DNA of 64,000 nucleotides. Origin: a virus. The notes under the pieces are model-generated. The model did not search any database. It was not told the origin of the DNA and was given only the letters and a program-made list of their open reading frames with translations. Shown in pieces: positions 1 to 64,000 of this stretch. The first letter of the stretch is position 1, and each line of letters begins with the position of its first letter. The DNA lies in the IMG/VR virus record IMGVR_UViG_3300025889_017816, positions 1-64,000 of that record. One strand, given 5' to 3'. The translations under genes and the position numbers were made by a program.

Positions 1-57
1 TAAAAGTTTTTCCTCTTGTAGGACGCTGTGGTATCATATCCTCAAATGTAATGTAAC

Positions 58-501
58 TCATCTTTCCCACCAAAATTCAAACCAAGTTTTATCAACACTC
101 CTATCTATTGAATCAGCAAAATAATCAGGCTTTATGTCTTGGTCCACATTATAAATCCAACAAGCAATTTTAAGGTCGGTGGAATTATATTCTCCTAGAT
201 TGAAAGATATTTCATGCATTGTAACACCGCTGTCAATGATATCATCAACCAATAAAACTTTTTTCCCAGCAAACAAATCATTAGGTAAATTCCCTAGGTC
301 TCTATCTTTAAAATCACGCAGGGACCATTTAACAACATCCATAGGAACGTTCAGTTTGTGGGACAGTGCTACAGCCAAAGGCAACCCGCCACGAGCAATC
401 CCATATATTTTATGAAATTGTATATTAGATTTTCTGATATCGGAAGCAATAAGATCAACGGCAGTAGCAAACTTTAAAAAATTCATGTAATAGGTTTTCA
501 T
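58..501 (-). CDS. Type I phosphoribosyltransferase (xanthine/guanine PRT, Gpt-like)
   Basis: GIARGG motif and PRPP-binding loop VLLVDDIIDSGVT; C-terminal FWWE resembles Gpt FPW. Confidence 0.85.
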   Translation of the reverse strand: MKTYYMNFLKFATAVDLIASDIRKSNIQFHKIYGIARGGLPLAVALSHKLNVPMDVVKWSLRDFKDRDLGNLPNDLFAGKKVLLVDDIIDSGVTMHEISFNLGEYNSTDLKIACWIYNVDQDIKPDYFADSIDRSVDKTWFEFWWER

Positions 502-803
502 TTTACTACTTTAATACCTGAAGAAGGTACAAGCAAACCACGACCAGTTAATCTGTGATATTCATTCTTAATATCAGCAGCAGGCTCAAATACATGAAGA
601 ATATGAGAGGTTTCAAAAGAAAATTCCTTATCGTTTGAAAAGGAAAGATAAGGAGCTAGACCTATCCCATACGAGCCGTTTCCCGTGGGTGCAATCATAA
701 TATTGAATGGTTGGGCCAAAGTTAAGGTGTTGGTGTTCTCTAATTTCTCTATGCGCTCACCAATCAAATTTTCACCAGCAATAGTTTTAATGCCTATAAT
801 CAT
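498..803 (-). CDS. Conserved T4-like phage hypothetical protein (small beta-rich, possibly Sm-like)
   Basis: K..GE.LIG N-terminus; typical position downstream of hsp20; stop overlaps the PRT start (ATGA). Confidence 0.6.
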   Translation of the reverse strand: MIIGIKTIAGENLIGERIEKLENTNTLTLAQPFNIMIAPTGNGSYGIGLAPYLSFSNDKEFSFETSHILHVFEPAADIKNEYHRLTGRGLLVPSSGIKVVK

Positions 804-843
804 AATAAACTCAACTGTAAGGGTGTTAGGAGGTACTACTTAA

Positions 844-1269
844 TTACGAAATTTCAAACTTCTTAGGCTTCTTATCTTCAGGAATAATGCGTCTTAAATC
901 AATATTAAGAACACCATCCTGTAATGAAGCTCCCTCTACAATAACATCTTCTGCTAAGGTCCACTTACGAGTAAAGGCACGCTTAGCCAAGCCACGGTGA
1001 ATATATTGAGGCTCGTCTTCGGCCTTCTCACCTGAACCTGAAATAGAAAGGACTCCTTCGGCTAACTCCACCTCTAGATCGCTGCGCTTGAATCCAGCCA
1101 CAGCAATTTCGATGGTCCAATTCTCAGGATCATGCTTGATGATGTTATAAGGTGGGTAATTTGTGGCTTCATTGGCAGTTTGAATCTGTGATAAACGATC
1201 AAACCAACCATCAAAGCCAATTGCCCATGGGTTATGTGTTGAACTAAAAGTAAAGGTACGAGTATTCAT
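844..1269 (-). CDS. hsp20: Small heat-shock protein Hsp20 (IbpA-like)
   Basis: NYPPYNI, EIAVAGF, YIHRGLAKRAFTR, GVL motifs; AGGAGG RBS. Confidence 0.95.
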   Translation of the reverse strand: MNTRTFTFSSTHNPWAIGFDGWFDRLSQIQTANEATNYPPYNIIKHDPENWTIEIAVAGFKRSDLEVELAEGVLSISGSGEKAEDEPQYIHRGLAKRAFTRKWTLAEDVIVEGASLQDGVLNIDLRRIIPEDKKPKKFEIS

Positions 1270-1320
1270 AATTCCTCCTTAGAGCGAATGTGTTAGTGAT
1301 ACCCTTTCGGCGTATCGTTG
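1270..1320 (-). promoter_or_regulatory. Structured hsp20 5' leader, ROSE-like RNA thermometer candidate
   Basis: mRNA: GAUAC(G)CC-GAAA-GGGUAUC hairpin, then UUCGCU just before the AAGGAGG Shine-Dalgarno. Confidence 0.5.
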
Positions 1321-1326
1321 AGTTAA

Positions 1327-1355
1327 AATATAACTCCTAACACCCCTACAGTCAA
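1327..1355 (-). promoter_or_regulatory. Sigma70-type promoter for hsp20
   Basis: TTGACT-17 nt-TATATT. Confidence 0.75.
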
Positions 1356-1361
1356 GCTCTT

Positions 1362-1781
1362 TTACAGCTTTTTACCAATATTATATTTGGTAACTAAGTT
1401 CCAATCTTTCTTTTCTCCGAAAGACAAAACCTTAATTTGTGATAATGGTGCAGTATCTTCACAATCATCTGGATTAAGAATCTCTACTAATCCCCAATCT
1501 TCTAAAAGATGTGCTATTGTGTTTCTACGGTGCAAATCATTATCAGATAAATCTGCTCTTTTACCATCCAAAGCAAATAATTCTTTGAAATGTACAATGA
1601 AATATCGGCCTTGCTTGTGTAAAATATGGCAGCTTTGGAATAGAGTTTGTTCTTTCTTAGAAGCAACCCCTATGCGCGTTAAAGTCTCTCTGACTTTTAG
1701 GAAATCATCTGGATTAACAAGTATTATTTCTACTGGTTTGTATCCAGGAATTCCAGGTATATGTATTAAGTCATGTGCCAT
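1362..1781 (-). CDS. regA: Translational repressor RegA
   Basis: PDDFLKVRETLTRIG, QSCHILHKQGRYFIVHFKELF; probable start ATG at 1781. Confidence 0.97.
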   Translation of the reverse strand: MAHDLIHIPGIPGYKPVEIILVNPDDFLKVRETLTRIGVASKKEQTLFQSCHILHKQGRYFIVHFKELFALDGKRADLSDNDLHRRNTIAHLLEDWGLVEILNPDDCEDTAPLSQIKVLSFGEKKDWNLVTKYNIGKKL

Positions 1782-2220
1782 TACTAATTCCACCTATGTT
1801 CAATCTTTTTTTAATATTGTCAATGTTTTCAGGAGTCAAAATTTTCAAAGCCTGGAGTCCCTTTTCCGTATTATAATTATAATACTTTTTAACTATTTCC
1901 AAATCTTCGATCTTTTCGCTTTTAATCCATTTATTAAAACGCTTTTTGCCTCTGACAATATTTATAAGATAGTGGAATTGTAATTTCTTATCTAAGTGAG
2001 TTCTGCTATTCATTTCATTAGCTTGTATTACTGTATCACTACCAAAACTAAGTGCTCGATTCACAATATAAGGATTATAATATTTCTCACCATACTCATC
2101 CTCACACAAATCTTCTTTAGTGTAATGAATAGCATTAACATAATCAAAAGGAGAAGGCTTAGAAATTTTATGTTCTTCCTCTTGTATTTCTATAATTTCT
2201 TCACCGTCAAGATTAATCAT
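1771..2220 (-). CDS. gp62: Clamp loader small subunit
   Basis: SPFDYVNAI, YNPYIVNRALS, ANEMN; lies between gp44 and regA. Confidence 0.92.
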   Translation of the reverse strand: MINLDGEEIIEIQEEEHKISKPSPFDYVNAIHYTKEDLCEDEYGEKYYNPYIVNRALSFGSDTVIQANEMNSRTHLDKKLQFHYLINIVRGKKRFNKWIKSEKIEDLEIVKKYYNYNTEKGLQALKILTPENIDNIKKRLNIGGISNGT

Positions 2221-3161
2221 TTGAATTCACACACAGCCATGATTTCTGTCAAACAAGCAACCAAATTAATCTCAGCATCTGCAACAAAGGCAGCTTTGTA
2301 TTGATAATCAGCCAACAAAAGAATCAACTGAGGTACCTGTACCACTTCGTTAGATAGGTTATCATAAAGAAGCCTAAACAAAACTGCAGGATCATTATCT
2401 AGGTTATTAGCAACCCAGGTTCTCATTTTCTTAAAATCTTTTTCTCTAAGAGAAGATAAAAGATTTTTGATATTATCCTCGGAGATATTTACAAGAATTC
2501 CACTATCAATTTTGCCTGATACGGAATATCTTTGTAGTTCATTCAAAACTCTACGATAATCTGGAAAATGCTTGTTCAATAATTCAGCAACAACCTTTTC
2601 TTGATATTCTATATTTTCATTGTCCAGAATTTCTGTAACTCTCTTGAAGAACTTTGCTGCAATCTTAGGACGTTCTTCTTTTGTAATTCTAAAATCAATA
2701 ACTGTGGTTCTAGAATGCAAAGGAGAAATAATCCTGTTCTTGAAGTTACAAGTGAAAATAAACCTACAATTTTTACTGAACTCCTCAATAAAACCACGAA
2801 GTGCAGGTTGTGTACTATTAGGATTTAAATAATCGGCCTCATCTAAGATTACAATCTTTACCTTACCCGTGAAACTAACTGTACTAGCAAAGTCTTTAAT
2901 CTTTGTTCTAAGAACATCAATACCCGATTCTTCGGAACCGTTAATAATAATATAGTCACAACCAATTTCTTCACATAAAGCTCTAGCAATAGTGGTCTTA
3001 CCAGTACCTGCTGTACCGGACAGTAACAGATTTGGAACATTATCTTGTTCTACAAATTCTTGGAATGTATTCTTCAATTCTTCGGGAAGAATACAATCTT
3101 TAATTTTCTTAGGACGATATGCTTCTACCCACAAGAATTGTCCTTCTGTTTTTGTTACCAT
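2217..3161 (-). CDS. gp44: Clamp loader large subunit (RFC-like AAA+)
   Basis: LWVEAYRP, GTAGTGKTT, ILDEAD, SR motifs. Confidence 0.97.
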   Translation of the reverse strand: MVTKTEGQFLWVEAYRPKKIKDCILPEELKNTFQEFVEQDNVPNLLLSGTAGTGKTTIARALCEEIGCDYIIINGSEESGIDVLRTKIKDFASTVSFTGKVKIVILDEADYLNPNSTQPALRGFIEEFSKNCRFIFTCNFKNRIISPLHSRTTVIDFRITKEERPKIAAKFFKRVTEILDNENIEYQEKVVAELLNKHFPDYRRVLNELQRYSVSGKIDSGILVNISEDNIKNLLSSLREKDFKKMRTWVANNLDNDPAVLFRLLYDNLSNEVVQVPQLILLLADYQYKAAFVADAEINLVACLTEIMAVCEFK

Positions 3162-3163
3162 AT

Positions 3164-3844
3164 TTAAATCCTAGAGCTAGCATCTGCTGCAATCAAATAA
3201 GTGAGATCACATCCCTCACATTCAAAGAAGAAAACAAGAACCTTTCCCCCACGACCAATAGCATTAGCTATATGAACTTTATATGTCTTAGGAATAACCT
3301 TAAAACTATCAATGGACAGCTTAACATCAAAACTCATATCTGAAACACCTAGCTTCTTTCTAAAAGAATGTGAAGTAGGATTTCTAGGATCATTGAGTAT
3401 AAGTGTTACCTCACCATTCTCAGCAGTAACACTCATCATTGTTGCATTGACAATGCCAGCAATCTTAGTAATAGAAGTAATATCGTTCGATTCGAGTGTG
3501 AACGAATACATTTCTTCTAACTCAGGAGGAGTTTCAAGAGGAGCACTTACCAGACTTTCATCTGCATAAAAATACTCCATCTCTCCCCCATCCTCTGTCT
3601 TAATAAGAAGACTCTTATCACCAAACTCAATTTCAGCACCACTAGAAACTGAAATAAGGGACAAAAGCTGATTAAGATCATAGATAGCAAACTGTGCAGG
3701 GAAGTTTTCTGAAACAATTGCTCTTGCCTGAATGCTATTCACAGCATTTTTTGTTGCCATTTTATTACCAGGCTTTACCAACAGATTGCTGCTAATCTGT
3801 GAAAAACTTTGCAAGAGTGAAACGGTTTCCGAACTAATCTTCAT
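3164..3844 (-). CDS. gp45: Sliding clamp
   Basis: MKIS.ET..LL..F..I, FAIYDLNQLL; upstream of gp44. Confidence 0.93.
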   Translation of the reverse strand: MKISSETVSLLQSFSQISSNLLVKPGNKMATKNAVNSIQARAIVSENFPAQFAIYDLNQLLSLISVSSGAEIEFGDKSLLIKTEDGGEMEYFYADESLVSAPLETPPELEEMYSFTLESNDITSITKIAGIVNATMMSVTAENGEVTLILNDPRNPTSHSFRKKLGVSDMSFDVKLSIDSFKVIPKTYKVHIANAIGRGGKVLVFFFECEGCDLTYLIAADASSRI

Positions 3845-3858
3845 AATATATCCTCCGG

Positions 3859-4167
3859 TTAAAATTGAATGTAGTCGCCTATTTCACTATCAGGCTCAAC
3901 ATAAAAGTCATGTACATGAAGTAACATAACAGCATAGTGTAAAATTTTCAAGATGTCTTTACGATTGAATCCATCCTTTTTCCCATAACGTTGGGCATAC
4001 TTCATGATGTTACCAACCGTAAAACCAACACCATGACCAGTGTCAAAAATAAATTCTGAGGCCTGGAACTTTCTACGGGAATAATGCTCACCATAGGTAG
4101 AGTCAATATATTTCTTGAGTTCCTGTAAAATCTTATCCTCTGAATAACGATAATCAATCTTCTTCAT
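3859..4167 (-). CDS. DUF3310-like conserved phage protein
   Basis: YIDSTYGEHYS, GF..GNIMKYAQRYGKK, DILKILHYA. Confidence 0.7.
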   Translation of the reverse strand: MKKIDYRYSEDKILQELKKYIDSTYGEHYSRRKFQASEFIFDTGHGVGFTVGNIMKYAQRYGKKDGFNRKDILKILHYAVMLLHVHDFYVEPDSEIGDYIQF

Positions 4168-4516
4168 TTATTGTGTCCCGTCCTTCTGCATGAATATCAC
4201 ACAGAGCCATAATATGTTCGCCTGATCTTAAGGAGCCTGAGGCTCCACAAACTTCACAAATATAACGACTTCTTTTTGCAATGTCAATTATTACTTTATC
4301 CACTTCTTCGTTAATTATATTTGTGTATATTCTTAATATACCCCATCTTTCTTTTACCTGTAAAATTTTTACTGGTGGGAATGTATCCTTTATAGCATCA
4401 AAAACTTCATGAAGCAAAGGAGCCCACCCTTCGCCTACTGAGCGAAGGGCGAGATCCAATGTATAACCTTCGTAATTTACTTCCTGTGGATTAACATCAG
4501 AAGGGCAAAGATTCAT
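4154..4516 (-). CDS. Conserved phage protein (QVKEKFG-like family) with a C-terminal Cys/His metal-binding motif
   Basis: GW..L, QVKERWGILRIY, CEVCG...CDIH; start reassigned to ATG 4516 behind GGAGGAGGAG. Confidence 0.65.
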   Translation of the reverse strand: MNLCPSDVNPQEVNYEGYTLDLALRSVGEGWAPLLHEVFDAIKDTFPPVKILQVKERWGILRIYTNIINEEVDKVIIDIAKRSRYICEVCGASGSLRSGEHIMALCDIHAEGRDTINEED

Positions 4517-5648
4517 ACTCCTCCTCCGCGGTAGGCTCACCAACCTCTTCACCAACCTCTTCACCTGCATCAATCTTGGTATACAGGTCAATGAAACTAT
4601 TCTTAGTTTCAGTATTGAACCTGGACACACACAAGGTAACAGCCTTGATCCTATCACCAAACATTGCAAAGGCATTCACCACGTGCTCAAGTCTGCGGGT
4701 TGAGATAACCTCATCCACACCACCATCAAGATAGGTCTTACGAATAATCTCGGACCAAATTGTGAGCTTGTCAGCAAAGTCCTCGTCTACGCGGTCCACA
4801 CGCTCCATCTTCTTAATAAGAATCTTCTTTTCGATTGAAGGAGTAGGATATTCCTGCTCGACGGTGATGGCGAAACGCTCAAGGAAGGCATCGTCAAGAA
4901 TCTGTGCTGTAATAAACTTACCGTCCTCGGTTCCCTGTCCCTTGGTATTTGCTGTAGCAATGATATTGAAACCAGGAGCAGGGTAGATGGTCTCGCCTGT
5001 CTTCTTATTAAAGTAAGGCTTACCTTCAAGGATAGCCTGTAGGCACATAAGCTTGTTACTGCCACGATCCACCTCATCCAGAATCAGAATAGCACCACGC
5101 TTCATGGCGATAGACACAGGCCCTTCACGATAAACCACATTCCCGTCTACCAGAGTGTTACCACCAATGAGGTCATCCTCGTCAGTTTCAATACTGATAT
5201 TAACACGGATACACTCACGATTCAGAGAAGCACAAACCTGCTCTACCATTGTAGTCTTACCATTACCTGAAAGACCCGTTACGAAAACTGGGTAGAAAGA
5301 ATTACTTCCCACGATGGTCTTAAGGTCCTTGTAAAATCCGAAAGGAACAAATGTAGAATCCTTAGACGGTACCAGGTCCTTAATCTCAACATGGAGCTTT
5401 GGTTGAGACAGAAGCATCTGGGACTGCATACCAAGATGCGCCTGAGGCTGCGCGGCTGCTGGAGCAATTGTAACAGGCTCATATCTTTCCAACGAATACA
5501 TACCACGCCTAATCTTATGATTAGGGTCGTTTAGGATTACGTTTGGGTTGACTCCCAAGGACCTAGCCTGATCCTGAATTTCGGGCCTGGTAAATTCAGA
5601 CTTACCAGTCGAACGAAGAGCATCCTGCAAACGCTGATAGTTGGACAT
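4497..5648 (-). CDS. MoxR/CobS-like AAA+ ATPase
   Basis: GLSGNGKT, DEDDLIGG, LDEVD, ATANTKGQG, AFLERF, ISTRRL. Confidence 0.92.
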   Translation of the reverse strand: MSNYQRLQDALRSTGKSEFTRPEIQDQARSLGVNPNVILNDPNHKIRRGMYSLERYEPVTIAPAAAQPQAHLGMQSQMLLSQPKLHVEIKDLVPSKDSTFVPFGFYKDLKTIVGSNSFYPVFVTGLSGNGKTTMVEQVCASLNRECIRVNISIETDEDDLIGGNTLVDGNVVYREGPVSIAMKRGAILILDEVDRGSNKLMCLQAILEGKPYFNKKTGETIYPAPGFNIIATANTKGQGTEDGKFITAQILDDAFLERFAITVEQEYPTPSIEKKILIKKMERVDRVDEDFADKLTIWSEIIRKTYLDGGVDEVISTRRLEHVVNAFAMFGDRIKAVTLCVSRFNTETKNSFIDLYTKIDAGEEVGEEVGEPTAEEEYESLPF

Positions 5649-5682
5649 TTTGCCTCCTATTGTAGGGATTTATTATATATTA

Positions 5683-5729
5683 AATATAATCAAAAATTAC
5701 TAGGTTGTCAAGTCATGTAAGTGCTTATT
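5683..5729 (-). promoter_or_regulatory. Sigma70-type early promoter with conserved upstream element
   Basis: TTGACA-17 nt-TATATT; upstream AATAAGCACTTACA identical to the copy at 7916-7929. Confidence 0.8.
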
Positions 5730-7848
5730 ATGAAATAACTTCCACAAACCTGTTGAGAAAAACCCTAGAAATATTCTTATTATTCTGGGTCTTTTTAAAG
5801 GCTCGGAGAAGGGTTCCCTTACCCTGAGTCTTATAACCACCCAAGACTTCTTCCAAATCCTCTGTAGCAATCTTCATATTCCTACCCGAAATAAGATAAA
5901 AGACATCATATCCTCGGACAGGGATTTCCGCATACTTGTGAACCTTGGCCTGTTCCACCTTAGAGGAAACATCATCATAACTAAAATTCTCGCCTTTACG
6001 ATACCAATAGTCCTTAATGTTATTGGGGGTGAGATCACTGGTAATAAAGATACCAACTACATTGGACTTCGTAATCCTCTTATAAAGATCCAAAAGTGCA
6101 ACAGTAGTTTCCCGTTTGTAATGTGCAAAACTATTTTGATTATCAGCCTCAAAAACTACAGGAAACGATAGACGACCATCGGAGTTCTGTGCAGGGGGAT
6201 AAAGAGTGCTAGTAGAATCCCCATCCGTAAGAATTACGGTGTTGAGAATTTCCACTTTATTGGTGTTCTTAAAATCTTCTGCAATCCAACGAAGAACAGA
6301 AATAGTTTCATCCAGAGGAGTGCTGCCTAGGCGCATGATTTCAGGTATTTTACCTGACTCAAAATAATTATTAATCTTTTCACCATACCAAAGCAACTTC
6401 TTCACAGCATTATTATGTTCATTCATCCGCATGTTGGAAGAGAAAAGTTCCAACAACTTAAATCCATGATCTGCGATTCTGTATGCAGATAGGTCCTTGT
6501 CATTTTTAATGTAAAGATTATTCTCCCGTTCTGCTCTATTAGGGCCATTAGGATTAAGATAATTATGAGAATCACTAAACCCGTATACGGTGAACGGAAT
6601 ATTGATTTTCTTACAAAACATAACCAGAGCAATCGTTTGATGAATAGTTGCTTTCATATTAGAGGTCATGGAAGAAGACATATCCAACATCATTATCATC
6701 CCATGGTTTTTTCCGTTTGGAATTTCCGTTGACTGGAGAAATAAATCCTCTGTAAGTTTGTAACCCCAAAGTTTATCTACGTTCAACTTACCCGTCTTGG
6801 AAATTCTTGCCTTTGCAAACTGCTTTGCAGATTGCTTAAGAGTAAATTCCTTGACCATATAATCAATATACTTACGATTATTGGACATGAATTCATGGTA
6901 ATAATTTTCTGCAGCCTCCTTGTCAGCATTAAAATATGGCCAATACTCATAGACTTCGGAATGTCTGCGAATAAAATTCTTGGGGTCGAGCTTAGGCCAT
7001 TTTGCATAAGTGGGTGCTGTACCAGTATTATCAATTAAGGACTTTATAGAATTTTCTTCCAAAGAATCCTGAGTAATTGAACCACCTTCGGCCTCTGCAG
7101 AGGAAATTATCTTTTCCTGAAGTTCCTCCGATGCCTGCTCCAAACGATCTGCAAGATCCTCTCTACCATTTTCACGGAGAATAGCGATAGCCTGTTCCTT
7201 AGAAATAGGTTCAGTAGAATTTGCACTATCCTCATCAAAAGAAAGTTCAGTAAAGTCCCCGAAAGCCTCAGTAATATCTTCTCCCTCCTTCTTATGGAGT
7301 TCGAAGAGTTCCAAAGACAATTCCACAACATCATCCCATTCGGTTACATCCCGGATCCTATCTACAATAATTTGTTCCTCCTCCGAGAAACGAATAGCAG
7401 ATCGGGAACCAATTTTGAAGTAACAATTGATCCTATCAATAAGAGGGAGGAAATTCATCTCCTCGACCGAAACACCAAAAAAGTTACGGTCAACCAGCTT
7501 AGTGTAACCCGAATACATAGGCTTACGAATACCAGGATACTTTTCCTTCACTAGCTTTTCAATGCGTGCGTCCTCAACAATATTGAGGCAAGCCTTGAAA
7601 GAAGAACCCAATTCCTGAACCAGCTCTACCCAGCCTTCGGCTGGAGTAAAAAGAGAGTGTCCAATCTCGTGTCCAATGAGAAGGTCATAAACATCAGAAT
7701 CCATCTCCTTCCACAAGGGAAGGGTTAGAACCCGATTTTTGACATCAAAGGATGCAGTAGTAACATTACGATGCTCGATCCTAATATTCTCCGAAGCTAG
7801 TAGCTTACCAAGATTAGTCTTGGATGCATCTAAAACATTAATGGACAT
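5728..7848 (-). CDS. CobT-like protein: N-terminal HExxH metallopeptidase plus C-terminal VWA (MIDAS) domain
   Basis: HEIGHSLFTP, NIVEDARIE; DMSSSM, STPL, LTDGD. Confidence 0.88.
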   Translation of the reverse strand: MSINVLDASKTNLGKLLASENIRIEHRNVTTASFDVKNRVLTLPLWKEMDSDVYDLLIGHEIGHSLFTPAEGWVELVQELGSSFKACLNIVEDARIEKLVKEKYPGIRKPMYSGYTKLVDRNFFGVSVEEMNFLPLIDRINCYFKIGSRSAIRFSEEEQIIVDRIRDVTEWDDVVELSLELFELHKKEGEDITEAFGDFTELSFDEDSANSTEPISKEQAIAILRENGREDLADRLEQASEELQEKIISSAEAEGGSITQDSLEENSIKSLIDNTGTAPTYAKWPKLDPKNFIRRHSEVYEYWPYFNADKEAAENYYHEFMSNNRKYIDYMVKEFTLKQSAKQFAKARISKTGKLNVDKLWGYKLTEDLFLQSTEIPNGKNHGMIMMLDMSSSMTSNMKATIHQTIALVMFCKKINIPFTVYGFSDSHNYLNPNGPNRAERENNLYIKNDKDLSAYRIADHGFKLLELFSSNMRMNEHNNAVKKLLWYGEKINNYFESGKIPEIMRLGSTPLDETISVLRWIAEDFKNTNKVEILNTVILTDGDSTSTLYPPAQNSDGRLSFPVVFEADNQNSFAHYKRETTVALLDLYKRITKSNVVGIFITSDLTPNNIKDYWYRKGENFSYDDVSSKVEQAKVHKYAEIPVRGYDVFYLISGRNMKIATEDLEEVLGGYKTQGKGTLLRAFKKTQNNKNISRVFLNRFVEVIS

Positions 7849-7906
7849 AAATGGTCTCCGCCTTGAGAATTATTGATACATAAATCTACAAGAACGGAGA
7901 CCATTT
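7849..7906. repeat. Perfect 12-bp inverted repeat pairing the promoter spacer with the RBS of the VWA gene
   Basis: aaatggtctccg (7849-7860) / cggagaccattt (7895-7906). Confidence 0.85.
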
Positions 7907-7929
7907 GTCAAGACCTGTAAGTGCTTATT
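7883..7929 (-). promoter_or_regulatory. Sigma70-type early promoter with conserved upstream element
   Basis: TTGACA-17 nt-TAGATT; upstream AATAAGCACTTACA at the same spacing as at 5716. Confidence 0.75.
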
Positions 7930-7935
7930 TTACAA

Positions 7936-8583
7936 TCACTTAGTTTTCTTGGTTTGCTTTTTCTTAGGTTTTACAGGCTTTTCTAGGCTGCTAACCGACC
8001 CAGCCTTCTTTTCCCTTTCTTCCTTTCTATTTTGGAGACGCTTTGCAACCTCGTCACCTGACATCCAAATATCTTTGTTATCCAAAATTTGTTTAATTTC
8101 ATCCTTGCTCAGGAAATCACCATAGGCATCTTTCCATAAATGCTCAGACCATTTTCTGAAATGTGTCAATTCATCATACATTTCTCCGCCCTTCCCAACT
8201 GCCCAGCTACTATAATCATGAAACATGAATACGCTGTGCGAAGAAATTTCCCAATGCTTTGCTGCAAGAAAAATTAAGGTTGCTGCACTCATACAAGCAC
8301 CTTCAACTGAAGCAACCACATTTGCATTAGTTTCTCTCATAACACGCATGAATTGAACTGCGGTAAATGCGTCCCCTCCACAAGAGTTGATATGTAAACA
8401 AACAATGTCATGTTCGGAAGCATTTCTGATTGTTTCAAACCACCCAGTATAACTTTCAGGACCTTTAATATGACCACCCAAATAAAAGGTGTGCATCTTT
8501 CCAATAGGTCTATCAAGATATGCTACAGTTTCGTTTGAAGCAGTTAAAGTTTCTCCACTAACAGTTCCATTCATTTTAATCAT
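7936..8583 (-). CDS. ClpP-like (S14) serine protease
   Basis: LHINSCGG, CMSAATLIFLA, FMFHD, DIWMS..E; probable start ATG 8583; Lys-rich tail. Confidence 0.85.
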   Translation of the reverse strand: MIKMNGTVSGETLTASNETVAYLDRPIGKMHTFYLGGHIKGPESYTGWFETIRNASEHDIVCLHINSCGGDAFTAVQFMRVMRETNANVVASVEGACMSAATLIFLAAKHWEISSHSVFMFHDYSSWAVGKGGEMYDELTHFRKWSEHLWKDAYGDFLSKDEIKQILDNKDIWMSGDEVAKRLQNRKEEREKKAGSVSSLEKPVKPKKKQTKKTK

Positions 8584-8587
8584 AATA

Positions 8588-8854
8588 TTATTCTCCGGAA
8601 TATAATTTATATAAGTAGTCCTCAAATTGTTCAACTTTTTCTACACGATCTGGCCAATACAGATATGGTTTTTCTGGTTTCATTTTTAAATTATTCAACA
8701 AAGGTATTACTGCATTGTAAAGTGCATTTAACCTATCTTGCACCGAAGAAGCTGTAGTGGTAACTTCTTGTATTTTAACTTCGGCTTGTTGTACAGCCTG
8801 AAGCTCGTCTTCGTCAACGGCGGTGAAGCCGAAATCAAAAATATTATCTGCCAT
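8588..8854 (-). CDS. Conserved T4-like phage hypothetical protein
   Basis: FDFGFTAVDEDEL and PLLNNLK.P.K.Y..WP; packed within the operon. Confidence 0.65.
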   Translation of the reverse strand: MADNIFDFGFTAVDEDELQAVQQAEVKIQEVTTTASSVQDRLNALYNAVIPLLNNLKMKPEKPYLYWPDRVEKVEQFEDYLYKLYSGE

Positions 8855-9386
8855 TTCTTACTGCCATCCTAGCTAAAAGTTTTTGTCTGTTCCTTTTTAT
8901 CTTGTCTAACTCCATTTTTAATTTGAAATTAGAAGCATGATGTGTGAAATTTATTCCCATCATATGGTCATACTCATGAAGTATGATTCGTGCAACAACT
9001 CCTTTCGCCTCAGCTATTTGTGATTCTCCTTTAACATCCTGAAACCTGATTACAACTTCAGCAGGTCTTTTTAAAGATAACACTAAATCAGGAAAACTCA
9101 AGCACCCCTCAGACATTGTGGTGATTTCTTTACTAGCTCCCACAACTACAGGATTAAACATCACCTGTTTTTCTGTTTCATTACCAAAAACAAAAACCTT
9201 GTATGGTAATCCTACTTGATTTGCTGACAATCCAACACCACCTAACTGGATCATTTTATTGTATAGAACCTCAAATAATTCTTCAGCCTTATCTCCATCT
9301 TTTTCAAAATCAAATTCTGGAGGAGGTGAAGACATTACAGGATCAGCAAAATGTATTAATTGTAATTCATCAATATTGAAATTCAT
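8844..9386 (-). CDS. def: Peptide deformylase
   Basis: GVGLSANQVG, EGCLS, HEYDH. Confidence 0.95.
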   Translation of the reverse strand: MNFNIDELQLIHFADPVMSSPPPEFDFEKDGDKAEELFEVLYNKMIQLGGVGLSANQVGLPYKVFVFGNETEKQVMFNPVVVGASKEITTMSEGCLSFPDLVLSLKRPAEVVIRFQDVKGESQIAEAKGVVARIILHEYDHMMGINFTHHASNFKLKMELDKIKRNRQKLLARMAVRNGR

Positions 9387-9396
9387 CTTATCACCT

Positions 9397-11109
9397 TTAT
9401 GCGATTACGGAAAAGTTTTGCTTCTTCACAAATTTAACTACATGATGGAACTTGTCAAATAGTTGATCTCCTTTATGAGAAATCACCCAAATGTTTGTTC
9501 CTTCTCCCAACGTGTTTAATAGTGTTAACACATATTCTGTTGCTGCATTATCTAAACTGCTATCAAAAACCTCATCCAAAATTAATAGGTTAGTGCTTGC
9601 ACTATTCTTTAGCTTTGCTATTGTTCTCCATGTAAACAACAAAGCTAAATCTATTCTTTGTTTTTCACCTTCACTAAAACTATCATAACTGAATTCATCC
9701 CTGTGCCGAGATTTAATTACTTCCTTGAAATTTTCATCTAGATTAAACTGAACAAAGAAGTCCATTGACGTTAAATATTTATTTACTAATTTATTAATGA
9801 TTGGCAAATATTTTTTTATAATCTTTGTTTTGATACCTGTGTCCTTCAATAGGACAGAAGCAATTTCATAGTAGTCCGAAGTTTCATTTAACTCTACTTT
9901 CTTGCCTATAATTTGCATTGTATCTTTTGCTAAAGATACTAATTTGCTTTTTTCTGTATCAATATTACCAACCTTCTTTTGAATATCATCCTTCTCTAAC
10001 TCCAACCTTTGAAGATATCTTTCATTGGTAATAATATCATTTTTATTTTCATTTATTTTTTCATTTAAAGAATCAACTTCTTTAAGTGTTTTGTTTATAG
10101 CTGATATTCTTTGTTCAAGAATTTCTTTTTCTTTTTGTATATCTTGTATATTAGATTTTATTTTTTCAAGATCGGTTTGTTGTTCTTTAATAATATCAAC
10201 TTTGAATTCGTGTTCTATTCCTTGTTTACATTTAGGACAAGTATCATTATCATGATAAAAAGAAATGTCCTTTTCTATCTTAGAATAATTCCTTTCAAAA
10301 TCTTTAATGTCATTCATCACCACATTAATACTGTTTATTATATCATTTTGATCTTTGATAGAATCTAAAGCAGTAAACTTTTGGTCATTCAACTGAGCCA
10401 AAGAAGATTTCATAACCTGAACATCATTTAGTATGGAAACTATCTTTTCTTCTATATCTTTTATTTTAGCTTCCCTGTCATCTTCTAAAGTTTTGATATA
10501 CTCTTCTTGTAACTTAGCTTTATTTTTTGCCAATGAAATGTCGTTCTCAATAACCTGTAGATTATTTTTTAATTCATTTATTTTTTCTTTTAATACAAGA
10601 TTCATTGATGAAAAAATTCTAATATCTAAAATGTCCTCAATAATATCTCGACGAGCGCCTGTAGGTAATTGCATGAAAGGTGTGAACGAAGCAGAACCTA
10701 GAATTACAATCTGCGTAAAAGATTTATAATTTAATTTTAAAATTCCTTCTTCTAGATATTTTTGATAATCTCTAGTAGCAGAATTTTGATCTATCATAGT
10801 ATTGTTAATCCAAATTTCAAATTTATTTGGTTTAATACCACGAACAATTTTATAGTGTCTGCCTCCTATACTAAATTCAATTTCTACCAAACAACCTTTA
10901 CCATTAATAGAATTAACTAATTGAGGTTTATTGATATTACGATATGGTTTACCAAACAATGCAAAACAAATTGCATCCAATAAGGTACTTTTGCCGCTAC
11001 CATTCTCCCCAACTATTAATGTAGTGGGTCGTTTATCTAATTTTATCTCCGTGAAATTATTTCCTGTTGAAAGGAAATTTTTCCATCTTACAGTTTTAAA
11101 ATGAATCAT
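9397..11109 (-). CDS. gp46: Recombination endonuclease subunit, SbcC/Rad50-like
   Basis: GENGSGKST, CPKC zinc hook, FSEGEK, LDEVFD, ISH. Confidence 0.97.
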   Translation of the reverse strand: MIHFKTVRWKNFLSTGNNFTEIKLDKRPTTLIVGENGSGKSTLLDAICFALFGKPYRNINKPQLVNSINGKGCLVEIEFSIGGRHYKIVRGIKPNKFEIWINNTMIDQNSATRDYQKYLEEGILKLNYKSFTQIVILGSASFTPFMQLPTGARRDIIEDILDIRIFSSMNLVLKEKINELKNNLQVIENDISLAKNKAKLQEEYIKTLEDDREAKIKDIEEKIVSILNDVQVMKSSLAQLNDQKFTALDSIKDQNDIINSINVVMNDIKDFERNYSKIEKDISFYHDNDTCPKCKQGIEHEFKVDIIKEQQTDLEKIKSNIQDIQKEKEILEQRISAINKTLKEVDSLNEKINENKNDIITNERYLQRLELEKDDIQKKVGNIDTEKSKLVSLAKDTMQIIGKKVELNETSDYYEIASVLLKDTGIKTKIIKKYLPIINKLVNKYLTSMDFFVQFNLDENFKEVIKSRHRDEFSYDSFSEGEKQRIDLALLFTWRTIAKLKNSASTNLLILDEVFDSSLDNAATEYVLTLLNTLGEGTNIWVISHKGDQLFDKFHHVVKFVKKQNFSVIA

Positions 11110-12146
11110 ATCTCTAAATTCTGCGCTTCCACATAAAGAGTTTTCAATAAGGTTTTAATCTTTTCTTTATCTAATGTTGATTCTGTGCTATCAACATAAT
11201 CAGATAATAAAGTAACCGTGTCCTCTACATTAATATTATCATCAAGTGCGTCTGATTCAAATTCAGAAAAATCTTCATGAATTGTCAACTCTAAAACATC
11301 ATTAGCATATAATCCATCAATGAATTTATCAAATTTATGATAATCAGTTTTATGAACAACAGTTACCTTAACACAACATTCACTAAAATCTGAAGGTTTA
11401 GGTAAAGGCTTCCTGTCATCATAATGTATCTTTTTGAAAATAATATTTGGATTTTGAATAAAAGAAATTTCAGAAGTTTGTAAATCTAAAACATGAAATC
11501 CTCTTGGATCATCAAAATCATTCCATGTGAACCCATAAGGACTCCCCAAATAATAAATGTTGTCGTCTGTATTTCTATGATGGAAATGTCCTGTCAATAC
11601 CATTTCATAATCTTTTAATAGATTGCGATTTAATCCATGGTCGTTCTTAACACCACGAAACATATAAAATCCTTCTATTTCAAAATGCCCAAAGCAATAT
11701 CTTGTTGATTGTTTCAAAACTTCCATACACTCATCATAATTGTCTGAGCATATCCATGGGACAAAAGAACAAGATTGATTGTCTATTTCTTGGATGATGG
11801 GTTTTTCTAATATTTCTATGTTAGGATATTGGCGTAATAAAAGATCCAATGAATTAACTTCATTCGTGTTCTTATAATAAGTATCATGATTACCAATAAT
11901 AATTTTCATGTCAATCTCTAATTCCTGCAAAGGCTCAAAGAAATATTTCTTTGCTGACTTTAGAGTATTGAAATTAATATATTTTCTTCTGTCGAACACA
12001 TCACCTAGATGTATTAAAGTTTTAATTTTATTTTCTTCCATAAAGGGAAAGAATGTATTCTCATAAAACTTTTTAAAGAAACTATCAAAATTTTGTGAAT
12101 CGTTTCTAGCACCAAAATGTGTGTCTGCTAATATTGCAACACGCAT
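11106..12146 (-). CDS. gp47: Recombination nuclease subunit, SbcD/Mre11-like
   Basis: DTHFG, LGDVFDRRK, GNHD, GHFH. Confidence 0.97.
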   Translation of the reverse strand: MRVAILADTHFGARNDSQNFDSFFKKFYENTFFPFMEENKIKTLIHLGDVFDRRKYINFNTLKSAKKYFFEPLQELEIDMKIIIGNHDTYYKNTNEVNSLDLLLRQYPNIEILEKPIIQEIDNQSCSFVPWICSDNYDECMEVLKQSTRYCFGHFEIEGFYMFRGVKNDHGLNRNLLKDYEMVLTGHFHHRNTDDNIYYLGSPYGFTWNDFDDPRGFHVLDLQTSEISFIQNPNIIFKKIHYDDRKPLPKPSDFSECCVKVTVVHKTDYHKFDKFIDGLYANDVLELTIHEDFSEFESDALDDNINVEDTVTLLSDYVDSTESTLDKEKIKTLLKTLYVEAQNLEI

Positions 12147-12148
12147 TT

Positions 12149-12610
12149 TTAAATCCTATAGATTGCTGAGTTTGCGCCATGTTCTTTTACTTCACAAGAA
12201 ACACAAAAAACCCGTCCGTTAGTTAAATTCTGTACTAGATGATTTGCAGTATGAAAGGCGTGTTCAGCAAACTTTTCACAACCAACTCCATCCATGATTA
12301 TAACTTTAGCTAGCCCATCCTCTTCAAGTTTCATTAGTCTACTTAAACTAGGATCTTCACGATCTAATATTAGAGTATGATCAAAATTCTGTTCAAGCCA
12401 AGATTTTAATTGTTTAAGACCGCCAAAATCCATAACCCAATTTTTATTATCTAAGATGTGACACCCAAAAACAAATGAAAAACTTAGTGCATAACCATGA
12501 AGTAAAGAACAATGGCTATGATTTGCGTTCGGTTGACGGAAAACACACGACAATCCTTGTTCATGTCCATATGTTTTTGTAGAAAAATATTTAAAAGATT
12601 GCATATTCAT
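12149..12610 (-). CDS. queD: 6-carboxy-5,6,7,8-tetrahydropterin synthase
   Basis: CSLLHGY, WVMDFG.LK, FDH, E.FA, EH..NSA. Confidence 0.9.
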   Translation of the reverse strand: MNMQSFKYFSTKTYGHEQGLSCVFRQPNANHSHCSLLHGYALSFSFVFGCHILDNKNWVMDFGGLKQLKSWLEQNFDHTLILDREDPSLSRLMKLEEDGLAKVIIMDGVGCEKFAEHAFHTANHLVQNLTNGRVFCVSCEVKEHGANSAIYRI

Positions 12611-13704
12611 TTCAGTACCTCACAAAGTTTATCGCAAGAAAAATAATTTTCCCTTAAGAAATCTCTATTCTTTTCAATCTTATCGCCATACTTATCAAAA
12701 TTATTCATCATATGTTTAATTTTTTCAACTAAGTTAACCTTACTTTTTTGAAATTTTGAAAAAGAAGAAGTCCAATCATACGGGTACATAAAAGAGTCAT
12801 CATACATTTCTGTATATGACAAACGATTTGGAACCAAAGGAATACCCCCTGCTTCTAAAATTTCATAACAACTAATACCTAAAGTCTCTTGTAAGTTTGC
12901 TGAGAATACCATCTTTGCTCTACCCAAAAGATCATAGTATTCCTCCTTTTTTAAATTATTTTCCTGTGCAAACACAAAAGTATATTCTGGCATTTCCTTT
13001 TTTAGTTCACGAAATATTTCTGGTTGTTTTTCAGGAGCTATTCTGTGTGGGAATACAATAATATCTTCTTTTTCTTTTTTTGATAATAACATAGAATATT
13101 GTGTATATTCCATAGGCCAACCAGTTCTTACTATTTTATTGCCTGGCTTATAACGAATTTTTCCTGTTCGTATATCTGTGTCAAGAAGATTATTTAAAAA
13201 TAATTCAATATGAAAATCCGAAGCAAAATAATTATGATTTATTGCTTCAAACAACCCCTTTTCAATATGTCGTAACCAAGGTACATATTTTTTTGCTTTT
13301 GTTTGGTCGATTGTTCTACCAAGAAAATCATGTGGATCATAACTGCCTGCATGCCAAAGAGCATGAATTTTTATATTCGCCTTTAACAAGTCAGCCATAT
13401 ATTTTAAATTTATAATACCTGGATGCCATGCGTCTGCAAAAACAAAATGGTCACCATCTTTAACATCACCCGAATGAAACAATCTTGCTAATGTATCTAC
13501 TTGTGCTGCTTTGTATATGTTCGTAGCAGCAAAATTCAAGAAAGCACCTTTAGTTGTTTCTCCACCACCCAAAGTATTTAAATCAGGGCCATCAATAACT
13601 TTTACTTCATGATTAGTTTTTTCTTTAAGAATCTTAGGGAAATGAGTTTTCCATTCTTTTGTATATCTAGATTCAACAGATTCTAAATCAATTAAGTATA
13701 TCAT
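12607..13704 (-). CDS. GT-B (GT1/GT4-like) glycosyltransferase
   Basis: FPHRIAPEKQ and LQETLGISCYE (Ex7E) donor-binding motifs; start ATG 13704 overlaps the upstream stop (ATGA). Confidence 0.8.
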   Translation of the reverse strand: MIYLIDLESVESRYTKEWKTHFPKILKEKTNHEVKVIDGPDLNTLGGGETTKGAFLNFAATNIYKAAQVDTLARLFHSGDVKDGDHFVFADAWHPGIINLKYMADLLKANIKIHALWHAGSYDPHDFLGRTIDQTKAKKYVPWLRHIEKGLFEAINHNYFASDFHIELFLNNLLDTDIRTGKIRYKPGNKIVRTGWPMEYTQYSMLLSKKEKEDIIVFPHRIAPEKQPEIFRELKKEMPEYTFVFAQENNLKKEEYYDLLGRAKMVFSANLQETLGISCYEILEAGGIPLVPNRLSYTEMYDDSFMYPYDWTSSFSKFQKSKVNLVEKIKHMMNNFDKYGDKIEKNRDFLRENYFSCDKLCEVLK

Positions 13705-14066
13705 GCGAACCACAGGTTTCTTAAAACAGCACCATTTTCACCATCTTCACTAACACTGACTTCCACATAACGATTAGGATAGGCACCTTCGATATAAAGC
13801 ATTAACTCTTCAGCTAACATTTCACAAGATTTGAAATCAACTTCAAATACCCCTTTGTATAGACTTTCCAATTCTCTCTTGAAAAGAATGAATTCAATAT
13901 CTCTATCATTATGATTCACTGATACACGAACTCTGAAATGAAACATATGTCTGTGTGGGTGACCCAAAAAAGAAACTTCTTCTAATTTAGGATCTTCCAA
14001 TGCTGCTGGATAACGATGTATACCTTCTTTTTGAAAGGTAACCTCAATAAATCTTTTAACGCCCAT
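13701..14066 (-). CDS. QueD-paralogous T-fold protein, DpdL-like (predicted 7-carboxy-7-deazaguanine decarboxylase)
   Basis: LGHPHRHMF (LxxxHRHxF), SCEMLA, VSEDGENGA; located between dpdA and queD. Confidence 0.7.
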   Translation of the reverse strand: MGVKRFIEVTFQKEGIHRYPAALEDPKLEEVSFLGHPHRHMFHFRVRVSVNHNDRDIEFILFKRELESLYKGVFEVDFKSCEMLAEELMLYIEGAYPNRYVEVSVSEDGENGAVLRNLWFA

Positions 14067-14075
14067 AATAAACTC

Positions 14076-15344
14076 CTATAGTAAATCCAAAGTTGCTGGA
14101 AGACCATCATTGAGAGATTGTGAAGGGACCGAAGATCTTCCTATCCCATTTTCCCAATAAACATAATCCTCACGATTTTTTATTTTACTAAAACTATCCA
14201 TCGCCTTATACATTTTATCGCCTATAATTTTCTCTGCTAATATAAAATCATTTGCTACAGTATTCAAGTGATTAATAAAGTTAATGGTTGAACCCATGAA
14301 ATAGGCATTAAAAGAAAGAATAGGTGGATTAGGGTCTCCTGTTTTCTTTTGAAATCTTCTAACACTTTCATTCATTGTGTAATGAAACAATTCATCTTCC
14401 ATATCCCATTCAGGATAATGTCTCTTGACATCTTCATTAATGACAGAATACATTGGTCCGTCGTTTGTTGTGAATTCCTTCCCAGGAGTAATCCATGTAA
14501 AGTCAGGACCGTAATATCTTCCCATCTGCACACCTGATGTATGTGTGGTACTATCATAGCTAACAAGAATGTCCTTATATAACCCTGCTCTTATCATAGC
14601 AAGAGTAGGAATCATTCTTGAAACTGAACCAACACCTAGAAGATGAACATGATTAACCTTTTCGAACAAAGGGAGCTGTGTGAAAAAGAAAGCTCTTCTA
14701 CAATCTTCTAAAGCGCCTGTTCCCATACCAGCAGAACCCATGGCAACACCACCTATATGTCCATGTAATTCTTCAGGAATTTCTTCTAATGCATATTCAG
14801 TCCAACGAATATAGGTATCAAGATCATGGCCTTGAACAATGAAAAAAGGTTTAGCTTCAGAATTTTTATTGATAAAGGTTTGTATTTGATCTCTAACATT
14901 TCTCCCAGATTCTCGTGCACACCATTCAAACTTGCTTCTATCAAAATACTTGTTTGTGATATCACCTCTTGTTGCTCTGTCAGCTAAAAGAGAAACAGGA
15001 ATTTCATCAAAGCTCATTGCATAATCTGAATACTCTGCTTGACTTGCATATACCTGTTGTTTTAATTCTGGAGTAATAGAAAGACCAAGGGTGATCATTT
15101 GTAGACCACCTGAATCTGCATATACTTTATTAATACCTTTGTTTCGATATTTACCGTAAAATACTTCACCAAAATGTTTTTCTACATGAGCATTGTAAAG
15201 AAAAGAAAACTCATGATTATGTTTACCACGAATGGTAGCCCATAAATCATTTAACTTACCCAGAAGTTCTCCTGTGTGTGTATCTTTAAAATTGCATCTT
15301 AGAAAAGACAATCCTGAAGCAACATATTCGAATTGTGCTTTCAT
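14076..15344 (-). CDS. dpdA: DNA-guanine transglycosylase (TGT fold, DpdA family)
   Basis: ADSGGLQ, SFDEIP, IVQG, HLLGVG, YDSTT catalytic motifs; embedded in the que cluster. Confidence 0.85.
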   Translation of the reverse strand: MKAQFEYVASGLSFLRCNFKDTHTGELLGKLNDLWATIRGKHNHEFSFLYNAHVEKHFGEVFYGKYRNKGINKVYADSGGLQMITLGLSITPELKQQVYASQAEYSDYAMSFDEIPVSLLADRATRGDITNKYFDRSKFEWCARESGRNVRDQIQTFINKNSEAKPFFIVQGHDLDTYIRWTEYALEEIPEELHGHIGGVAMGSAGMGTGALEDCRRAFFFTQLPLFEKVNHVHLLGVGSVSRMIPTLAMIRAGLYKDILVSYDSTTHTSGVQMGRYYGPDFTWITPGKEFTTNDGPMYSVINEDVKRHYPEWDMEDELFHYTMNESVRRFQKKTGDPNPPILSFNAYFMGSTINFINHLNTVANDFILAEKIIGDKMYKAMDSFSKIKNREDYVYWENGIGRSSVPSQSLNDGLPATLDLL

Positions 15345-15844
15345 GAATTGAGTATCCTTAATAAGTGTTTAGTTTGATGTAATGCATCTTCAAGAGCATT
15401 ATGATAATTTTGTGTTCTGTCTTCTTCTGGAATTTTGATAAGTTCTTTAATTGTTCGATAACATCTATCATCCCAATATTTCCAAGGTCTAATCATACCT
15501 ACTGCTTTGAAAGCATTATCTAAAATTACATTATCAAATCCTGCCCCACAACCCCAAGTAGGTAGAGAAATATTTCCATACCATTCACTGAAGTTATTAA
15601 GTGCATCTTTCAATGAGACATTGTTTTTTCTTAATTCTTCAAAAACGTGTTTAGGTTGTTGGCTCCACCAATAAACCGTATCTTTGGAAACATGAAGACC
15701 ATATTTCTTACAATCTAATACATCGACTGTGCAGTAAAATTGATCAAGAATTCCACCATCAAAAGAAAATTTTACTGCTCCTATAGAACATATAGCTGCA
15801 TTAGATTCCGTACTCATGGTCTCTAAGTCAATCATTACGTCCAT
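15341..15844 (-). CDS. DEDDh 3'-5' exonuclease
   Basis: MIDLET, FDNVIL, HNALEDA. Confidence 0.88.
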   Translation of the reverse strand: MDVMIDLETMSTESNAAICSIGAVKFSFDGGILDQFYCTVDVLDCKKYGLHVSKDTVYWWSQQPKHVFEELRKNNVSLKDALNNFSEWYGNISLPTWGCGAGFDNVILDNAFKAVGMIRPWKYWDDRCYRTIKELIKIPEEDRTQNYHNALEDALHQTKHLLRILNS

Positions 15845-15846
15845 AA

Positions 15847-16548
15847 TTATTCCTTGATTAGTGTCATGAACTCCTGACGAAGTGCTTGATCACGGAAACC
15901 ACCACCCAACTTGGAGGTGATAGTTCTAGAATGAGGATCTTGAATTCCTCTTGCCTTTACACAGAAATGATCGGCATCAATAACAACTGCAACATCAATG
16001 GTCCCAAGAATATAACTCAAAGCATGATAAACCTGTTCGGTTAATCTTTCTTGAATTTGAGGACGCCTTGAAAAATATTCCACAATTCTATTTAACTTAG
16101 AAAGTCCAATTACTTTCTCAGATGGAATATATGCAACATGAGCAACACCATTAATAGTTACGAAATGATGTTCACAAACAGAAGTAACATTGATGTTTTT
16201 TGATAATACCATTTCATCATACATCATTTTATTATCTACTGTAGTGCATTTAGGAAATGCAGATATATTCAATCCTGAAAATAATTCGTTCACGAACATC
16301 TTTGCAACTCGTTTCGGAGAGTCTTGCAAAGAGTCATCAGTAAGATCTAAGCCTAAAGTTTTCATAATATCAGAAAAACTTTTCTCTATCTTCTTAACCT
16401 TTTTGTCAGAAAAATCATCAGTTTCAAAAAAAGGAGTTTCAACACCTAAAGAAGCAAGATGCTTATGTACACGTTGACCTAAATCAGGATCACACTTCTC
16501 TAGTGCATTACGAAGAGCTACGGCATTATATTTGTGTTGCGATTTCAT
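15847..16548 (-). CDS. folE: GTP cyclohydrolase I
   Basis: CEHHF, GLSKLNR, RRPQIQERLT, HFCVKARG; start ATG 16548 behind GGAGG. Confidence 0.97.
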   Translation of the reverse strand: MKSQHKYNAVALRNALEKCDPDLGQRVHKHLASLGVETPFFETDDFSDKKVKKIEKSFSDIMKTLGLDLTDDSLQDSPKRVAKMFVNELFSGLNISAFPKCTTVDNKMMYDEMVLSKNINVTSVCEHHFVTINGVAHVAYIPSEKVIGLSKLNRIVEYFSRRPQIQERLTEQVYHALSYILGTIDVAVVIDADHFCVKARGIQDPHSRTITSKLGGGFRDQALRQEFMTLIKE

Positions 16549-16549
16549 T

Positions 16550-17464
16550 TTACCTCCCAATAACGTTGCCAAAAACGTAGCAGTGATTTCTTGTAGCTAC
16601 ATTGTACCCTCTATTCATTGCTTCAATAGCAATGTTTCCTATATCCTCTCTTTCCTGTGAATCTTTTGTAGCTCCAACAGGCATGACCCATACATTAGGC
16701 ATAGGGAAAGGATCAAACTTTAATCTAATATTATTTAGGTGTTTGTCAAGTTCTAACCAGTTGTTTATTGTTCCATTACATACAAATTTAAGTATACTTG
16801 TTACACCATAACTCAAAGTAGAATATGAATGAATTATTTCGGGGTCTACTACATTTTGCTCACCCGATACTGTGAATAATTTAGGACTCATTGCAAAATG
16901 CCAACGCCTACCTCCTAAATCACGAAAGCCACCTGGTCTAGTTAAGAATTCTTTTAATTCATCTGTTATGGTTTTTGTAGCATTAGTTTCAACCGTAACA
17001 ATTTCAGGCATATTATTTCTTGCTTTCAATTCTTTAATAATTTCTATCATTGCCTTTTGTTGCATCATAGGTTCACCACCTGTAAAGCAAAGCATGATAG
17101 GTTGATGGGTTAAAGGATGAACAAACAAACCCTCAGGATTATGTTCACTTTTATTTGTTTCTACTAAACGGTCGCAGATAGATTCGACTGTACCATCATT
17201 TGCAAGATGCTTATATTTTACTGACCATGAATAAGAACTATCACAACCAGTTGTCCACACAGGTAATTGTTTCACATCATTAATTCCAGATCCATCAAAA
17301 TCCATATAAGGTAAAACATAACTGGATGGATCAGTTGGGTCTTGTTGACCAAAACCATTACAATTTAAATTACAACCAAAAAAACGAAGCCAAACTGCTG
17401 GGTAACCAGACAGCTCCGCTTCGCCTTGGAAAGAATAAAATATTTCTGAATAACGAATTCTCAT
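16550..17464 (-). CDS. queE: 7-carboxy-7-deazaguanine synthase (radical SAM)
   Basis: EIFYSFQGE, RFFGCNLNC...GCDS, FTGGEP, ETN, SPKL. Confidence 0.93.
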   Translation of the reverse strand: MRIRYSEIFYSFQGEAELSGYPAVWLRFFGCNLNCNGFGQQDPTDPSSYVLPYMDFDGSGINDVKQLPVWTTGCDSSYSWSVKYKHLANDGTVESICDRLVETNKSEHNPEGLFVHPLTHQPIMLCFTGGEPMMQQKAMIEIIKELKARNNMPEIVTVETNATKTITDELKEFLTRPGGFRDLGGRRWHFAMSPKLFTVSGEQNVVDPEIIHSYSTLSYGVTSILKFVCNGTINNWLELDKHLNNIRLKFDPFPMPNVWVMPVGATKDSQEREDIGNIAIEAMNRGYNVATRNHCYVFGNVIGR

Positions 17465-17490
17465 AACAACCTCATATCAAAAGACAAATA

Positions 17491-17519
17491 AATTTAACAA
17501 AAAATATTTAAAAAATCAA
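17491..17519 (-). promoter_or_regulatory. Sigma70-type promoter heading the deazaguanine operon
   Basis: TTGATT-17 nt-TAAATT with extended -10 TG. Confidence 0.6.
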
Positions 17520-17523
17520 GTAC

Positions 17524-18120
17524 TTAATAATCCAATTCTAAAATATTTTCTTGTTCCTCTTCTTCTATAGAAATTGGAACATAATCATCTTCTAACTTCT
17601 GTAAGTATTTAGGTTTCCTCTTTATGCTACTTTCCTTTGTGTCAGAAGTTTCTTCTTTGGCAAGAGTTGCTTGTTGCTTTAGATACTTCAGAAAGTTAAC
17701 ATCATAAGTACCTTCATCATGGATTTGTCTTATAAGGTTATCCATATCCATGGATTCAATATACTTGTATTTGGTTTGAAGTTGTCTTTTTTCTTTTTGA
17801 ATTCTACGAACAAACGCATAATAGGAAATCTGCGTGAAATATGCAAAGGGATTGCTTGATTTGTTCGGATCAAAATTATGCATATAAGTTAAGCAATTTT
17901 CTATTGCATCAAGTACCATTTCGTCACGAAAGGTATAATTAATAAAATTGCTTTTATATGCTAGATGATTTGCAATCTTGATAAAACAATCACCTATATA
18001 ATCTGGAACAATTGGTCTTTCTTCTCCCGCTGCTTCTGCAATTGAAACTTCTTCTTTGTATGCTACCATAGCAGAAAGAAATTCCTTGTTGTTCACATAA
18101 TGTTTACTCTCATCTTTCAT
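17524..18120 (-). CDS. gp55: Late-transcription sigma factor
   Basis: HYVNNKEF, NFINYT, NPFAYFTQI, AFVRRIQKEK. Confidence 0.97.
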   Translation of the reverse strand: MKDESKHYVNNKEFLSAMVAYKEEVSIAEAAGEERPIVPDYIGDCFIKIANHLAYKSNFINYTFRDEMVLDAIENCLTYMHNFDPNKSSNPFAYFTQISYYAFVRRIQKEKRQLQTKYKYIESMDMDNLIRQIHDEGTYDVNFLKYLKQQATLAKEETSDTKESSIKRKPKYLQKLEDDYVPISIEEEEQENILELDY

Positions 18121-18544
18121 GATCTATTTCATCCTCATTAATAATATACACATTTCCACTGGGACTTAATTCTTCTAATAGAGAATGTATTGCTCTTCTA
18201 TCTGCTTGTCTCTGTTTGGTTTCATGAGTGTGTTCTATGTAATTGATATATTGCTCACGAACCTCATTTTTTTGGTCGCCAATGGTTAAAATAATATCCG
18301 TACTTACTGTAAATTCTTCTGTATCACTTAAACCAATCCAAGGACGAAGTAGGTAGGTTTCACCCACAATCATATTACCTTGTCTTTTTTCTTGTTGTCC
18401 TACAACTTGAACAGGCTCAATTAATCCTATATGTGTTTCTGATGCTAAAGATTTTACGTCTCTATCCATAGCACATAAAATAAATTCTCCTGTTTTCAAC
18501 TTAACAATTTTACAAAAACTGTTTTCTAAAGCCGCTCTATCCAT
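18110..18544 (-). CDS. Conserved T4-like hypothetical protein between uvsW and gp55
   Basis: KLKTGE.I, L.PWI motif; overlaps both neighbours. Confidence 0.65.
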   Translation of the reverse strand: MDRAALENSFCKIVKLKTGEFILCAMDRDVKSLASETHIGLIEPVQVVGQQEKRQGNMIVGETYLLRPWIGLSDTEEFTVSTDIILTIGDQKNEVREQYINYIEHTHETKQRQADRRAIHSLLEELSPSGNVYIINEDEIDHER

Positions 18545-20015
18545 TTATGTTTACCGTTATAAGTTTATAATCGAACCCTTCTTCATTGTATATTTTTACT
18601 CTTTCAATCAAATGTTTCAATGTATAATTCTTATGGTTTTTCCATGATAAGTTATCGCCTATATCAAACAATTTGCATTTAGTTTTGTTCTCTCCTAATC
18701 TTAGTCCTCTACCTATACTTTGTAGATTTCTTATCCTAGATTTTGATGGAGACGCAAAAATAATATTATGTAAGTTTCTAATATTTATTCCTGTAGAAAA
18801 CGTACCGTATGAAGCAACAATGATTGCACTGTTTTCTTTTTCTGTAATATAACGGACTTGTTCTCTTTCTTCCGCGCCAACACCACCATGAACAAAGAAA
18901 ACCTTTCTGTCTGGTTCTTGTTTTCTTATAAGATCATATAAAATTTTTCCGTGTTTTTCTACATACTGAAACAACAGCAAAGTATTTCCTTTTTGATCTA
19001 TAGCTAAATTTTTAATGAAATTATTTCTCTTTGGATGTGTAACCAGCCAATCAATTTCTTCCTGATATGAAAATTTTTTACATAGCTGTTTTTCTTCGTC
19101 AGCATAATCCAACTGTAAACAGGTTATCTTTAAATTGGCTAATTGATTTTCATCCATTAACTGCCTTGTAGAAGTAACTTTATATGCAGGACCGAACAAA
19201 CCTTCAAGAACTAGTTTATGTGTTTTACTTCCATCCAAAGTTCCTGTTGTCCCAACTTTGAAATTTGCATTGACACATTTGGTCATAATAGAAGTTAACG
19301 ATTTACTTTTAAACAAATGTGCCTCATCACCATATATAACATCAAACTCTTCAAAATATTTTTTAGGTAATTTGTAAATACTTTGCCAGGTAGAAATAAT
19401 TACAGGAACATCATTAACCTTTTCTTTACCTGAATATATTCTAGTACAATTCTCAGAAACCTTCCATGTATCCTCACTAGCATAGTCAGCAAAATCACCA
19501 TACATCTGTTCAACCAAAGATGTGGTTGGTACAATAATTAATTGTTTTCTATTTTGTTTTTGATGCCATCTTACTAACGAGTATATCATTAAACTTTTGC
19601 CACTAGCAGTAGGAGAGAGTAACAAAGTTTTTTTATTTTTCAAAGCTCTAACTACACCGTCTATTTGATAATCTCTTATATTAATCTTTTTTCCTTTAGA
19701 ATGAAAATTTAACTCAGTTAGAAACCCTTCTAAGGGTGATATGTCCTCAACATCTTCTTTTAAATTATTAACAAAAGTATAATCATTCTTTTCACAAAAG
19801 ATTTTTACATACTCTGCAAGTCCTAAATATAATTCTCTTGTCATTACATTTAACAAACGGATTTTTCCATCCCACATTTTTGCTCTGTACATGGGAGTGA
19901 ATTGAGCACCAGGAACCATGAAGGTAAAAAAGTCACTCATTTCTAACAGAACATTTGGTTCTGCATCAACAAGGAGATGTACCTCGTTTTTCTTATGTAT
20001 GGTTACTTTGCTCAC
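18537..20015 (-). CDS. uvsW: RNA-DNA/DNA helicase UvsW
   Basis: WDGKIRL, SPTASGKS, DEAH, QSIGRGLR. Confidence 0.97.
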   Translation of the reverse strand: MSKVTIHKKNEVHLLVDAEPNVLLEMSDFFTFMVPGAQFTPMYRAKMWDGKIRLLNVMTRELYLGLAEYVKIFCEKNDYTFVNNLKEDVEDISPLEGFLTELNFHSKGKKINIRDYQIDGVVRALKNKKTLLLSPTASGKSLMIYSLVRWHQKQNRKQLIIVPTTSLVEQMYGDFADYASEDTWKVSENCTRIYSGKEKVNDVPVIISTWQSIYKLPKKYFEEFDVIYGDEAHLFKSKSLTSIMTKCVNANFKVGTTGTLDGSKTHKLVLEGLFGPAYKVTSTRQLMDENQLANLKITCLQLDYADEEKQLCKKFSYQEEIDWLVTHPKRNNFIKNLAIDQKGNTLLLFQYVEKHGKILYDLIRKQEPDRKVFFVHGGVGAEEREQVRYITEKENSAIIVASYGTFSTGINIRNLHNIIFASPSKSRIRNLQSIGRGLRLGENKTKCKLFDIGDNLSWKNHKNYTLKHLIERVKIYNEEGFDYKLITVNING

Positions 20016-20452
20016 AATCCACCGTTAGTAAATTTATACCATTCGATTGCAGATTTAATATCCCAAGTTCTGCTATTAATGCTACGAATAATTTGTTCTA
20101 AATGATAAACCAAAGTCTTAAGATATTCCACCTTATCTAAGATACGAATAATATCTTCATCCGAATTTACAATATCTTCTAATTCATTTTTTAGTGGACG
20201 ATTAAGTAAATAAGGTTCCCAACCCAAATCATCTAGTTCCTGCTTAGATAGCTCACCGCGGTAATAAGATGATTTTATTCTACGGAGTTTAATGTAATCA
20301 GTATCAGCTTTTCTAAGCTGTAATTTCAAAGTAGAAAGAATATTAATATATTTTGCATGAAGTTCTGGAACTCTAGCTGCAGCACGACCTAAATTGGTTT
20401 GATCAACCTTAGAGTCTTCTTCCCACATATTTTGCAAATCTTCTAGTTTCAT
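20012..20452 (-). CDS. uvsY: Recombination mediator UvsY
   Basis: W.EDSK.D, LHAKY, YY.G, R.W.IKSAIEW.KF..G. Confidence 0.93.
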   Translation of the reverse strand: MKLEDLQNMWEEDSKVDQTNLGRAAARVPELHAKYINILSTLKLQLRKADTDYIKLRRIKSSYYRGELSKQELDDLGWEPYLLNRPLKNELEDIVNSDEDIIRILDKVEYLKTLVYHLEQIIRSINSRTWDIKSAIEWYKFTNGGL

Positions 20453-20479
20453 TATTCACTCCTTGAATATCATACAAGG

Positions 20480-20508
20480 AATATAAAACATTTTAAATGA
20501 TTTGTCAA
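20480..20508 (-). promoter_or_regulatory. Sigma70-type promoter for uvsY-uvsW-gp55
   Basis: TTGACA-17 nt-TATATT. Confidence 0.8.
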
Positions 20509-20509
20509 G

Positions 20510-21121
20510 TTATAAAGTTTCGATTGTGAAATGACGATACTTAAATACTGCCTGTGCAGTAAAGTATCCTGGATCACCTGTGGTGATATCAAACTCTACA
20601 CCAGATAAAGAAGTGGGGAAACATTCAACAAAGTTTAGTCTAACAATAGGATTTCTATTACCATCAAGAACCATAAGAACAGCATCACTAAAATCCAAAG
20701 CATCTGTAGTTCTTAATGCAGGTGTGCCATCAGCATATGTTACTACACTATTATCAGGATTTCTGAATGCCTGTGATCTTTGTCTATCACGGAATTGACT
20801 ATGGTTTTCTGGGAATCCTAAACCTATAATCCAATTGTACAATTCAATGTAATTGGACATATCTTTTTGAATCATGAATTTTATGATTAAATCACCAAAA
20901 GTAATTTTTTCGCCTGGTTTACTAATATCCAAGAAGGGGGTTGGCTGTGTAGCAAACCCTAAATCTAAAGAAGGTAAATTTGCTGCCTGACAAAAATAAG
21001 TAACCTTAGGCAAACTTTGAATTATGAATCTGAAACCATTAGGTCTAAGATAATCTAATTCTTCGGGTTGCTTATTTTGCCACTGTGCTTCTTGGATTGT
21101 AATTTTTGATTGAGTAGGCAT
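20510..21121 (-). CDS. gp3: Tail tube terminator / tail completion protein
   Basis: YL.P.GF.F, YFCQAANLP, NYIE.YNWI.GLG, FPTSLS. Confidence 0.9.
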   Translation of the reverse strand: MPTQSKITIQEAQWQNKQPEELDYLRPNGFRFIIQSLPKVTYFCQAANLPSLDLGFATQPTPFLDISKPGEKITFGDLIIKFMIQKDMSNYIELYNWIIGLGFPENHSQFRDRQRSQAFRNPDNSVVTYADGTPALRTTDALDFSDAVLMVLDGNRNPIVRLNFVECFPTSLSGVEFDITTGDPGYFTAQAVFKYRHFTIETL

Positions 21122-21148
21122 AATCTTATTGGTTAAAGTATATAATAC

Positions 21149-21156
21149 TATTTATA
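21149..21156 (-). promoter_or_regulatory. T4-type late promoter (gp3)
   Basis: TATAAATA. Confidence 0.8.
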
Positions 21157-21163
21157 AGATAGC

Positions 21164-21199
21164 AAAAAATGGAGGGAACATCAAGTGCTCCCCCCATTT
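21164..21199 (-). terminator. Rho-independent terminator after gp23
   Basis: AAUGGGGGGAGCA / UGUUCCCUCCAUU stem followed by a U-run. Confidence 0.85.
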
Positions 21200-21223
21200 A
21201 ATGTTTTTAATGTAAAACAAATA

Positions 21224-22516
21224 TTACATTAAGTTTGTTACTGCCATTAAGCGGTAGTAGTGGTTACGATCAGCGGTGAATGTTGCGCCGTCTGTGTTAC
21301 CTGAACCGTCAACAACGAATGGGTTTGCGATCATGCCGTAGCGTGTCTTGAACCCAATCTTTGGCTGGAACGTGTCTGGATCAAGAGCACGAACCATTTG
21401 TAGAGGAACGTAAGGGCAGTAGAAAATACCTGCGTCATAAGCATTAGCACCTTTGTAACCTACTAGTAGGAACTGTGATGCTGCGTTTGTGTTGGCTGAG
21501 TATGGGTCGATGAAGACTTTGAAACGGCCATTCAATACGCCTGCGAATGTGTTACCTGTGTCGTCCATTGAAAGTGAATCGTTGCCTGAAAGGGCTGGTG
21601 TGTAGTCTAGCTTGCCTGCCATTGCTAGAGCTGCTGCAACGTCTGATGAGCAGACGATGAAGTTACCACGACCACGACGAGTCTCTTGTGCGATTACGTT
21701 AGCATCACGCTCGATCTGGAACATTAAGCCCTTGAAGCGCTCAACTGACCAACGGCCATTTGAATCAACATCAAGATCGAATGTACCAGGTGTTGCTGCT
21801 GATGCTGCGCCTGGCTTAGCAACCTTGTAAATTGTACGAATAACTTCACGGTTGATCTCAGCTAAGATCTCTTGTGAAAGAATATTTGACAACTCACTCT
21901 CAGCATCAAGACCATGAATTGCCTTCAAGTCTTGTGCCAATTCAACTGTGTACTCGGCCTTTAATGCACGTGTCTTGGCTGTAACGGTTGTCTTCTCAAT
22001 TGAGAATGCCATTTCACCAAAGTTTGTGCCTGTGCCTAGGTCCTCAGCAGTTGCTGTTGAAAGACCTACACCAGTTGTGAATGTACCTGATACTGGGTTT
22101 GAACCAGCGTGTGTGCCTGAGCCTGAGAAGTCTGTGTCGGCTTCATTGAATAGAGCCTCTGCGCCATTCATTGCTGAATAACGTGACTTCATGGCGAAGA
22201 TCAAACCTGTTGGACCTGTCATTGGCTGAACGCCAGCAACATCATAAGCCATCAAGTTTGGTAGTGAACGACGAACCAATGAAATAAGAATTGGATCGTA
22301 TGTGTCTAGGTTGTCAGCACCACCAGTAGTGGCCTGTGCAACGTTGTTTGCTGGGATTGCTTCGAAGAGTGCCTGCTTCTCCTCACGGAGTGCTCTTTGC
22401 TGGTTCTCCAAAACAACAGCAGTTACAGCACGCTTGTACTGATCTTGAATCTTTGGAAGATTCTCATGATCGAGGACAGGTGCCCACTTCTTTTGAAGAT
22501 TCTCTGATAAAAACAT
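21224..22516 (-). CDS. gp23: Major capsid protein
   Basis: GVQPMTGPTGLIFAM, RALKAEY, ELAQDLKA, YCPYVPL, IGFKTRYG. Confidence 0.99.
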   Translation of the reverse strand: MFLSENLQKKWAPVLDHENLPKIQDQYKRAVTAVVLENQQRALREEKQALFEAIPANNVAQATTGGADNLDTYDPILISLVRRSLPNLMAYDVAGVQPMTGPTGLIFAMKSRYSAMNGAEALFNEADTDFSGSGTHAGSNPVSGTFTTGVGLSTATAEDLGTGTNFGEMAFSIEKTTVTAKTRALKAEYTVELAQDLKAIHGLDAESELSNILSQEILAEINREVIRTIYKVAKPGAASAATPGTFDLDVDSNGRWSVERFKGLMFQIERDANVIAQETRRGRGNFIVCSSDVAAALAMAGKLDYTPALSGNDSLSMDDTGNTFAGVLNGRFKVFIDPYSANTNAASQFLLVGYKGANAYDAGIFYCPYVPLQMVRALDPDTFQPKIGFKTRYGMIANPFVVDGSGNTDGATFTADRNHYYRLMAVTNLM

Positions 22517-22554
22517 TTAAGTTCTCCTGGTTAATTATGTTTAAACCTTATTAT

Positions 22555-22562
22555 TATTTATA
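22555..22562 (-). promoter_or_regulatory. T4-type late promoter (gp23)
   Basis: TATAAATA. Confidence 0.85.
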
Positions 22563-22574
22563 AGAGTTTGGACT

Positions 22575-23912
22575 TTAAAACTTTGTTCTAGAAATCATTT
22601 CTGCATACTTGTTGACAAAAGTATCAGAAACTTCTTCGGTTGAATTCTCAACGTCTTCCTGAATTGGAGATGTTGCGTTTGACTTAGGGAAGAAATTAGC
22701 CTTAACTACTGTAACTTTTTCTTCAAATAATTCCTCTGACTCAAAAACGACATCTTCTACTAGGCCGCGAAGTTTCTCAACTTCTGTCTGGGCCAAATCT
22801 GATGAAACCTTGTTAACAATGATTTCACGTTTTGCTTCAACGAGTTGTTCTGCAAGAGAAATAGCATCTTCGATTTTTGTATTGACTGATTCAGTTAATT
22901 CATCAATCTGTGCTTGCATTTCGCCTAAAACGTCATACTTCTCTTCTGGAACATCAATGTAGTGTTCAGTAAATAGAACACGAAGACCTGCAATGAAATC
23001 CTCAGTAATCTCGTTACGAAGACCATTTTCAATTGCAACTTGGTTCTGCTCTAACCACTGCTCTGCAACATAGGAAAGATAAGAATCAATCTTGTTAACT
23101 AGAGCCTCTTGCATTTGGACAACTGTATTAGCTGCCTCTTCTGCAAGAACGTCTTGGAGTTGCTCAACTTCATGAGCAACACGGGCTGTTACTACAGCCT
23201 CAAACAATGAAGCGGCCTTGGACTTGAATTCTTCAGATAGCTCAGTTTCCTCAGCAAATAGATTTTCAACATCTTTTGCTAATTCTTCTTTAACCTTTGC
23301 CATCTTCATTTTCTCTTCTTCGTCCTCGTCCTCTTCATCCTCTTCTTCATCTTCCATTTTGGCTTCTTCAATTTCATCTTCTACTAACTCATACTCTGAC
23401 TTTTCCTCATCGGAAAGAGCATTGTATTCGTCTTCAGAAATGATTTCCTCAGCCTCAACTTCTGACTCCTGAAGTTCTTCTGTTTCAGCCTCAGCCTCGA
23501 TTTCCTCGCGCTGAACCTGACCTTTTGTATCCATGCTTAGGATGTCAGCAAACTTCTTGAAGTTTGGTGCTTCACCTGGACCTTGGCCTGCTGGTAAAGT
23601 ACTGTCCTTTGATGTTGCACTTGCTGCATCACGACCGGCTGTTTCTTCATCTGACTCCTGATCAACATCAGCGTCTTCAGAACTACCTTGCTTCATAGGT
23701 TGAGCTTCTTTAGCACCAACACCTGCTGCTAAAGGAGCACTGGCCTGACGCATATTTGCACCAGCCTTTGAACCAAGCGGTAGAGTTTCGACAGCGGGCT
23801 TTTCTGAGCTGCCTTGCATAGGTGCTGACTCTTCCTTGTTTTTGCCCATACCAGGAAAAGCTTCATCTAGCTTTTGGCTCATAAGCTCTCTAATCTTGTT
23901 TTCTACAGACAT
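22575..23912 (-). CDS. gp22: Prohead core scaffold protein with extended N-terminus
   Basis: LSEEFK.KA..LFEA.V, YL.YV..QW...N, F.EHYI.VPEEK. Confidence 0.93.
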   Translation of the reverse strand: MSVENKIRELMSQKLDEAFPGMGKNKEESAPMQGSSEKPAVETLPLGSKAGANMRQASAPLAAGVGAKEAQPMKQGSSEDADVDQESDEETAGRDAASATSKDSTLPAGQGPGEAPNFKKFADILSMDTKGQVQREEIEAEAETEELQESEVEAEEIISEDEYNALSDEEKSEYELVEDEIEEAKMEDEEEDEEDEDEEEKMKMAKVKEELAKDVENLFAEETELSEEFKSKAASLFEAVVTARVAHEVEQLQDVLAEEAANTVVQMQEALVNKIDSYLSYVAEQWLEQNQVAIENGLRNEITEDFIAGLRVLFTEHYIDVPEEKYDVLGEMQAQIDELTESVNTKIEDAISLAEQLVEAKREIIVNKVSSDLAQTEVEKLRGLVEDVVFESEELFEEKVTVVKANFFPKSNATSPIQEDVENSTEEVSDTFVNKYAEMISRTKF

Positions 23913-23951
23913 TGATTTTCTCCTAATGTAGTGTTATCAAAATTGTAATAT

Positions 23952-23959
23952 TATTTATA
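23952..23959 (-). promoter_or_regulatory. T4-type late promoter (gp22)
   Basis: TATAAATA. Confidence 0.8.
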
Positions 23960-23963
23960 AGAC

Positions 23964-24614
23964 CTATATCTTTGAAATCCTATTTAAGAAACTTTCAAAC
24001 ATTTTAAACTTCACATCTTCTAATTGTTTCTTATTTGTTGCCTCAATCAACTTCCTTGTTTCGTCAATGTTTTGATAGGTCCATTGTCCATTAACGAACA
24101 TCCATTCTTTATTCTCCATTATACCCTGAACAAACGCATCTGGAGCTGAAGGATCTGCTACGATATCAGCTGCTGTTGCAAGAAAGAAATCATCTTGAAC
24201 TTCATTGATACCATCTGAATTTTCTTTTAAAGAACCTAAACCTCTGGAAGAAACGCCTAGCTGTGCGCCGCCTTCGATAAGATTCTTAACAATGTTTCCC
24301 ATAGGTGTTTCAAGAATTTTTGCACGACCAACATAATTATTACCATCTTCTTTTAAAGAAGTAATAATATGTGATACACGATCTAAATTAATTGTTGGGC
24401 CATCCGGATGTCCTAACTCACCAAAAGCACGTTTTGCTTCAACATACTCTTTAATGTAACGTTGTACTTCACGTTCCATTACTGGCTTAGGATATATTCT
24501 TTTATTTCTATTAGCAACTTCGCTTTGTAGAAAAACACCTTCGATAAAAAGACCTTTGCCTTTTTCTTCATTAATTACTTGTACGGTTTCAACAATTTCG
24601 GCAATAAGTTTCAT
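23964..24614 (-). CDS. gp21: Prohead protease
   Basis: NRN.R.YP, GELGHP, GVSSRG.GS, DIVADPSAPDAFV. Confidence 0.97.
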   Translation of the reverse strand: MKLIAEIVETVQVINEEKGKGLFIEGVFLQSEVANRNKRIYPKPVMEREVQRYIKEYVEAKRAFGELGHPDGPTINLDRVSHIITSLKEDGNNYVGRAKILETPMGNIVKNLIEGGAQLGVSSRGLGSLKENSDGINEVQDDFFLATAADIVADPSAPDAFVQGIMENKEWMFVNGQWTYQNIDETRKLIEATNKKQLEDVKFKMFESFLNRISKI

Positions 24615-24626
24615 TGTAACCCCTTA

Positions 24627-25286
24627 TTAATTTACGTTTTGATTTAGGTGTTGTGCGTCACTGTAACCACTTACTTTGGTTAATTCGACAATAACAGTTG
24701 CACCACTAGCTGGTGTAACAACAACAATGTCACTTGCATTTTCGCGGTTATCGGTCCAACCATTAAATTGTAAATCATCGGAGCCTGATAAGGTCCAAGT
24801 TACAACTGAATTTCTTGTAATAGTTGCAGTTTCGTCATATGAACCTACAGCCCATGTAACTGAAGTTATATTAACAACAGGCGATGAACCATATTGTCCC
24901 TTGTATAATTTATGTGTTGTTCCAGTACCTAGTCCTGTTAGATCAACAACTACAGGTGTTGCTGCTGTAGCATTTGCAAATGTTGTTGCCAGTTTAATGG
25001 TATTTGCGTCAATAACTACAACAAAGTATGTTGCTTCATGAGCTAATCCAGTAATTACAGCACCGCCACCATGGGAATAAACTACTCTATCACCAGTTGC
25101 CAGACCATGAGAGGCTGAAACAATACTATCGCTGGCAAGAACAACTACAGCGGCGTTTGTTGCATCAAAGGTTTTTACAGTCCCATAAAGAATATCTACA
25201 TCTAGGTCAATAGTTTCAGTAGCACTATTTCCTGAAACAGCAACCACACAATGTATTGGTGTGTTTTTTAATACGGTCTTTGCCAT
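24627..25286 (-). CDS. Virion (head-region) protein carrying an inserted HG..GD.V.Y beta-domain
   Basis: Located between core genes and gp21; HGLATGDRVVY...YFVVVIDANTIKLAT insert. Confidence 0.6.
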   Translation of the reverse strand: MAKTVLKNTPIHCVVAVSGNSATETIDLDVDILYGTVKTFDATNAAVVVLASDSIVSASHGLATGDRVVYSHGGGAVITGLAHEATYFVVVIDANTIKLATTFANATAATPVVVDLTGLGTGTTHKLYKGQYGSSPVVNITSVTWAVGSYDETATITRNSVVTWTLSGSDDLQFNGWTDNRENASDIVVVTPASGATVIVELTKVSGYSDAQHLNQNVN

Positions 25287-25303
25287 TAGGTTTTACTCCT
25301 AGT

Positions 25304-25894
25304 TTATTCTTTTGATTTACTGTTCATATATTGGGCAGCAGTAACTACATAATCTTCAGCTAAAGTTATTTTCCCTTGTACCCATTCAGGTAAATTGGTA
25401 TCATCCTTTAACATATCATGTAACATCTGTGCATTATGTATTATAGTACGAAGTTGAGATTTTGCCATGTCGCCTTCGTAATCATATTCTCCTTTATCTA
25501 CTTGCTCAGAACGTGCGGCGTAATTACCTGGTGCACGATCTTGATCTTGTCTGCCTGATACTGGCCTGCGTGCCAACTGTTTGCGACCTGCTCTTTTAAA
25601 ATCAGCAGGTGACTGTGGGTCACCGCCCCATTTGCTTGGTACATCACGCTTTGGGTCAGCAACAGGTGGACGGCCACCTACCTTTTGAACAAAAGCATTT
25701 TTCTTTGCTTTGTTTACAGGATTGCCTTCGTCGATCTGTTCCATATCTTCGCGCATAGCCATCTTTGTAGCAGTAGCATACATAACATCTTTTGCTCTGC
25801 TACCATATCTTTTACGGAAATCTTTGAAAGACTTCTTCATTGACTTTACGATTTCCTCGCGCTTTTTCATATCCGCATCAGACATAGTTGCCAT
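25304..25894 (-). CDS. Prohead core / internal head protein
   Basis: KREEIVKSMKK...VMYATATK.A and EYDYEG.MAK.QL...LPEWVQ.KI modules; gp67/68 position. Confidence 0.65.
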   Translation of the reverse strand: MATMSDADMKKREEIVKSMKKSFKDFRKRYGSRAKDVMYATATKMAMREDMEQIDEGNPVNKAKKNAFVQKVGGRPPVADPKRDVPSKWGGDPQSPADFKRAGRKQLARRPVSGRQDQDRAPGNYAARSEQVDKGEYDYEGDMAKSQLRTIIHNAQMLHDMLKDDTNLPEWVQGKITLAEDYVVTAAQYMNSKSKE

Positions 25895-25895
25895 T

Positions 25896-26465
25896 TTACT
25901 GTCCTGAACTTCTCATAGCTTGCATATCGGCTTTTGCTAATTGACGAGCTTTTTCCATTTCTGGGCTTCTAGCTTTTTTCTTAGCAGGTGATGGGGCAGG
26001 AGCTGCTGCAACTTTCTTTGGACGCCCACGTGGACGCTTAGCTGCTTCTTTTGCCTTTTCTGCTCTTTTTTGTTTTTCTGCTCTGTATGTAGCAATTGCA
26101 GAAGCTGCATCCATAGAAGGTCTCTTAGCTGCTGAAACTATGGCCTCATCAACTTGTGTTTCTTCCTTCATGCCTTTCTTTCTGAAGCGAAGCATTTTGA
26201 AATCCTGGGCATCAAGTTTACCATTTTTGTTCATATCAATGTTTTTCTGAGCACCTTTTAATTCTTCATCAACTTCTGTTTCTTCATCACATTCTGAGCA
26301 TCCAGTAAACATAGATTGTGCAACTTCATTCTTTTTTTGATTTAATGTATCGTCTATCTTTGTCATCATGATAGCATTGAACATTTTTTCAGCATCAAAA
26401 GAATTTCCAGATTCAATAGCATCTATCATGTCGTTAATGGTTTCTAATAATGTTTCGTTATTCAT
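25896..26465 (-). CDS. gp67-like prohead core protein with EF-hand-like loop and AT-hook
   Basis: Directly downstream of the portal; DMNKNGKLDAQD; KRPRGRPKK. Confidence 0.65.
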   Translation of the reverse strand: MNNETLLETINDMIDAIESGNSFDAEKMFNAIMMTKIDDTLNQKKNEVAQSMFTGCSECDEETEVDEELKGAQKNIDMNKNGKLDAQDFKMLRFRKKGMKEETQVDEAIVSAAKRPSMDAASAIATYRAEKQKRAEKAKEAAKRPRGRPKKVAAAPAPSPAKKKARSPEMEKARQLAKADMQAMRSSGQ

Positions 26466-28027
26466 TGTTCTTCCTCTTCAGGTTGATTTTGTTGCATTTG
26501 CATTTGTTGACTATGTGTGTCTACCATATCATCATGAGCTTGCATTACATTTTCATGTCCTGCTTTGTCTTGGTTTTCTTTTTCTATATCAGAAATTTCT
26601 TCGTCAGATAATCTTAAAATATTCTTTTGAATATAACTTTTACTTACATATGTTCCGTCAAACTGAGCCAATTGTCCAACCAATTCTGCTCTTGAACGAA
26701 TAATTTCCTGATCTTTACTTTCTGCATAATATGCATCAGATGTAAATTGATAATGTATATCTTGACGCATTTTTTCCCAATCTTCTTCAGTTAATACACC
26801 TTTTAATACAAGATTGGTTTTTAATAAATCTTCAAAAATTCTTGAGAATTGTCTACGAAGTTTGTTAAGAAATTTTGTAAACTTTAATTCGTCACGATTA
26901 ATTTCTGCTGCTCTTCCAAAATTTAAACCTTGTGCTTGCTGCAATCTTGAAACAGGAACATATAAACTCTCATATAACTTACGTTGGAAATATTCAATAT
27001 CTTGGATTTCTCCTAGATTTTGTCCTCCAGGTAATGTATCAATTTGTGTTCCTCTTCCACCTTCACGACGAGGTAGCCAGAAATCTTCTAACAAACTCAT
27101 TGTCTTTTTATCATCACGAATCTCACCTGTATTGGCATCGTAAACTAATTTGTTACGATAACGATTCATGATGTCTTTCAAATATTGTTCTGCTTTCAAT
27201 TTAGGTAAGTTACCTACATCAATATAAAATATTCTTCTTTCAGGTGCTCTTGCTAACCTGTAAATAACTAGAGCATTTTCCATCATACGAAGTTGGTTTG
27301 CTGGCTTAATTGCCTTGTGCAAATAACCCAAAACCAAATTATTATCTAGATCCATTAACCCAGAAGGAGCATAACAAATAGCGTCTTTAGTAATTTTCAA
27401 ACCTTGACTTGACACAGATGAAGAATGTATGTTTGATGCTCCATGTATACCATTTTGGTGATACATGAAAAATTCTTCAACCTTAGTTACAAATTCAGCT
27501 CCTGTCTTAGGATCTTTTTGTTTACTAACATTACGAATTTTTCTGATCTTTCTAGGATCAATATAACGAATATCAGTTATACCTTGTTTAGGTTTTGCTG
27601 TATCAATGACTTTATGAAAGTAAATTCTTCCGTCAACATACCATCTACGGAAATAATCATGTGCTCTTTCATTAAATCTTAATAAAGTAAGAACCTCTTC
27701 AAATTCTTTTTCTATTGCTTTTTTAATTGTTGCAGATGTTTTTAAATTTGACAAATCAAGTTCTACTGGAACCTCATCATCAACATTTGCAATTGATTCA
27801 TTAACAATATCGTCAATTGCTGCATCCACATCGGCGAACAAAGAAATCTCACGATATCTTTTAATTAACTCACTCTCATTTTTAGCTGCACCATCAAGGT
27901 CAAGATAGGTACCATAGTACCCACCCGCTCTGACGGTATCTAAAGCCCCATCATCGGAAGGCGGCACAAACGATCTTTCCGTCTGTGCCGGTTCCTTCCT
28001 TTTGATGGTATACCCAAATATATCCAT
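26462..28027 (-). CDS. gp20: Portal protein
   Basis: RAPERRIFYIDVGNLPK.KAEQY, EDFWLPRREGGRGT. Confidence 0.99.
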   Translation of the reverse strand: MDIFGYTIKRKEPAQTERSFVPPSDDGALDTVRAGGYYGTYLDLDGAAKNESELIKRYREISLFADVDAAIDDIVNESIANVDDEVPVELDLSNLKTSATIKKAIEKEFEEVLTLLRFNERAHDYFRRWYVDGRIYFHKVIDTAKPKQGITDIRYIDPRKIRKIRNVSKQKDPKTGAEFVTKVEEFFMYHQNGIHGASNIHSSSVSSQGLKITKDAICYAPSGLMDLDNNLVLGYLHKAIKPANQLRMMENALVIYRLARAPERRIFYIDVGNLPKLKAEQYLKDIMNRYRNKLVYDANTGEIRDDKKTMSLLEDFWLPRREGGRGTQIDTLPGGQNLGEIQDIEYFQRKLYESLYVPVSRLQQAQGLNFGRAAEINRDELKFTKFLNKLRRQFSRIFEDLLKTNLVLKGVLTEEDWEKMRQDIHYQFTSDAYYAESKDQEIIRSRAELVGQLAQFDGTYVSKSYIQKNILRLSDEEISDIEKENQDKAGHENVMQAHDDMVDTHSQQMQMQQNQPEEEEQ

Positions 28028-28050
28028 AATATTTTTACCTAGTTTTTAGA

Positions 28051-28566
28051 TTAAGCGGGAGAAACTTCAAAGTGAATGTACTGGAAAGTAACATTGAACT
28101 CTGAAATTACATCGTTAGCACTGTATGCTAAACCAACTTCTGAAACAGTAATTGGGAAAGCATTGTAAATTGTATACTTACGAATTACAGCATCATTTCT
28201 ATCTAATTGTGCAACTTCTAAATCACACATATATGATGATGGTGCTAATGATCCACCGTTATCTACATAGTTATTCATTAAGTTTGACCAACCTTCAAAT
28301 AATTGGCGTAGACGCATTGATGTGTCGTTCAATACAGTAATGGTCCAAGGATCAAATGTACGCTCGCCCGCCAATTTAATTTCACGACCTCTATATGTTA
28401 CCACAGTTGGGTTAACGTTTGAGGCAGGAAGTGCTGCTGCAGTTACAAGCAATGAATCATCACTTGAGCCTGCGCCAACAGCAGCTGGGAAGGTTAACGT
28501 AACTAAAAATTGATTTGGACGTGCACCACCTGCGCCTAACTTATTCTTAAATTGTGAAATATCCAT
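28051..28566 (-). CDS. gp19: Tail tube protein
   Basis: GGARPNQF, GERTFDPWTITV.ND, EF.VTF.Y. Confidence 0.96.
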   Translation of the reverse strand: MDISQFKNKLGAGGARPNQFLVTLTFPAAVGAGSSDDSLLVTAAALPASNVNPTVVTYRGREIKLAGERTFDPWTITVLNDTSMRLRQLFEGWSNLMNNYVDNGGSLAPSSYMCDLEVAQLDRNDAVIRKYTIYNAFPITVSEVGLAYSANDVISEFNVTFQYIHFEVSPA

Positions 28567-28592
28567 TAGTTAATTTTCTCCTATAAGTTTGT

Positions 28593-30470
28593 TTAGGCGC
28601 CAGCAACTTCTTCAAATGCTACGCCAGTGCGAGTAGCAACGAAGTTAAGTGTAATGAAATTGATTGAACGAGCAGGCTTGATGAAAATGTCAGCTACGAA
28701 TTCGTTTCTGTCAATTACATCACCTGTGTTATTTGTCTCGTCACAAATTACACGGAAGTCGTAAATACCACGACGACCTTTGATGTCACGCAAGAATGGT
28801 TCAACCAAGTTGCGGAACTGTGCTCTTGTGAATGCGTCATTGAACTCAAACAATTGATATTTTGCTGCTAGTGCAATTGCCTTCTCAAGAACAATGAACA
28901 ATCTACGAACGTTGATTCTATCAAATGCTGATGGCTTAGAAAGTAAGGTCTTATCACCGAACAATACTGTGCCTTCACCTGGGAAAGAAACAACTGGGTT
29001 GATTCCTTTCTTATATAGTGTGTCACGATCTGCTTTACTTGGTGACCATGCCAACTTAACTACGTTTCTGATTTGGCCTCTGTTTAAACCACCTGGTGAG
29101 AACCAAGGATCAGCAACTGCGTCTGTACGAGCACATAGACCAGCAATGTCAGCGTTCAATGGAACCCAACGATATTTGTCAGCATATTTGTCGTATTGAT
29201 ATTTCCAGCCTGAATCCATAACAGCATATGATGTACTCTTATTTAAAGCTGTGTGGAAACCAACAACATCTGTTGCTTCAGAACCTGCATTGTTATAAAC
29301 ATCTGCCAATTCAGGTGAAACGAATGCGATACAATCTAATCTTGCTACTGCAATATCAACTACATATGCAGCAACTGTTGAGCTGTGTGGGCCAACAATT
29401 AGTAGGTTTACGTCTACTAACTCAGGATTGGACAATTCATCCCAACCAGTTTGTAAATCAGAATCAGCGGGTGAAGGATTTACACCGCCTGTTAGTGAAA
29501 CTGTTACAGCAGAAGATAATGAAGCAAAGGCAGTACTAGATGCATCAGAACCCCAGTTGGTTCCGTCTGCTGTGTGGTCCATCCACCAAATATATCTAGA
29601 ACCTCTTAGTACTTCTTTATAATAGTTTGAAGCACCTGTATCAGATTTTGCGTCTCTGGCTTTAGAAATATTAGAAAACTTCTCCAAGACTGTACCTTCA
29701 GTGCCTGTGATTAAACCATCTTCATCAATGACGATAATGTGCATTTCGTCATTTGAGCCGCCTATTGAACTAACATAAGATGATACTCCTGGAGCCCCAT
29801 CAAACTGTGCTGCATACTGCCAGTTTGCCTTGACAGCTTCGCCTGATAAAGCAACTGCAGCACCTGCTGCAAGTGTCAGTGATGTTGCTGAAGCAATTGC
29901 AGAAACTGTGCCGACAACTGTACCTGAAGCGTTTGTTAGAATGCTTCCAACAACAAGTTCTGTATCGAAGGCTGTTGTCGAACCCGTAACTGTTGTTCCG
30001 GAAAGTGTTACAGTTGCTGTACCTGTTAGTGTCTGACCCTCGAAAGTTGCTGAGTCAGCCATAGAAACTCTCAATGAGTTTCCTAGTCTTCCTGCATACT
30101 TGGCTGCAAACTCACCAACAGTTGCCTCACCTGCTGCATAGTTTGCGTCCCAATCTGTTTCATTTTTGATTAAGACTGCTGTACCACTTGCAACAGCATT
30201 TTTAGCTACTGATGAAGAAGCACGAACAACCTTTAAATTGTTTGAATAGCTTAAAAAATTTGCTGCAGAAAAGAAGCTAGTAAAAGTAGTTTCATTTGGC
30301 TTACCAAATGTTTTTACTAACTCGACTTCTGAGCTAATAGTGATTGGTTCATTTATAGGACCCCATTGAAAGTCACCAACAAAGCCACCAATAGAGGTTG
30401 CAACTGCCGGAACTACGTTGGTTAGATCCTTTTCAACAACCAATACACCTGGTGATAGTTGAAATGCCAT
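28593..30470 (-). CDS. gp18: Tail sheath protein
   Basis: LSPGV...E.DLT, PWFSP.G..RG, FDRINVRRLF, KPARSINFI.LNF. Confidence 0.98.
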   Translation of the reverse strand: MAFQLSPGVLVVEKDLTNVVPAVATSIGGFVGDFQWGPINEPITISSEVELVKTFGKPNETTFTSFFSAANFLSYSNNLKVVRASSSVAKNAVASGTAVLIKNETDWDANYAAGEATVGEFAAKYAGRLGNSLRVSMADSATFEGQTLTGTATVTLSGTTVTGSTTAFDTELVVGSILTNASGTVVGTVSAIASATSLTLAAGAAVALSGEAVKANWQYAAQFDGAPGVSSYVSSIGGSNDEMHIIVIDEDGLITGTEGTVLEKFSNISKARDAKSDTGASNYYKEVLRGSRYIWWMDHTADGTNWGSDASSTAFASLSSAVTVSLTGGVNPSPADSDLQTGWDELSNPELVDVNLLIVGPHSSTVAAYVVDIAVARLDCIAFVSPELADVYNNAGSEATDVVGFHTALNKSTSYAVMDSGWKYQYDKYADKYRWVPLNADIAGLCARTDAVADPWFSPGGLNRGQIRNVVKLAWSPSKADRDTLYKKGINPVVSFPGEGTVLFGDKTLLSKPSAFDRINVRRLFIVLEKAIALAAKYQLFEFNDAFTRAQFRNLVEPFLRDIKGRRGIYDFRVICDETNNTGDVIDRNEFVADIFIKPARSINFITLNFVATRTGVAFEEVAGA

Positions 30471-30530
30471 GTTATTCTCCTATATATGTTGATTAATCAA
30501 TATATAATTTCAATCCTTTTACCGTTGAAT

Positions 30531-30538
30531 TATTTATA
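30531..30538 (-). promoter_or_regulatory. T4-type late promoter (gp18)
   Basis: TATAAATA; near-palindromic leader at 30481-30506. Confidence 0.8.
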
Positions 30539-30541
30539 CTT

Positions 30542-32182
30542 TTAATAATCTATAACGTCTTTCCAGCGGTAATTTGGATCCGAAGACCATAGAATGTTGT
30601 CCTCCACATAATAATCATCTTCCAAACCATAATCCACAATCCCAAAAGGAGTTAATTCGTCTTCTATTTGCATCATCTGTTGTTGATAGATCCGTTCTCT
30701 TACTTTTACATCGGTTAATTCTTGGAAATATTGATTGGTTGTTAACCACCCAAATAAAACCAAAGTCATTACTAAATCATCATGATACCCTTCATCTGCT
30801 TTGTATGTTCCTGTCTTTTCGATGAAAGTTGAAAATTCATGAATTACATCTGCATCAAAAATTTGTAGTTTTTGCTCTTCTAACAAACTTTTGATTGCAA
30901 AACATCCTTGTCTTTTAACTGACTTGGTTGTTCTAACACCCATGGTTGTATTTTTTGCGAAACCTGGGCTTATATAAGTTTGATTATTTTCTTTTATTGT
31001 ACCTAGAATATTCTCACATTCTAATTCCATGTGAAGAATATCAGCAACTTGTCCTCCAATATCATTTGTTTCAACGAGCAAATATGCGTCATTATAATCT
31101 TTTGCTGTTTTAAAAATAATATTAGGAAACAACATTGGTGCAATTTGATTATTTTTAAACTTACCTACAAGTTTGTAAGGCATTTCAGTAACATCTACTA
31201 TTGTAAAAGCAGAATAATCACCACCAACACCTCTTGCTACGTCAACTGAAATTACATATATCCTATCCTTTTCTGGTTCCTGATATATTTGTAATCCCAT
31301 TTCATTACTGTAAATAGGATCAATACTACTTAGACTACCTAATGTTCTGCCATTAATTAGTGTATTGCTTGATCCTAAAAATTCACACAGAACCTCCTGA
31401 TTATATTTAACTTCACCAAGAGTTTTTAATTGTTCTTCAGCCCAAGTTTCGTCACGACCTGGAATTTCCCAGTAAGGAATAAAATGTGAGATAAAACCAT
31501 TTTTGCCCTTTTCTGCTTCGTTCCAAAATTTCCAAAAATGATTATAACCTAATGGGGTTGAAGTAAGTAGGATCTTTGTGGTTGTACCTGCAGAAATTGT
31601 AGGATAAACAGAAGCAAAGAATTGTTCTGCAACGTTATTGGGAATAATTGCTGCCTCATCAATGTACAGCCAGTTAACAGATTTACCACGAATACCTGAA
31701 GCAGTGGTTGCTGCTGTGAATACTTTACTTCCGTTTTCTAATTCTACGTTACCTTTGTTCCATGTTCGAACACCTTGTTGCATCCAAATAGGTAATTCTT
31801 CATACATGATTTGATAACGATCTAAAACTTCACGAGCAGCTGCGCCTTTGTTTGCAAGAATTGCAACAGTTTTATTATCTTGAAAAAGAGTGTACCATAA
31901 TATACAAGCAGCAGCCGTAACAGTTTTACCTTGCTGACGGCCTTCCATCAACACTACTTTTCTGTTATTTAATATAACTTTAACCTTTTCTTTTTGGCAT
32001 TCGTATAATTTAAACTTTTGCAAACCAGAATCTAGAGTTACAATATAACAATAATTTTCAATAAAATATATTGGGTCTTTTTGACATTTTACAATTTCAC
32101 TAATTTCTTCATTAGTAAATTGATGTTCGTAGCCAACAGGTTTTAAATTAGGATTGCCGTGGTATGAAGTTTCATTATTCAT
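30542..32182 (-). CDS. gp17: Terminase large subunit
   Basis: Y.GNPNLK, RQQGKT, YIDEAA, STPLG.NHF, DVARG, HDDLVM. Confidence 0.98.
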   Translation of the reverse strand: MNNETSYHGNPNLKPVGYEHQFTNEEISEIVKCQKDPIYFIENYCYIVTLDSGLQKFKLYECQKEKVKVILNNRKVVLMEGRQQGKTVTAAACILWYTLFQDNKTVAILANKGAAAREVLDRYQIMYEELPIWMQQGVRTWNKGNVELENGSKVFTAATTASGIRGKSVNWLYIDEAAIIPNNVAEQFFASVYPTISAGTTTKILLTSTPLGYNHFWKFWNEAEKGKNGFISHFIPYWEIPGRDETWAEEQLKTLGEVKYNQEVLCEFLGSSNTLINGRTLGSLSSIDPIYSNEMGLQIYQEPEKDRIYVISVDVARGVGGDYSAFTIVDVTEMPYKLVGKFKNNQIAPMLFPNIIFKTAKDYNDAYLLVETNDIGGQVADILHMELECENILGTIKENNQTYISPGFAKNTTMGVRTTKSVKRQGCFAIKSLLEEQKLQIFDADVIHEFSTFIEKTGTYKADEGYHDDLVMTLVLFGWLTTNQYFQELTDVKVRERIYQQQMMQIEDELTPFGIVDYGLEDDYYVEDNILWSSDPNYRWKDVIDY

Positions 32183-32579
32183 TTTCTATAATCTCAGCTT
32201 CAGGTATTTCTTCCGTAGAAGTTTTTAATGCCTTCAAAAGATCATGTGTGGAACCAACAAAAAGATTATTTTGTGTTTGTATATTCTTTGGTTGGTCTTG
32301 TTCTAATTCTTTCTTTTTCTTTTGTACATCTAACAAATCTTTTGCTACATCTGAAACTGTTTTGATTAATTGACCAGCAACTTCATATGCTCTAGGATGA
32401 TCACTGTTTTTAGCAATATGTAAAATACCGTCTATAGCCTCACTACCTTTATCAATCAAGATATGTAAGGTTTCTCTAGCATGAGCAGCATCATCTTCAA
32501 TTTGCTTCTTTTCAAACTTTTCAACGGTTTGATTTTCAGTTGCAGTCACATTAAATTTTTCATCTAATTCTTCAAACAT
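32175..32579 (-). CDS. gp16: Terminase small subunit
   Basis: HPRAYEVAGQLIK, NNLFVGST.DL. Confidence 0.95.
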   Translation of the reverse strand: MFEELDEKFNVTATENQTVEKFEKKQIEDDAAHARETLHILIDKGSEAIDGILHIAKNSDHPRAYEVAGQLIKTVSDVAKDLLDVQKKKKELEQDQPKNIQTQNNLFVGSTHDLLKALKTSTEEIPEAEIIENE

Positions 32580-32581
32580 AA

Positions 32582-33379
32582 TTAATCTTCACTTGTGAAT
32601 ATTTGATCAAAATCCTGTATATATGAATAGTTATCTGTTGGCAAGGCTGTAGATGGTGATAGATTAGTGGTAATTCTTGTACCAACTGTAGTATCGGGTG
32701 TAGATGTTGCTGTTAATGTAGGGTCATCATATATATTCTGAATAGTTTTCTTAATGAGACCTGCATCACGAACATAACCATAGAAGTTTAATTTAACAGT
32801 AAAGTCTAGGTTCCATATCACACTCAATCTTTTGTCAAAAGCTCCTTCCCACTCATCTTCATAAGAAACATTTTCTAATACAATTTGTAAATCGGTTTTA
32901 ACACCTAAAGAAGGAATTTCATTAACTGTTACATTGAAATCAGGATTAAAATAAGGTAGAATTTGTTCTACGATTTGTAATCCGTCTTCTTGATTTTTTG
33001 CATATGCACTCAAACTTATTCCCATGTTATAAGGCGTTGACACAAAGGAATATACCACTCCGTTGTTGGTAGTGTCTAACGAACGAACAGTTTGGGTAAT
33101 AGCTAATTTTCTTGCTGGGTCATATCTAAAATCAGTAATCTCGAAACCCATTCTTGGTAAAGTTATTTGATAGGTTGCACGACCTGTTTCTAAATTAGGA
33201 GCTTCACGAATACGGTCAATAAATTTTTGCTTTGGCGCATAACTCAAAGGAACCAGAATACTTTGCACAATTTCATCACTAGAATTAGTTCTTCTTATTT
33301 GGATATTATTAAACAATGTTCCAAATGCAATAATAGCTTTTCTAATATGCTGATGATAGAAATGTTGATTCTTAAACAT
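32582..33379 (-). CDS. gp15: Tail sheath stabilizer / terminator
   Basis: FY...IRK...AFGTLFNNI, LPRM.FE, QI.EQILPYF.P. Confidence 0.96.
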   Translation of the reverse strand: MFKNQHFYHQHIRKAIIAFGTLFNNIQIRRTNSSDEIVQSILVPLSYAPKQKFIDRIREAPNLETGRATYQITLPRMGFEITDFRYDPARKLAITQTVRSLDTTNNGVVYSFVSTPYNMGISLSAYAKNQEDGLQIVEQILPYFNPDFNVTVNEIPSLGVKTDLQIVLENVSYEDEWEGAFDKRLSVIWNLDFTVKLNFYGYVRDAGLIKKTIQNIYDDPTLTATSTPDTTVGTRITTNLSPSTALPTDNYSYIQDFDQIFTSED

Positions 33380-34119
33380 TAGTATTCACCGAATGGGTTT
33401 ATTTCTGTGAAATCAAGAATATCCAAACCTTCAGATTCAAAGTCTGCATTGTCAGAGAAAGGTGTTTGAGTTCTTGTATTGTATTTTTCTAGAATAATTG
33501 CTCCTGAAGTTTGATTCAGTAACAAGTCTCCTGTTTCTAACAATACTTGATATTCAAACATATCCATACTCAAGTCGTCTACAGTATCATCAATAGCAGT
33601 AACACCAGTATCCATAATTTCTGAGCTGTACTGATAAAGCTCACATTGCATAGAATAGATATGGAATTTTCCTAATTGATAAAAAGGATCAAGATGCTGA
33701 ACAAATTTAATCTCAAACATACTATTAGTTTTAGGGAAATAAATTAAATCTCCCTCAGCAGGTCTAGATGCAATTTGTAAGACAGGAGTTCCGAAAGCAC
33801 CAACAACATCTTCCCAGCGACGTTTACTTACAACAAAGGTGGCTTGATCGGTAACACTAATACCAAACTTAGTAAATAATTCTCCGTCACCTTCCCATCC
33901 CTGAATATTGGTTAAAAACATTTCTAAGGGATATGCATTATCAAACTGGGATAATACATCCTCTCCAAGAATTTCATCCTGATCAACGGAAGTTCTTGGG
34001 AGATAATAAACATCATGACCATAGATCTTGATGCTCTCTATGATAAGATCTTCAAGTAATCTTTGTTCAGAAGTAGTTCCAGAAGTACTTCCACTTTGGA
34101 AATAAAAATTGGTAGCCAT
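33379..34119 (-). CDS. gp14: Neck protein
   Basis: EQ.L.EDLIIESIK.YG, RP.EGDLIYFP, PFYQLGK, NPFG. Confidence 0.96.
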   Translation of the reverse strand: MATNFYFQSGSTSGTTSEQRLLEDLIIESIKIYGHDVYYLPRTSVDQDEILGEDVLSQFDNAYPLEMFLTNIQGWEGDGELFTKFGISVTDQATFVVSKRRWEDVVGAFGTPVLQIASRPAEGDLIYFPKTNSMFEIKFVQHLDPFYQLGKFHIYSMQCELYQYSSEIMDTGVTAIDDTVDDLSMDMFEYQVLLETGDLLLNQTSGAIILEKYNTRTQTPFSDNADFESEGLDILDFTEINPFGEY

Positions 34120-34120
34120 T

Positions 34121-35089
34121 TTAACCTACCATAAAATCAACGGGAAGCTCGTATCTTAATTGCATTTCCTGTTCGATTTGTGATATTTCTTCATTTGCCT
34201 CATCAAATATTTTTTGACCGTTCATTGTAATTCCCCCAGGGAGTTGCATACCTTCAAATTTCTTAAGGTTGATTCCCCATTGGCGTTTGATAAGAGCAGT
34301 AGAATATCTTTTTAAGAATATATCATCATATATCTCGGTCCATGTTGCGGGATCAAGAACTTTGTAAACTTCAAATATGATGTAATCTCCTGGCTTGAAT
34401 GTTTCTTGCCAATGTACATCTAGATATATTCTGTTTTGTTTTCTGTTGAATCTAATATTTCTATTACCTGCAAACATATCATCTAATAATTGTAGATGCA
34501 TTTTTACCTGATTATAATAGGTTACATCACTAGATAATAAGTTATACATATCGTTCAAACGGAACTGATATACAACGTCGAAAATATTAGTGCCTGCATG
34601 GCTACTACCAATAGTTCCTAATGGAAATGCACGGATAACACCTGTTACAGAATCAGCAACTTCAAAATAACGATCATCCCAATTTTTTTGTACATATGCA
34701 GATGATGCTGCTAGTGTAGCAGTTGTAGCAGATTGGTCTCCGGTAATGGTTTCTCCGTTGGAGAAAGTCCCAGAAACACCTTTTAGTAATAATTTATTTG
34801 ACCCGCTTATTTCATAAACCTTTGCTGTAGCTTCAGAAGTTCCACCTGTGATAGTTTCACCCACAGTAAAATTTGCGGCAACTAAAGTAGCTAAGCTAAC
34901 ATAGGAAGCCTCTATTTGCTCAGAGACATAAACACGCTCAACACCATCAAAATGATATTCTTGCCAAAACTCTAAGGCATCGTCAATTCTATCGCTTACT
35001 TGGTCATCATCAACGTTAATTTCTATAACTGGATGCCCTAAACGACGAAGACAGTAATCTACTAATTCAGTACGGGTTGTAACAGCCAT
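34121..35089 (-). CDS. gp13: Neck protein with inserted beta-domain
   Basis: YCLRRLG.PVIEINV, IKRQWG.NL.KF.G.QLPGG; start ATG 35089. Confidence 0.95.
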   Translation of the reverse strand: MAVTTRTELVDYCLRRLGHPVIEINVDDDQVSDRIDDALEFWQEYHFDGVERVYVSEQIEASYVSLATLVAANFTVGETITGGTSEATAKVYEISGSNKLLLKGVSGTFSNGETITGDQSATTATLAASSAYVQKNWDDRYFEVADSVTGVIRAFPLGTIGSSHAGTNIFDVVYQFRLNDMYNLLSSDVTYYNQVKMHLQLLDDMFAGNRNIRFNRKQNRIYLDVHWQETFKPGDYIIFEVYKVLDPATWTEIYDDIFLKRYSTALIKRQWGINLKKFEGMQLPGGITMNGQKIFDEANEEISQIEQEMQLRYELPVDFMVG

Positions 35090-35100
35090 GTTACCTCGCA

Positions 35101-35156
35101 ATAAAAAGTTAGTTGGTATTACTATTTATAATCTTTAGCAATACCAACTAACTTTT
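35101..35156 (-). terminator. 21-bp hairpin plus U-tract with a late promoter (TATAAATA, 35123-35130) across its loop
   Basis: Arms 35104-35124 and 35136-35156 are complementary with one G-U pair. Confidence 0.75.
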
Positions 35157-35158
35157 AT

Positions 35159-35563
35159 TTAATCTACGAGTATTGGTTGTAGTGCAGCAAGTGCATTAGC
35201 TGCAATTTCTAGACTTTCTGGAAGATCATTCATAGAAAGAGAAACATTACTAACTTCTACCTCAACGTTGAGTAAGTCACGAATTTCTTGATTCAAGGCA
35301 GAAATACTATCTGGATTAATTTGAATGGTGCCTTGAACAGGATTTCCATTAGTATCTACTCCTGGTACCACGTTACCATTCTCATCTCTCACTGCATGAC
35401 GCATACGAGCTTCATCCAAGGTCTTTTGTAAAGACTCAAAAAACGGAGTTAAAGTTGTTTTAGCTGTAAGTATCTTCCACGCAGTTCGTGCTGGAAGTCT
35501 TTCATCACTAAGAAGACTAAGTCCGTTTACAACACCATAAATTTGTTCATTTGTAAGATTCAT
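35159..35563 (-). CDS. Hypothetical protein downstream of tail fibre (possible fibre chaperone)
   Basis: GGAGG RBS; has its own sigma70-type promoter. Confidence 0.55.
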   Translation of the reverse strand: MNLTNEQIYGVVNGLSLLSDERLPARTAWKILTAKTTLTPFFESLQKTLDEARMRHAVRDENGNVVPGVDTNGNPVQGTIQINPDSISALNQEIRDLLNVEVEVSNVSLSMNDLPESLEIAANALAALQPILVD

Positions 35564-35591
35564 TTTTCCTCCATAGTTAAAATCACCTAAT

Positions 35592-35619
35592 AATATAACA
35601 TATTTTTATTATATGTCAA
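35592..35619 (-). promoter_or_regulatory. Sigma70-type promoter
   Basis: TTGACA-16 nt-TATATT with TG. Confidence 0.6.
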
Positions 35620-35622
35620 GCT

Positions 35623-38600
35623 TTATTTATCTAACATTTTTTTAAGTTCTTCAATTTGCTCTTGTTGTTCCTTGATTGCTTCGATCAATACTGGAACCAA
35701 TTTTCCATAATCTAAGGTCAAGTAATTTTCACCTGACTTAGAAACTACATTATCTTCTTCGTCTCTAACCATGTCAAATGGTGCCAATTTAACAATCTCT
35801 GGAGCTACTTTTTGTACATCTTGTGCACTTAAACCTAGTTGTAGTTCTTTGCCTTCGAAACCTAATGATTGTGCTAGTTCATTATTTGTATATCTGAAAG
35901 CCTTTAGAGATTTAACCATATCAAGTGCATTGGTTACATCCTCGACCTTTTCCTTCAATCTTTCATCAGAATAGTAGGCCGTAATTTCACTTGTTGCAAT
36001 AATTTGTCCAGTAACGTGTAATGCTTGTGCGGGAGCTGCATTACCGATACCGACCTTGCCGGTGCTGTCTACTCTGACTCTTTCTACTCCGGCTGTCGTA
36101 ATACCAAGGGTGTCAGCAGCTGGAGCGTATATACCGGTATTTGTATCACCTGTCCAACTAAAGCTAGGTGCTGTCACCGTGTCTGCTGCGTTACCCAAGA
36201 ACTTAGCAAAGTCAACTGTTCCTGAACCTGTTAAGTTGGTCATACCTGTATATGAACCACTGATACGAGCATCTGGAACAGTTCCAGAACTTAAATTACT
36301 TGCATTCAATGAAGATAATGAAGCACCAGATCCACTAAATGTACCTGCAACTAATGTATTAGTACTAGGATTATAGTTAAGACTACTATCTTCATTTAGG
36401 CGCTTGTAACCACCAGCACTATTATCAGTAAATACAATATATCGTGTTGCAGCCGTACCTTCATCGTCCTCGATATATGGTTCAACTGTGATGTTTGCAG
36501 AACCATTGAATGAGACACCATTGATAGTACGAGATGTTTGTAATGTAGTGGCTGTTGATGCGTTACCTGACAATGCTGCTGTCACAGTACCTGCACTGAA
36601 GTTTCCAGAAGCATCACGGAAAACAATTGTACTTGCTGTGTTGGCATTTGTGGCATTAGATGTTACAGTAAAAGTACCGCCTTCGGAACTTACTGAACCA
36701 CTGATACCATTGCCTGATGTTGCACCTGCTCCAACATAGTTACCTGTTGTATCTGTACCTAGTGCCACGGAGTTGGCAGCAATAGTTGCTGTTAATGTAC
36801 CGCTTGCTAAATCAGTTAAAGTAACCGAGCCTGTTAAATCACCACCTAATGTAATTGTTGGGTCTGGCTTACTTAATACGTCAGCCCATTCAATGTTGGC
36901 ATCAACTGTTCCCTTAGTACCCGAAAAAACTTCGCTTGTGTTTGTGGCATCTGGGATGAATGTGAGTTTACCTGAACTATCATCAAATCCAAAGAAACCA
37001 ACTTTAGCTGCAGTCCCATTATGCCAACGGAATTCAACACCTCGATCCTTGTTATCATCTGTACTTGGAGCAGTATCACCACCTAAAGTAATGATTGGGT
37101 CATCAAGTGTTACTGTGGTTGAATTAACAGTTGTAGTTGTGCCGTTAACGGTTAAGTTACCACTCAATGACAAATTGGCAGCATTTACAGTACCTGTAAA
37201 TGTTGGTGATGCTAATGGAGCTTTTGCATTCAATTGTGTCTGAATGTTGCTCGTAACACCATCGGTATAGTTAAGTTCTGTTACTGTAGCTGTAATGCCG
37301 TCTAATGCATTCAACTCTGATGCTGTTGCAGTTAAATCTGTGATGTCAGCAACTGTATGTGTATGACCTGTAGCAGAAATACCAGCCTCTGCAAGGGTGT
37401 TGTTTATCCAAGCACTACCATTCCACTTTAATATCTCACCAGCACTATTAGTTGTAATAGTGGTGTTACTTAATGAATCTAAAGTATGGTTATGGGAAGT
37501 AGCGGAGATACCAGCCTCTGCAAGGGTGTTGTTTATCCAAGCACTACCATTCCACTTTAGAATTTCACCAGCACTATTAGTTGTAATAGTGGTGTTACTT
37601 AATGAATCTAAAGTATGGTTATGGGAAGTACTTGACTTACCATCTAACTGAGTTTGAATGTTGCTTGTAACACCATCAGTATAGTTAAGTTCTGCTGCTG
37701 TTGCAGTTAAATCTGTGATGTCAGCAACTGTATGTGTATGACCTGTAGCAGAAATACCAGCTTCAGCTAATGTGTTGTTTATCCAAGCACTACCATTCCA
37801 CTTTAGAATTTCACCAGCACTATTAGTTGTAATAGTGGTGTTACTTAGACCATCAAGAGTATGGTTATGGGAAGTACTTGACTTGCCATCTAACTGAGTT
37901 TGAATGGCAGAAGTAACACCGTCAACATAGTTGAGTTCTGTTACTGTAGCAGTAATGCCATCTAAAGTATTAAGTTCAGTAGCAGTAGCAGTTAAATCTG
38001 TGATGTCAGCAACTGTATGTGTATGACCTGTAGCGGAGATACCAGCTTCAGCTAATGTGTTGTTTATCCAAGCAGTACCGTTCCACTTTAATATCTCACC
38101 AGCACTATTAGTTGTAATAGTGGTGTTACTTAATGAATCTAAAGTATGGTTATGGGAAGTACTTGACTTACCATCTAACTGAGTTTGAATGGCAGAAGTA
38201 ACGCCGTCGGTATAATTAAGTTCTGTTACTGTAGCTGTGATACCATCCAAAACATTGAGTTCTGAAACTGTGGCAGTTAAGTCTGTTAATGTTGTGGCTG
38301 TTGAAGCATTACCACTTAGTGCTGCTGTGATTGTGCCTGCGGCAAAATTACCGGAAGCATCACGAGCAACGATGGCTGATGCTGTATTTGCATCAGTAGC
38401 AGTTGTGGCGGAATTACTTACCTTGCCTGCTGTAGAAATTGTTGACAATTTACTGTCAGCAATTGAACCAGCTAACATTGCATTAGTTACTGTGCCTGTA
38501 TCAGTGGTATAAACACCGTTAGTTACGGTGCCAGCATTGCCTGAAACATCACCAGTTACGTCACCTGTTAAGTCACCTGTAATTGTGCCTGTAGTGGTGA

Positions 38601-39684
38601 TGTTGTTAGCACCCATATCAAGTGGCTTGTTCATTGTCCACTTGTCACCAGTAGAAGCATAGGTGAATGTAGCAGAAGCTCCGTCTACTGTAATACCTGC
38701 ACCATTAGCTGCTGCAGCATTTACAGCACCAGATGCTACTGTAATGTTGAGGTCGTCTACTGATAATGAAGTAGAATTAATGGTAGTTGTAGTACCATCT
38801 ATCTGTAAATTACCTGTAACAGTTAAATTACCACCAATTGAAGCATTACTTGTTGTTGACAAAGTACCTGTAATAGCAGTATTGTCATTAAGTGCAATAG
38901 TACCTGTACCATTTCCACTCAAGGCAAGAGTGGTGTCTGCTGTTTTAGTGGTGATGCTATCTGTTTTAATACCACTAGCAAAAGAAACAGGGTTACCTGC
39001 ACTGTTTGAAACATTAGTACCATCTTCAATTTGAAGGGTACCTTTGATTTGAATAATTCCTGAGCCTGTAGGATCTAATTTAATATCACCGGAGCCTGAA
39101 GTTTGTACAGCAACATCTTGATTGGTATCAGCAGAAATTGTGATAGTACCAGAATTATCAGATACCACCTGCTGTCCATTAACATACAAAGAACCTGGGC
39201 CGACGAATATATCGGACCATTGTTTCAAGGCTGAACCAAGTGCATATGTGTTATCTACACTAGGAACAATGTTTCCTGAAACAGTTGAGTTACCTGTAAG
39301 CGTTACACCCGCAAATGATGGTGTATCTGATGTCCCAACAGCTTGACCAATAGATACCGCACCTGACGAAATACTAACACCAGTACCTGCTGTAATATGT
39401 GCTTGCACCTCAGCTGCACTAGGTCCAGTATATGTAATGACACCTGTACTGTTATTATACGACAGTGAACCATCACCGCCTGCGTCAGTAACACTAATAT
39501 TAGTTAGAGCAATAGCAGAAGTATTAGATAAGTCTGCTCTTGCTATCTCAAAACCACCCTGTGTAGAACCATCGTGCACTACAAGGGTGTCTTTAGAGGT
39601 ATCGACGGTTACCTCACCTTCTGCACCTGTGAATGATGCATGCTGTGTTGTGGTTCCTCGTCTAAATTGAACTGCTGTAGGCAT
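35623..39684 (-). CDS. Long tail fibre: Mtd_N-like N-terminus, HxH repeats, C-terminal intramolecular chaperone (peptidase S74)
   Basis: QFRRGTT.QH..FTG..GE.TVDT; SDERLK...G..AQ.V....PE...Y.KLVPVLIEAIKE. Confidence 0.9.
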   Translation of the reverse strand: MPTAVQFRRGTTTQHASFTGAEGEVTVDTSKDTLVVHDGSTQGGFEIARADLSNTSAIALTNISVTDAGGDGSLSYNNSTGVITYTGPSAAEVQAHITAGTGVSISSGAVSIGQAVGTSDTPSFAGVTLTGNSTVSGNIVPSVDNTYALGSALKQWSDIFVGPGSLYVNGQQVVSDNSGTITISADTNQDVAVQTSGSGDIKLDPTGSGIIQIKGTLQIEDGTNVSNSAGNPVSFASGIKTDSITTKTADTTLALSGNGTGTIALNDNTAITGTLSTTSNASIGGNLTVTGNLQIDGTTTTINSTSLSVDDLNITVASGAVNAAAANGAGITVDGASATFTYASTGDKWTMNKPLDMGANNITTTGTITGDLTGDVTGDVSGNAGTVTNGVYTTDTGTVTNAMLAGSIADSKLSTISTAGKVSNSATTATDANTASAIVARDASGNFAAGTITAALSGNASTATTLTDLTATVSELNVLDGITATVTELNYTDGVTSAIQTQLDGKSSTSHNHTLDSLSNTTITTNSAGEILKWNGTAWINNTLAEAGISATGHTHTVADITDLTATATELNTLDGITATVTELNYVDGVTSAIQTQLDGKSSTSHNHTLDGLSNTTITTNSAGEILKWNGSAWINNTLAEAGISATGHTHTVADITDLTATAAELNYTDGVTSNIQTQLDGKSSTSHNHTLDSLSNTTITTNSAGEILKWNGSAWINNTLAEAGISATSHNHTLDSLSNTTITTNSAGEILKWNGSAWINNTLAEAGISATGHTHTVADITDLTATASELNALDGITATVTELNYTDGVTSNIQTQLNAKAPLASPTFTGTVNAANLSLSGNLTVNGTTTTVNSTTVTLDDPIITLGGDTAPSTDDNKDRGVEFRWHNGTAAKVGFFGFDDSSGKLTFIPDATNTSEVFSGTKGTVDANIEWADVLSKPDPTITLGGDLTGSVTLTDLASGTLTATIAANSVALGTDTTGNYVGAGATSGNGISGSVSSEGGTFTVTSNATNANTASTIVFRDASGNFSAGTVTAALSGNASTATTLQTSRTINGVSFNGSANITVEPYIEDDEGTAATRYIVFTDNSAGGYKRLNEDSSLNYNPSTNTLVAGTFSGSGASLSSLNASNLSSGTVPDARISGSYTGMTNLTGSGTVDFAKFLGNAADTVTAPSFSWTGDTNTGIYAPAADTLGITTAGVERVRVDSTGKVGIGNAAPAQALHVTGQIIATSEITAYYSDERLKEKVEDVTNALDMVKSLKAFRYTNNELAQSLGFEGKELQLGLSAQDVQKVAPEIVKLAPFDMVRDEEDNVVSKSGENYLTLDYGKLVPVLIEAIKEQQEQIEELKKMLDK
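37250..38290 (-). repeat. Near-identical tandem coding repeats in the tail fibre
   Basis: Four copies of SHNHTLD.LSNTTITTNSAGEILKWNG.AWINNTLAEAGISAT interleaved with GHTHTVADITDLTAT..ELN..DG modules; boundaries approximate. Confidence 0.9.
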
Positions 39685-39723
39685 AAGTTAATCTCCAGGA
39701 CTCTTATATTGTAAATTAGTTGG

Positions 39724-39948
39724 TTAGTAAGTTCCACCATCAATTGTGTCAACCTGCGAACCAGGTATGGTTGCAGACGCACTTAAATTATTTAGATCAG
39801 CTCTACAAAGTTCAAAACCACCTTGTGTAGATCCATCATGTACTACTGCTGTTTTTTTTGTTGTGTTTACTGTAATTTCAGCTTCTGCACCAGTAAATGA
39901 TGCATGCTGTGTTGTAGTGCCACGTCTAAATCTAATTCTAGTTGACAT
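39724..39948 (-). CDS. Stand-alone Mtd_N-like adaptor ending in IDGGTY
   Basis: Near-copy of the N-terminal 52 aa of the 1353-aa fibre. Confidence 0.75.
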   Translation of the reverse strand: MSTRIRFRRGTTTQHASFTGAEAEITVNTTKKTAVVHDGSTQGGFELCRADLNNLSASATIPGSQVDTIDGGTY

Positions 39949-39951
39949 TTA

Positions 39952-40305
39952 TTATAAGCTCCCGTAATCTATATTGTTACCGGATCCTACGCTATCAGCG
40001 ATAGAACCATAATCCTGATCTGAATTATAAGTCATTCTAACAATGGCTGTATTGCTTTCAGATGAAGTATCTATGGTGAATAGCCCACTAGAAGTATCTG
40101 CAAATTTTAAAATATCTACCGTTGCTGTACTATCGGTATCTGTAACCACCATTCCGCCTTGTATTGCTTTAATAGCATCAGAAGAATCTCTAATATAGAT
40201 TTTTTTATCTGCAGTATTAACAGCAATTTCACCTACAGCAATATCTGCTGTGGTGGGGGCGCTACTGCCAGTTTCACTTCTTTTAGGTTTAATTACAAGT
40301 GCCAT
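39952..40305 (-). CDS. Small Mtd_N-like virion adaptor
   Basis: IK.KRS....P......GE.A.NT.D.K.Y; two DYGS motifs at the C-terminus. Confidence 0.65.
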   Translation of the reverse strand: MALVIKPKRSETGSSAPTTADIAVGEIAVNTADKKIYIRDSSDAIKAIQGGMVVTDTDSTATVDILKFADTSSGLFTIDTSSESNTAIVRMTYNSDQDYGSIADSVGSGNNIDYGSL

Positions 40306-40368
40306 TGATTTTATTCCCGAGTTAGTTGTTTTTATAGTTACAATGACATATTTGTTTTATACAACCCA

Positions 40369-40395
40369 GGAAGTCGGGCCACTGACCCGACTTCC
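40369..40395 (-). terminator. GC-rich hairpin (terminator or processing site)
   Basis: GGAAGTCGGG / CCCGACTTCC 10-bp stem; weak U-tract. Confidence 0.5.
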
Positions 40396-40417
40396 GTGGT
40401 TATAATTACTTCACATA

Positions 40418-42280
40418 TTAATATGTACCACCATCCACTACGTTGGTCCAAGCAGGTGTACCTGAGTTTGAATACAGGAAGTATCCACTAGTACCTGCTG
40501 CTGTTACTTGAACAGCACTTGTACCATTACCATAAAGAATACCATTACTGGTGAAAGTTGTAGCACCTGTACCACCATCACCTACTGCAATTGCTGATGA
40601 TAGTGAAGATACTGTACCGCCAGTAACGTTACCCTCAAGGTTTGCTACTATTGTTGCTACAGCATAGCCTGTACCAGCAACGTTAACTGTTGTGGTTGGG
40701 GCAGCTTGTAGATCTTTGAACAAACGGAACTTGCCGTCTGATGCATCACGGAAAAGACCGGCATATAGATCCAATGAACCTGATGTGTCATATAAACCAT
40801 AGAAACCAATATCGACAGCATCGGTTGAGTTATTATCGTTACCTAAGATAATTAGAGGATCTGTTACACTTAAGGTTGATGAGTTAACTGTAGTGGTTGT
40901 ACCTGAAACAGTCAAGTTACCAGCAACAGTTACGTTAGCACCTGAAAGTGTGATTGCGGTTGTGCCGCCACTTGATTTAATGTCGTTACCACCGACTGTC
41001 AAGTCACCGACCAATACTACGTCATCGGTTAATGCGACTGTAACTGCTGCACCTTCACCTGAACCACTAACTGCAATTTGATTTGATGTACCAGCTACGG
41101 TTGCTACATAATCACCTGTTGTATCTGTGCCAAGTGCAACTGAATTGGCAGCAATTGTTGCTGTCAAAGTTGCATTTGCTGAACCATCAATTGATACGCT
41201 ACCTGAAAGGTCACCACCAAGTGTGATTGTGCGTGCTGTTGCCCATGCTGATGCGGTTGTAGCATTACCACTTAGTGCTGCTGTGATTGTACCAGCGGCA
41301 AAGTTACCTGAACCGTCACGAGCAACAACCTTTGAAGCTGTGTTAAGTGCTGTGGCGTCAACTGCCAATGTGATAGCTGCACCCTCAGAACCACCATCAC
41401 CACCGGTCATGTATGAGCCGTTTGTGATACTTGCAACATAGTTGCCTGTTGTGTCTGTACCAAGTGCTACTGAGTTTGCTTGAATGGTTGCTGTTCCGTC
41501 CTCAGCAATTAGAACATCACCTGAAACTGCTGCATAAACATAATCAGCAACATCTTCTGCTGTGATTTTTCTGTTTGCTGTTGCTGATGCATCATAAACA
41601 AGGAACAAGTCAGCATCTGCAAGAGCAGTTAATGCTGTACCGCCGTTAATGTTTACTAAGGTGTCTGTAACTGAGTTAAGACTAACTGCACCTGAAGAAA
41701 CAGAGAAATCTGTTGAATTGAATGATGCAACACCCTTGTTTGATGTTGTTGCATCTTCGCCTGAAACTGTTACTGTGTTGTCTGTAATGGCAATGTCAAT
41801 ACCTTCACCACCAGTAAAGGTCATTGTTTGGCCAGTACTGAAAGTATCAGAACCTGTATCGCCTGCAATTGTGAAACTTGATGAAGCTGGTGATGCAAAT
41901 GATAGTACACCTGAACCATTGGTGGTTAGGATTTGACCACTTGTACCATCAGCTCCTGGTAGAGTAAATGCTACATTTGCTGTAACAGTTGCTGGGGCCT
42001 TAAGTGTTACACTTGCTGAACCATCAGCATCTGCCAAAACAACTGCTGCACCATTGGTGCCATCTTTAGGATCTAAGAAAGCATCAACTGTATCGGTGTA
42101 GTATTTACCACCAACTTTTTGAATAACAGCAGCAGAACCAGAATCTACAGATTCGATATAAAGAACGGCACTGGCACCGTCATTGGATGCATCTTCTGCG
42201 TACGCTAGCTCGCCTTCAACCAAATCTGAAGTTGTTGGTGCTGAAGAACCAGAAGAACGTTTAATTTGAATTACGGTCAT
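40418..42280 (-). CDS. Tail fibre protein
   Basis: IQIKRS...GELAY N-terminus; [12 protein letters not shown] repeats; GGTG motif; ends VDGGTY. Confidence 0.85.
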
Positions 42281-42337
42281 CGGAATTTCCTTGTTTTTAG
42301 GTTTATGATTGCTTTTTCCTGCGTTGCTTTAATAATA

Positions 42338-42550
42338 TTAAAAAGTTCCGCCATCTATATTAGATACACCAGCCACAGCTTGCGGTACCCATTTTTCTAA
42401 TACCGAATCATAAACCAAAGTATAACCATTTTCTAAACCGCCTGAGGCGTCAATATTTTTCAATTCTTCCACATTCAAATTATCCAGTTGAACTCTTTTT
42501 ATAGAAGTATTTATTCTATTTGGTGTTCCCACCTTTACTTGAATAGCCAT
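42338..42550 (-). CDS. Small virion adaptor ending in IDGGTF
   Basis: L..L..D......G..LVYD....KW fibre-type repeat. Confidence 0.6.
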   Translation of the reverse strand: MAIQVKVGTPNRINTSIKRVQLDNLNVEELKNIDASGGLENGYTLVYDSVLEKWVPQAVAGVSNIDGGTF

Positions 42551-42882
42551 TATCGCGTTACCTGAGGTGTTACGGTGATTATTCCTTCTACTATTCTGGT
42601 TACAACTCCTGCTGTGTCTTCCATTTCTACATCATAAACATATCTACCTGCTTTTAACTCACCTGTTTGTGTAGCCGTCAAAGAAATATCTATCACTCCT
42701 GACGTAGGTGTTGCTGAAACTGCGGTAAATGATGTATAAGATGATGAAGCATAAGATTTACGCATTTGACCTCGTAAAAGATAACTAGTCAAATTCAAAG
42801 CATCTCCTTCCGCATCTGTCACGGTGACTGATGTTGAAAAAGTAGCTCCTTGATCAATAACTAGATTTTGTATATATGCCAT
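42550..42882 (-). CDS. BppU-like / Ig-like fibre-attachment protein
   Basis: NL.IDQGATF, L.AGRYVYDVE, RI.EG..TV.P.VT. Confidence 0.7.
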   Translation of the reverse strand: MAYIQNLVIDQGATFSTSVTVTDAEGDALNLTSYLLRGQMRKSYASSSYTSFTAVSATPTSGVIDISLTATQTGELKAGRYVYDVEMEDTAGVVTRIVEGIITVTPQVTR

Positions 42883-42922
42883 AAAAATCCAATTAGTATG
42901 AGGTTAATATACAGTTATCAAT

Positions 42923-42930
42923 TATTTATA
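42923..42930 (-). promoter_or_regulatory. T4-type late promoter
   Basis: TATAAATA. Confidence 0.75.
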
Positions 42931-42948
42931 ATGGTTTTATTTTTTACG

Positions 42949-44049
42949 TCAATGATTTTCATTGTAATGTTCCTTTAACCATTCCCAATTTTCACTATTT
43001 CTTAGAGCTTTAGGGTTATTTATATTTTCTAGAGCAAACTTATTTCCTTCTCTAGCTCCCTTCAAAACCCAATCAGAATTTTCGCCTTCAGCAAAAGCTA
43101 ACCAACGATCCAACCACATATCACTATCTGATTGTAAGGTTAATTTAACTACCTCACGAAATGCTGTTCTCCAAGCCTCATATGGAGATGTAGCAAATGT
43201 AGCTTCACTAACAGTTCTAGGAACAGTTACAGTTTTGCTATATTGTGTGAAATCCAATCCAAAGTTTTCAGGAGTACTTAAAACAAGATCACTATTATAA
43301 CAAACAATACCCATGTGCCCATAACTCAAACGATTACTCATGTTCTTGGCATGAAAAATAATATGAGAATCAGGATGCAATTCAACAGGATATTCAAATA
43401 CAGAAACATCCGTGACATAATTTTTTGCAGTTACTACAAAGAATTGTTTTGCACCATTACTTAGGTCAACACAACGATGGAACATTTTTCTTCTTCCATT
43501 AATTCCGTCTATTCTTATTACATTAGGATTTAATTTAACTAAATGTTCCCAATTTTCCTCTGCATTACTTTCACCATTACTAACAAAAAACACAGGCGCT
43601 AAATCTTTCTTTGCTGGTCTTCTTGCTTTGAGTGTGTGAAGTGCAATAATTGGATCTATTTCTATAATGATTTTATCAGGCCATTCCCAAGGATCTTCAC
43701 TTATCTTTTTTGCTTTTGCAATAGACTTTTTATCTCCTGCCCAACCAGCAACATGAATATGTTCGATATCTTTCTTAACCACAAAAATTACTGGTCCTGA
43801 AATATGTTGCCAGGATATACCGTTTTCACAAAGATATAATTTTTCTTCTGAATTAGGAGCATCAATTATATCAACATAATCAAAAGGAGTTAATTCTTTA
43901 TCACCTGCCTGGACCCATCCTTTGGCATCTTTAACGGTTTCTATAAAATCTGTGAACCACCCAAGACTACGAACCCAATGCTTTGTTTCAATAATCCAGT
44001 GCTTTTCGAACAAATCGCTATGTGCTAACCAAGTTTCATTATTTAACAT
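42949..44049 (-). CDS. Two-domain protein with a C-terminal GT-A-like glycosyltransferase domain
   Basis: FFVSNGE.NAEENW, RIDGING, N....L.YGH.G, AWRTAFRE..KL; no clear DxD. Confidence 0.55.
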   Translation of the reverse strand: MLNNETWLAHSDLFEKHWIIETKHWVRSLGWFTDFIETVKDAKGWVQAGDKELTPFDYVDIIDAPNSEEKLYLCENGISWQHISGPVIFVVKKDIEHIHVAGWAGDKKSIAKAKKISEDPWEWPDKIIIEIDPIIALHTLKARRPAKKDLAPVFFVSNGESNAEENWEHLVKLNPNVIRIDGINGRRKMFHRCVDLSNGAKQFFVVTAKNYVTDVSVFEYPVELHPDSHIIFHAKNMSNRLSYGHMGIVCYNSDLVLSTPENFGLDFTQYSKTVTVPRTVSEATFATSPYEAWRTAFREVVKLTLQSDSDMWLDRWLAFAEGENSDWVLKGAREGNKFALENINNPKALRNSENWEWLKEHYNENH

Positions 44050-44764
44050 TTTTCACCTTTTTAATTTTAGCTTTTTTAACTTCAGAATTTTTCTTTCGTT
44101 CTATTATTCTTTCTTCATTTGCATGAATACTAGGACCGAAAGCCCATTGCCCAACGTGTCTTATTTGACGACTCAAGTTCATATCAACTAAAACTTTATA
44201 TCCTGCATTTTGTAATTTCTTTTGAAAATAAAAATCCTCACCATGCCATTCATTGTCTCTGTATTCAAATTCAAAGAAAGGAGGTTCAATGTTTTTCATG
44301 ATTTCTGTTTTCATCATTACACACCCCATTCCAATACCTTCAACTTCCTCTAATTCTTCTTGGGATTCTAGAGGAACCCATTCTTGCCAATTACCCCTTT
44401 CTGTGTATGCAACAGTCTGTAATGGAATAGAACGCTTCATATAATTACCACAAACAATAGGAACATTATGAGCCATTAATCTCATTGCTGTGGTGCTAGG
44501 AAACATCATATCAGAATCAAGCCATAAACAATAATCTGATTTCATGTTTAATGCTTGTTTTGCTAATCTTTCACGTTGTGCAAGAAGGATAGTGCTTTGA
44601 TCATATATCACATGAACATCTATCCCAGCCATGGCTGTGGTTTTAACTAATTCTACCAATGAAGAAGTAAACAGACTGTAAACATATTCTTTACAAGGAA
44701 TTAGTATTGCAAGTTTTGTTGGTTTGCTTTTCCATATACTTAAATCAAAAATGTTTTTACTCAT
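44039..44764 (-). CDS. GT2-family (GT-A) glycosyltransferase
   Basis: ILIPC, LWLDSDM (DxD), GMGCVMM, GEDFYF. Confidence 0.85.
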   Translation of the reverse strand: MSKNIFDLSIWKSKPTKLAILIPCKEYVYSLFTSSLVELVKTTAMAGIDVHVIYDQSTILLAQRERLAKQALNMKSDYCLWLDSDMMFPSTTAMRLMAHNVPIVCGNYMKRSIPLQTVAYTERGNWQEWVPLESQEELEEVEGIGMGCVMMKTEIMKNIEPPFFEFEYRDNEWHGEDFYFQKKLQNAGYKVLVDMNLSRQIRHVGQWAFGPSIHANEERIIERKKNSEVKKAKIKKVKNVK

Positions 44765-45210
44765 ACCCCAGCAACTCCTTCTGCTAGTGCAGAAGCCTGG
44801 GTAGTTACATCTCTGATAAGAGCCACTATTTCATGAACACGTTTTACTATTAACTGATAATCAGCTAAAGGAAATTGAGTTATAATATTTAAAGTATCAA
44901 TACTATAACGATCAAAAATTAAAACTTCTAAAGCTGCTTGTCTTGCATATTTTTCTATAGCAATCATTCTAGAAGTTTGTGGTTCACTTGTAAGAATATT
45001 AATTAAATGTTCTTCATCATGCTCTTCTAGAATACTTTCTAAGAAAGCTTGACGTTCGGGCCATTCTTCATTTTCTCTGAGATATTTCAATTCATAAAGA
45101 AGTTCGGCGAGGGCCTTTTTATCATATCCAATAGAAACCCATCGAACATATTTTTCTTCATAGTCCGATGGGTTAGCATTAATATGCGAAATTAAATTAT
45201 CAAGATCCAT
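44761..45210 (-). CDS. Helical hypothetical protein, first gene of the GT cassette
   Basis: GAGG RBS; stop overlaps the GT2 start (ATGA). Confidence 0.6.
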   Translation of the reverse strand: MDLDNLISHINANPSDYEEKYVRWVSIGYDKKALAELLYELKYLRENEEWPERQAFLESILEEHDEEHLINILTSEPQTSRMIAIEKYARQAALEVLIFDRYSIDTLNIITQFPLADYQLIVKRVHEIVALIRDVTTQASALAEGVAGV

Positions 45211-45238
45211 AAATCACCTCAAAAAATAAATGTAAAAT

Positions 45239-45266
45239 AATATAACTAAAAAAATTATAATGTCAA
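45239..45266 (-). promoter_or_regulatory. Sigma70-type promoter for the GT cassette
   Basis: TTGACA-16 nt-TATATT. Confidence 0.6.
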
Positions 45267-45269
45267 GTA

Positions 45270-45446
45270 TTAATATGTATTAGGAGTTGTTCTACCACCA
45301 AAATCGGCTGAAAGAGTAATTGAACCGGACGATATACCAATTTGTGCTCCTAGATTCCCTCTTAGTGTTACTGCACCAGAAAGACCATATGCGTTGCGCA
45401 CTCGACCCATTACAATTTCTGATCCGGTGGCTGGTATTAACCCCAT
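45270..45446 (-). CDS. 58-aa Gly-rich small protein absent from the ORF track (candidate fibre-tip protein)
   Basis: MGLIPATGSEIVMGRVRNAYGLSGAVTLRGNLGAQIGISSGSITLSADFGGRTTPNTY; AGGAG RBS 6 nt upstream; fills the gap after the fibre gene. Confidence 0.8.
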   Translation of the reverse strand: MGLIPATGSEIVMGRVRNAYGLSGAVTLRGNLGAQIGISSGSITLSADFGGRTTPNTY

Positions 45447-45483
45447 GTTACACTCCTAAAAATGAATCTTTTAATGTTGGCAC

Positions 45484-48468
45484 TTATTGGCACTTACAAT
45501 TGGTTTTTACTGCATCTAATTCTATTTTCAATTCTTTGATTGCTTCGATCAATAGTGGAACAATCTTTTCATAACGAACTGCTTTGAAGCCGTCTTCACG
45601 ATCAGCAACAACTTCAGGGAGAACTGCTTCAATTTCTTGTGCGATAACACCAACATCATGTTTGCGCACAAAATAATCATCCTCACCGCCACGAGAATCC
45701 ATATGCTCTTGTGTCCAATCAAACTCTACACCATTTATACTATTTAGTTTTTTCATAGCGTCTGAAATAACAACAACATTTTCCTTTAAGCGTGAATCAG
45801 AAGCATAGTATGCGGTGATTTCATTGGTGGCTCTAATTTCACCTGCTGTTCCTGAACCTGCTGTACCAACACCCAAACTATTGAATTGAACGTTAGATGA
45901 TGTAGCGACTGCCTGACCAATAGAGAATGTAACAGCTCCTGTTGCTCCTGAAACACTTACACCTGTTCCTGCTACAGCACTTGTTACACCAGAGTTACTA
46001 ATTGTGGTGCCAGAAATACTTAAGCCAGTACCTGCTGTACCCCAAGCAGTTGCGCCAGCACTATCGTCCCAGAAAAGAATTCTATCAGCATTTGGGTCAA
46101 CCAAATTTTGTATTCCAAGATGTGATAGTGAGAAAGTAGTACCACCTAAAGAAATACCAGTTCCAGCAGAATAAGTTGTGTTTGTATCAGTAGAGGCAAT
46201 TGTAATTGTATCAGTGGTTGCGTTTGTTGTGATAGTGATATTTGAACCAGCTGCTAATGTAAGTGTATCATTATTGGAATCTGCAACTACGGTTGATTGA
46301 CCTGATACTGCAACGTTCTTGAAAATGTTCTGACTACTACCTAAGTCTGAATTACTAATTGTGGTGCCAGAAATACTTAAGCCAGTACCTGCTGTACCCC
46401 AAGCAGTTGCTCCAGCACTATCGTCCCAGAAAAGGATTCTGTCAGCATTTGGATCAACCAAATTCTGTATCCCAAGATGTGATAGTGATATTGTATGAGC
46501 AATACCTTCACCTGATGAAGCACCTGTTGTTGCTATGCCAGTGCCTGCAGCAATTGTACCTACATAGTTGCCTGTTGTGTCAGTTCCTAATGCTACTGAA
46601 TTGGCAGCAACAGTTGTTGCAACAGTTATTGTACCACTTGCTAGGTCGGTCAAAGTTGTATTTGCACTACCAGTTACATCACCTGTTAGTGTGACAGTAA
46701 CAACTGGGTCTGGCTTACTTAATACGTCAGCCCATTCAATGTTGGCATCAACTGTTCCTTTAGTGCCTGAGAACACTTCACTTGTGTTTGTGGCATCAGG
46801 AATAAAGGTCATCTTGCCTGTGCTATCATCAAATCCAAAGAAACCAACCTTAGCGGCAACACCATTGTGCCAACGGAATTCAACACCACGGTCCTTGTTA
46901 TCATCCGAACCAGGAGCAGTATCACCACCTAGTGTGAAAATAGGATCATCTATAGTAACGGTTGTAGAATTTACTGTTGTAGTTGTTCCGCTTACAGTTA
47001 GGTCTCCTGTAACACTAAGAGCACCACTTACAGTTAATGTAGCACCATCAAATGTTAAGTTAGATTCACCTGTGATGGTGTTACCATCAGTAAATGTAGC
47101 AATTTGATTGTTTGTGTTAGTTCCTGTGTAATCAACTAATGAAGAACCCCAAACTCGGGAATCAATTTCGTCGGTTACGAGAGTAGAACCATTATAAACA
47201 ACTACTGTGTTGTCTGTACCAGCAGCAATATTAGCTGGGTTAATTGTAGCTGCATTAATTGTTAAGGTATCAGCACCTGCATCACCCAAAGTAGTATTGC
47301 CTGTAACAGTAAGAGCACCTGTGACTGCTAAAGTAGAACCATCAAATGTTAGGTTAGATTCACCATTGATGGTATTAGTATCGGTAAATGTAGCTAATTG
47401 ATTATTGGATGCAGTTCCTGTGTAATCAACTAATGAAGAACCCCAAACTCGGGAATCAATTTCGTCGGTTACAAGAGTTGAACCATTATAAACAACAACT
47501 GTGTTATCAGTTCCTGCGGCTATATTAACTGGGTTAATTGTAGCTGCATTAATTGTTAAGGTATCTCCGCTGGCATTACCTATAGTAGTATTACCATTAG
47601 ATGCTAAATCACCTGCAACAGTTACGTTAGCACCTGAAAGTGTGATTGCTGTTGCTGTTGATGATTTAATATCATTACCTGTTACAGTCAAATCACCTGC
47701 TACTGCAACATTACCTGTTGTGGTAGATAATGTTAGTGCTGTAGTGGCATCAGAGGCTTTAATGTCGTTTCCACCTACAGTCAAATCACCTTCGGTTCTA
47801 ACATTAGCTCCAGTTAATGTTAAAGCAGCAGTTGGTGTTGCACCTGATTTAATCTGTAGTTCATTGCTTGATTGGGTTAGACTACCATATGTAACTCCCC
47901 CGTCTTTCAATACTACGTCAGCTCCACCAGCATCAAGAGTAATATCATTGTCGGCGTCAATTAAGAAAGTTGCGCCTGAACTATTAATAGTATCAATGTT
48001 ATTGACAATTGCATTTGAGCTAACTAAAACAACTGTACCATCAGCATCTATCATAGTAACTGTTCTATCAGCAGTTGGATCTACAACCGTAAGTTGTGTT
48101 TCGAATCCATCCTCAGTAGAACCTTCAAAAAACAAACCACTGGTTATAACAGCAGCATCAAGTGTTTTGTTAGTTAAAGTTTCTGTACCAGTTAAGGTTG
48201 CTAAAGTAAGAGTTGTTCCGTTATAAAATTTAAGAGCACCATTATTGTTCCATATGTCGCCTGAAACAGGAGCAGAAGGATCGGCAGATCCTGCTGTAGC
48301 ACGAATACTGGCAGTTGAAGTACCACTCGCAACTAGGGTTAATTTACCCGTCATTGCTGTGGTTCCATCTTTTTCAACCTTATCGGTATTCAAATTACTG
48401 AAGTTGTTATCAACCTCAGTATTTGTTAATGGAGTTCCTTTGGTATTTCTTAGAGTTAACGTTGACAT
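45484..48468 (-). CDS. Tail fibre with C-terminal intramolecular chaperone (peptidase S74)
   Basis: LR..KG.PLT..E.D.NF.NLN N-terminus; internal duplications; SDSRLKEN...GVIAQE...PEVV...Y.KIVPLLIEAIKE. Confidence 0.9.
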   Translation of the reverse strand: MSTLTLRNTKGTPLTNTEVDNNFSNLNTDKVEKDGTTAMTGKLTLVASGTSTASIRATAGSADPSAPVSGDIWNNNGALKFYNGTTLTLATLTGTETLTNKTLDAAVITSGLFFEGSTEDGFETQLTVVDPTADRTVTMIDADGTVVLVSSNAIVNNIDTINSSGATFLIDADNDITLDAGGADVVLKDGGVTYGSLTQSSNELQIKSGATPTAALTLTGANVRTEGDLTVGGNDIKASDATTALTLSTTTGNVAVAGDLTVTGNDIKSSTATAITLSGANVTVAGDLASNGNTTIGNASGDTLTINAATINPVNIAAGTDNTVVVYNGSTLVTDEIDSRVWGSSLVDYTGTASNNQLATFTDTNTINGESNLTFDGSTLAVTGALTVTGNTTLGDAGADTLTINAATINPANIAAGTDNTVVVYNGSTLVTDEIDSRVWGSSLVDYTGTNTNNQIATFTDGNTITGESNLTFDGATLTVSGALSVTGDLTVSGTTTTVNSTTVTIDDPIFTLGGDTAPGSDDNKDRGVEFRWHNGVAAKVGFFGFDDSTGKMTFIPDATNTSEVFSGTKGTVDANIEWADVLSKPDPVVTVTLTGDVTGSANTTLTDLASGTITVATTVAANSVALGTDTTGNYVGTIAAGTGIATTGASSGEGIAHTISLSHLGIQNLVDPNADRILFWDDSAGATAWGTAGTGLSISGTTISNSDLGSSQNIFKNVAVSGQSTVVADSNNDTLTLAAGSNITITTNATTDTITIASTDTNTTYSAGTGISLGGTTFSLSHLGIQNLVDPNADRILFWDDSAGATAWGTAGTGLSISGTTISNSGVTSAVAGTGVSVSGATGAVTFSIGQAVATSSNVQFNSLGVGTAGSGTAGEIRATNEITAYYASDSRLKENVVVISDAMKKLNSINGVEFDWTQEHMDSRGGEDDYFVRKHDVGVIAQEIEAVLPEVVADREDGFKAVRYEKIVPLLIEAIKELKIELDAVKTNCKCQ

Positions 48469-48470
48469 TT

Positions 48471-48671
48471 CTATCCTCTATTTTGTATTATATGTTGGAG
48501 CATTTGTTTTATTTCCAAGAGTTCGTTTCTTACATTATTTATATCATTTTCTAAATTAGAAATTTTATTAGAATGATTTCTTTGTTTTTTATATGCTTCT
48601 AAACCATCAATATCAGAATTTATTATAGCTGTGCTATGATCATCCCTAATATACTTATGTTCTTTTTCCAT
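48471..48671 (-). CDS. Conserved small coiled-coil protein
   Basis: RD..S.AIIN.D...Y, L.EIK.ML; usual neighbour of DUF4815 proteins. Confidence 0.6.
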   Translation of the reverse strand: MEKEHKYIRDDHSTAIINSDIDGLEAYKKQRNHSNKISNLENDINNVRNELLEIKQMLQHIIQNRG

Positions 48672-48672
48672 T

Positions 48673-50970
48673 TTATGCCATCAACGCTAAGGCTCTTAGA
48701 GCATAAATTGTTGGTTTTATATAGGTATCAGAACTTAACATCACGATTTTAATTTGGAAAGTTCCGAATTGGGTATAGGCATTACCACTTACATCTTCAT
48801 ATTCAAAAACACCACTAGAATTTATACCACCAATTTGTGTGTTTTCATCATGACCGTTCTTGGATAATTTATATACAAATTCACCAGCACCTAAAGTATT
48901 TTTATTAATTGTTTTATTCATTAAAGTCCAATATCTAGGATCACGGTCACCACGTGCTTGTAATTTCACATAAACACGAACATCGGTTTTTTCAGGCATA
49001 TCAGCATCTAAGAAAACAATTATATCATCAGATTCTTGTCCTGAAGGTAATTGTACGGTCTTAGTATGATATTTTGCATTACCATCAATATCAGATGCTT
49101 CATAATCTACTGTACAAATTTCGTTAGTTGCATCTACAGTTAGTGCTGCATTTCTTGTTAACGTCAAACTAGTTGCACTTTCAATACTCTTAACAACACC
49201 AATAACCTTACCTGCTGTATCTCTTAAAGCTGATCCTACAGATACCTGGTCAATAAATGCTGTACTTGTTCCAGTAACAGTTGCTGAACCAGTTCCTGCT
49301 GCCAATGTACCAGCCAATGTTTTACGAATATTTCTAATATCATAAGCATATGTGAGGACAGCTGCTTTTTCCAAATCAACTACAGGACTTATTGTAGACT
49401 TATTGGTTGATAAAGAAAGTTGAAATAGATTTTTTCCTGTTCCGCTAGAAGCAGAAAAAACACCTTTTTCACTACCAATTTCTACCATACCTCTTTTTCC
49501 AAATGTTTTATAGGTTGAAGGAAGAGTTCCTGCAACATTTCTTAATTTATGAGCAAAAACAATATTTGTATCATTAAAATCTAGATGTCCTATAGCATTA
49601 TGTAGTAGATGAAAATTTCTACCTGACATTGATGTGCCATATGAATATGGATTATTAACTAATACTGTTGCTGTTTTTGTATATACACCACTAACCGCAC
49701 CTGCTTCAATCTCATCATTTTCCACGAAACTTCCACTTGTGACTAATACCTGTGCAACATCCTCAAATGTATCATAAGCTATAACTTCACCTGTACCTGT
49801 ACGGGTTGTGTTATTAATAAAATCACCAACTTGTAAAGATGCGCTTTCATTAGCTATTTGAAGATAATCAATATCTTTATTTTCTAATACCAAAGTACCT
49901 GAACTTGGTGAGAAATTTGCATTGTAAACAGTAAATTTAATATCTTTTGTATCAGAAGGTGTCCAATTAATACTATTGGATGAAAGATATAAACGGCCTG
50001 CTGAAGGTTGTTTATCAATTACTTCATTAGTTCCTAGTTTATTTTGCCCCAATTCTGCGGTCCATACTTCATAACTTGTGTTACCACCTGCAGGTAAAAG
50101 AACCATTGCATATTCTTCGTTGTTCTTAAGATGAACAGGTGATGTGAAAATAAACTTGGTTGGTGCTGAAGCATCAGTTGAAACATTAACATCTTTAGGA
50201 AACAAAGTAACTGTACTTAGAGGAATAATATTTTGTGATGGATTTCCATTAACAGTTTCTCTTAATTGTAAAGTTATTGGTACATTGCCATCGGTTGGTC
50301 TAGATTTAAAATAAACATCAATTTTCGTAACGAAAATTCCTTCAAGTTCACCAGACACAAAGAATGTTTGTGCAATAGGATCTTTAAAAGTTTGTCCTGA
50401 TGGATTTGTAGAAACAAATCTTTCAACGTCAATGCTTCTTGGTCTGATAATTTTAGAAAATGTTGATTTGAGTGTTCTTGTTGAACTTGTCTTAGTTCCA
50501 TCATAAGTTATGGAGGCCATACCAACAAATTCTGAAACAGCTCTACAATCTGTATCAGCATCAGGATTAGTTGAACTATTGGTTATAACAAAAGTTCTAC
50601 TACCTGTTTTAAAGGTTCTTGGGGGAATAACAAAATAAAAAGTGATAGAACCTTTGCTATCAGTCTTTAATGCTGCACCAAAAGCACCAGAACGAGTTAG
50701 CTGACAATTTGATGAAACCGCCTGCCCATCAAAATATGGATAAACTCTTGTATTTGGTTTCAAACCTTTCGCTGAAACTGTAACAACTATAGGACGAATA
50801 TAAGGAAGAGGCTCATCAGCAAGAGGTTTTCTTAGAGGAGGTGGAGCAGTAATACCTGAAGAACTAGAACCAATTGGAGTTCTGTTTTCTGCAGCTTGCC
50901 TCCCTCCAGTTATATATTCCCATTCTTCTGGATTATTACTACCTTTTCCAGTTATATCATCTCCGCGCAT
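48673..50970 (-). CDS. Virion structural protein, C-terminal half of a DUF4815-type protein
   Basis: GLKPNTRVYPYFDG, DPIAQTF, FQIKIVM, LRALAL; own AGGAGA RBS. Confidence 0.8.
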   Translation of the reverse strand: MRGDDITGKGSNNPEEWEYITGGRQAAENRTPIGSSSSGITAPPPLRKPLADEPLPYIRPIVVTVSAKGLKPNTRVYPYFDGQAVSSNCQLTRSGAFGAALKTDSKGSITFYFVIPPRTFKTGSRTFVITNSSTNPDADTDCRAVSEFVGMASITYDGTKTSSTRTLKSTFSKIIRPRSIDVERFVSTNPSGQTFKDPIAQTFFVSGELEGIFVTKIDVYFKSRPTDGNVPITLQLRETVNGNPSQNIIPLSTVTLFPKDVNVSTDASAPTKFIFTSPVHLKNNEEYAMVLLPAGGNTSYEVWTAELGQNKLGTNEVIDKQPSAGRLYLSSNSINWTPSDTKDIKFTVYNANFSPSSGTLVLENKDIDYLQIANESASLQVGDFINNTTRTGTGEVIAYDTFEDVAQVLVTSGSFVENDEIEAGAVSGVYTKTATVLVNNPYSYGTSMSGRNFHLLHNAIGHLDFNDTNIVFAHKLRNVAGTLPSTYKTFGKRGMVEIGSEKGVFSASSGTGKNLFQLSLSTNKSTISPVVDLEKAAVLTYAYDIRNIRKTLAGTLAAGTGSATVTGTSTAFIDQVSVGSALRDTAGKVIGVVKSIESATSLTLTRNAALTVDATNEICTVDYEASDIDGNAKYHTKTVQLPSGQESDDIIVFLDADMPEKTDVRVYVKLQARGDRDPRYWTLMNKTINKNTLGAGEFVYKLSKNGHDENTQIGGINSSGVFEYEDVSGNAYTQFGTFQIKIVMLSSDTYIKPTIYALRALALMA

Positions 50971-50988
50971 TTATATTCTCCTAATATA

Positions 50989-53900
50989 TTAGATGAGGTC
51001 GTCACTTTGTTGATTGTATGTCCAGGATGTACCAGTTGTACTCATATGACTTTCCGAACCCAACGATGTACCACCAGATCCAGTCTTTGGACTGGTCTTA
51101 GGTGTTTCAACCACAGGAGCAGGCGAATCAACAGGTAACACCGGTTTTACTGCCTCTACCGGAACTACCGGTGTTGAAGTCACGGTTGTTGGTAGTGCTA
51201 TACTTTCTTTTACTATTGGTAGTTTAGGATTACTTACTGGTGTAGTTGATCTATCTATCTTAACCGCCTTAGATACAATTATTTCAGGTTCAACAGGTGT
51301 AGCCTTTGCTATCTTGATTGGTGGAGTCTTTGGTAGAAATACACGGTTAACAACTTTTTTAACTATATCTCTCTGTGCTATTTCTGCTTTATCCATCTGT
51401 TTTAATATTGGTGTATTTAAAGGCTTGGAATCATCACGGTCAACCTTTGCTGCCACTATAACCGGAGGTTCGGGTAAATCACGATGATCAAACCATATAT
51501 CTTCTGAAGGAGATAATATTATTTCACCCTCATATCCATAAATTACGGTTTCTGTAACTTTGACTGCCTCAGAAGCATATGGGTTTTCCGTATATACTGA
51601 ATGTGTGTAAGGTAGAGTTGCAATAGTTCCATTTGATACAGTAGAAATCAAATCAGGTCTAAGTGCAGTAGCTAACGTTGCTGTCGATAATCCTGCATAT
51701 GTAATTACACCAGATGAGGATGATGTTCCTCCTGAAACAGTATAACTTGTTTCAGCAAAAGTACCTGTAACTGAAGTTAGGTATAATCTAATCCATTTAT
51801 AACTGATGTTTCTTGCAATTTGTACTGCATGTTCTAATTTGCCTGTGGCAAGCGATGTTGCTTGTGTAATAGTTTCGCCTTTAGTAAACTGAGCCTCAGC
51901 AACGGGTTGTCTGATTACGATTTGCGCATCAGCAGGAGCTCTGTATATATTACTTGAGGATGAAAATTCTAGTTCTAAAGGATCTGAATCAATCTTTGCT
52001 GTTAGTACACCGTTTCCAACTGTGCAACGATTAGTACCGTTTGTGTAATCTAACTTTGTTCCTCTTTCAAACGAATCAACTAAAATACCATTTTTAAATC
52101 TTTCATTTCCTGAATCATTATAAAGAAGAGCATTAATAGTTTTTTGTTCTAAGAAAGATAGTTTGGTATATTTTTCTAAGTTTGTTAATCTTGTGTCAAT
52201 CTCACCAATATCAGACATGGTGTATCTACGTTGTTGTTCTGAGGCAGAGAATCCAGCCTTGTATGCTTTTCTTCCTATTTGCCCTGCAGCCTTAGGAGAC
52301 ATAGCAGGATATGGTGGAAGAGTAAGAATTCCCAAATCCATTGAATTTGCTGGTTGCAATGGAATTTCAGGGACAACTGCTGCTGTACCTGTAACTGATT
52401 TAAACACACCTTCTGTATCTAAAACAACACGATCTATTCTTGGGATGTTCCAAGAAATAGGTGTAGTAAATTCTTCTTCTGGATGTGGGAAGTATGTAGG
52501 GGTGAATCCAGTAAATGATTTATTAGAATTGGTGTATCCTGAAGGATTGATAGTAGATGATGTTAAAATTGTAGTTGTTACTGCTGTTGCAGCAACAGTA
52601 AATCTAAAATCAATATTATTTCTTAGATCATAAAGAACACCGTTCTGTGCTTCATATGTTGGAATCTCATACCAATAAATTTCACCTGACGCAGGATTAT
52701 CACCCTGTGTAGGTAATGGGTATGAATCTACACAAAAATATGCACCTGCGTTATGTTCAAAATGATCTACACGAACAACATATCTTCTGTATTCAGCAAA
52801 GGTTCCACGTATTACACCTAAGTTGTAGTTATCATCTTCCTGACCATTTGTAACAGTAAAATTGTTAGTTCTGTCTGTACCAGAAGTATTAATTGCTGCC
52901 CAATTCGAAGTAGAAGCACCCGCCTTAATATAATCCACTTTGAACAAATCATATAAACCTAACGAAGGTTCACTACCTTTAGGGAATGATTTTGTAGCAA
53001 GGTCCCAACTAGGATGTGCAACTGTAAAGAAATTAGTTCCTGATGCAGTAGGTGTTCCTGGAATAGTAGTATCACAAGTTACAATATATCTTGTAGTGCT
53101 ACCAGGACCACTGTTATCTGTGCTAAATGAAGCAACAGTTCCTAAATTAGTAGTTCCGTTATAAACAATATTATCTACAGGACATTCTTCAGCCGTGACC
53201 TGTGAACTACTCCATGTAGTTGCAGCAGCTGCTGTTGGGAAGGCCCAAATTAAATTAGAACCGGAATCACTAGCATCCATGTAGTTACCTTGTGTGAAGA
53301 ATTGGTAACTATTGCCTGTGCCTGTTAGATTAATTGCGGTTCCTGCTGTTGCATTAGCTGAACTTGTTGCCAATTTAATTGTATTTGAATCAACAACAAT
53401 AACATAATATGTTGTTCCATCAGTCAAACCACCTAAAACTGTACCTTCTGCAGCATAGTAAACTAAAGAATTTGTAACTGAAAATCCATGTGAAGTCCAA
53501 GCAATTGTATCATTGGTTGTAGAAACATCACCAGTAGAGATTACTTTGTGTAATAAACCCAACTTTGCAGAAGTTTGTAATCTTACAAATCTATCTTCTC
53601 TCAAAGTTTTAGTTCTAGCAACAACATCGGATCGTACTACACTAACAATAATAGTTACTGTTGCACCTGCGTCTAATGTTGTCGTTCCATAAATGTCAAC
53701 AGTTAATGATGTTGAAGTTATGCTAGTTACACCATTATTAGTTGCTGTTAAATCTACAATCTGACCTGCTGTATATACAGTAGTAGCTCCTGAAGTATGT
53801 GTAACATTGGTTTCGGTGATAACAACAATTTCAGAATTAATTGTTGCATTCATAGCAGAGTTAAAAGCAAAAGTTTCATCACCACTCAAAGTAACGGTTA

Positions 53901-55494
53901 CTCTACCATCAGTCCCTACACTTTGTCCAGCAAATACTTTTCTGTAAATAAAACTATTATCTAACGTGTCAGGTTGTAATGATTTTACATAATCATATGA
54001 TGTAGGAAAAATTAATGGAGCAAATCCTGTTTCCTTTAATTCATAATCCGTCCCCTGAACGTCAGCATGAAAATCAGGTGAACCATTGTAATAAACACCA
54101 CGAACATCACCAATAGAACCAGCAACCATTTCAATATCATACAAATATAATCTGTATTTACAGGCAGCTGCACCTGATGTTCCTGAGATATATTCTAAGT
54201 TTGCAATTCTGGCTGTTCCGATTTCTGAACCTGGAGCAGAAGCACCTGAAAAAGTAGTTGCTGTTACTGCGCCTGCTGCAGCACTTCTCAGAGAAACTAC
54301 TGATCCATCCATAGGAGGCGGACCAGCAACTTCATCAACAATTAAATAATTTCCGTATGCAGTAGAAACACGAAGATTAGTTTGTGATAAACTATCCGTT
54401 GGTTTGTCAACATCTAGATATTTTGTTGCATTTAATTCATACTCATATCCACGAACATATGCTTTTCCTGGTTCTATACCTACAGCCAACTTACCTGCAT
54501 CACCACCTTGACCAGAAGTATATACACCACCATTTTCACCATTAACTAAATGTTCACGAATATGATACTTGAAAGGCACAATTACATAATCACCTGATTC
54601 ATCATATGTTCTACGAGCAAGTGTTCTATTTAACTCTGCATATTGTGTTCTGTCATATCTGCGACTAATTTCACCTGATTGTACTTCATAAAGTATAGAG
54701 AAATTTTCAACTAATTCATTAACTCCATATGCAGCTAATGTGGTTGATAATTTAAATCTATCAGCACCTTGTGCTGTGTAATTGAAAGCACCTTGTGCAG
54801 GATCTAATAATGTTTCATCATCTTCTGAGTCAACAATAGTTTCATTTACTAAGAACCCAACTTTTTTTGTTGGTGATGAACTAAATGGTTCAAGAATAAT
54901 GGTTTGTGTGTAATGTCTGATAAAATTACCGTTTGCATAAACTACACCATCACCTACAGTAAATAAAGAACCTTTTGTGATGGGAGAAGCTGCGCTATCA
55001 GCAACCACAACAGTTATATCTGTGTCATCTTCCTGTGTTAAAGTTTCACCTGCAGCAAACGTACTTGTGGTTCCTGAATCACCCTGAGAAAGATATTGTA
55101 AGAACAAACCCTTAAATGCTGATTGTCCTAAATCATCTCTACCTGTTTTAACTTTTTTAACTAATGCTCTAACATTATCAGTTGCTCCTACTAAAACTTT
55201 CCCAACTAAAGCATTTAATGCTGCATCAGAAATTGTTGCACTTGAACTATCTAAGTCTTTAATTTTAACTACATCTACATCGAAATTTGTAGATTCAGGA
55301 CAACCTGAAATTACACTACCTTCCTTAAATATATTATCACCAAATCTTTTGATTTGATCTTGGAGGATAGTTTGTAATTGTGTTAATTCTCTAGCCTGTA
55401 CGGCATATCCTGGCTTGAAAAGAACTTTATGAAAATTCTTGTCAAGATCAAAATCGTCGTAGTAAGGATATGTATTTAAGTTTAGCTTAGCCAT
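50989..55494 (-). CDS. Virion structural protein, N-terminal half of a DUF4815-type protein
   Basis: PYYDDFD..K.F...LFKPG..VQARELTQLQ, ARRTYDESG.Y, GKAYV.GYE, RFKNG..VD.F. Confidence 0.88.
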   Translation of the reverse strand: MAKLNLNTYPYYDDFDLDKNFHKVLFKPGYAVQARELTQLQTILQDQIKRFGDNIFKEGSVISGCPESTNFDVDVVKIKDLDSSSATISDAALNALVGKVLVGATDNVRALVKKVKTGRDDLGQSAFKGLFLQYLSQGDSGTTSTFAAGETLTQEDDTDITVVVADSAASPITKGSLFTVGDGVVYANGNFIRHYTQTIILEPFSSSPTKKVGFLVNETIVDSEDDETLLDPAQGAFNYTAQGADRFKLSTTLAAYGVNELVENFSILYEVQSGEISRRYDRTQYAELNRTLARRTYDESGDYVIVPFKYHIREHLVNGENGGVYTSGQGGDAGKLAVGIEPGKAYVRGYEYELNATKYLDVDKPTDSLSQTNLRVSTAYGNYLIVDEVAGPPPMDGSVVSLRSAAAGAVTATTFSGASAPGSEIGTARIANLEYISGTSGAAACKYRLYLYDIEMVAGSIGDVRGVYYNGSPDFHADVQGTDYELKETGFAPLIFPTSYDYVKSLQPDTLDNSFIYRKVFAGQSVGTDGRVTVTLSGDETFAFNSAMNATINSEIVVITETNVTHTSGATTVYTAGQIVDLTATNNGVTSITSTSLTVDIYGTTTLDAGATVTIIVSVVRSDVVARTKTLREDRFVRLQTSAKLGLLHKVISTGDVSTTNDTIAWTSHGFSVTNSLVYYAAEGTVLGGLTDGTTYYVIVVDSNTIKLATSSANATAGTAINLTGTGNSYQFFTQGNYMDASDSGSNLIWAFPTAAAATTWSSSQVTAEECPVDNIVYNGTTNLGTVASFSTDNSGPGSTTRYIVTCDTTIPGTPTASGTNFFTVAHPSWDLATKSFPKGSEPSLGLYDLFKVDYIKAGASTSNWAAINTSGTDRTNNFTVTNGQEDDNYNLGVIRGTFAEYRRYVVRVDHFEHNAGAYFCVDSYPLPTQGDNPASGEIYWYEIPTYEAQNGVLYDLRNNIDFRFTVAATAVTTTILTSSTINPSGYTNSNKSFTGFTPTYFPHPEEEFTTPISWNIPRIDRVVLDTEGVFKSVTGTAAVVPEIPLQPANSMDLGILTLPPYPAMSPKAAGQIGRKAYKAGFSASEQQRRYTMSDIGEIDTRLTNLEKYTKLSFLEQKTINALLYNDSGNERFKNGILVDSFERGTKLDYTNGTNRCTVGNGVLTAKIDSDPLELEFSSSSNIYRAPADAQIVIRQPVAEAQFTKGETITQATSLATGKLEHAVQIARNISYKWIRLYLTSVTGTFAETSYTVSGGTSSSSGVITYAGLSTATLATALRPDLISTVSNGTIATLPYTHSVYTENPYASEAVKVTETVIYGYEGEIILSPSEDIWFDHRDLPEPPVIVAAKVDRDDSKPLNTPILKQMDKAEIAQRDIVKKVVNRVFLPKTPPIKIAKATPVEPEIIVSKAVKIDRSTTPVSNPKLPIVKESIALPTTVTSTPVVPVEAVKPVLPVDSPAPVVETPKTSPKTGSGGTSLGSESHMSTTGTSWTYNQQSDDLI

Positions 55495-55499
55495 AGTAC

Positions 55500-58187
55500 C
55501 TAAAAGTTGATAAAGAATTTGAGTGTTTCAGTTTGTCCGGTTGTTCTAACTATAGGAGATATATTTGTTAAATGAATTACATCTCCAGAATTTTGTGAAA
55601 TTTCAGGGGTTGTTAATGTAGTAATTGACAACGTGGGGACACCTGTAGTTTCATTTCTTAAAATACTTGTTTGTTGTATACTATTTATCACAGGTTGCAA
55701 ATAGATTGTATTATCTTTAACATACACCACCGTGAATATACCACCTGAATCAGTAGTGATATTATCATCTAAATTATACTGCGAACCATCCGGCACGGTT
55801 ATAACGTAGCAACCATTTCCTGTGGCAGATGAAAACACAGTAGAACTATTATATCCTTTAATATTTTTAATTATTCCGTATTGTCTAAAATCATTATTTA
55901 AGAAAAAGTCACTTTGGAAATCTTCTATATTAGCTATGATAGCTACTTTTGTTGCAAACAATTCTTGAGGAACATTTGAACCATGTCCACCTTGAGGTGA
56001 AATAGTTGCCTTTGCTGTAGCACCAGTTCCTATACCTGTAAAAGATATATCTGCATAAGTGTAACCAGTACCACCATCAGTGACTTGAATGGAAGTAATA
56101 GCACCAGCTGCAACTGTTGCTACTGCTGCAGCACCAGAACCATCACCTTTAATAACCACACTAGTAGAATTACCACCAGTATTAGAATATCCAGAACCAC
56201 CAGCTGTTACTTCTATTTTATTAATTTGACCATTAACAGCCACAGCATATCCTGCCACATTTTGATTTACAATACTAGGAAGATCGGTTGTTTCTAATGT
56301 TGCTACTGCTGAAGCTCCGGTTCCTCCCCCACCATAAAAATATACAAATGCAAAACTATATCCTACACCACCCGAGGTAATCGTTAATGTATCTAAAAGT
56401 CCTGCAGGGGTAATACTTGCTGTTGCTGTTGCTCCATTACCATCACCTAATATTATAACATTAGGAGCAGAAGTATAACCCGATCCAACACCAGTTATTG
56501 TAATATCTGAAACTGTTCCATTATGATCAAATCTTGAAGAGGTACCATAAAATTTAACAGGGATATAATCGGTTGTCAAGAACTTAGTTCTGTCAGCAGA
56601 AGGCACTTCATATATTAACTGCCAGGTATACCCATCAGACAAAACTTTAGGTCCTGCGTCAGAATGTGCGGGTTTAACTGTTGATTGACCACCACTATTA
56701 TTATCTAAGCACTTATATATTCTGTAATTATCTGGATTATAAACATAAAAGTTAAGAGAAGATATGTTTGCATTATCGGCATATTCAGCATAAACCGTAC
56801 CTGAAACCCAATCTCTTCTAGTTACAATTAATGAAACATCACTTGGGTTAATTTTTTTAACACCTAAAATAGATCTTTTAGCTTCAGAATCCGTAACTCT
56901 TGTATCTGTAGGTGTAGGTGGAGATACTTCATTTGTCCAAGCTAAAGGTCTTCCTAAAAATACATGAAAATAATCATTAGGATTCAAGAAATTTGTAATA
57001 GAAAAAGTATTAATAGTTACAGTTTGATTTAAAGGACCTGTTAATGTAAAGGTACCTGGAATAACAACTTCAGAAATTGGTATTTCTGTTCCTGCATTTG
57101 CATTAGATAAACTTGTAGCTAATTGTATATTATAATTATCATTTTTAATGATAAAATAATTAGTACCGTTAGTCAATCCATTTATAGCAGTAGACCCAGT
57201 AACAGAATAAGTTATTTCATCACCTGTAACTAATGTATGATTTGGTATATGTATTTTATCATTTGCTAAATCTAATGGAAAATCATCCAATCTAACTAAT
57301 TGAAAATCATTACCAGAACCAGTAGAAGTTATATTTACTTTGGTGCCTGCAATTGCGTTAGACAATGATGTTGCTAAAGACAAAGTATTATCTGCAACAT
57401 CAATAACATAATAAGTTGTATCGTCAACCAATCCACCAGGTACTGTACCTGAATTTACATAAAAATGTACACGATCACCTGTGTTAAAACCGTGTGCATA
57501 TATTGATATTCTATCATAAGATGTGTCTATAATAGTATCAGAAAATGTTTTTGTAGTTAAAGGAACTAATAGAAAATTAGACCCAGAAGGACCTCCAGCT
57601 AAATTAATTCTTTTGCTTATATCACCAGATGTAGCTCTTGCATAACCACTACCAGTACCTGAACCAGTTGCTTCTGCTAAGGCAACAACATCTGCTTCGT
57701 CTCTTATTGCCCAATATCTTGTATTATTTGTTAAATTAGTTATGCCTGCGCTTGCTCCATTTTCCAAGTAAAGAACAACATCACCTGAGTTTAATCCATG
57801 AGCAGTAATGTCAATTTCATTATTTGGGAGATCAACTGCAGTGTCTGCAAATTTTAATGCAGTAACTTGAAAAGTTGTGGTTGAACTACCTATAGCATCA
57901 TCTAACGTAATGCTAGTTCCATTTGTAGCAGTATAAGCTGAAGAATTAACTTTCACGCCATCTAGAAATACTTCTACTCTTCCTGGTGTATAACGTAATG
58001 TTCTTCCATTAGTATCCGCACCTGAGAAAGTAACATCTCCCTCAGTGCCGTTATAGTCGAAAACATATCCGTCCAAAGTGGTGAGCGTGTTTAGCTCACC
58101 ACTTGGGACGTTAATATGGTTTACTATGTCTCTATGGAACGAACGAGCTAACTCGGTTCGGAACCTTATAGGTAGTAAAGAAGCCAT
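55500..58187 (-). CDS. gp8: Baseplate wedge subunit gp8 with inserted domains
   Basis: R.DW.SGT.Y, YKCLDNN, DGY.W, F.TTDYIPV, P.GGHG, Q.E..K....F. Confidence 0.85.
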   Translation of the reverse strand: MASLLPIRFRTELARSFHRDIVNHINVPSGELNTLTTLDGYVFDYNGTEGDVTFSGADTNGRTLRYTPGRVEVFLDGVKVNSSAYTATNGTSITLDDAIGSSTTTFQVTALKFADTAVDLPNNEIDITAHGLNSGDVVLYLENGASAGITNLTNNTRYWAIRDEADVVALAEATGSGTGSGYARATSGDISKRINLAGGPSGSNFLLVPLTTKTFSDTIIDTSYDRISIYAHGFNTGDRVHFYVNSGTVPGGLVDDTTYYVIDVADNTLSLATSLSNAIAGTKVNITSTGSGNDFQLVRLDDFPLDLANDKIHIPNHTLVTGDEITYSVTGSTAINGLTNGTNYFIIKNDNYNIQLATSLSNANAGTEIPISEVVIPGTFTLTGPLNQTVTINTFSITNFLNPNDYFHVFLGRPLAWTNEVSPPTPTDTRVTDSEAKRSILGVKKINPSDVSLIVTRRDWVSGTVYAEYADNANISSLNFYVYNPDNYRIYKCLDNNSGGQSTVKPAHSDAGPKVLSDGYTWQLIYEVPSADRTKFLTTDYIPVKFYGTSSRFDHNGTVSDITITGVGSGYTSAPNVIILGDGNGATATASITPAGLLDTLTITSGGVGYSFAFVYFYGGGGTGASAVATLETTDLPSIVNQNVAGYAVAVNGQINKIEVTAGGSGYSNTGGNSTSVVIKGDGSGAAAVATVAAGAITSIQVTDGGTGYTYADISFTGIGTGATAKATISPQGGHGSNVPQELFATKVAIIANIEDFQSDFFLNNDFRQYGIIKNIKGYNSSTVFSSATGNGCYVITVPDGSQYNLDDNITTDSGGIFTVVYVKDNTIYLQPVINSIQQTSILRNETTGVPTLSITTLTTPEISQNSGDVIHLTNISPIVRTTGQTETLKFFINF

Positions 58188-58190
58188 TTA

Positions 58191-58649
58191 TTATGCTAGT
58201 GTTACTGTCCAAGTAATAGTCATTGCGTCAGCAGCGCCTTTGTTAACAGTTGAGAAAACTGTACGGCAAAGCATTGTACCTCCTGAAGCAGCATTGAAAA
58301 TACCTGCCTCAGTTAATGCGCCTGTGCCTGTACCTGCTGGGAATGTGCAAATATATTCAATTGAATCGTCTGTACTGCTTGATGTTGCTTGGTTTGATGA
58401 TGTAAGAGATGTACGAGAAGCAGCAACAGCAGCACCTAATGCTGTATCAGTAACAGCGGCTGCAGTAGAATTTGTACCTACTTCCATGTGTGACATAACA
58501 GCTTGACCTGTACCAATCATACGCTCAGTAATGAACTGCAAACCTACATCTGTAACAACGTTAGGAACATGATGCTCTTCCTTAACATTGCCATTTTCGT
58601 CGTGAAGGACAATCTTCAAACTGCCCTTTGCTTTTAATGTGTCTTTCAT
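58191..58649 (-). CDS. Tail-associated structural protein (fibre-attachment N-terminal-like domain)
   Basis: N.V...G, VGT, TEAGIFNA, RTVF..VNK, ITWTVT. Confidence 0.65.
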   Translation of the reverse strand: MKDTLKAKGSLKIVLHDENGNVKEEHHVPNVVTDVGLQFITERMIGTGQAVMSHMEVGTNSTAAAVTDTALGAAVAASRTSLTSSNQATSSSTDDSIEYICTFPAGTGTGALTEAGIFNAASGGTMLCRTVFSTVNKGAADAMTITWTVTLA

Positions 58650-58675
58650 TTTTGCCTCTAAAAGTTTAAGTTAAA

Positions 58676-61183
58676 TTAAAATATGTAAGTTGTTCCAACA
58701 TATTGTTCTGCGAAATACTCAGGTGAGTATGAATTATTGAATATTTCTCCACCAGCATCGGTCGCAGTGGCCGAATCAGAGAGAGATTTATTAGTATTTA
58801 TAACACTATTTTCTGATGTTGAAGCAGCATCAGAAACACTTCTACTGAAGGAAATTGCAGGTGAATCTGTTACTGAAACATCATCTTGTAGATCAGATGT
58901 TACGTCATCTTGTTGATCAAAAGTATAACTTATACCAGAATCGGTTACTGTAACTGTATCAGTAAGATTTACTGGTATAACCACTAAGGTTGATACATTT
59001 TCTGAAGTTGTTACAGTCTCAGTAAACGGTACGTTAATAGATTTAACTGGTGAATCTGTGACTGATATATCTTCTTGAAGATCTGAAGATATATCATTTT
59101 CCTGATAGAAATGTTTTTGTACATTCTCTGAAACAGGTATTGTTTCAGTTATATTTTTTGCAATATTTAATGAATCAACAGCTTCGGAAGTTGTTACAGA
59201 TTCGGTAAATGGTACGTTAATAGATTTAGCTGGAGAATCTGAAACAGTTGAATTATCACTTATAGGTGTACTAAATGATTTTGCGTCAGATTCAGAAGAT
59301 GTGACCGTATCAGACAATACCTTATCTAATTGGAATACACTATTTTCAGAAACTGCAATATCTTCCTGTAGATCAGATGTTAAGTCATCTTCCTGTGCAA
59401 ATTCATATCTAGATGATTCTGTAACCGCAACTGTTTCTGAAGAAGCAATCACATTTAAGGATTTAATTACACTTTCAGAAACCGTAATATTTTCCTGTAG
59501 ATCAGAGGTTACGTCATCTTCTTGAATGAATTGTTTTCCGACATTTTCTGATACAACAATTGATTCGGAAACATTTAGATTAAAAATCTTTACTTCAGAT
59601 TCGGAAACCGATACAGATTCCGATTTTTCTAATGATGTTGAAATAGAATCTACTTCAGAAGAAGTTACCGTTTCAAAGAACTCTCGCAAGTAAGTTAGAG
59701 TAACTTCTTCTGAATCTGTAACCGTAGCAGAATCAGAAATTGGTCTAGTTAAAGACTTAGCATCAGATTCAGAAACCGTAACTGTATCCGAGGCTTCTAA
59801 GAAAACATGATAATCAACTTCAGTAATACTGGATGTTACTGAAGGTGTTACTGAGATCTCACCTTCCAAATTCAATTCAGAAAACAACTTAAATCCAGCA
59901 GGGTGAGTGCTTTCTAAGAATGTAGTATCCCAGTCGTTTCTTTGTTTTGATGATGATACTACATAGGAATATGGTTGATAATAATCATAGTCCTGTAAAT
60001 GAATATTACTTGATAAGAATCCTTCATTATTTTTGAATTCACCAGGCGCATGATATACTAAACCAGTATTGAATGTAACAGTTGCGGATGACCCTGTAAT
60101 TCTTGGTTCAAATTCAATAGTAAATGTTTTTACAGGTTCTCCCGAATCATCACGGAAAGCAAATTTTTCACCTGTATCAATAATGGCTAATCTCTTTAAC
60201 AATCCAACGGTTGTTGCCTCAGCATAATCTCCCGTCAAAACATAATCTTCAGCAAAATATGTTGCCGAAGATCTTTTTCCTGTTTTTGTAACACGAACAA
60301 TTGCATTATTTTGTATCAAATCATAAACATATGCATCAGCGCCTGTTAGTATTTCTGTATAATCTCCAGCAAAATAAAGACCCTCAACACCTGTTTCACT
60401 AATAAAATATGAATCATCTCTAACAAAACTTGAACCTTCATCATCAACTTTAGATATAGAAACTAACTGTTTGGTTATAGAACCATATGTAACCCCTGCT
60501 TTTTCAACATAAACATGAGTATCATGGCTTCCTAATGATGTTGTTAAATTAGAATCTAAAGAAATATAATCAGGCCACGCATAGTCTGGATCTAAATCTA
60601 CTTCTAATTGATAGATGTTAGGACGAGTCCTAAAAACATCATAACATCTAGTAGTTACAGTTCTTTCAATATTTCCTGCACCTGGAATAAATTCCAAATA
60701 TCTTAATGTAATTATGGAAGCATTTAAGGCATAGATGTTGTTACTAGAAAAATTAGTATTGTTTACTTTAATAAACTTTTTTCTTCTCCAACGACCATCA
60801 GAAGCACGAAGTATATAATCACCGGGATACGTTACTGATGCTGTATCGTTGAACATGAAACGGAAAAACATTTCCGTAGAATTTTCTGAACCTTTAGATT
60901 CATAATATTGATTGATATACTTTACTAGCTTTCTCGTAGAAAGCTCAATTTGATCGGAGAATTCATTTGCAAATTGTTTTCTAAACTCAGGAATAAAAAC
61001 ATCTAATGTAGCATCAATGTCCATCCAGTCGTCAGAATTAAGAAGATAATAATGCGATTGTCCGGATTTTTCCATCCATGTGTAATAATGTTCTAGGAAG
61101 GTGACAAAATCAGGGTACTCGGCCCTTACGAAATCAGGGAGCTGCCCTGAAATTAAATGATGCAGTTTCTTCCTAATAGACAT
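58676..61183 (-). CDS. gp7-like baseplate wedge protein with a Ser/Thr/acidic repeat extension
   Basis: LP.FVR..YP.FV.FL..YY, Y.SKGS, D..YYQ.YSYV, HPAG.K.F; downstream of gp6. Confidence 0.8.
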   Translation of the reverse strand: MSIRKKLHHLISGQLPDFVRAEYPDFVTFLEHYYTWMEKSGQSHYYLLNSDDWMDIDATLDVFIPEFRKQFANEFSDQIELSTRKLVKYINQYYESKGSENSTEMFFRFMFNDTASVTYPGDYILRASDGRWRRKKFIKVNNTNFSSNNIYALNASIITLRYLEFIPGAGNIERTVTTRCYDVFRTRPNIYQLEVDLDPDYAWPDYISLDSNLTTSLGSHDTHVYVEKAGVTYGSITKQLVSISKVDDEGSSFVRDDSYFISETGVEGLYFAGDYTEILTGADAYVYDLIQNNAIVRVTKTGKRSSATYFAEDYVLTGDYAEATTVGLLKRLAIIDTGEKFAFRDDSGEPVKTFTIEFEPRITGSSATVTFNTGLVYHAPGEFKNNEGFLSSNIHLQDYDYYQPYSYVVSSSKQRNDWDTTFLESTHPAGFKLFSELNLEGEISVTPSVTSSITEVDYHVFLEASDTVTVSESDAKSLTRPISDSATVTDSEEVTLTYLREFFETVTSSEVDSISTSLEKSESVSVSESEVKIFNLNVSESIVVSENVGKQFIQEDDVTSDLQENITVSESVIKSLNVIASSETVAVTESSRYEFAQEDDLTSDLQEDIAVSENSVFQLDKVLSDTVTSSESDAKSFSTPISDNSTVSDSPAKSINVPFTESVTTSEAVDSLNIAKNITETIPVSENVQKHFYQENDISSDLQEDISVTDSPVKSINVPFTETVTTSENVSTLVVIPVNLTDTVTVTDSGISYTFDQQDDVTSDLQDDVSVTDSPAISFSRSVSDAASTSENSVINTNKSLSDSATATDAGGEIFNNSYSPEYFAEQYVGTTYIF
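58750..59800 (-). repeat. About 19-aa S/T/E/D-rich coding repeats with four Q.DD..SDLQ.D...V inserts
   Basis: Recurrent [SE][DE].V.V[ST][ED]S; QEDDVTSDLQE, QEDDLTSDLQE, QENDISSDLQE, QQDDVTSDLQD. Confidence 0.8.
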
Positions 61184-63066
61184 TATTCATTAAACGGAAC
61201 AGAATTAATCACCAAACCTGGTTTAATATTTGCTTCAGCAATACTCAAAGAATTATCCAATGTAACAATTGTGTTTTTTGCAGGTAATGCTGTAACAGCA
61301 AATTTTGAAATATCAGAAGCACGAACCAACCCACTGGTTATATTTTGATATAAAGGTTGAGGTCTGACATTTAAATATAACTTGTTAACGTTGCCTACAT
61401 ATCTCGTTACTTTTATTTCTTTCAAAGTAACTATTCCTGTCTCATAGTTTACGGTTCCATAAGAAGTAATTTTTTGTTTATCTTCTTTGTTTACAAAATA
61501 TAAAGTTCCAGTTCCCGTATCATCTTGAATTGCTGCATCACTAAAATCTTGTAAATATCCTGTGTATTCTACGCCATTAACTGTAGTAGTAAAAACTGAG
61601 CTTACAACAGTTTCAGGATCAATAGCAGTAAGATAATTCAATACCTGTGAGTATGCGGATGAAGCACCAGCACCTATTGATATTCTTTTCTGAAGATTCA
61701 TCTTGAACAATGAACCCACAACTGAACGATTTAAATCCTTAACTCTTTGTTGTACTCTAGAAAGAATAAAGGTTCTACTTAGTGTACCTAATTCCGTAGA
61801 AAAATAATTTTCAATTTCTGCTTTAACTAATGCTGAAAGATCTTTTGCTTTTAATGTAGTTAATTTAGGATCATAATTAACTGTACCTGTAAGACCCAAA
61901 TACAAATAATCAGGATCAACAAACTCATGTTGAATACTCATTACAGAACGTGGTCTTAATAAAGTTTCTGTAATATAATCTTTATCTGCTTCAGTTAAAA
62001 CTTGTCCGGAAACTGTATCAATAGAAATGAAAACTTTACCATAAATTGGAGGAGAATTTTCTTCGCCGCCCCAAACGGTAACTTCTCGTGCTTTTGATAA
62101 ATTTTGTTTGATGATTGTTCTATAATCATCAGAAGTTACAGCACGATTTCTATTAGCATTAAATTTAGGAGCATTGTGTCTAATGCTATCAATGGTTTCT
62201 TTTTCAGCACCATTTGCAGCTGCAGTGTTAATGGTTATTGTTGCTGCATCTTCACCATCAATATCACCTATTAACGTGAAATTTCTTGCACCATTTGCAA
62301 TAGAACCTCTGGAAACAACATAAGAAATTGTAACAATATTTCCTGCTGTTAATTTTGCACCTACATTATCATCACCAAAAACTAATTGAAATTTTCCTTC
62401 TTTGTTTTCTTCAACCCAAAATACTTTACTAGTTGAAGTAACATCAAGAATGTTAGAAGCCTTGGTCCATGTGGCTGTTGTTAAATCTGAAATACTAGTT
62501 TGAACAGACACAGAAATTGTAGATGTATCAACAGAATCATTTGGAATAACTAAAGGACCTGAAACATTGTCAGAAACAATTGTGAAAGAATTGGATAAAC
62601 GTATACCTTCAATCAAATCAATCGAAGTAAAAACAAAGTTTCCTGATTCATTTAATGTTGCTGTTTGTGATTCATTTACATTAAAGGTAAATGTTTCATC
62701 ATTAATTGTTGCAGAAAATTTATTTGAAGGTGTTATGGTTAATGTTACACCCACAGTATCAATTCTTGGTACCGTAATGTTAACGTTTGCTATTGCAGAG
62801 GTTGTTGATCTAGGTGTATAACCTAACATTTTTGCAATTGATGTTACCGAACTTCTTTTTATTGCAGTATCAATAAACATTTCATTGGCTTGAAGATTAG
62901 CCAATACTGCATTATAATGTGTATTATATGCTAAAACATCCAACAACAAACTTAATGCTGAACCGTTGAAATCATAATCTGTAAATTCATTTTGGGCAGC
63001 AAGATATGTTTTTAAGTTAGTTTTAATATCAGCAAAATCTAATTCGGTAATATTTAATTCAGCCAT
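61183..63066 (-). CDS. gp6: Baseplate wedge subunit
   Basis: LDF..IK.NLK, FTDYDF.GS, LAYNTHY, RAVT..DY, WGGE.N.PP.YGKVFI. Confidence 0.96.
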   Translation of the reverse strand: MAELNITELDFADIKTNLKTYLAAQNEFTDYDFNGSALSLLLDVLAYNTHYNAVLANLQANEMFIDTAIKRSSVTSIAKMLGYTPRSTTSAIANVNITVPRIDTVGVTLTITPSNKFSATINDETFTFNVNESQTATLNESGNFVFTSIDLIEGIRLSNSFTIVSDNVSGPLVIPNDSVDTSTISVSVQTSISDLTTATWTKASNILDVTSTSKVFWVEENKEGKFQLVFGDDNVGAKLTAGNIVTISYVVSRGSIANGARNFTLIGDIDGEDAATITINTAAANGAEKETIDSIRHNAPKFNANRNRAVTSDDYRTIIKQNLSKAREVTVWGGEENSPPIYGKVFISIDTVSGQVLTEADKDYITETLLRPRSVMSIQHEFVDPDYLYLGLTGTVNYDPKLTTLKAKDLSALVKAEIENYFSTELGTLSRTFILSRVQQRVKDLNRSVVGSLFKMNLQKRISIGAGASSAYSQVLNYLTAIDPETVVSSVFTTTVNGVEYTGYLQDFSDAAIQDDTGTGTLYFVNKEDKQKITSYGTVNYETGIVTLKEIKVTRYVGNVNKLYLNVRPQPLYQNITSGLVRASDISKFAVTALPAKNTIVTLDNSLSIAEANIKPGLVINSVPFNE

Positions 63067-63070
63067 TTTA

Positions 63071-63469
63071 CTACCTTAGTCTTTCTAGTGTTATTGATAA
63101 TGAACTTGTTTGACTGATCCCTAATACTTTAAAAAATATAGTAACCTCATATTCATTTTCATCATAATTAGGAATAACATCTACTCTCTGTACTGTTACC
63201 CGCGGTTCATTGTTTTCCAAAACTATTTGTATTTTTTTTGCTAAAACATTAGAAGAAATATTGTCCATAGGTTCAAACAAAACAGCGTTTAAACCAGATC
63301 CAATATCTGGGCGAAACAATCTTTCACCAAAATTAGTAAATAATAAAATTTTCATGGACTGTTTTACAGCATTAATGTCCACCTTTTTCAAAACATCTTT
63401 GGTTTCAGGATGTTTATCAAAAGAAAGATCTAGGTCTTTATATATTTTGTTGGATTTTAGAATACTCAT
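63071..63469 (-). CDS. gp25: Baseplate wedge subunit
   Basis: YKDLDLSF..HP, T..GER.F.P..GS, EPRV, LERLR. Confidence 0.95.
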   Translation of the reverse strand: MSILKSNKIYKDLDLSFDKHPETKDVLKKVDINAVKQSMKILLFTNFGERLFRPDIGSGLNAVLFEPMDNISSNVLAKKIQIVLENNEPRVTVQRVDVIPNYDENEYEVTIFFKVLGISQTSSLSITLERLR

Positions 63470-63478
63470 TTTTACTTT

Positions 63479-63486
63479 TATTTATA
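63479..63486 (-). promoter_or_regulatory. T4-type late promoter (gp25)
   Basis: TATAAATA. Confidence 0.75.
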
Positions 63487-63490
63487 TGAA

Positions 63491-64000
63491 TTATACTGAG
63501 ATGCCTACTGAACCTGCCAATTGTAAAAGAACCCCTATTCCTTGTGGATGTGGTTTATGATCTAAGTAAGTAATCATGTTTCTTCTCGGACCATCACGGT
63601 TAAAAGATAAATGAATCCAAGGAGTTCCACCTCTTTGATATTCTAATAACATTTGATCAAAATTAACATTATCTCTTATCCATTTTGCAATTTCAAAATA
63701 TTGACTATTGGTTGCGCCTCGGAATTGTATATCAGCAGCCTGTCCCTTTAGGTGTTGGGAAGTTAAAGATCCTCCTTCAGGAACATCCGTTCTGAACCCA
63801 GATGTTATTATCATATTAGGATATTTTGCTTTTATCGGATCAAGCACCTGTGTTGCCAATCCTCTTAGATTGCAAGCAATTTCTCTTTTAGATAAAGTAC
63901 CTTGCGCCCTCAATCTCCTGTTTGGATCACTACAACAAATTGCTTTATATGTTAAATCTTCAATTTTAAAAAATGTAGAAATTTGATATGTTTCGGGTAT
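63491..64000 (-). CDS. Peptidase M15A (Zn D-Ala-D-Ala peptidase-like) domain, 5'-truncated by the window edge
   Basis: ITSGFR, SQH..G.AAD, WIH.S; frame stays open from 63913 to 64000. Confidence 0.85.
   Translation of the reverse strand: MPETYQISTFFKIEDLTYKAICCSDPNRRLRAQGTLSKREIACNLRGLATQVLDPIKAKYPNMIITSGFRTDVPEGGSLTSQHLKGQAADIQFRGATNSQYFEIAKWIRDNVNFDQMLLEYQRGGTPWIHLSFNRDGPRRNMITYLDHKPHPQGIGVLLQLAGSVGISV

Follow-up and report, generated by a model that had tools for sequence, protein, structure and literature searches.

A conserved long-range RNA helix enclosing hsp20 in an uncultured clade of T4-like phages, and its possible role in masking the ribosome site of the following gene

Two stretches of the minus strand of an uncultured virus can, as RNA, pair with each other over 26 consecutive positions, and a complete gene, hsp20, lies between them. 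Why a phage should keep such a helix around a gene is the question which this locus raises. The sequence belongs to IMG/VR virus record IMGVR_UViG_3300025889_017816, the first 64,000 nt of which are here called the window. A preliminary description of the locus had proposed a promoter-dependent switch, acting either as an RNase III site that excises the hsp20 mRNA or as a block on translation of the genes downstream. We compared the helix with its counterparts in related phages and weighed these and other readings against each other.

Gene order and genome context

The window opens a 119-kb record whose completeness is estimated at 67%, and the minus strand carries every gene of its first 4 kb. 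Upstream of regA lie a 226-aa ORF (3844–3164), named gp45 from its position only and without a Pfam match, gp44 (3161–2217) and gp62 (2220–1771). RegA itself (1362–1793; Pfam Translat_reg, E 9e-47) is the gene from which read-through transcription would enter the 5' arm of the helix. It is followed by hsp20 (844–1269), which specifies a protein of 141 aa (Pfam HSP20, E 2.3e-16; PHROG 432) and is enclosed by the helix, by a gene for a protein of 101 aa, here p101 (498–803; PHROG 527, in which function is unassigned), and by a phosphoribosyl transferase (PRT) gene (501–58), all on the minus strand.

Megablast of positions 1–4000 returned no close cultured phage. Distant blastn matches were confined to regA and gp62, the nearest regA DNA, that of Pelagibacter phage Mosig, being 74% identical, and among phage records no hsp20 came closer than 44.9% identity. 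In one freshwater metatranscriptome run a tenth of the sampled words was present, together with six contig pieces; a single piece of 202 nt was identical to the window and lay inside hsp20 (936–1137). None of the six crossed an arm or came with reported ends, and the run is uninformative on the transcripts.

The product of p101 models as an Sm/LSm-like barrel. Its AF2 model, built from a 14-sequence alignment, has a pLDDT of 84.6, and the top Foldseek match is 3by7 (E 1e-5, TM 0.88 normalised to the target), which we take to be an Sm-like protein of putative cyanophage origin.

Geometry of the helix

The 5' arm, minus-strand 1359–1334 (GAGCUUGACUGUAGGGGUGUUAGGAG), begins 2 nt beyond the stop codon of regA. 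The 3' arm, minus-strand 832–807 (CUCCUAACACCCUUACAGUUGAGUUU), ends 3 nt before the AUG of p101 (ATG 803–801), as the preliminary description had it. Direct pairing also confirmed that the helix is unbroken: the arms pair at 26 of 26 positions, by 21 Watson-Crick and 5 G-U pairs, without mismatch or bulge. The G-U pairs occupy positions 1, 3, 6, 7 and 14, counted from the outer end, and account for all five of the mismatches seen at the DNA level, each of them a transition that reads as G-U on the minus strand. Between the arms lie 501 nt, and this loop contains hsp20.

When both strands were scanned for unbroken Watson-Crick plus G-U helices whose arms lie within 2 kb of each other, none in the window proved longer than this one, the runner-up having 21 bp; the same scan of ten mononucleotide shuffles gave maxima of 17–21 bp. 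The 22-nt core has only two sites in the window, where none is expected by chance, and only two in the 119-kb record. When minus-strand 780–1385 was folded with RNAfold as a 606-nt model, the helix was part of both the minimum free energy and the centroid structure (z = -5.96, 20 shuffles). Rfam gave five matches at E values of up to 10, all far below the gathering scores and implausible, such models not covering long-range helices, and in the open-access literature we found no description of the helix element or of the phage hsp20 leader motif.

Conservation and covariation in relatives

Relatives were fetched with the hsp20 protein, with a 15-nt motif of the hsp20 leader and with a longer leader pattern in metagenome contigs, all three being independent of the arms. 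In the clade whose hsp20 is at least 60% identical, gp62-regA-hsp20-p101 synteny was found in every locus (69 tabulated), and the 65 loci with sufficient flank gave 32 unique flank pairs. The duplex forms in 31 of these 32, at -37 to -49 kcal/mol, and the metagenome scan added six unique pairs, all carrying the helix. Both arms are kept in 37 of 38 unique flank pairs, the exception (L029/L123) being a contig with a deletion that has taken out the 3' arm and joined hsp20 to p101. To judge from these sequences, the helix is conserved, at a length of 24–26 bp, across the intact regA-hsp20-p101 loci of one uncultured clade of T4-like phages.

The translation block that had been proposed earlier was to act on the 101-aa and PRT genes together. 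Among the 69 clade loci tabulated, PRT lies 3' of p101 only in the window and in one near-identical relative.

The preliminary description had made its reading of the arms depend upon covariation in related phages, and covariation is what the relatives display. It was scored on an alignment of 29 unique sequences, taken from the hsp20-protein and 15-nt-leader-motif fetches only. Standard pairs fill 96.5% of the cells over the 26 pairs, although cell counts of this kind overstate the number of independent events the sequences being related to one another and some contigs stemming from overlapping assemblies; the number of arm variants is small. Two-sided changes occur at 6 of the 26 pairs, and the observed covariation score was reached by none of 500 shuffles. 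When the partner was slid by 1–3 columns as a control, 41–45% of cells were paired, with 0–1 two-sided pairs. One row, L020, in which MAFFT had misaligned the 5' arm, was kept in the pairing counts, which are therefore biased against structure.

The compensations can be followed one by one. UUAGGAG/CUCCUAA is replaced by UUGGGAG/CUCCCAA, with a G-U intermediate in L198; GAC/CAG by GAU/CAA; and pair 14 runs through G-C, G-U (in the window) and A-U (in L004). One nucleotide has been lost from both arms together where GGGG/CCCC becomes GGG/CCC, and the compensations at the outer end include GUAC/GUAC, GAGC/GUUU and AAAU/GUUU. Unconstrained RNAalifold independently returned the same long-range helix.

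The arms are under selection, being more conserved than the coding sequence between them. Mean pairwise identity in the clade is 0.88 for the 5' arm (0.98 for its inner 17 nt) and 0.92 for the 3' arm (0.95 for its inner 17 nt), against 0.575 for hsp20 third codon positions and 0.58–0.74 for neighbouring non-coding stretches. In its inner half the helix is rich in G+C and almost invariant; the outer half, rich in A/U and G-U, varies more. The outermost pairs are the least regular, and pair 2 is unpaired in 9 of the 29 aligned sequences.

Outside the clade the picture changes. More distant hsp20 loci (below 55% identity, at 41–52%; 35 unique pairs) gave first-pass values of -15 to -36.5 kcal/mol, and refolding of one of them, L054, reached -41 kcal/mol, but by scattered short pairings around ordinary terminators and with no continuous helix. 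Ordinary terminator hairpins 3' of hsp20 are the rule in these distant loci, and one locus (L040) has the regA-hsp20 synteny without the arms. As the distant loci have only scattered pairings, the helix is specific to the clade with hsp20 at least 60% identical.

The strand on which the arms pair

Arms that are inverted copies of each other could in principle matter as DNA or as RNA, and the kind of change that they tolerate bears upon this. With L020 left out, the cells that are not Watson-Crick comprise G-U at 10 of the 26 positions (89 cells) and A-C at 2 (3 cells). The share of cells in standard pairs is 97.4% for the sense strand and 85.4% for the antisense strand, an indication that RNA is what pairs. 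In 29 of 31 variants, moreover, the sense duplex is the more stable of the two (on average -41.0 as against -35.7 kcal/mol). Furthermore, the TTGA of the -35 box described below faces a TTGA in the other arm, giving U-G and G-U in the sense RNA; compared as DNA copies (TTGA vs TCAA), the same two positions are mismatched in every sequence. The selection on RNA structure that the preliminary description had deduced from five G-U pairs is in this way borne out by a conserved helix, by covariation and by a G-U bias on the transcribed strand.

A predicted promoter and proposed read-through transcription

A sigma-70-type promoter of hsp20 is predicted at 1327–1355 on the minus strand (TTGACT-17-TATATT, 10/12 consensus matches), with its -35 box TTGACT at 1355–1350 and its -10 box TATATT at 1332–1327. 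The 5' arm does, as stated earlier, take in the -35 box and spacer of this promoter, of which it covers 16 of the 17 spacer bases. A+T-rich DNA abounds in comparable matches (10 observed, 16 expected), and the evidence for the promoter is for this reason its pattern in the relatives. There the -10 box reads TAnnnT in 37 of 37 unique relatives, across 12 different hexamers, TTGAYT is the -35 box of 34 of the 37, and 33 relatives have a spacer of 17 nt, 4 one of 16 nt. The predicted promoter bears the conservation signature of a real -10 box. At the hsp20 loci of other phages the equivalent of the first leader hairpin has a promoter-like box, often TATAAATA, the same few bases before it, which supports a start just upstream of that hairpin and downstream of the 5' arm.

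From this we infer that hsp20 transcription starts downstream of the 5' arm and that read-through transcripts exist as well. No terminator-like site was found between regA, hsp20 and p101 in the window. Since the promoter lies within the 5' arm and no such site intervenes, the earlier proposition that the helix exists only in read-through transcripts holds at the level of the sequence.

Two other signals near the arms were considered and set aside. A plus-strand promoter-like site at 771–800, which would direct antisense transcription into the 3' arm, has an altered -10 box in the 99%-identical L003. A role of the helix as an intrinsic terminator was rejected as the U-run 3' of the 3' arm is missing in most relatives.

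The hsp20 leader and the end of hsp20

Between promoter and gene the hsp20 leader holds two predicted hairpins. Hairpin I (GAUACGCCGAAAGGGUAUC, 1298–1316, minus strand) probably forms the 5' end of transcripts from the hsp20 promoter. It is predicted by RNAalifold, has 7 pairs with 100% of cells paired and 2 pairs changed on both sides, and has equivalents in many distant phage hsp20 leaders. Hairpin II (AUUCGCUC / GAGGAAU, 1271–1289, minus strand), likewise predicted by RNAalifold, sequesters the hsp20 Shine-Dalgarno (SD) sequence AAGGAGG (1280–1274) in this model; its stems are invariant or change from C-G to U-G and its loop is variable. The leader also holds an invariant ACUAACAC, as well as a CUAACAC (1290–1296, minus strand) that is identical to 7 nt of the 3' arm and invariant in the alignment. 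When minus-strand 1240–1372 was folded, this CUAACAC paired with GUGUUAG of the 5' arm, so that the 5' arm is predicted to be held by the leader for a time, until the 3' arm has been transcribed.

At the other end of the gene, TAATTAAGTAG (836–846, minus strand) closes each of the three frames with a stop codon before the 3' arm is reached. TAATTAA(G/A)TA(G/A) is found at this point in 37 of 37 unique relatives, and we can only infer its meaning. The 3' arm starts 10–12 nt past the hsp20 stop codon, and its inner end is an anti-SD-like CCUCCU. Of the 29 aligned sequences, 28 have CCUCCU or CCUCCC, and L115 has CCUUCC.

A possible masking of the p101 start

The ribosome site of p101 is within the 3' arm. 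Its SD-like GAG (812–810) lies inside the outer end of the helix, the AUG being 3 nt outside, and the distance from the start of the 3' arm to the p101 ATG is 28–29 nt in 37 of 37 unique relatives. Accessibility was modelled for 12 variants, hand-picked for diversity from the 32 unique ones, as long (read-through) and short (own-promoter) transcripts. The predicted unpaired fraction of a 24-nt window around the p101 start was 0.23 in the long and 0.56 in the short transcripts, and it was lower in the long one for 12 of 12 variants. Predicted folding therefore favours, for p101, the reading of the helix as a translation block.

Our best explanation, which we put forward tentatively and would not yet call probable, is that in mRNA which reads through from upstream the conserved helix masks the ribosome site of p101 and so acts as a promoter-dependent switch. 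Messenger RNA reading through from gp44-gp62-regA would carry both arms, and the helix would close around hsp20, burying the GAG of p101 and blocking ribosome loading there. Transcripts from the hsp20 promoter would possess the 3' arm only; as they would lack the 5' arm, only read-through transcripts could close the helix, and the p101 start would be left accessible on the shorter ones. The helix would also tie up CCUCCU, which might otherwise be free to fold back on the hsp20 SD.

Several points speak against masking, or at least against masking as the sole function. The p101 SD is weak (GAG) and is covered by the least regular, outermost pairs of the helix. The most conserved part is the inner half, far from the p101 start, and its near-invariance (0.95–0.98) is unexplained by masking alone; it is on account of this near-invariance that we take the arms to serve more than one pairing or to bind a protein. 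Ribosomes terminating on regA, which by the position of its stop codon would halt 0–6 nt upstream of the helix in most variants, would be expected to open the outer pairs. The benefit of such gating is also unclear because the hsp20 promoter and the upstream block may be active simultaneously.

Other readings of the helix

RNase III needs about two turns of duplex, and a perfect 26-bp duplex is a textbook substrate. One might therefore regard the helix as a site at which the host enzyme cuts read-through mRNA, parting the mRNA of the replication genes from that of hsp20 and p101. The ends of the hsp20 mRNA would then be clamped by the G+C-rich inner half, and hence stabilised, and the p101 mRNA would gain a short new leader, which could activate its translation. 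Such cleavage would account for a duplex of 24–26 bp, uninterrupted in nearly all variants, which exceeds what is needed for hiding a ribosome site, and the asymmetry of the helix, stable and invariant inside and weaker outside, fits a clamp joined to a releasable half. Cleavage may also coexist with masking, and in icaR the duplex between 5' and 3' UTR is reported to block translation and at the same time to serve RNase III as a substrate (PMC3868564). Against it, the 119-kb record (67% complete) has no gene for an RNase III domain, the enzyme has 0 occurrences in the main text of the T4 post-transcriptional review, and sequence data do not separate cleavage from masking; we consider cleavage unlikely as the principal function, while giving it real weight. 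A more modest probability attaches to hsp20 as the primary target. Here the CCUCCU of own-promoter transcripts would fold back some 440 nt onto the hsp20 SD and dampen its translation, perhaps in a heat-labile manner, and in read-through mRNA the inner end of the 5' arm, UUAGGAG, would as an SD mimic capture CCUCCU and free hsp20. In short model transcripts CCUCCU pairs with the AGGAGG of hsp20 at a probability of 0.57–0.99 in 5 of 6 variants, and prediction makes the ribosome site of hsp20 slightly more accessible in long transcripts (0.44) than in short ones (0.34); the CUAACAC common to leader and 3' arm, as a predicted transient holder of the 5' arm, is in keeping with this. There is a precedent in B. 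subtilis, where the relevant part of a preprint reports repression by downstream anti-SD-like elements (PMC12697547), and the element here is conserved in 28 of 29 sequences. The prediction is, however, a generic one, any CCUCC being able to pair with any SD, and covariation cannot probe this pairing because the SD is invariant. Hairpin II competes locally for the SD, the sixth variant (L026) is without the pairing, and the predicted difference in accessibility is small, all of which leaves this reading rather improbable.

That the arms might be no more than a DNA-level inverted repeat, either two operators of one protein or a promoter/stem-loop relic kept alike by recombination, has in its favour that they are inverted DNA copies, one of which is a promoter, and that matching changes in both copies could mean co-evolution with a binding protein. 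T4-type phages moreover carry repeated promoter/stem-loop cassettes, PeSLs, according to those parts of PMC4122927 that deal with them. Yet the record has two copies only, inverted rather than direct, and the 28 loci which matched the motif without an hsp20 match resolve into 26 unrelated contexts and 2 cut ends of hsp20 loci. The two positions at which the copies consistently differ pair as U-G and G-U in the sense RNA, and G-U prevails over A-C (10 positions vs 2); in none of the 69 tabulated loci of the clade is there an inverted hsp20 segment. Because there are only two, inverted, copies, with a G-U bias and fixed synteny, a DNA repeat or PeSL-like cassette is very improbable. A transposon-like cassette was likewise rejected: the synteny is fixed, there are no inversions in the 69 loci, and L040 demonstrates regA-hsp20 synteny without arms.

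Masking of p101 and control of hsp20 might also be two faces of one device, a promoter-selected RNA switch with three partners that spans the whole gene, and in which the 5' arm, the hsp20 leader and the 3' arm swap partners according to where transcription began. The 5' arm would be the SD mimic, the leader would contribute CUAACAC and the SD, and the 3' arm would contribute CUAACAC, the anti-SD and the p101 ribosome site. On read-through mRNA hsp20 would be expressed and the Sm-like gene silenced; on own-promoter mRNA the outcome would be the opposite, or expression of hsp20 would depend on heat. Feedback could enter if p101 annealed the arms and ribosomes terminating at regA opened them, RegA possibly being involved too. 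We offer this scheme as a speculation that has little chance of being correct as a whole.

Relation to known systems and significance

In rRNA operons the flanks pair over a whole gene to give an RNase III site; in lambda sib retroregulation only one promoter gives transcripts that contain the duplex; and in the MS2 coat-replicase long-distance interaction the ribosome site downstream is concealed by a remote sequence. We know of none among these three that joins a promoter in the 5' arm with a looped-out protein-coding gene in a dsDNA phage.

The nearest relatives of the proposed masking are T4 genes e, soc, 49 and I-TevI. In the portions of a review devoted to these genes (PMC3014915), a helix hides the ribosome site in long transcripts initiated upstream, and a promoter in the DNA of the 5' strand yields transcripts without that strand, which are translated. 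The p101 locus resembles them in that the SD-like GAG is in the helix, where masking is predicted, and in that the hsp20 promoter is placed so as to omit the 5' strand. It differs in that the T4 hairpin, as these portions describe it, is local, with a late promoter (TATAAATA) just upstream of the regulated gene, whereas here about 500 nt and a whole gene separate the arms, a sigma-70-like promoter stands in place of the late one and the start that would be masked is that of the second gene of the short transcript.

In icaR of Staphylococcus aureus, PMC3868564 describes a long-range duplex which loops out the whole coding region, blocks initiation and makes an RNase III substrate, and in which, as here, an anti-SD-like pyrimidine motif lies 3' of the enclosed gene. 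The 5' partner in icaR is the gene's own SD and the pairing described there is short; here the 5' partner is upstream of the gene's promoter, and the 26-bp duplex would exist in read-through transcripts only. In B. subtilis anti-SD-like elements hundreds of nt downstream pair with ribosome sites and repress them, and are normally depleted, on the account given in part of the preprint PMC12697547, whereas the CCUCC-type element of the present phages is conserved and has a dedicated upstream partner. PeSLs share with this locus an early-type promoter and a conserved pairing sequence bordering accessory genes in a T4-like genome, but the passages of PMC4122927 concerned depict them as many-copy, local stem-loops of the same orientation which serve recombination. 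The present element has two copies only in 119 kb, inverted and pairing across a gene, and other matches in viral contigs stand in unrelated contexts.

The element thus combines promoter-dependent inhibitory structures, long-range 5'-3' pairing within an mRNA and gene-flanking processing stems. The T4 cases covered by those portions of PMC3014915 are local hairpins; this is a gene-spanning helix with natural compensatory changes, tied to the choice of promoter. If the proposed masking is true, the rule known from T4, by which the origin of a transcript decides whether it is translated, would reach over hundreds of nt and across gene borders. At about 560 nt the locus may also serve as a compact natural system in which long-range mRNA folding is set against transcription and ribosome traffic. 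It would join in one regulatory unit three RNA-related genes, those for the translational repressor RegA, for an IbpA-like hsp20 with a conserved leader and for an Sm-like protein.

The region downstream of hsp20

Between hsp20 and the 3' arm (807–832, minus strand), which is the downstream half of the 26-bp long-range RNA helix around this gene, lies the sequence TAATTAAGTAG (836–846, minus strand), bearing a stop codon in each of the three frames. This property is found in 37/37 relatives, that is, the unique flank pairs carrying both arms among the uncultured T4-like phages with gp62-regA-hsp20-p101 synteny and at least 60% identity in Hsp20. These stops may serve to keep ribosomes, of whatever frame, off the 3' arm.

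Directly after hsp20 comes p101 (498–803, minus strand), which specifies a 101-residue protein of PHROG 527. It adjoins hsp20 at every locus of this clade, its product being 39–66% identical, and structural modeling predicts an Sm/LSm-like barrel, with 3by7 as the top match.

A promoter-like site (TTCACC-18-TATAAT, 10/12; 771–800, plus strand) is antisense to these genes and points into the 3' arm and hsp20. Since it is not conserved even in a 99%-identical relative we regard it as probably a chance occurrence.

Variant loci

At hsp20 loci L029 and L123, which are one and the same contig, hsp20 is interrupted at approximately residue 115 by a natural deletion and continues midway into p101, as an ORF of 200 residues. 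The 3' arm is thereby lost, while the promoter and the 5' arm (1334–1359 in the window, minus strand) are still present. Such a fusion could exist in nature, or it could be an artefact of assembly. In one relative (L255, 3212–3368) some 60 additional bases separate regA, the gene upstream of the helix, from the 5' arm; the close spacing of the regA stop codon and the helix is therefore not universal.

Other features of the window

On the minus strand at 4497–7848 a 383-residue ORF is followed by one of 706 residues. Judged by eye, their products have the look of an AAA ATPase together with a protein of von Willebrand type, a pair which we take to resemble the CobS/CobT-like pairs of marine T4-like phages. 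Long direct repeats, of up to 299 nt and 60–93% identity, are spread in numerous families over some 23 kb at 36500–59600; they may be parts of large genes for repetitive structural proteins or fibres.

The hsp20 leader

Most of the 53 unique leaders compared, from phage hsp20 genes whose products range from 41% to 99% identity, share a common plan, seen at 1270–1322 (minus strand) in the window and likewise at loci L033–L082. First comes a promoter box, in many cases TATAAATA, and then a 5'-terminal hairpin (NNNNNGCC-loop-GGGNNNNN); these are followed by a conserved sequence resembling AAUCUUGCUUAAU, which is CAUUCGCUC in the window's clade, and lastly by AAGGAG. An Rfam search gave no credible match. 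This leader may be an RNA thermometer or, alternatively, a self-regulation site like that reported for IbpA.
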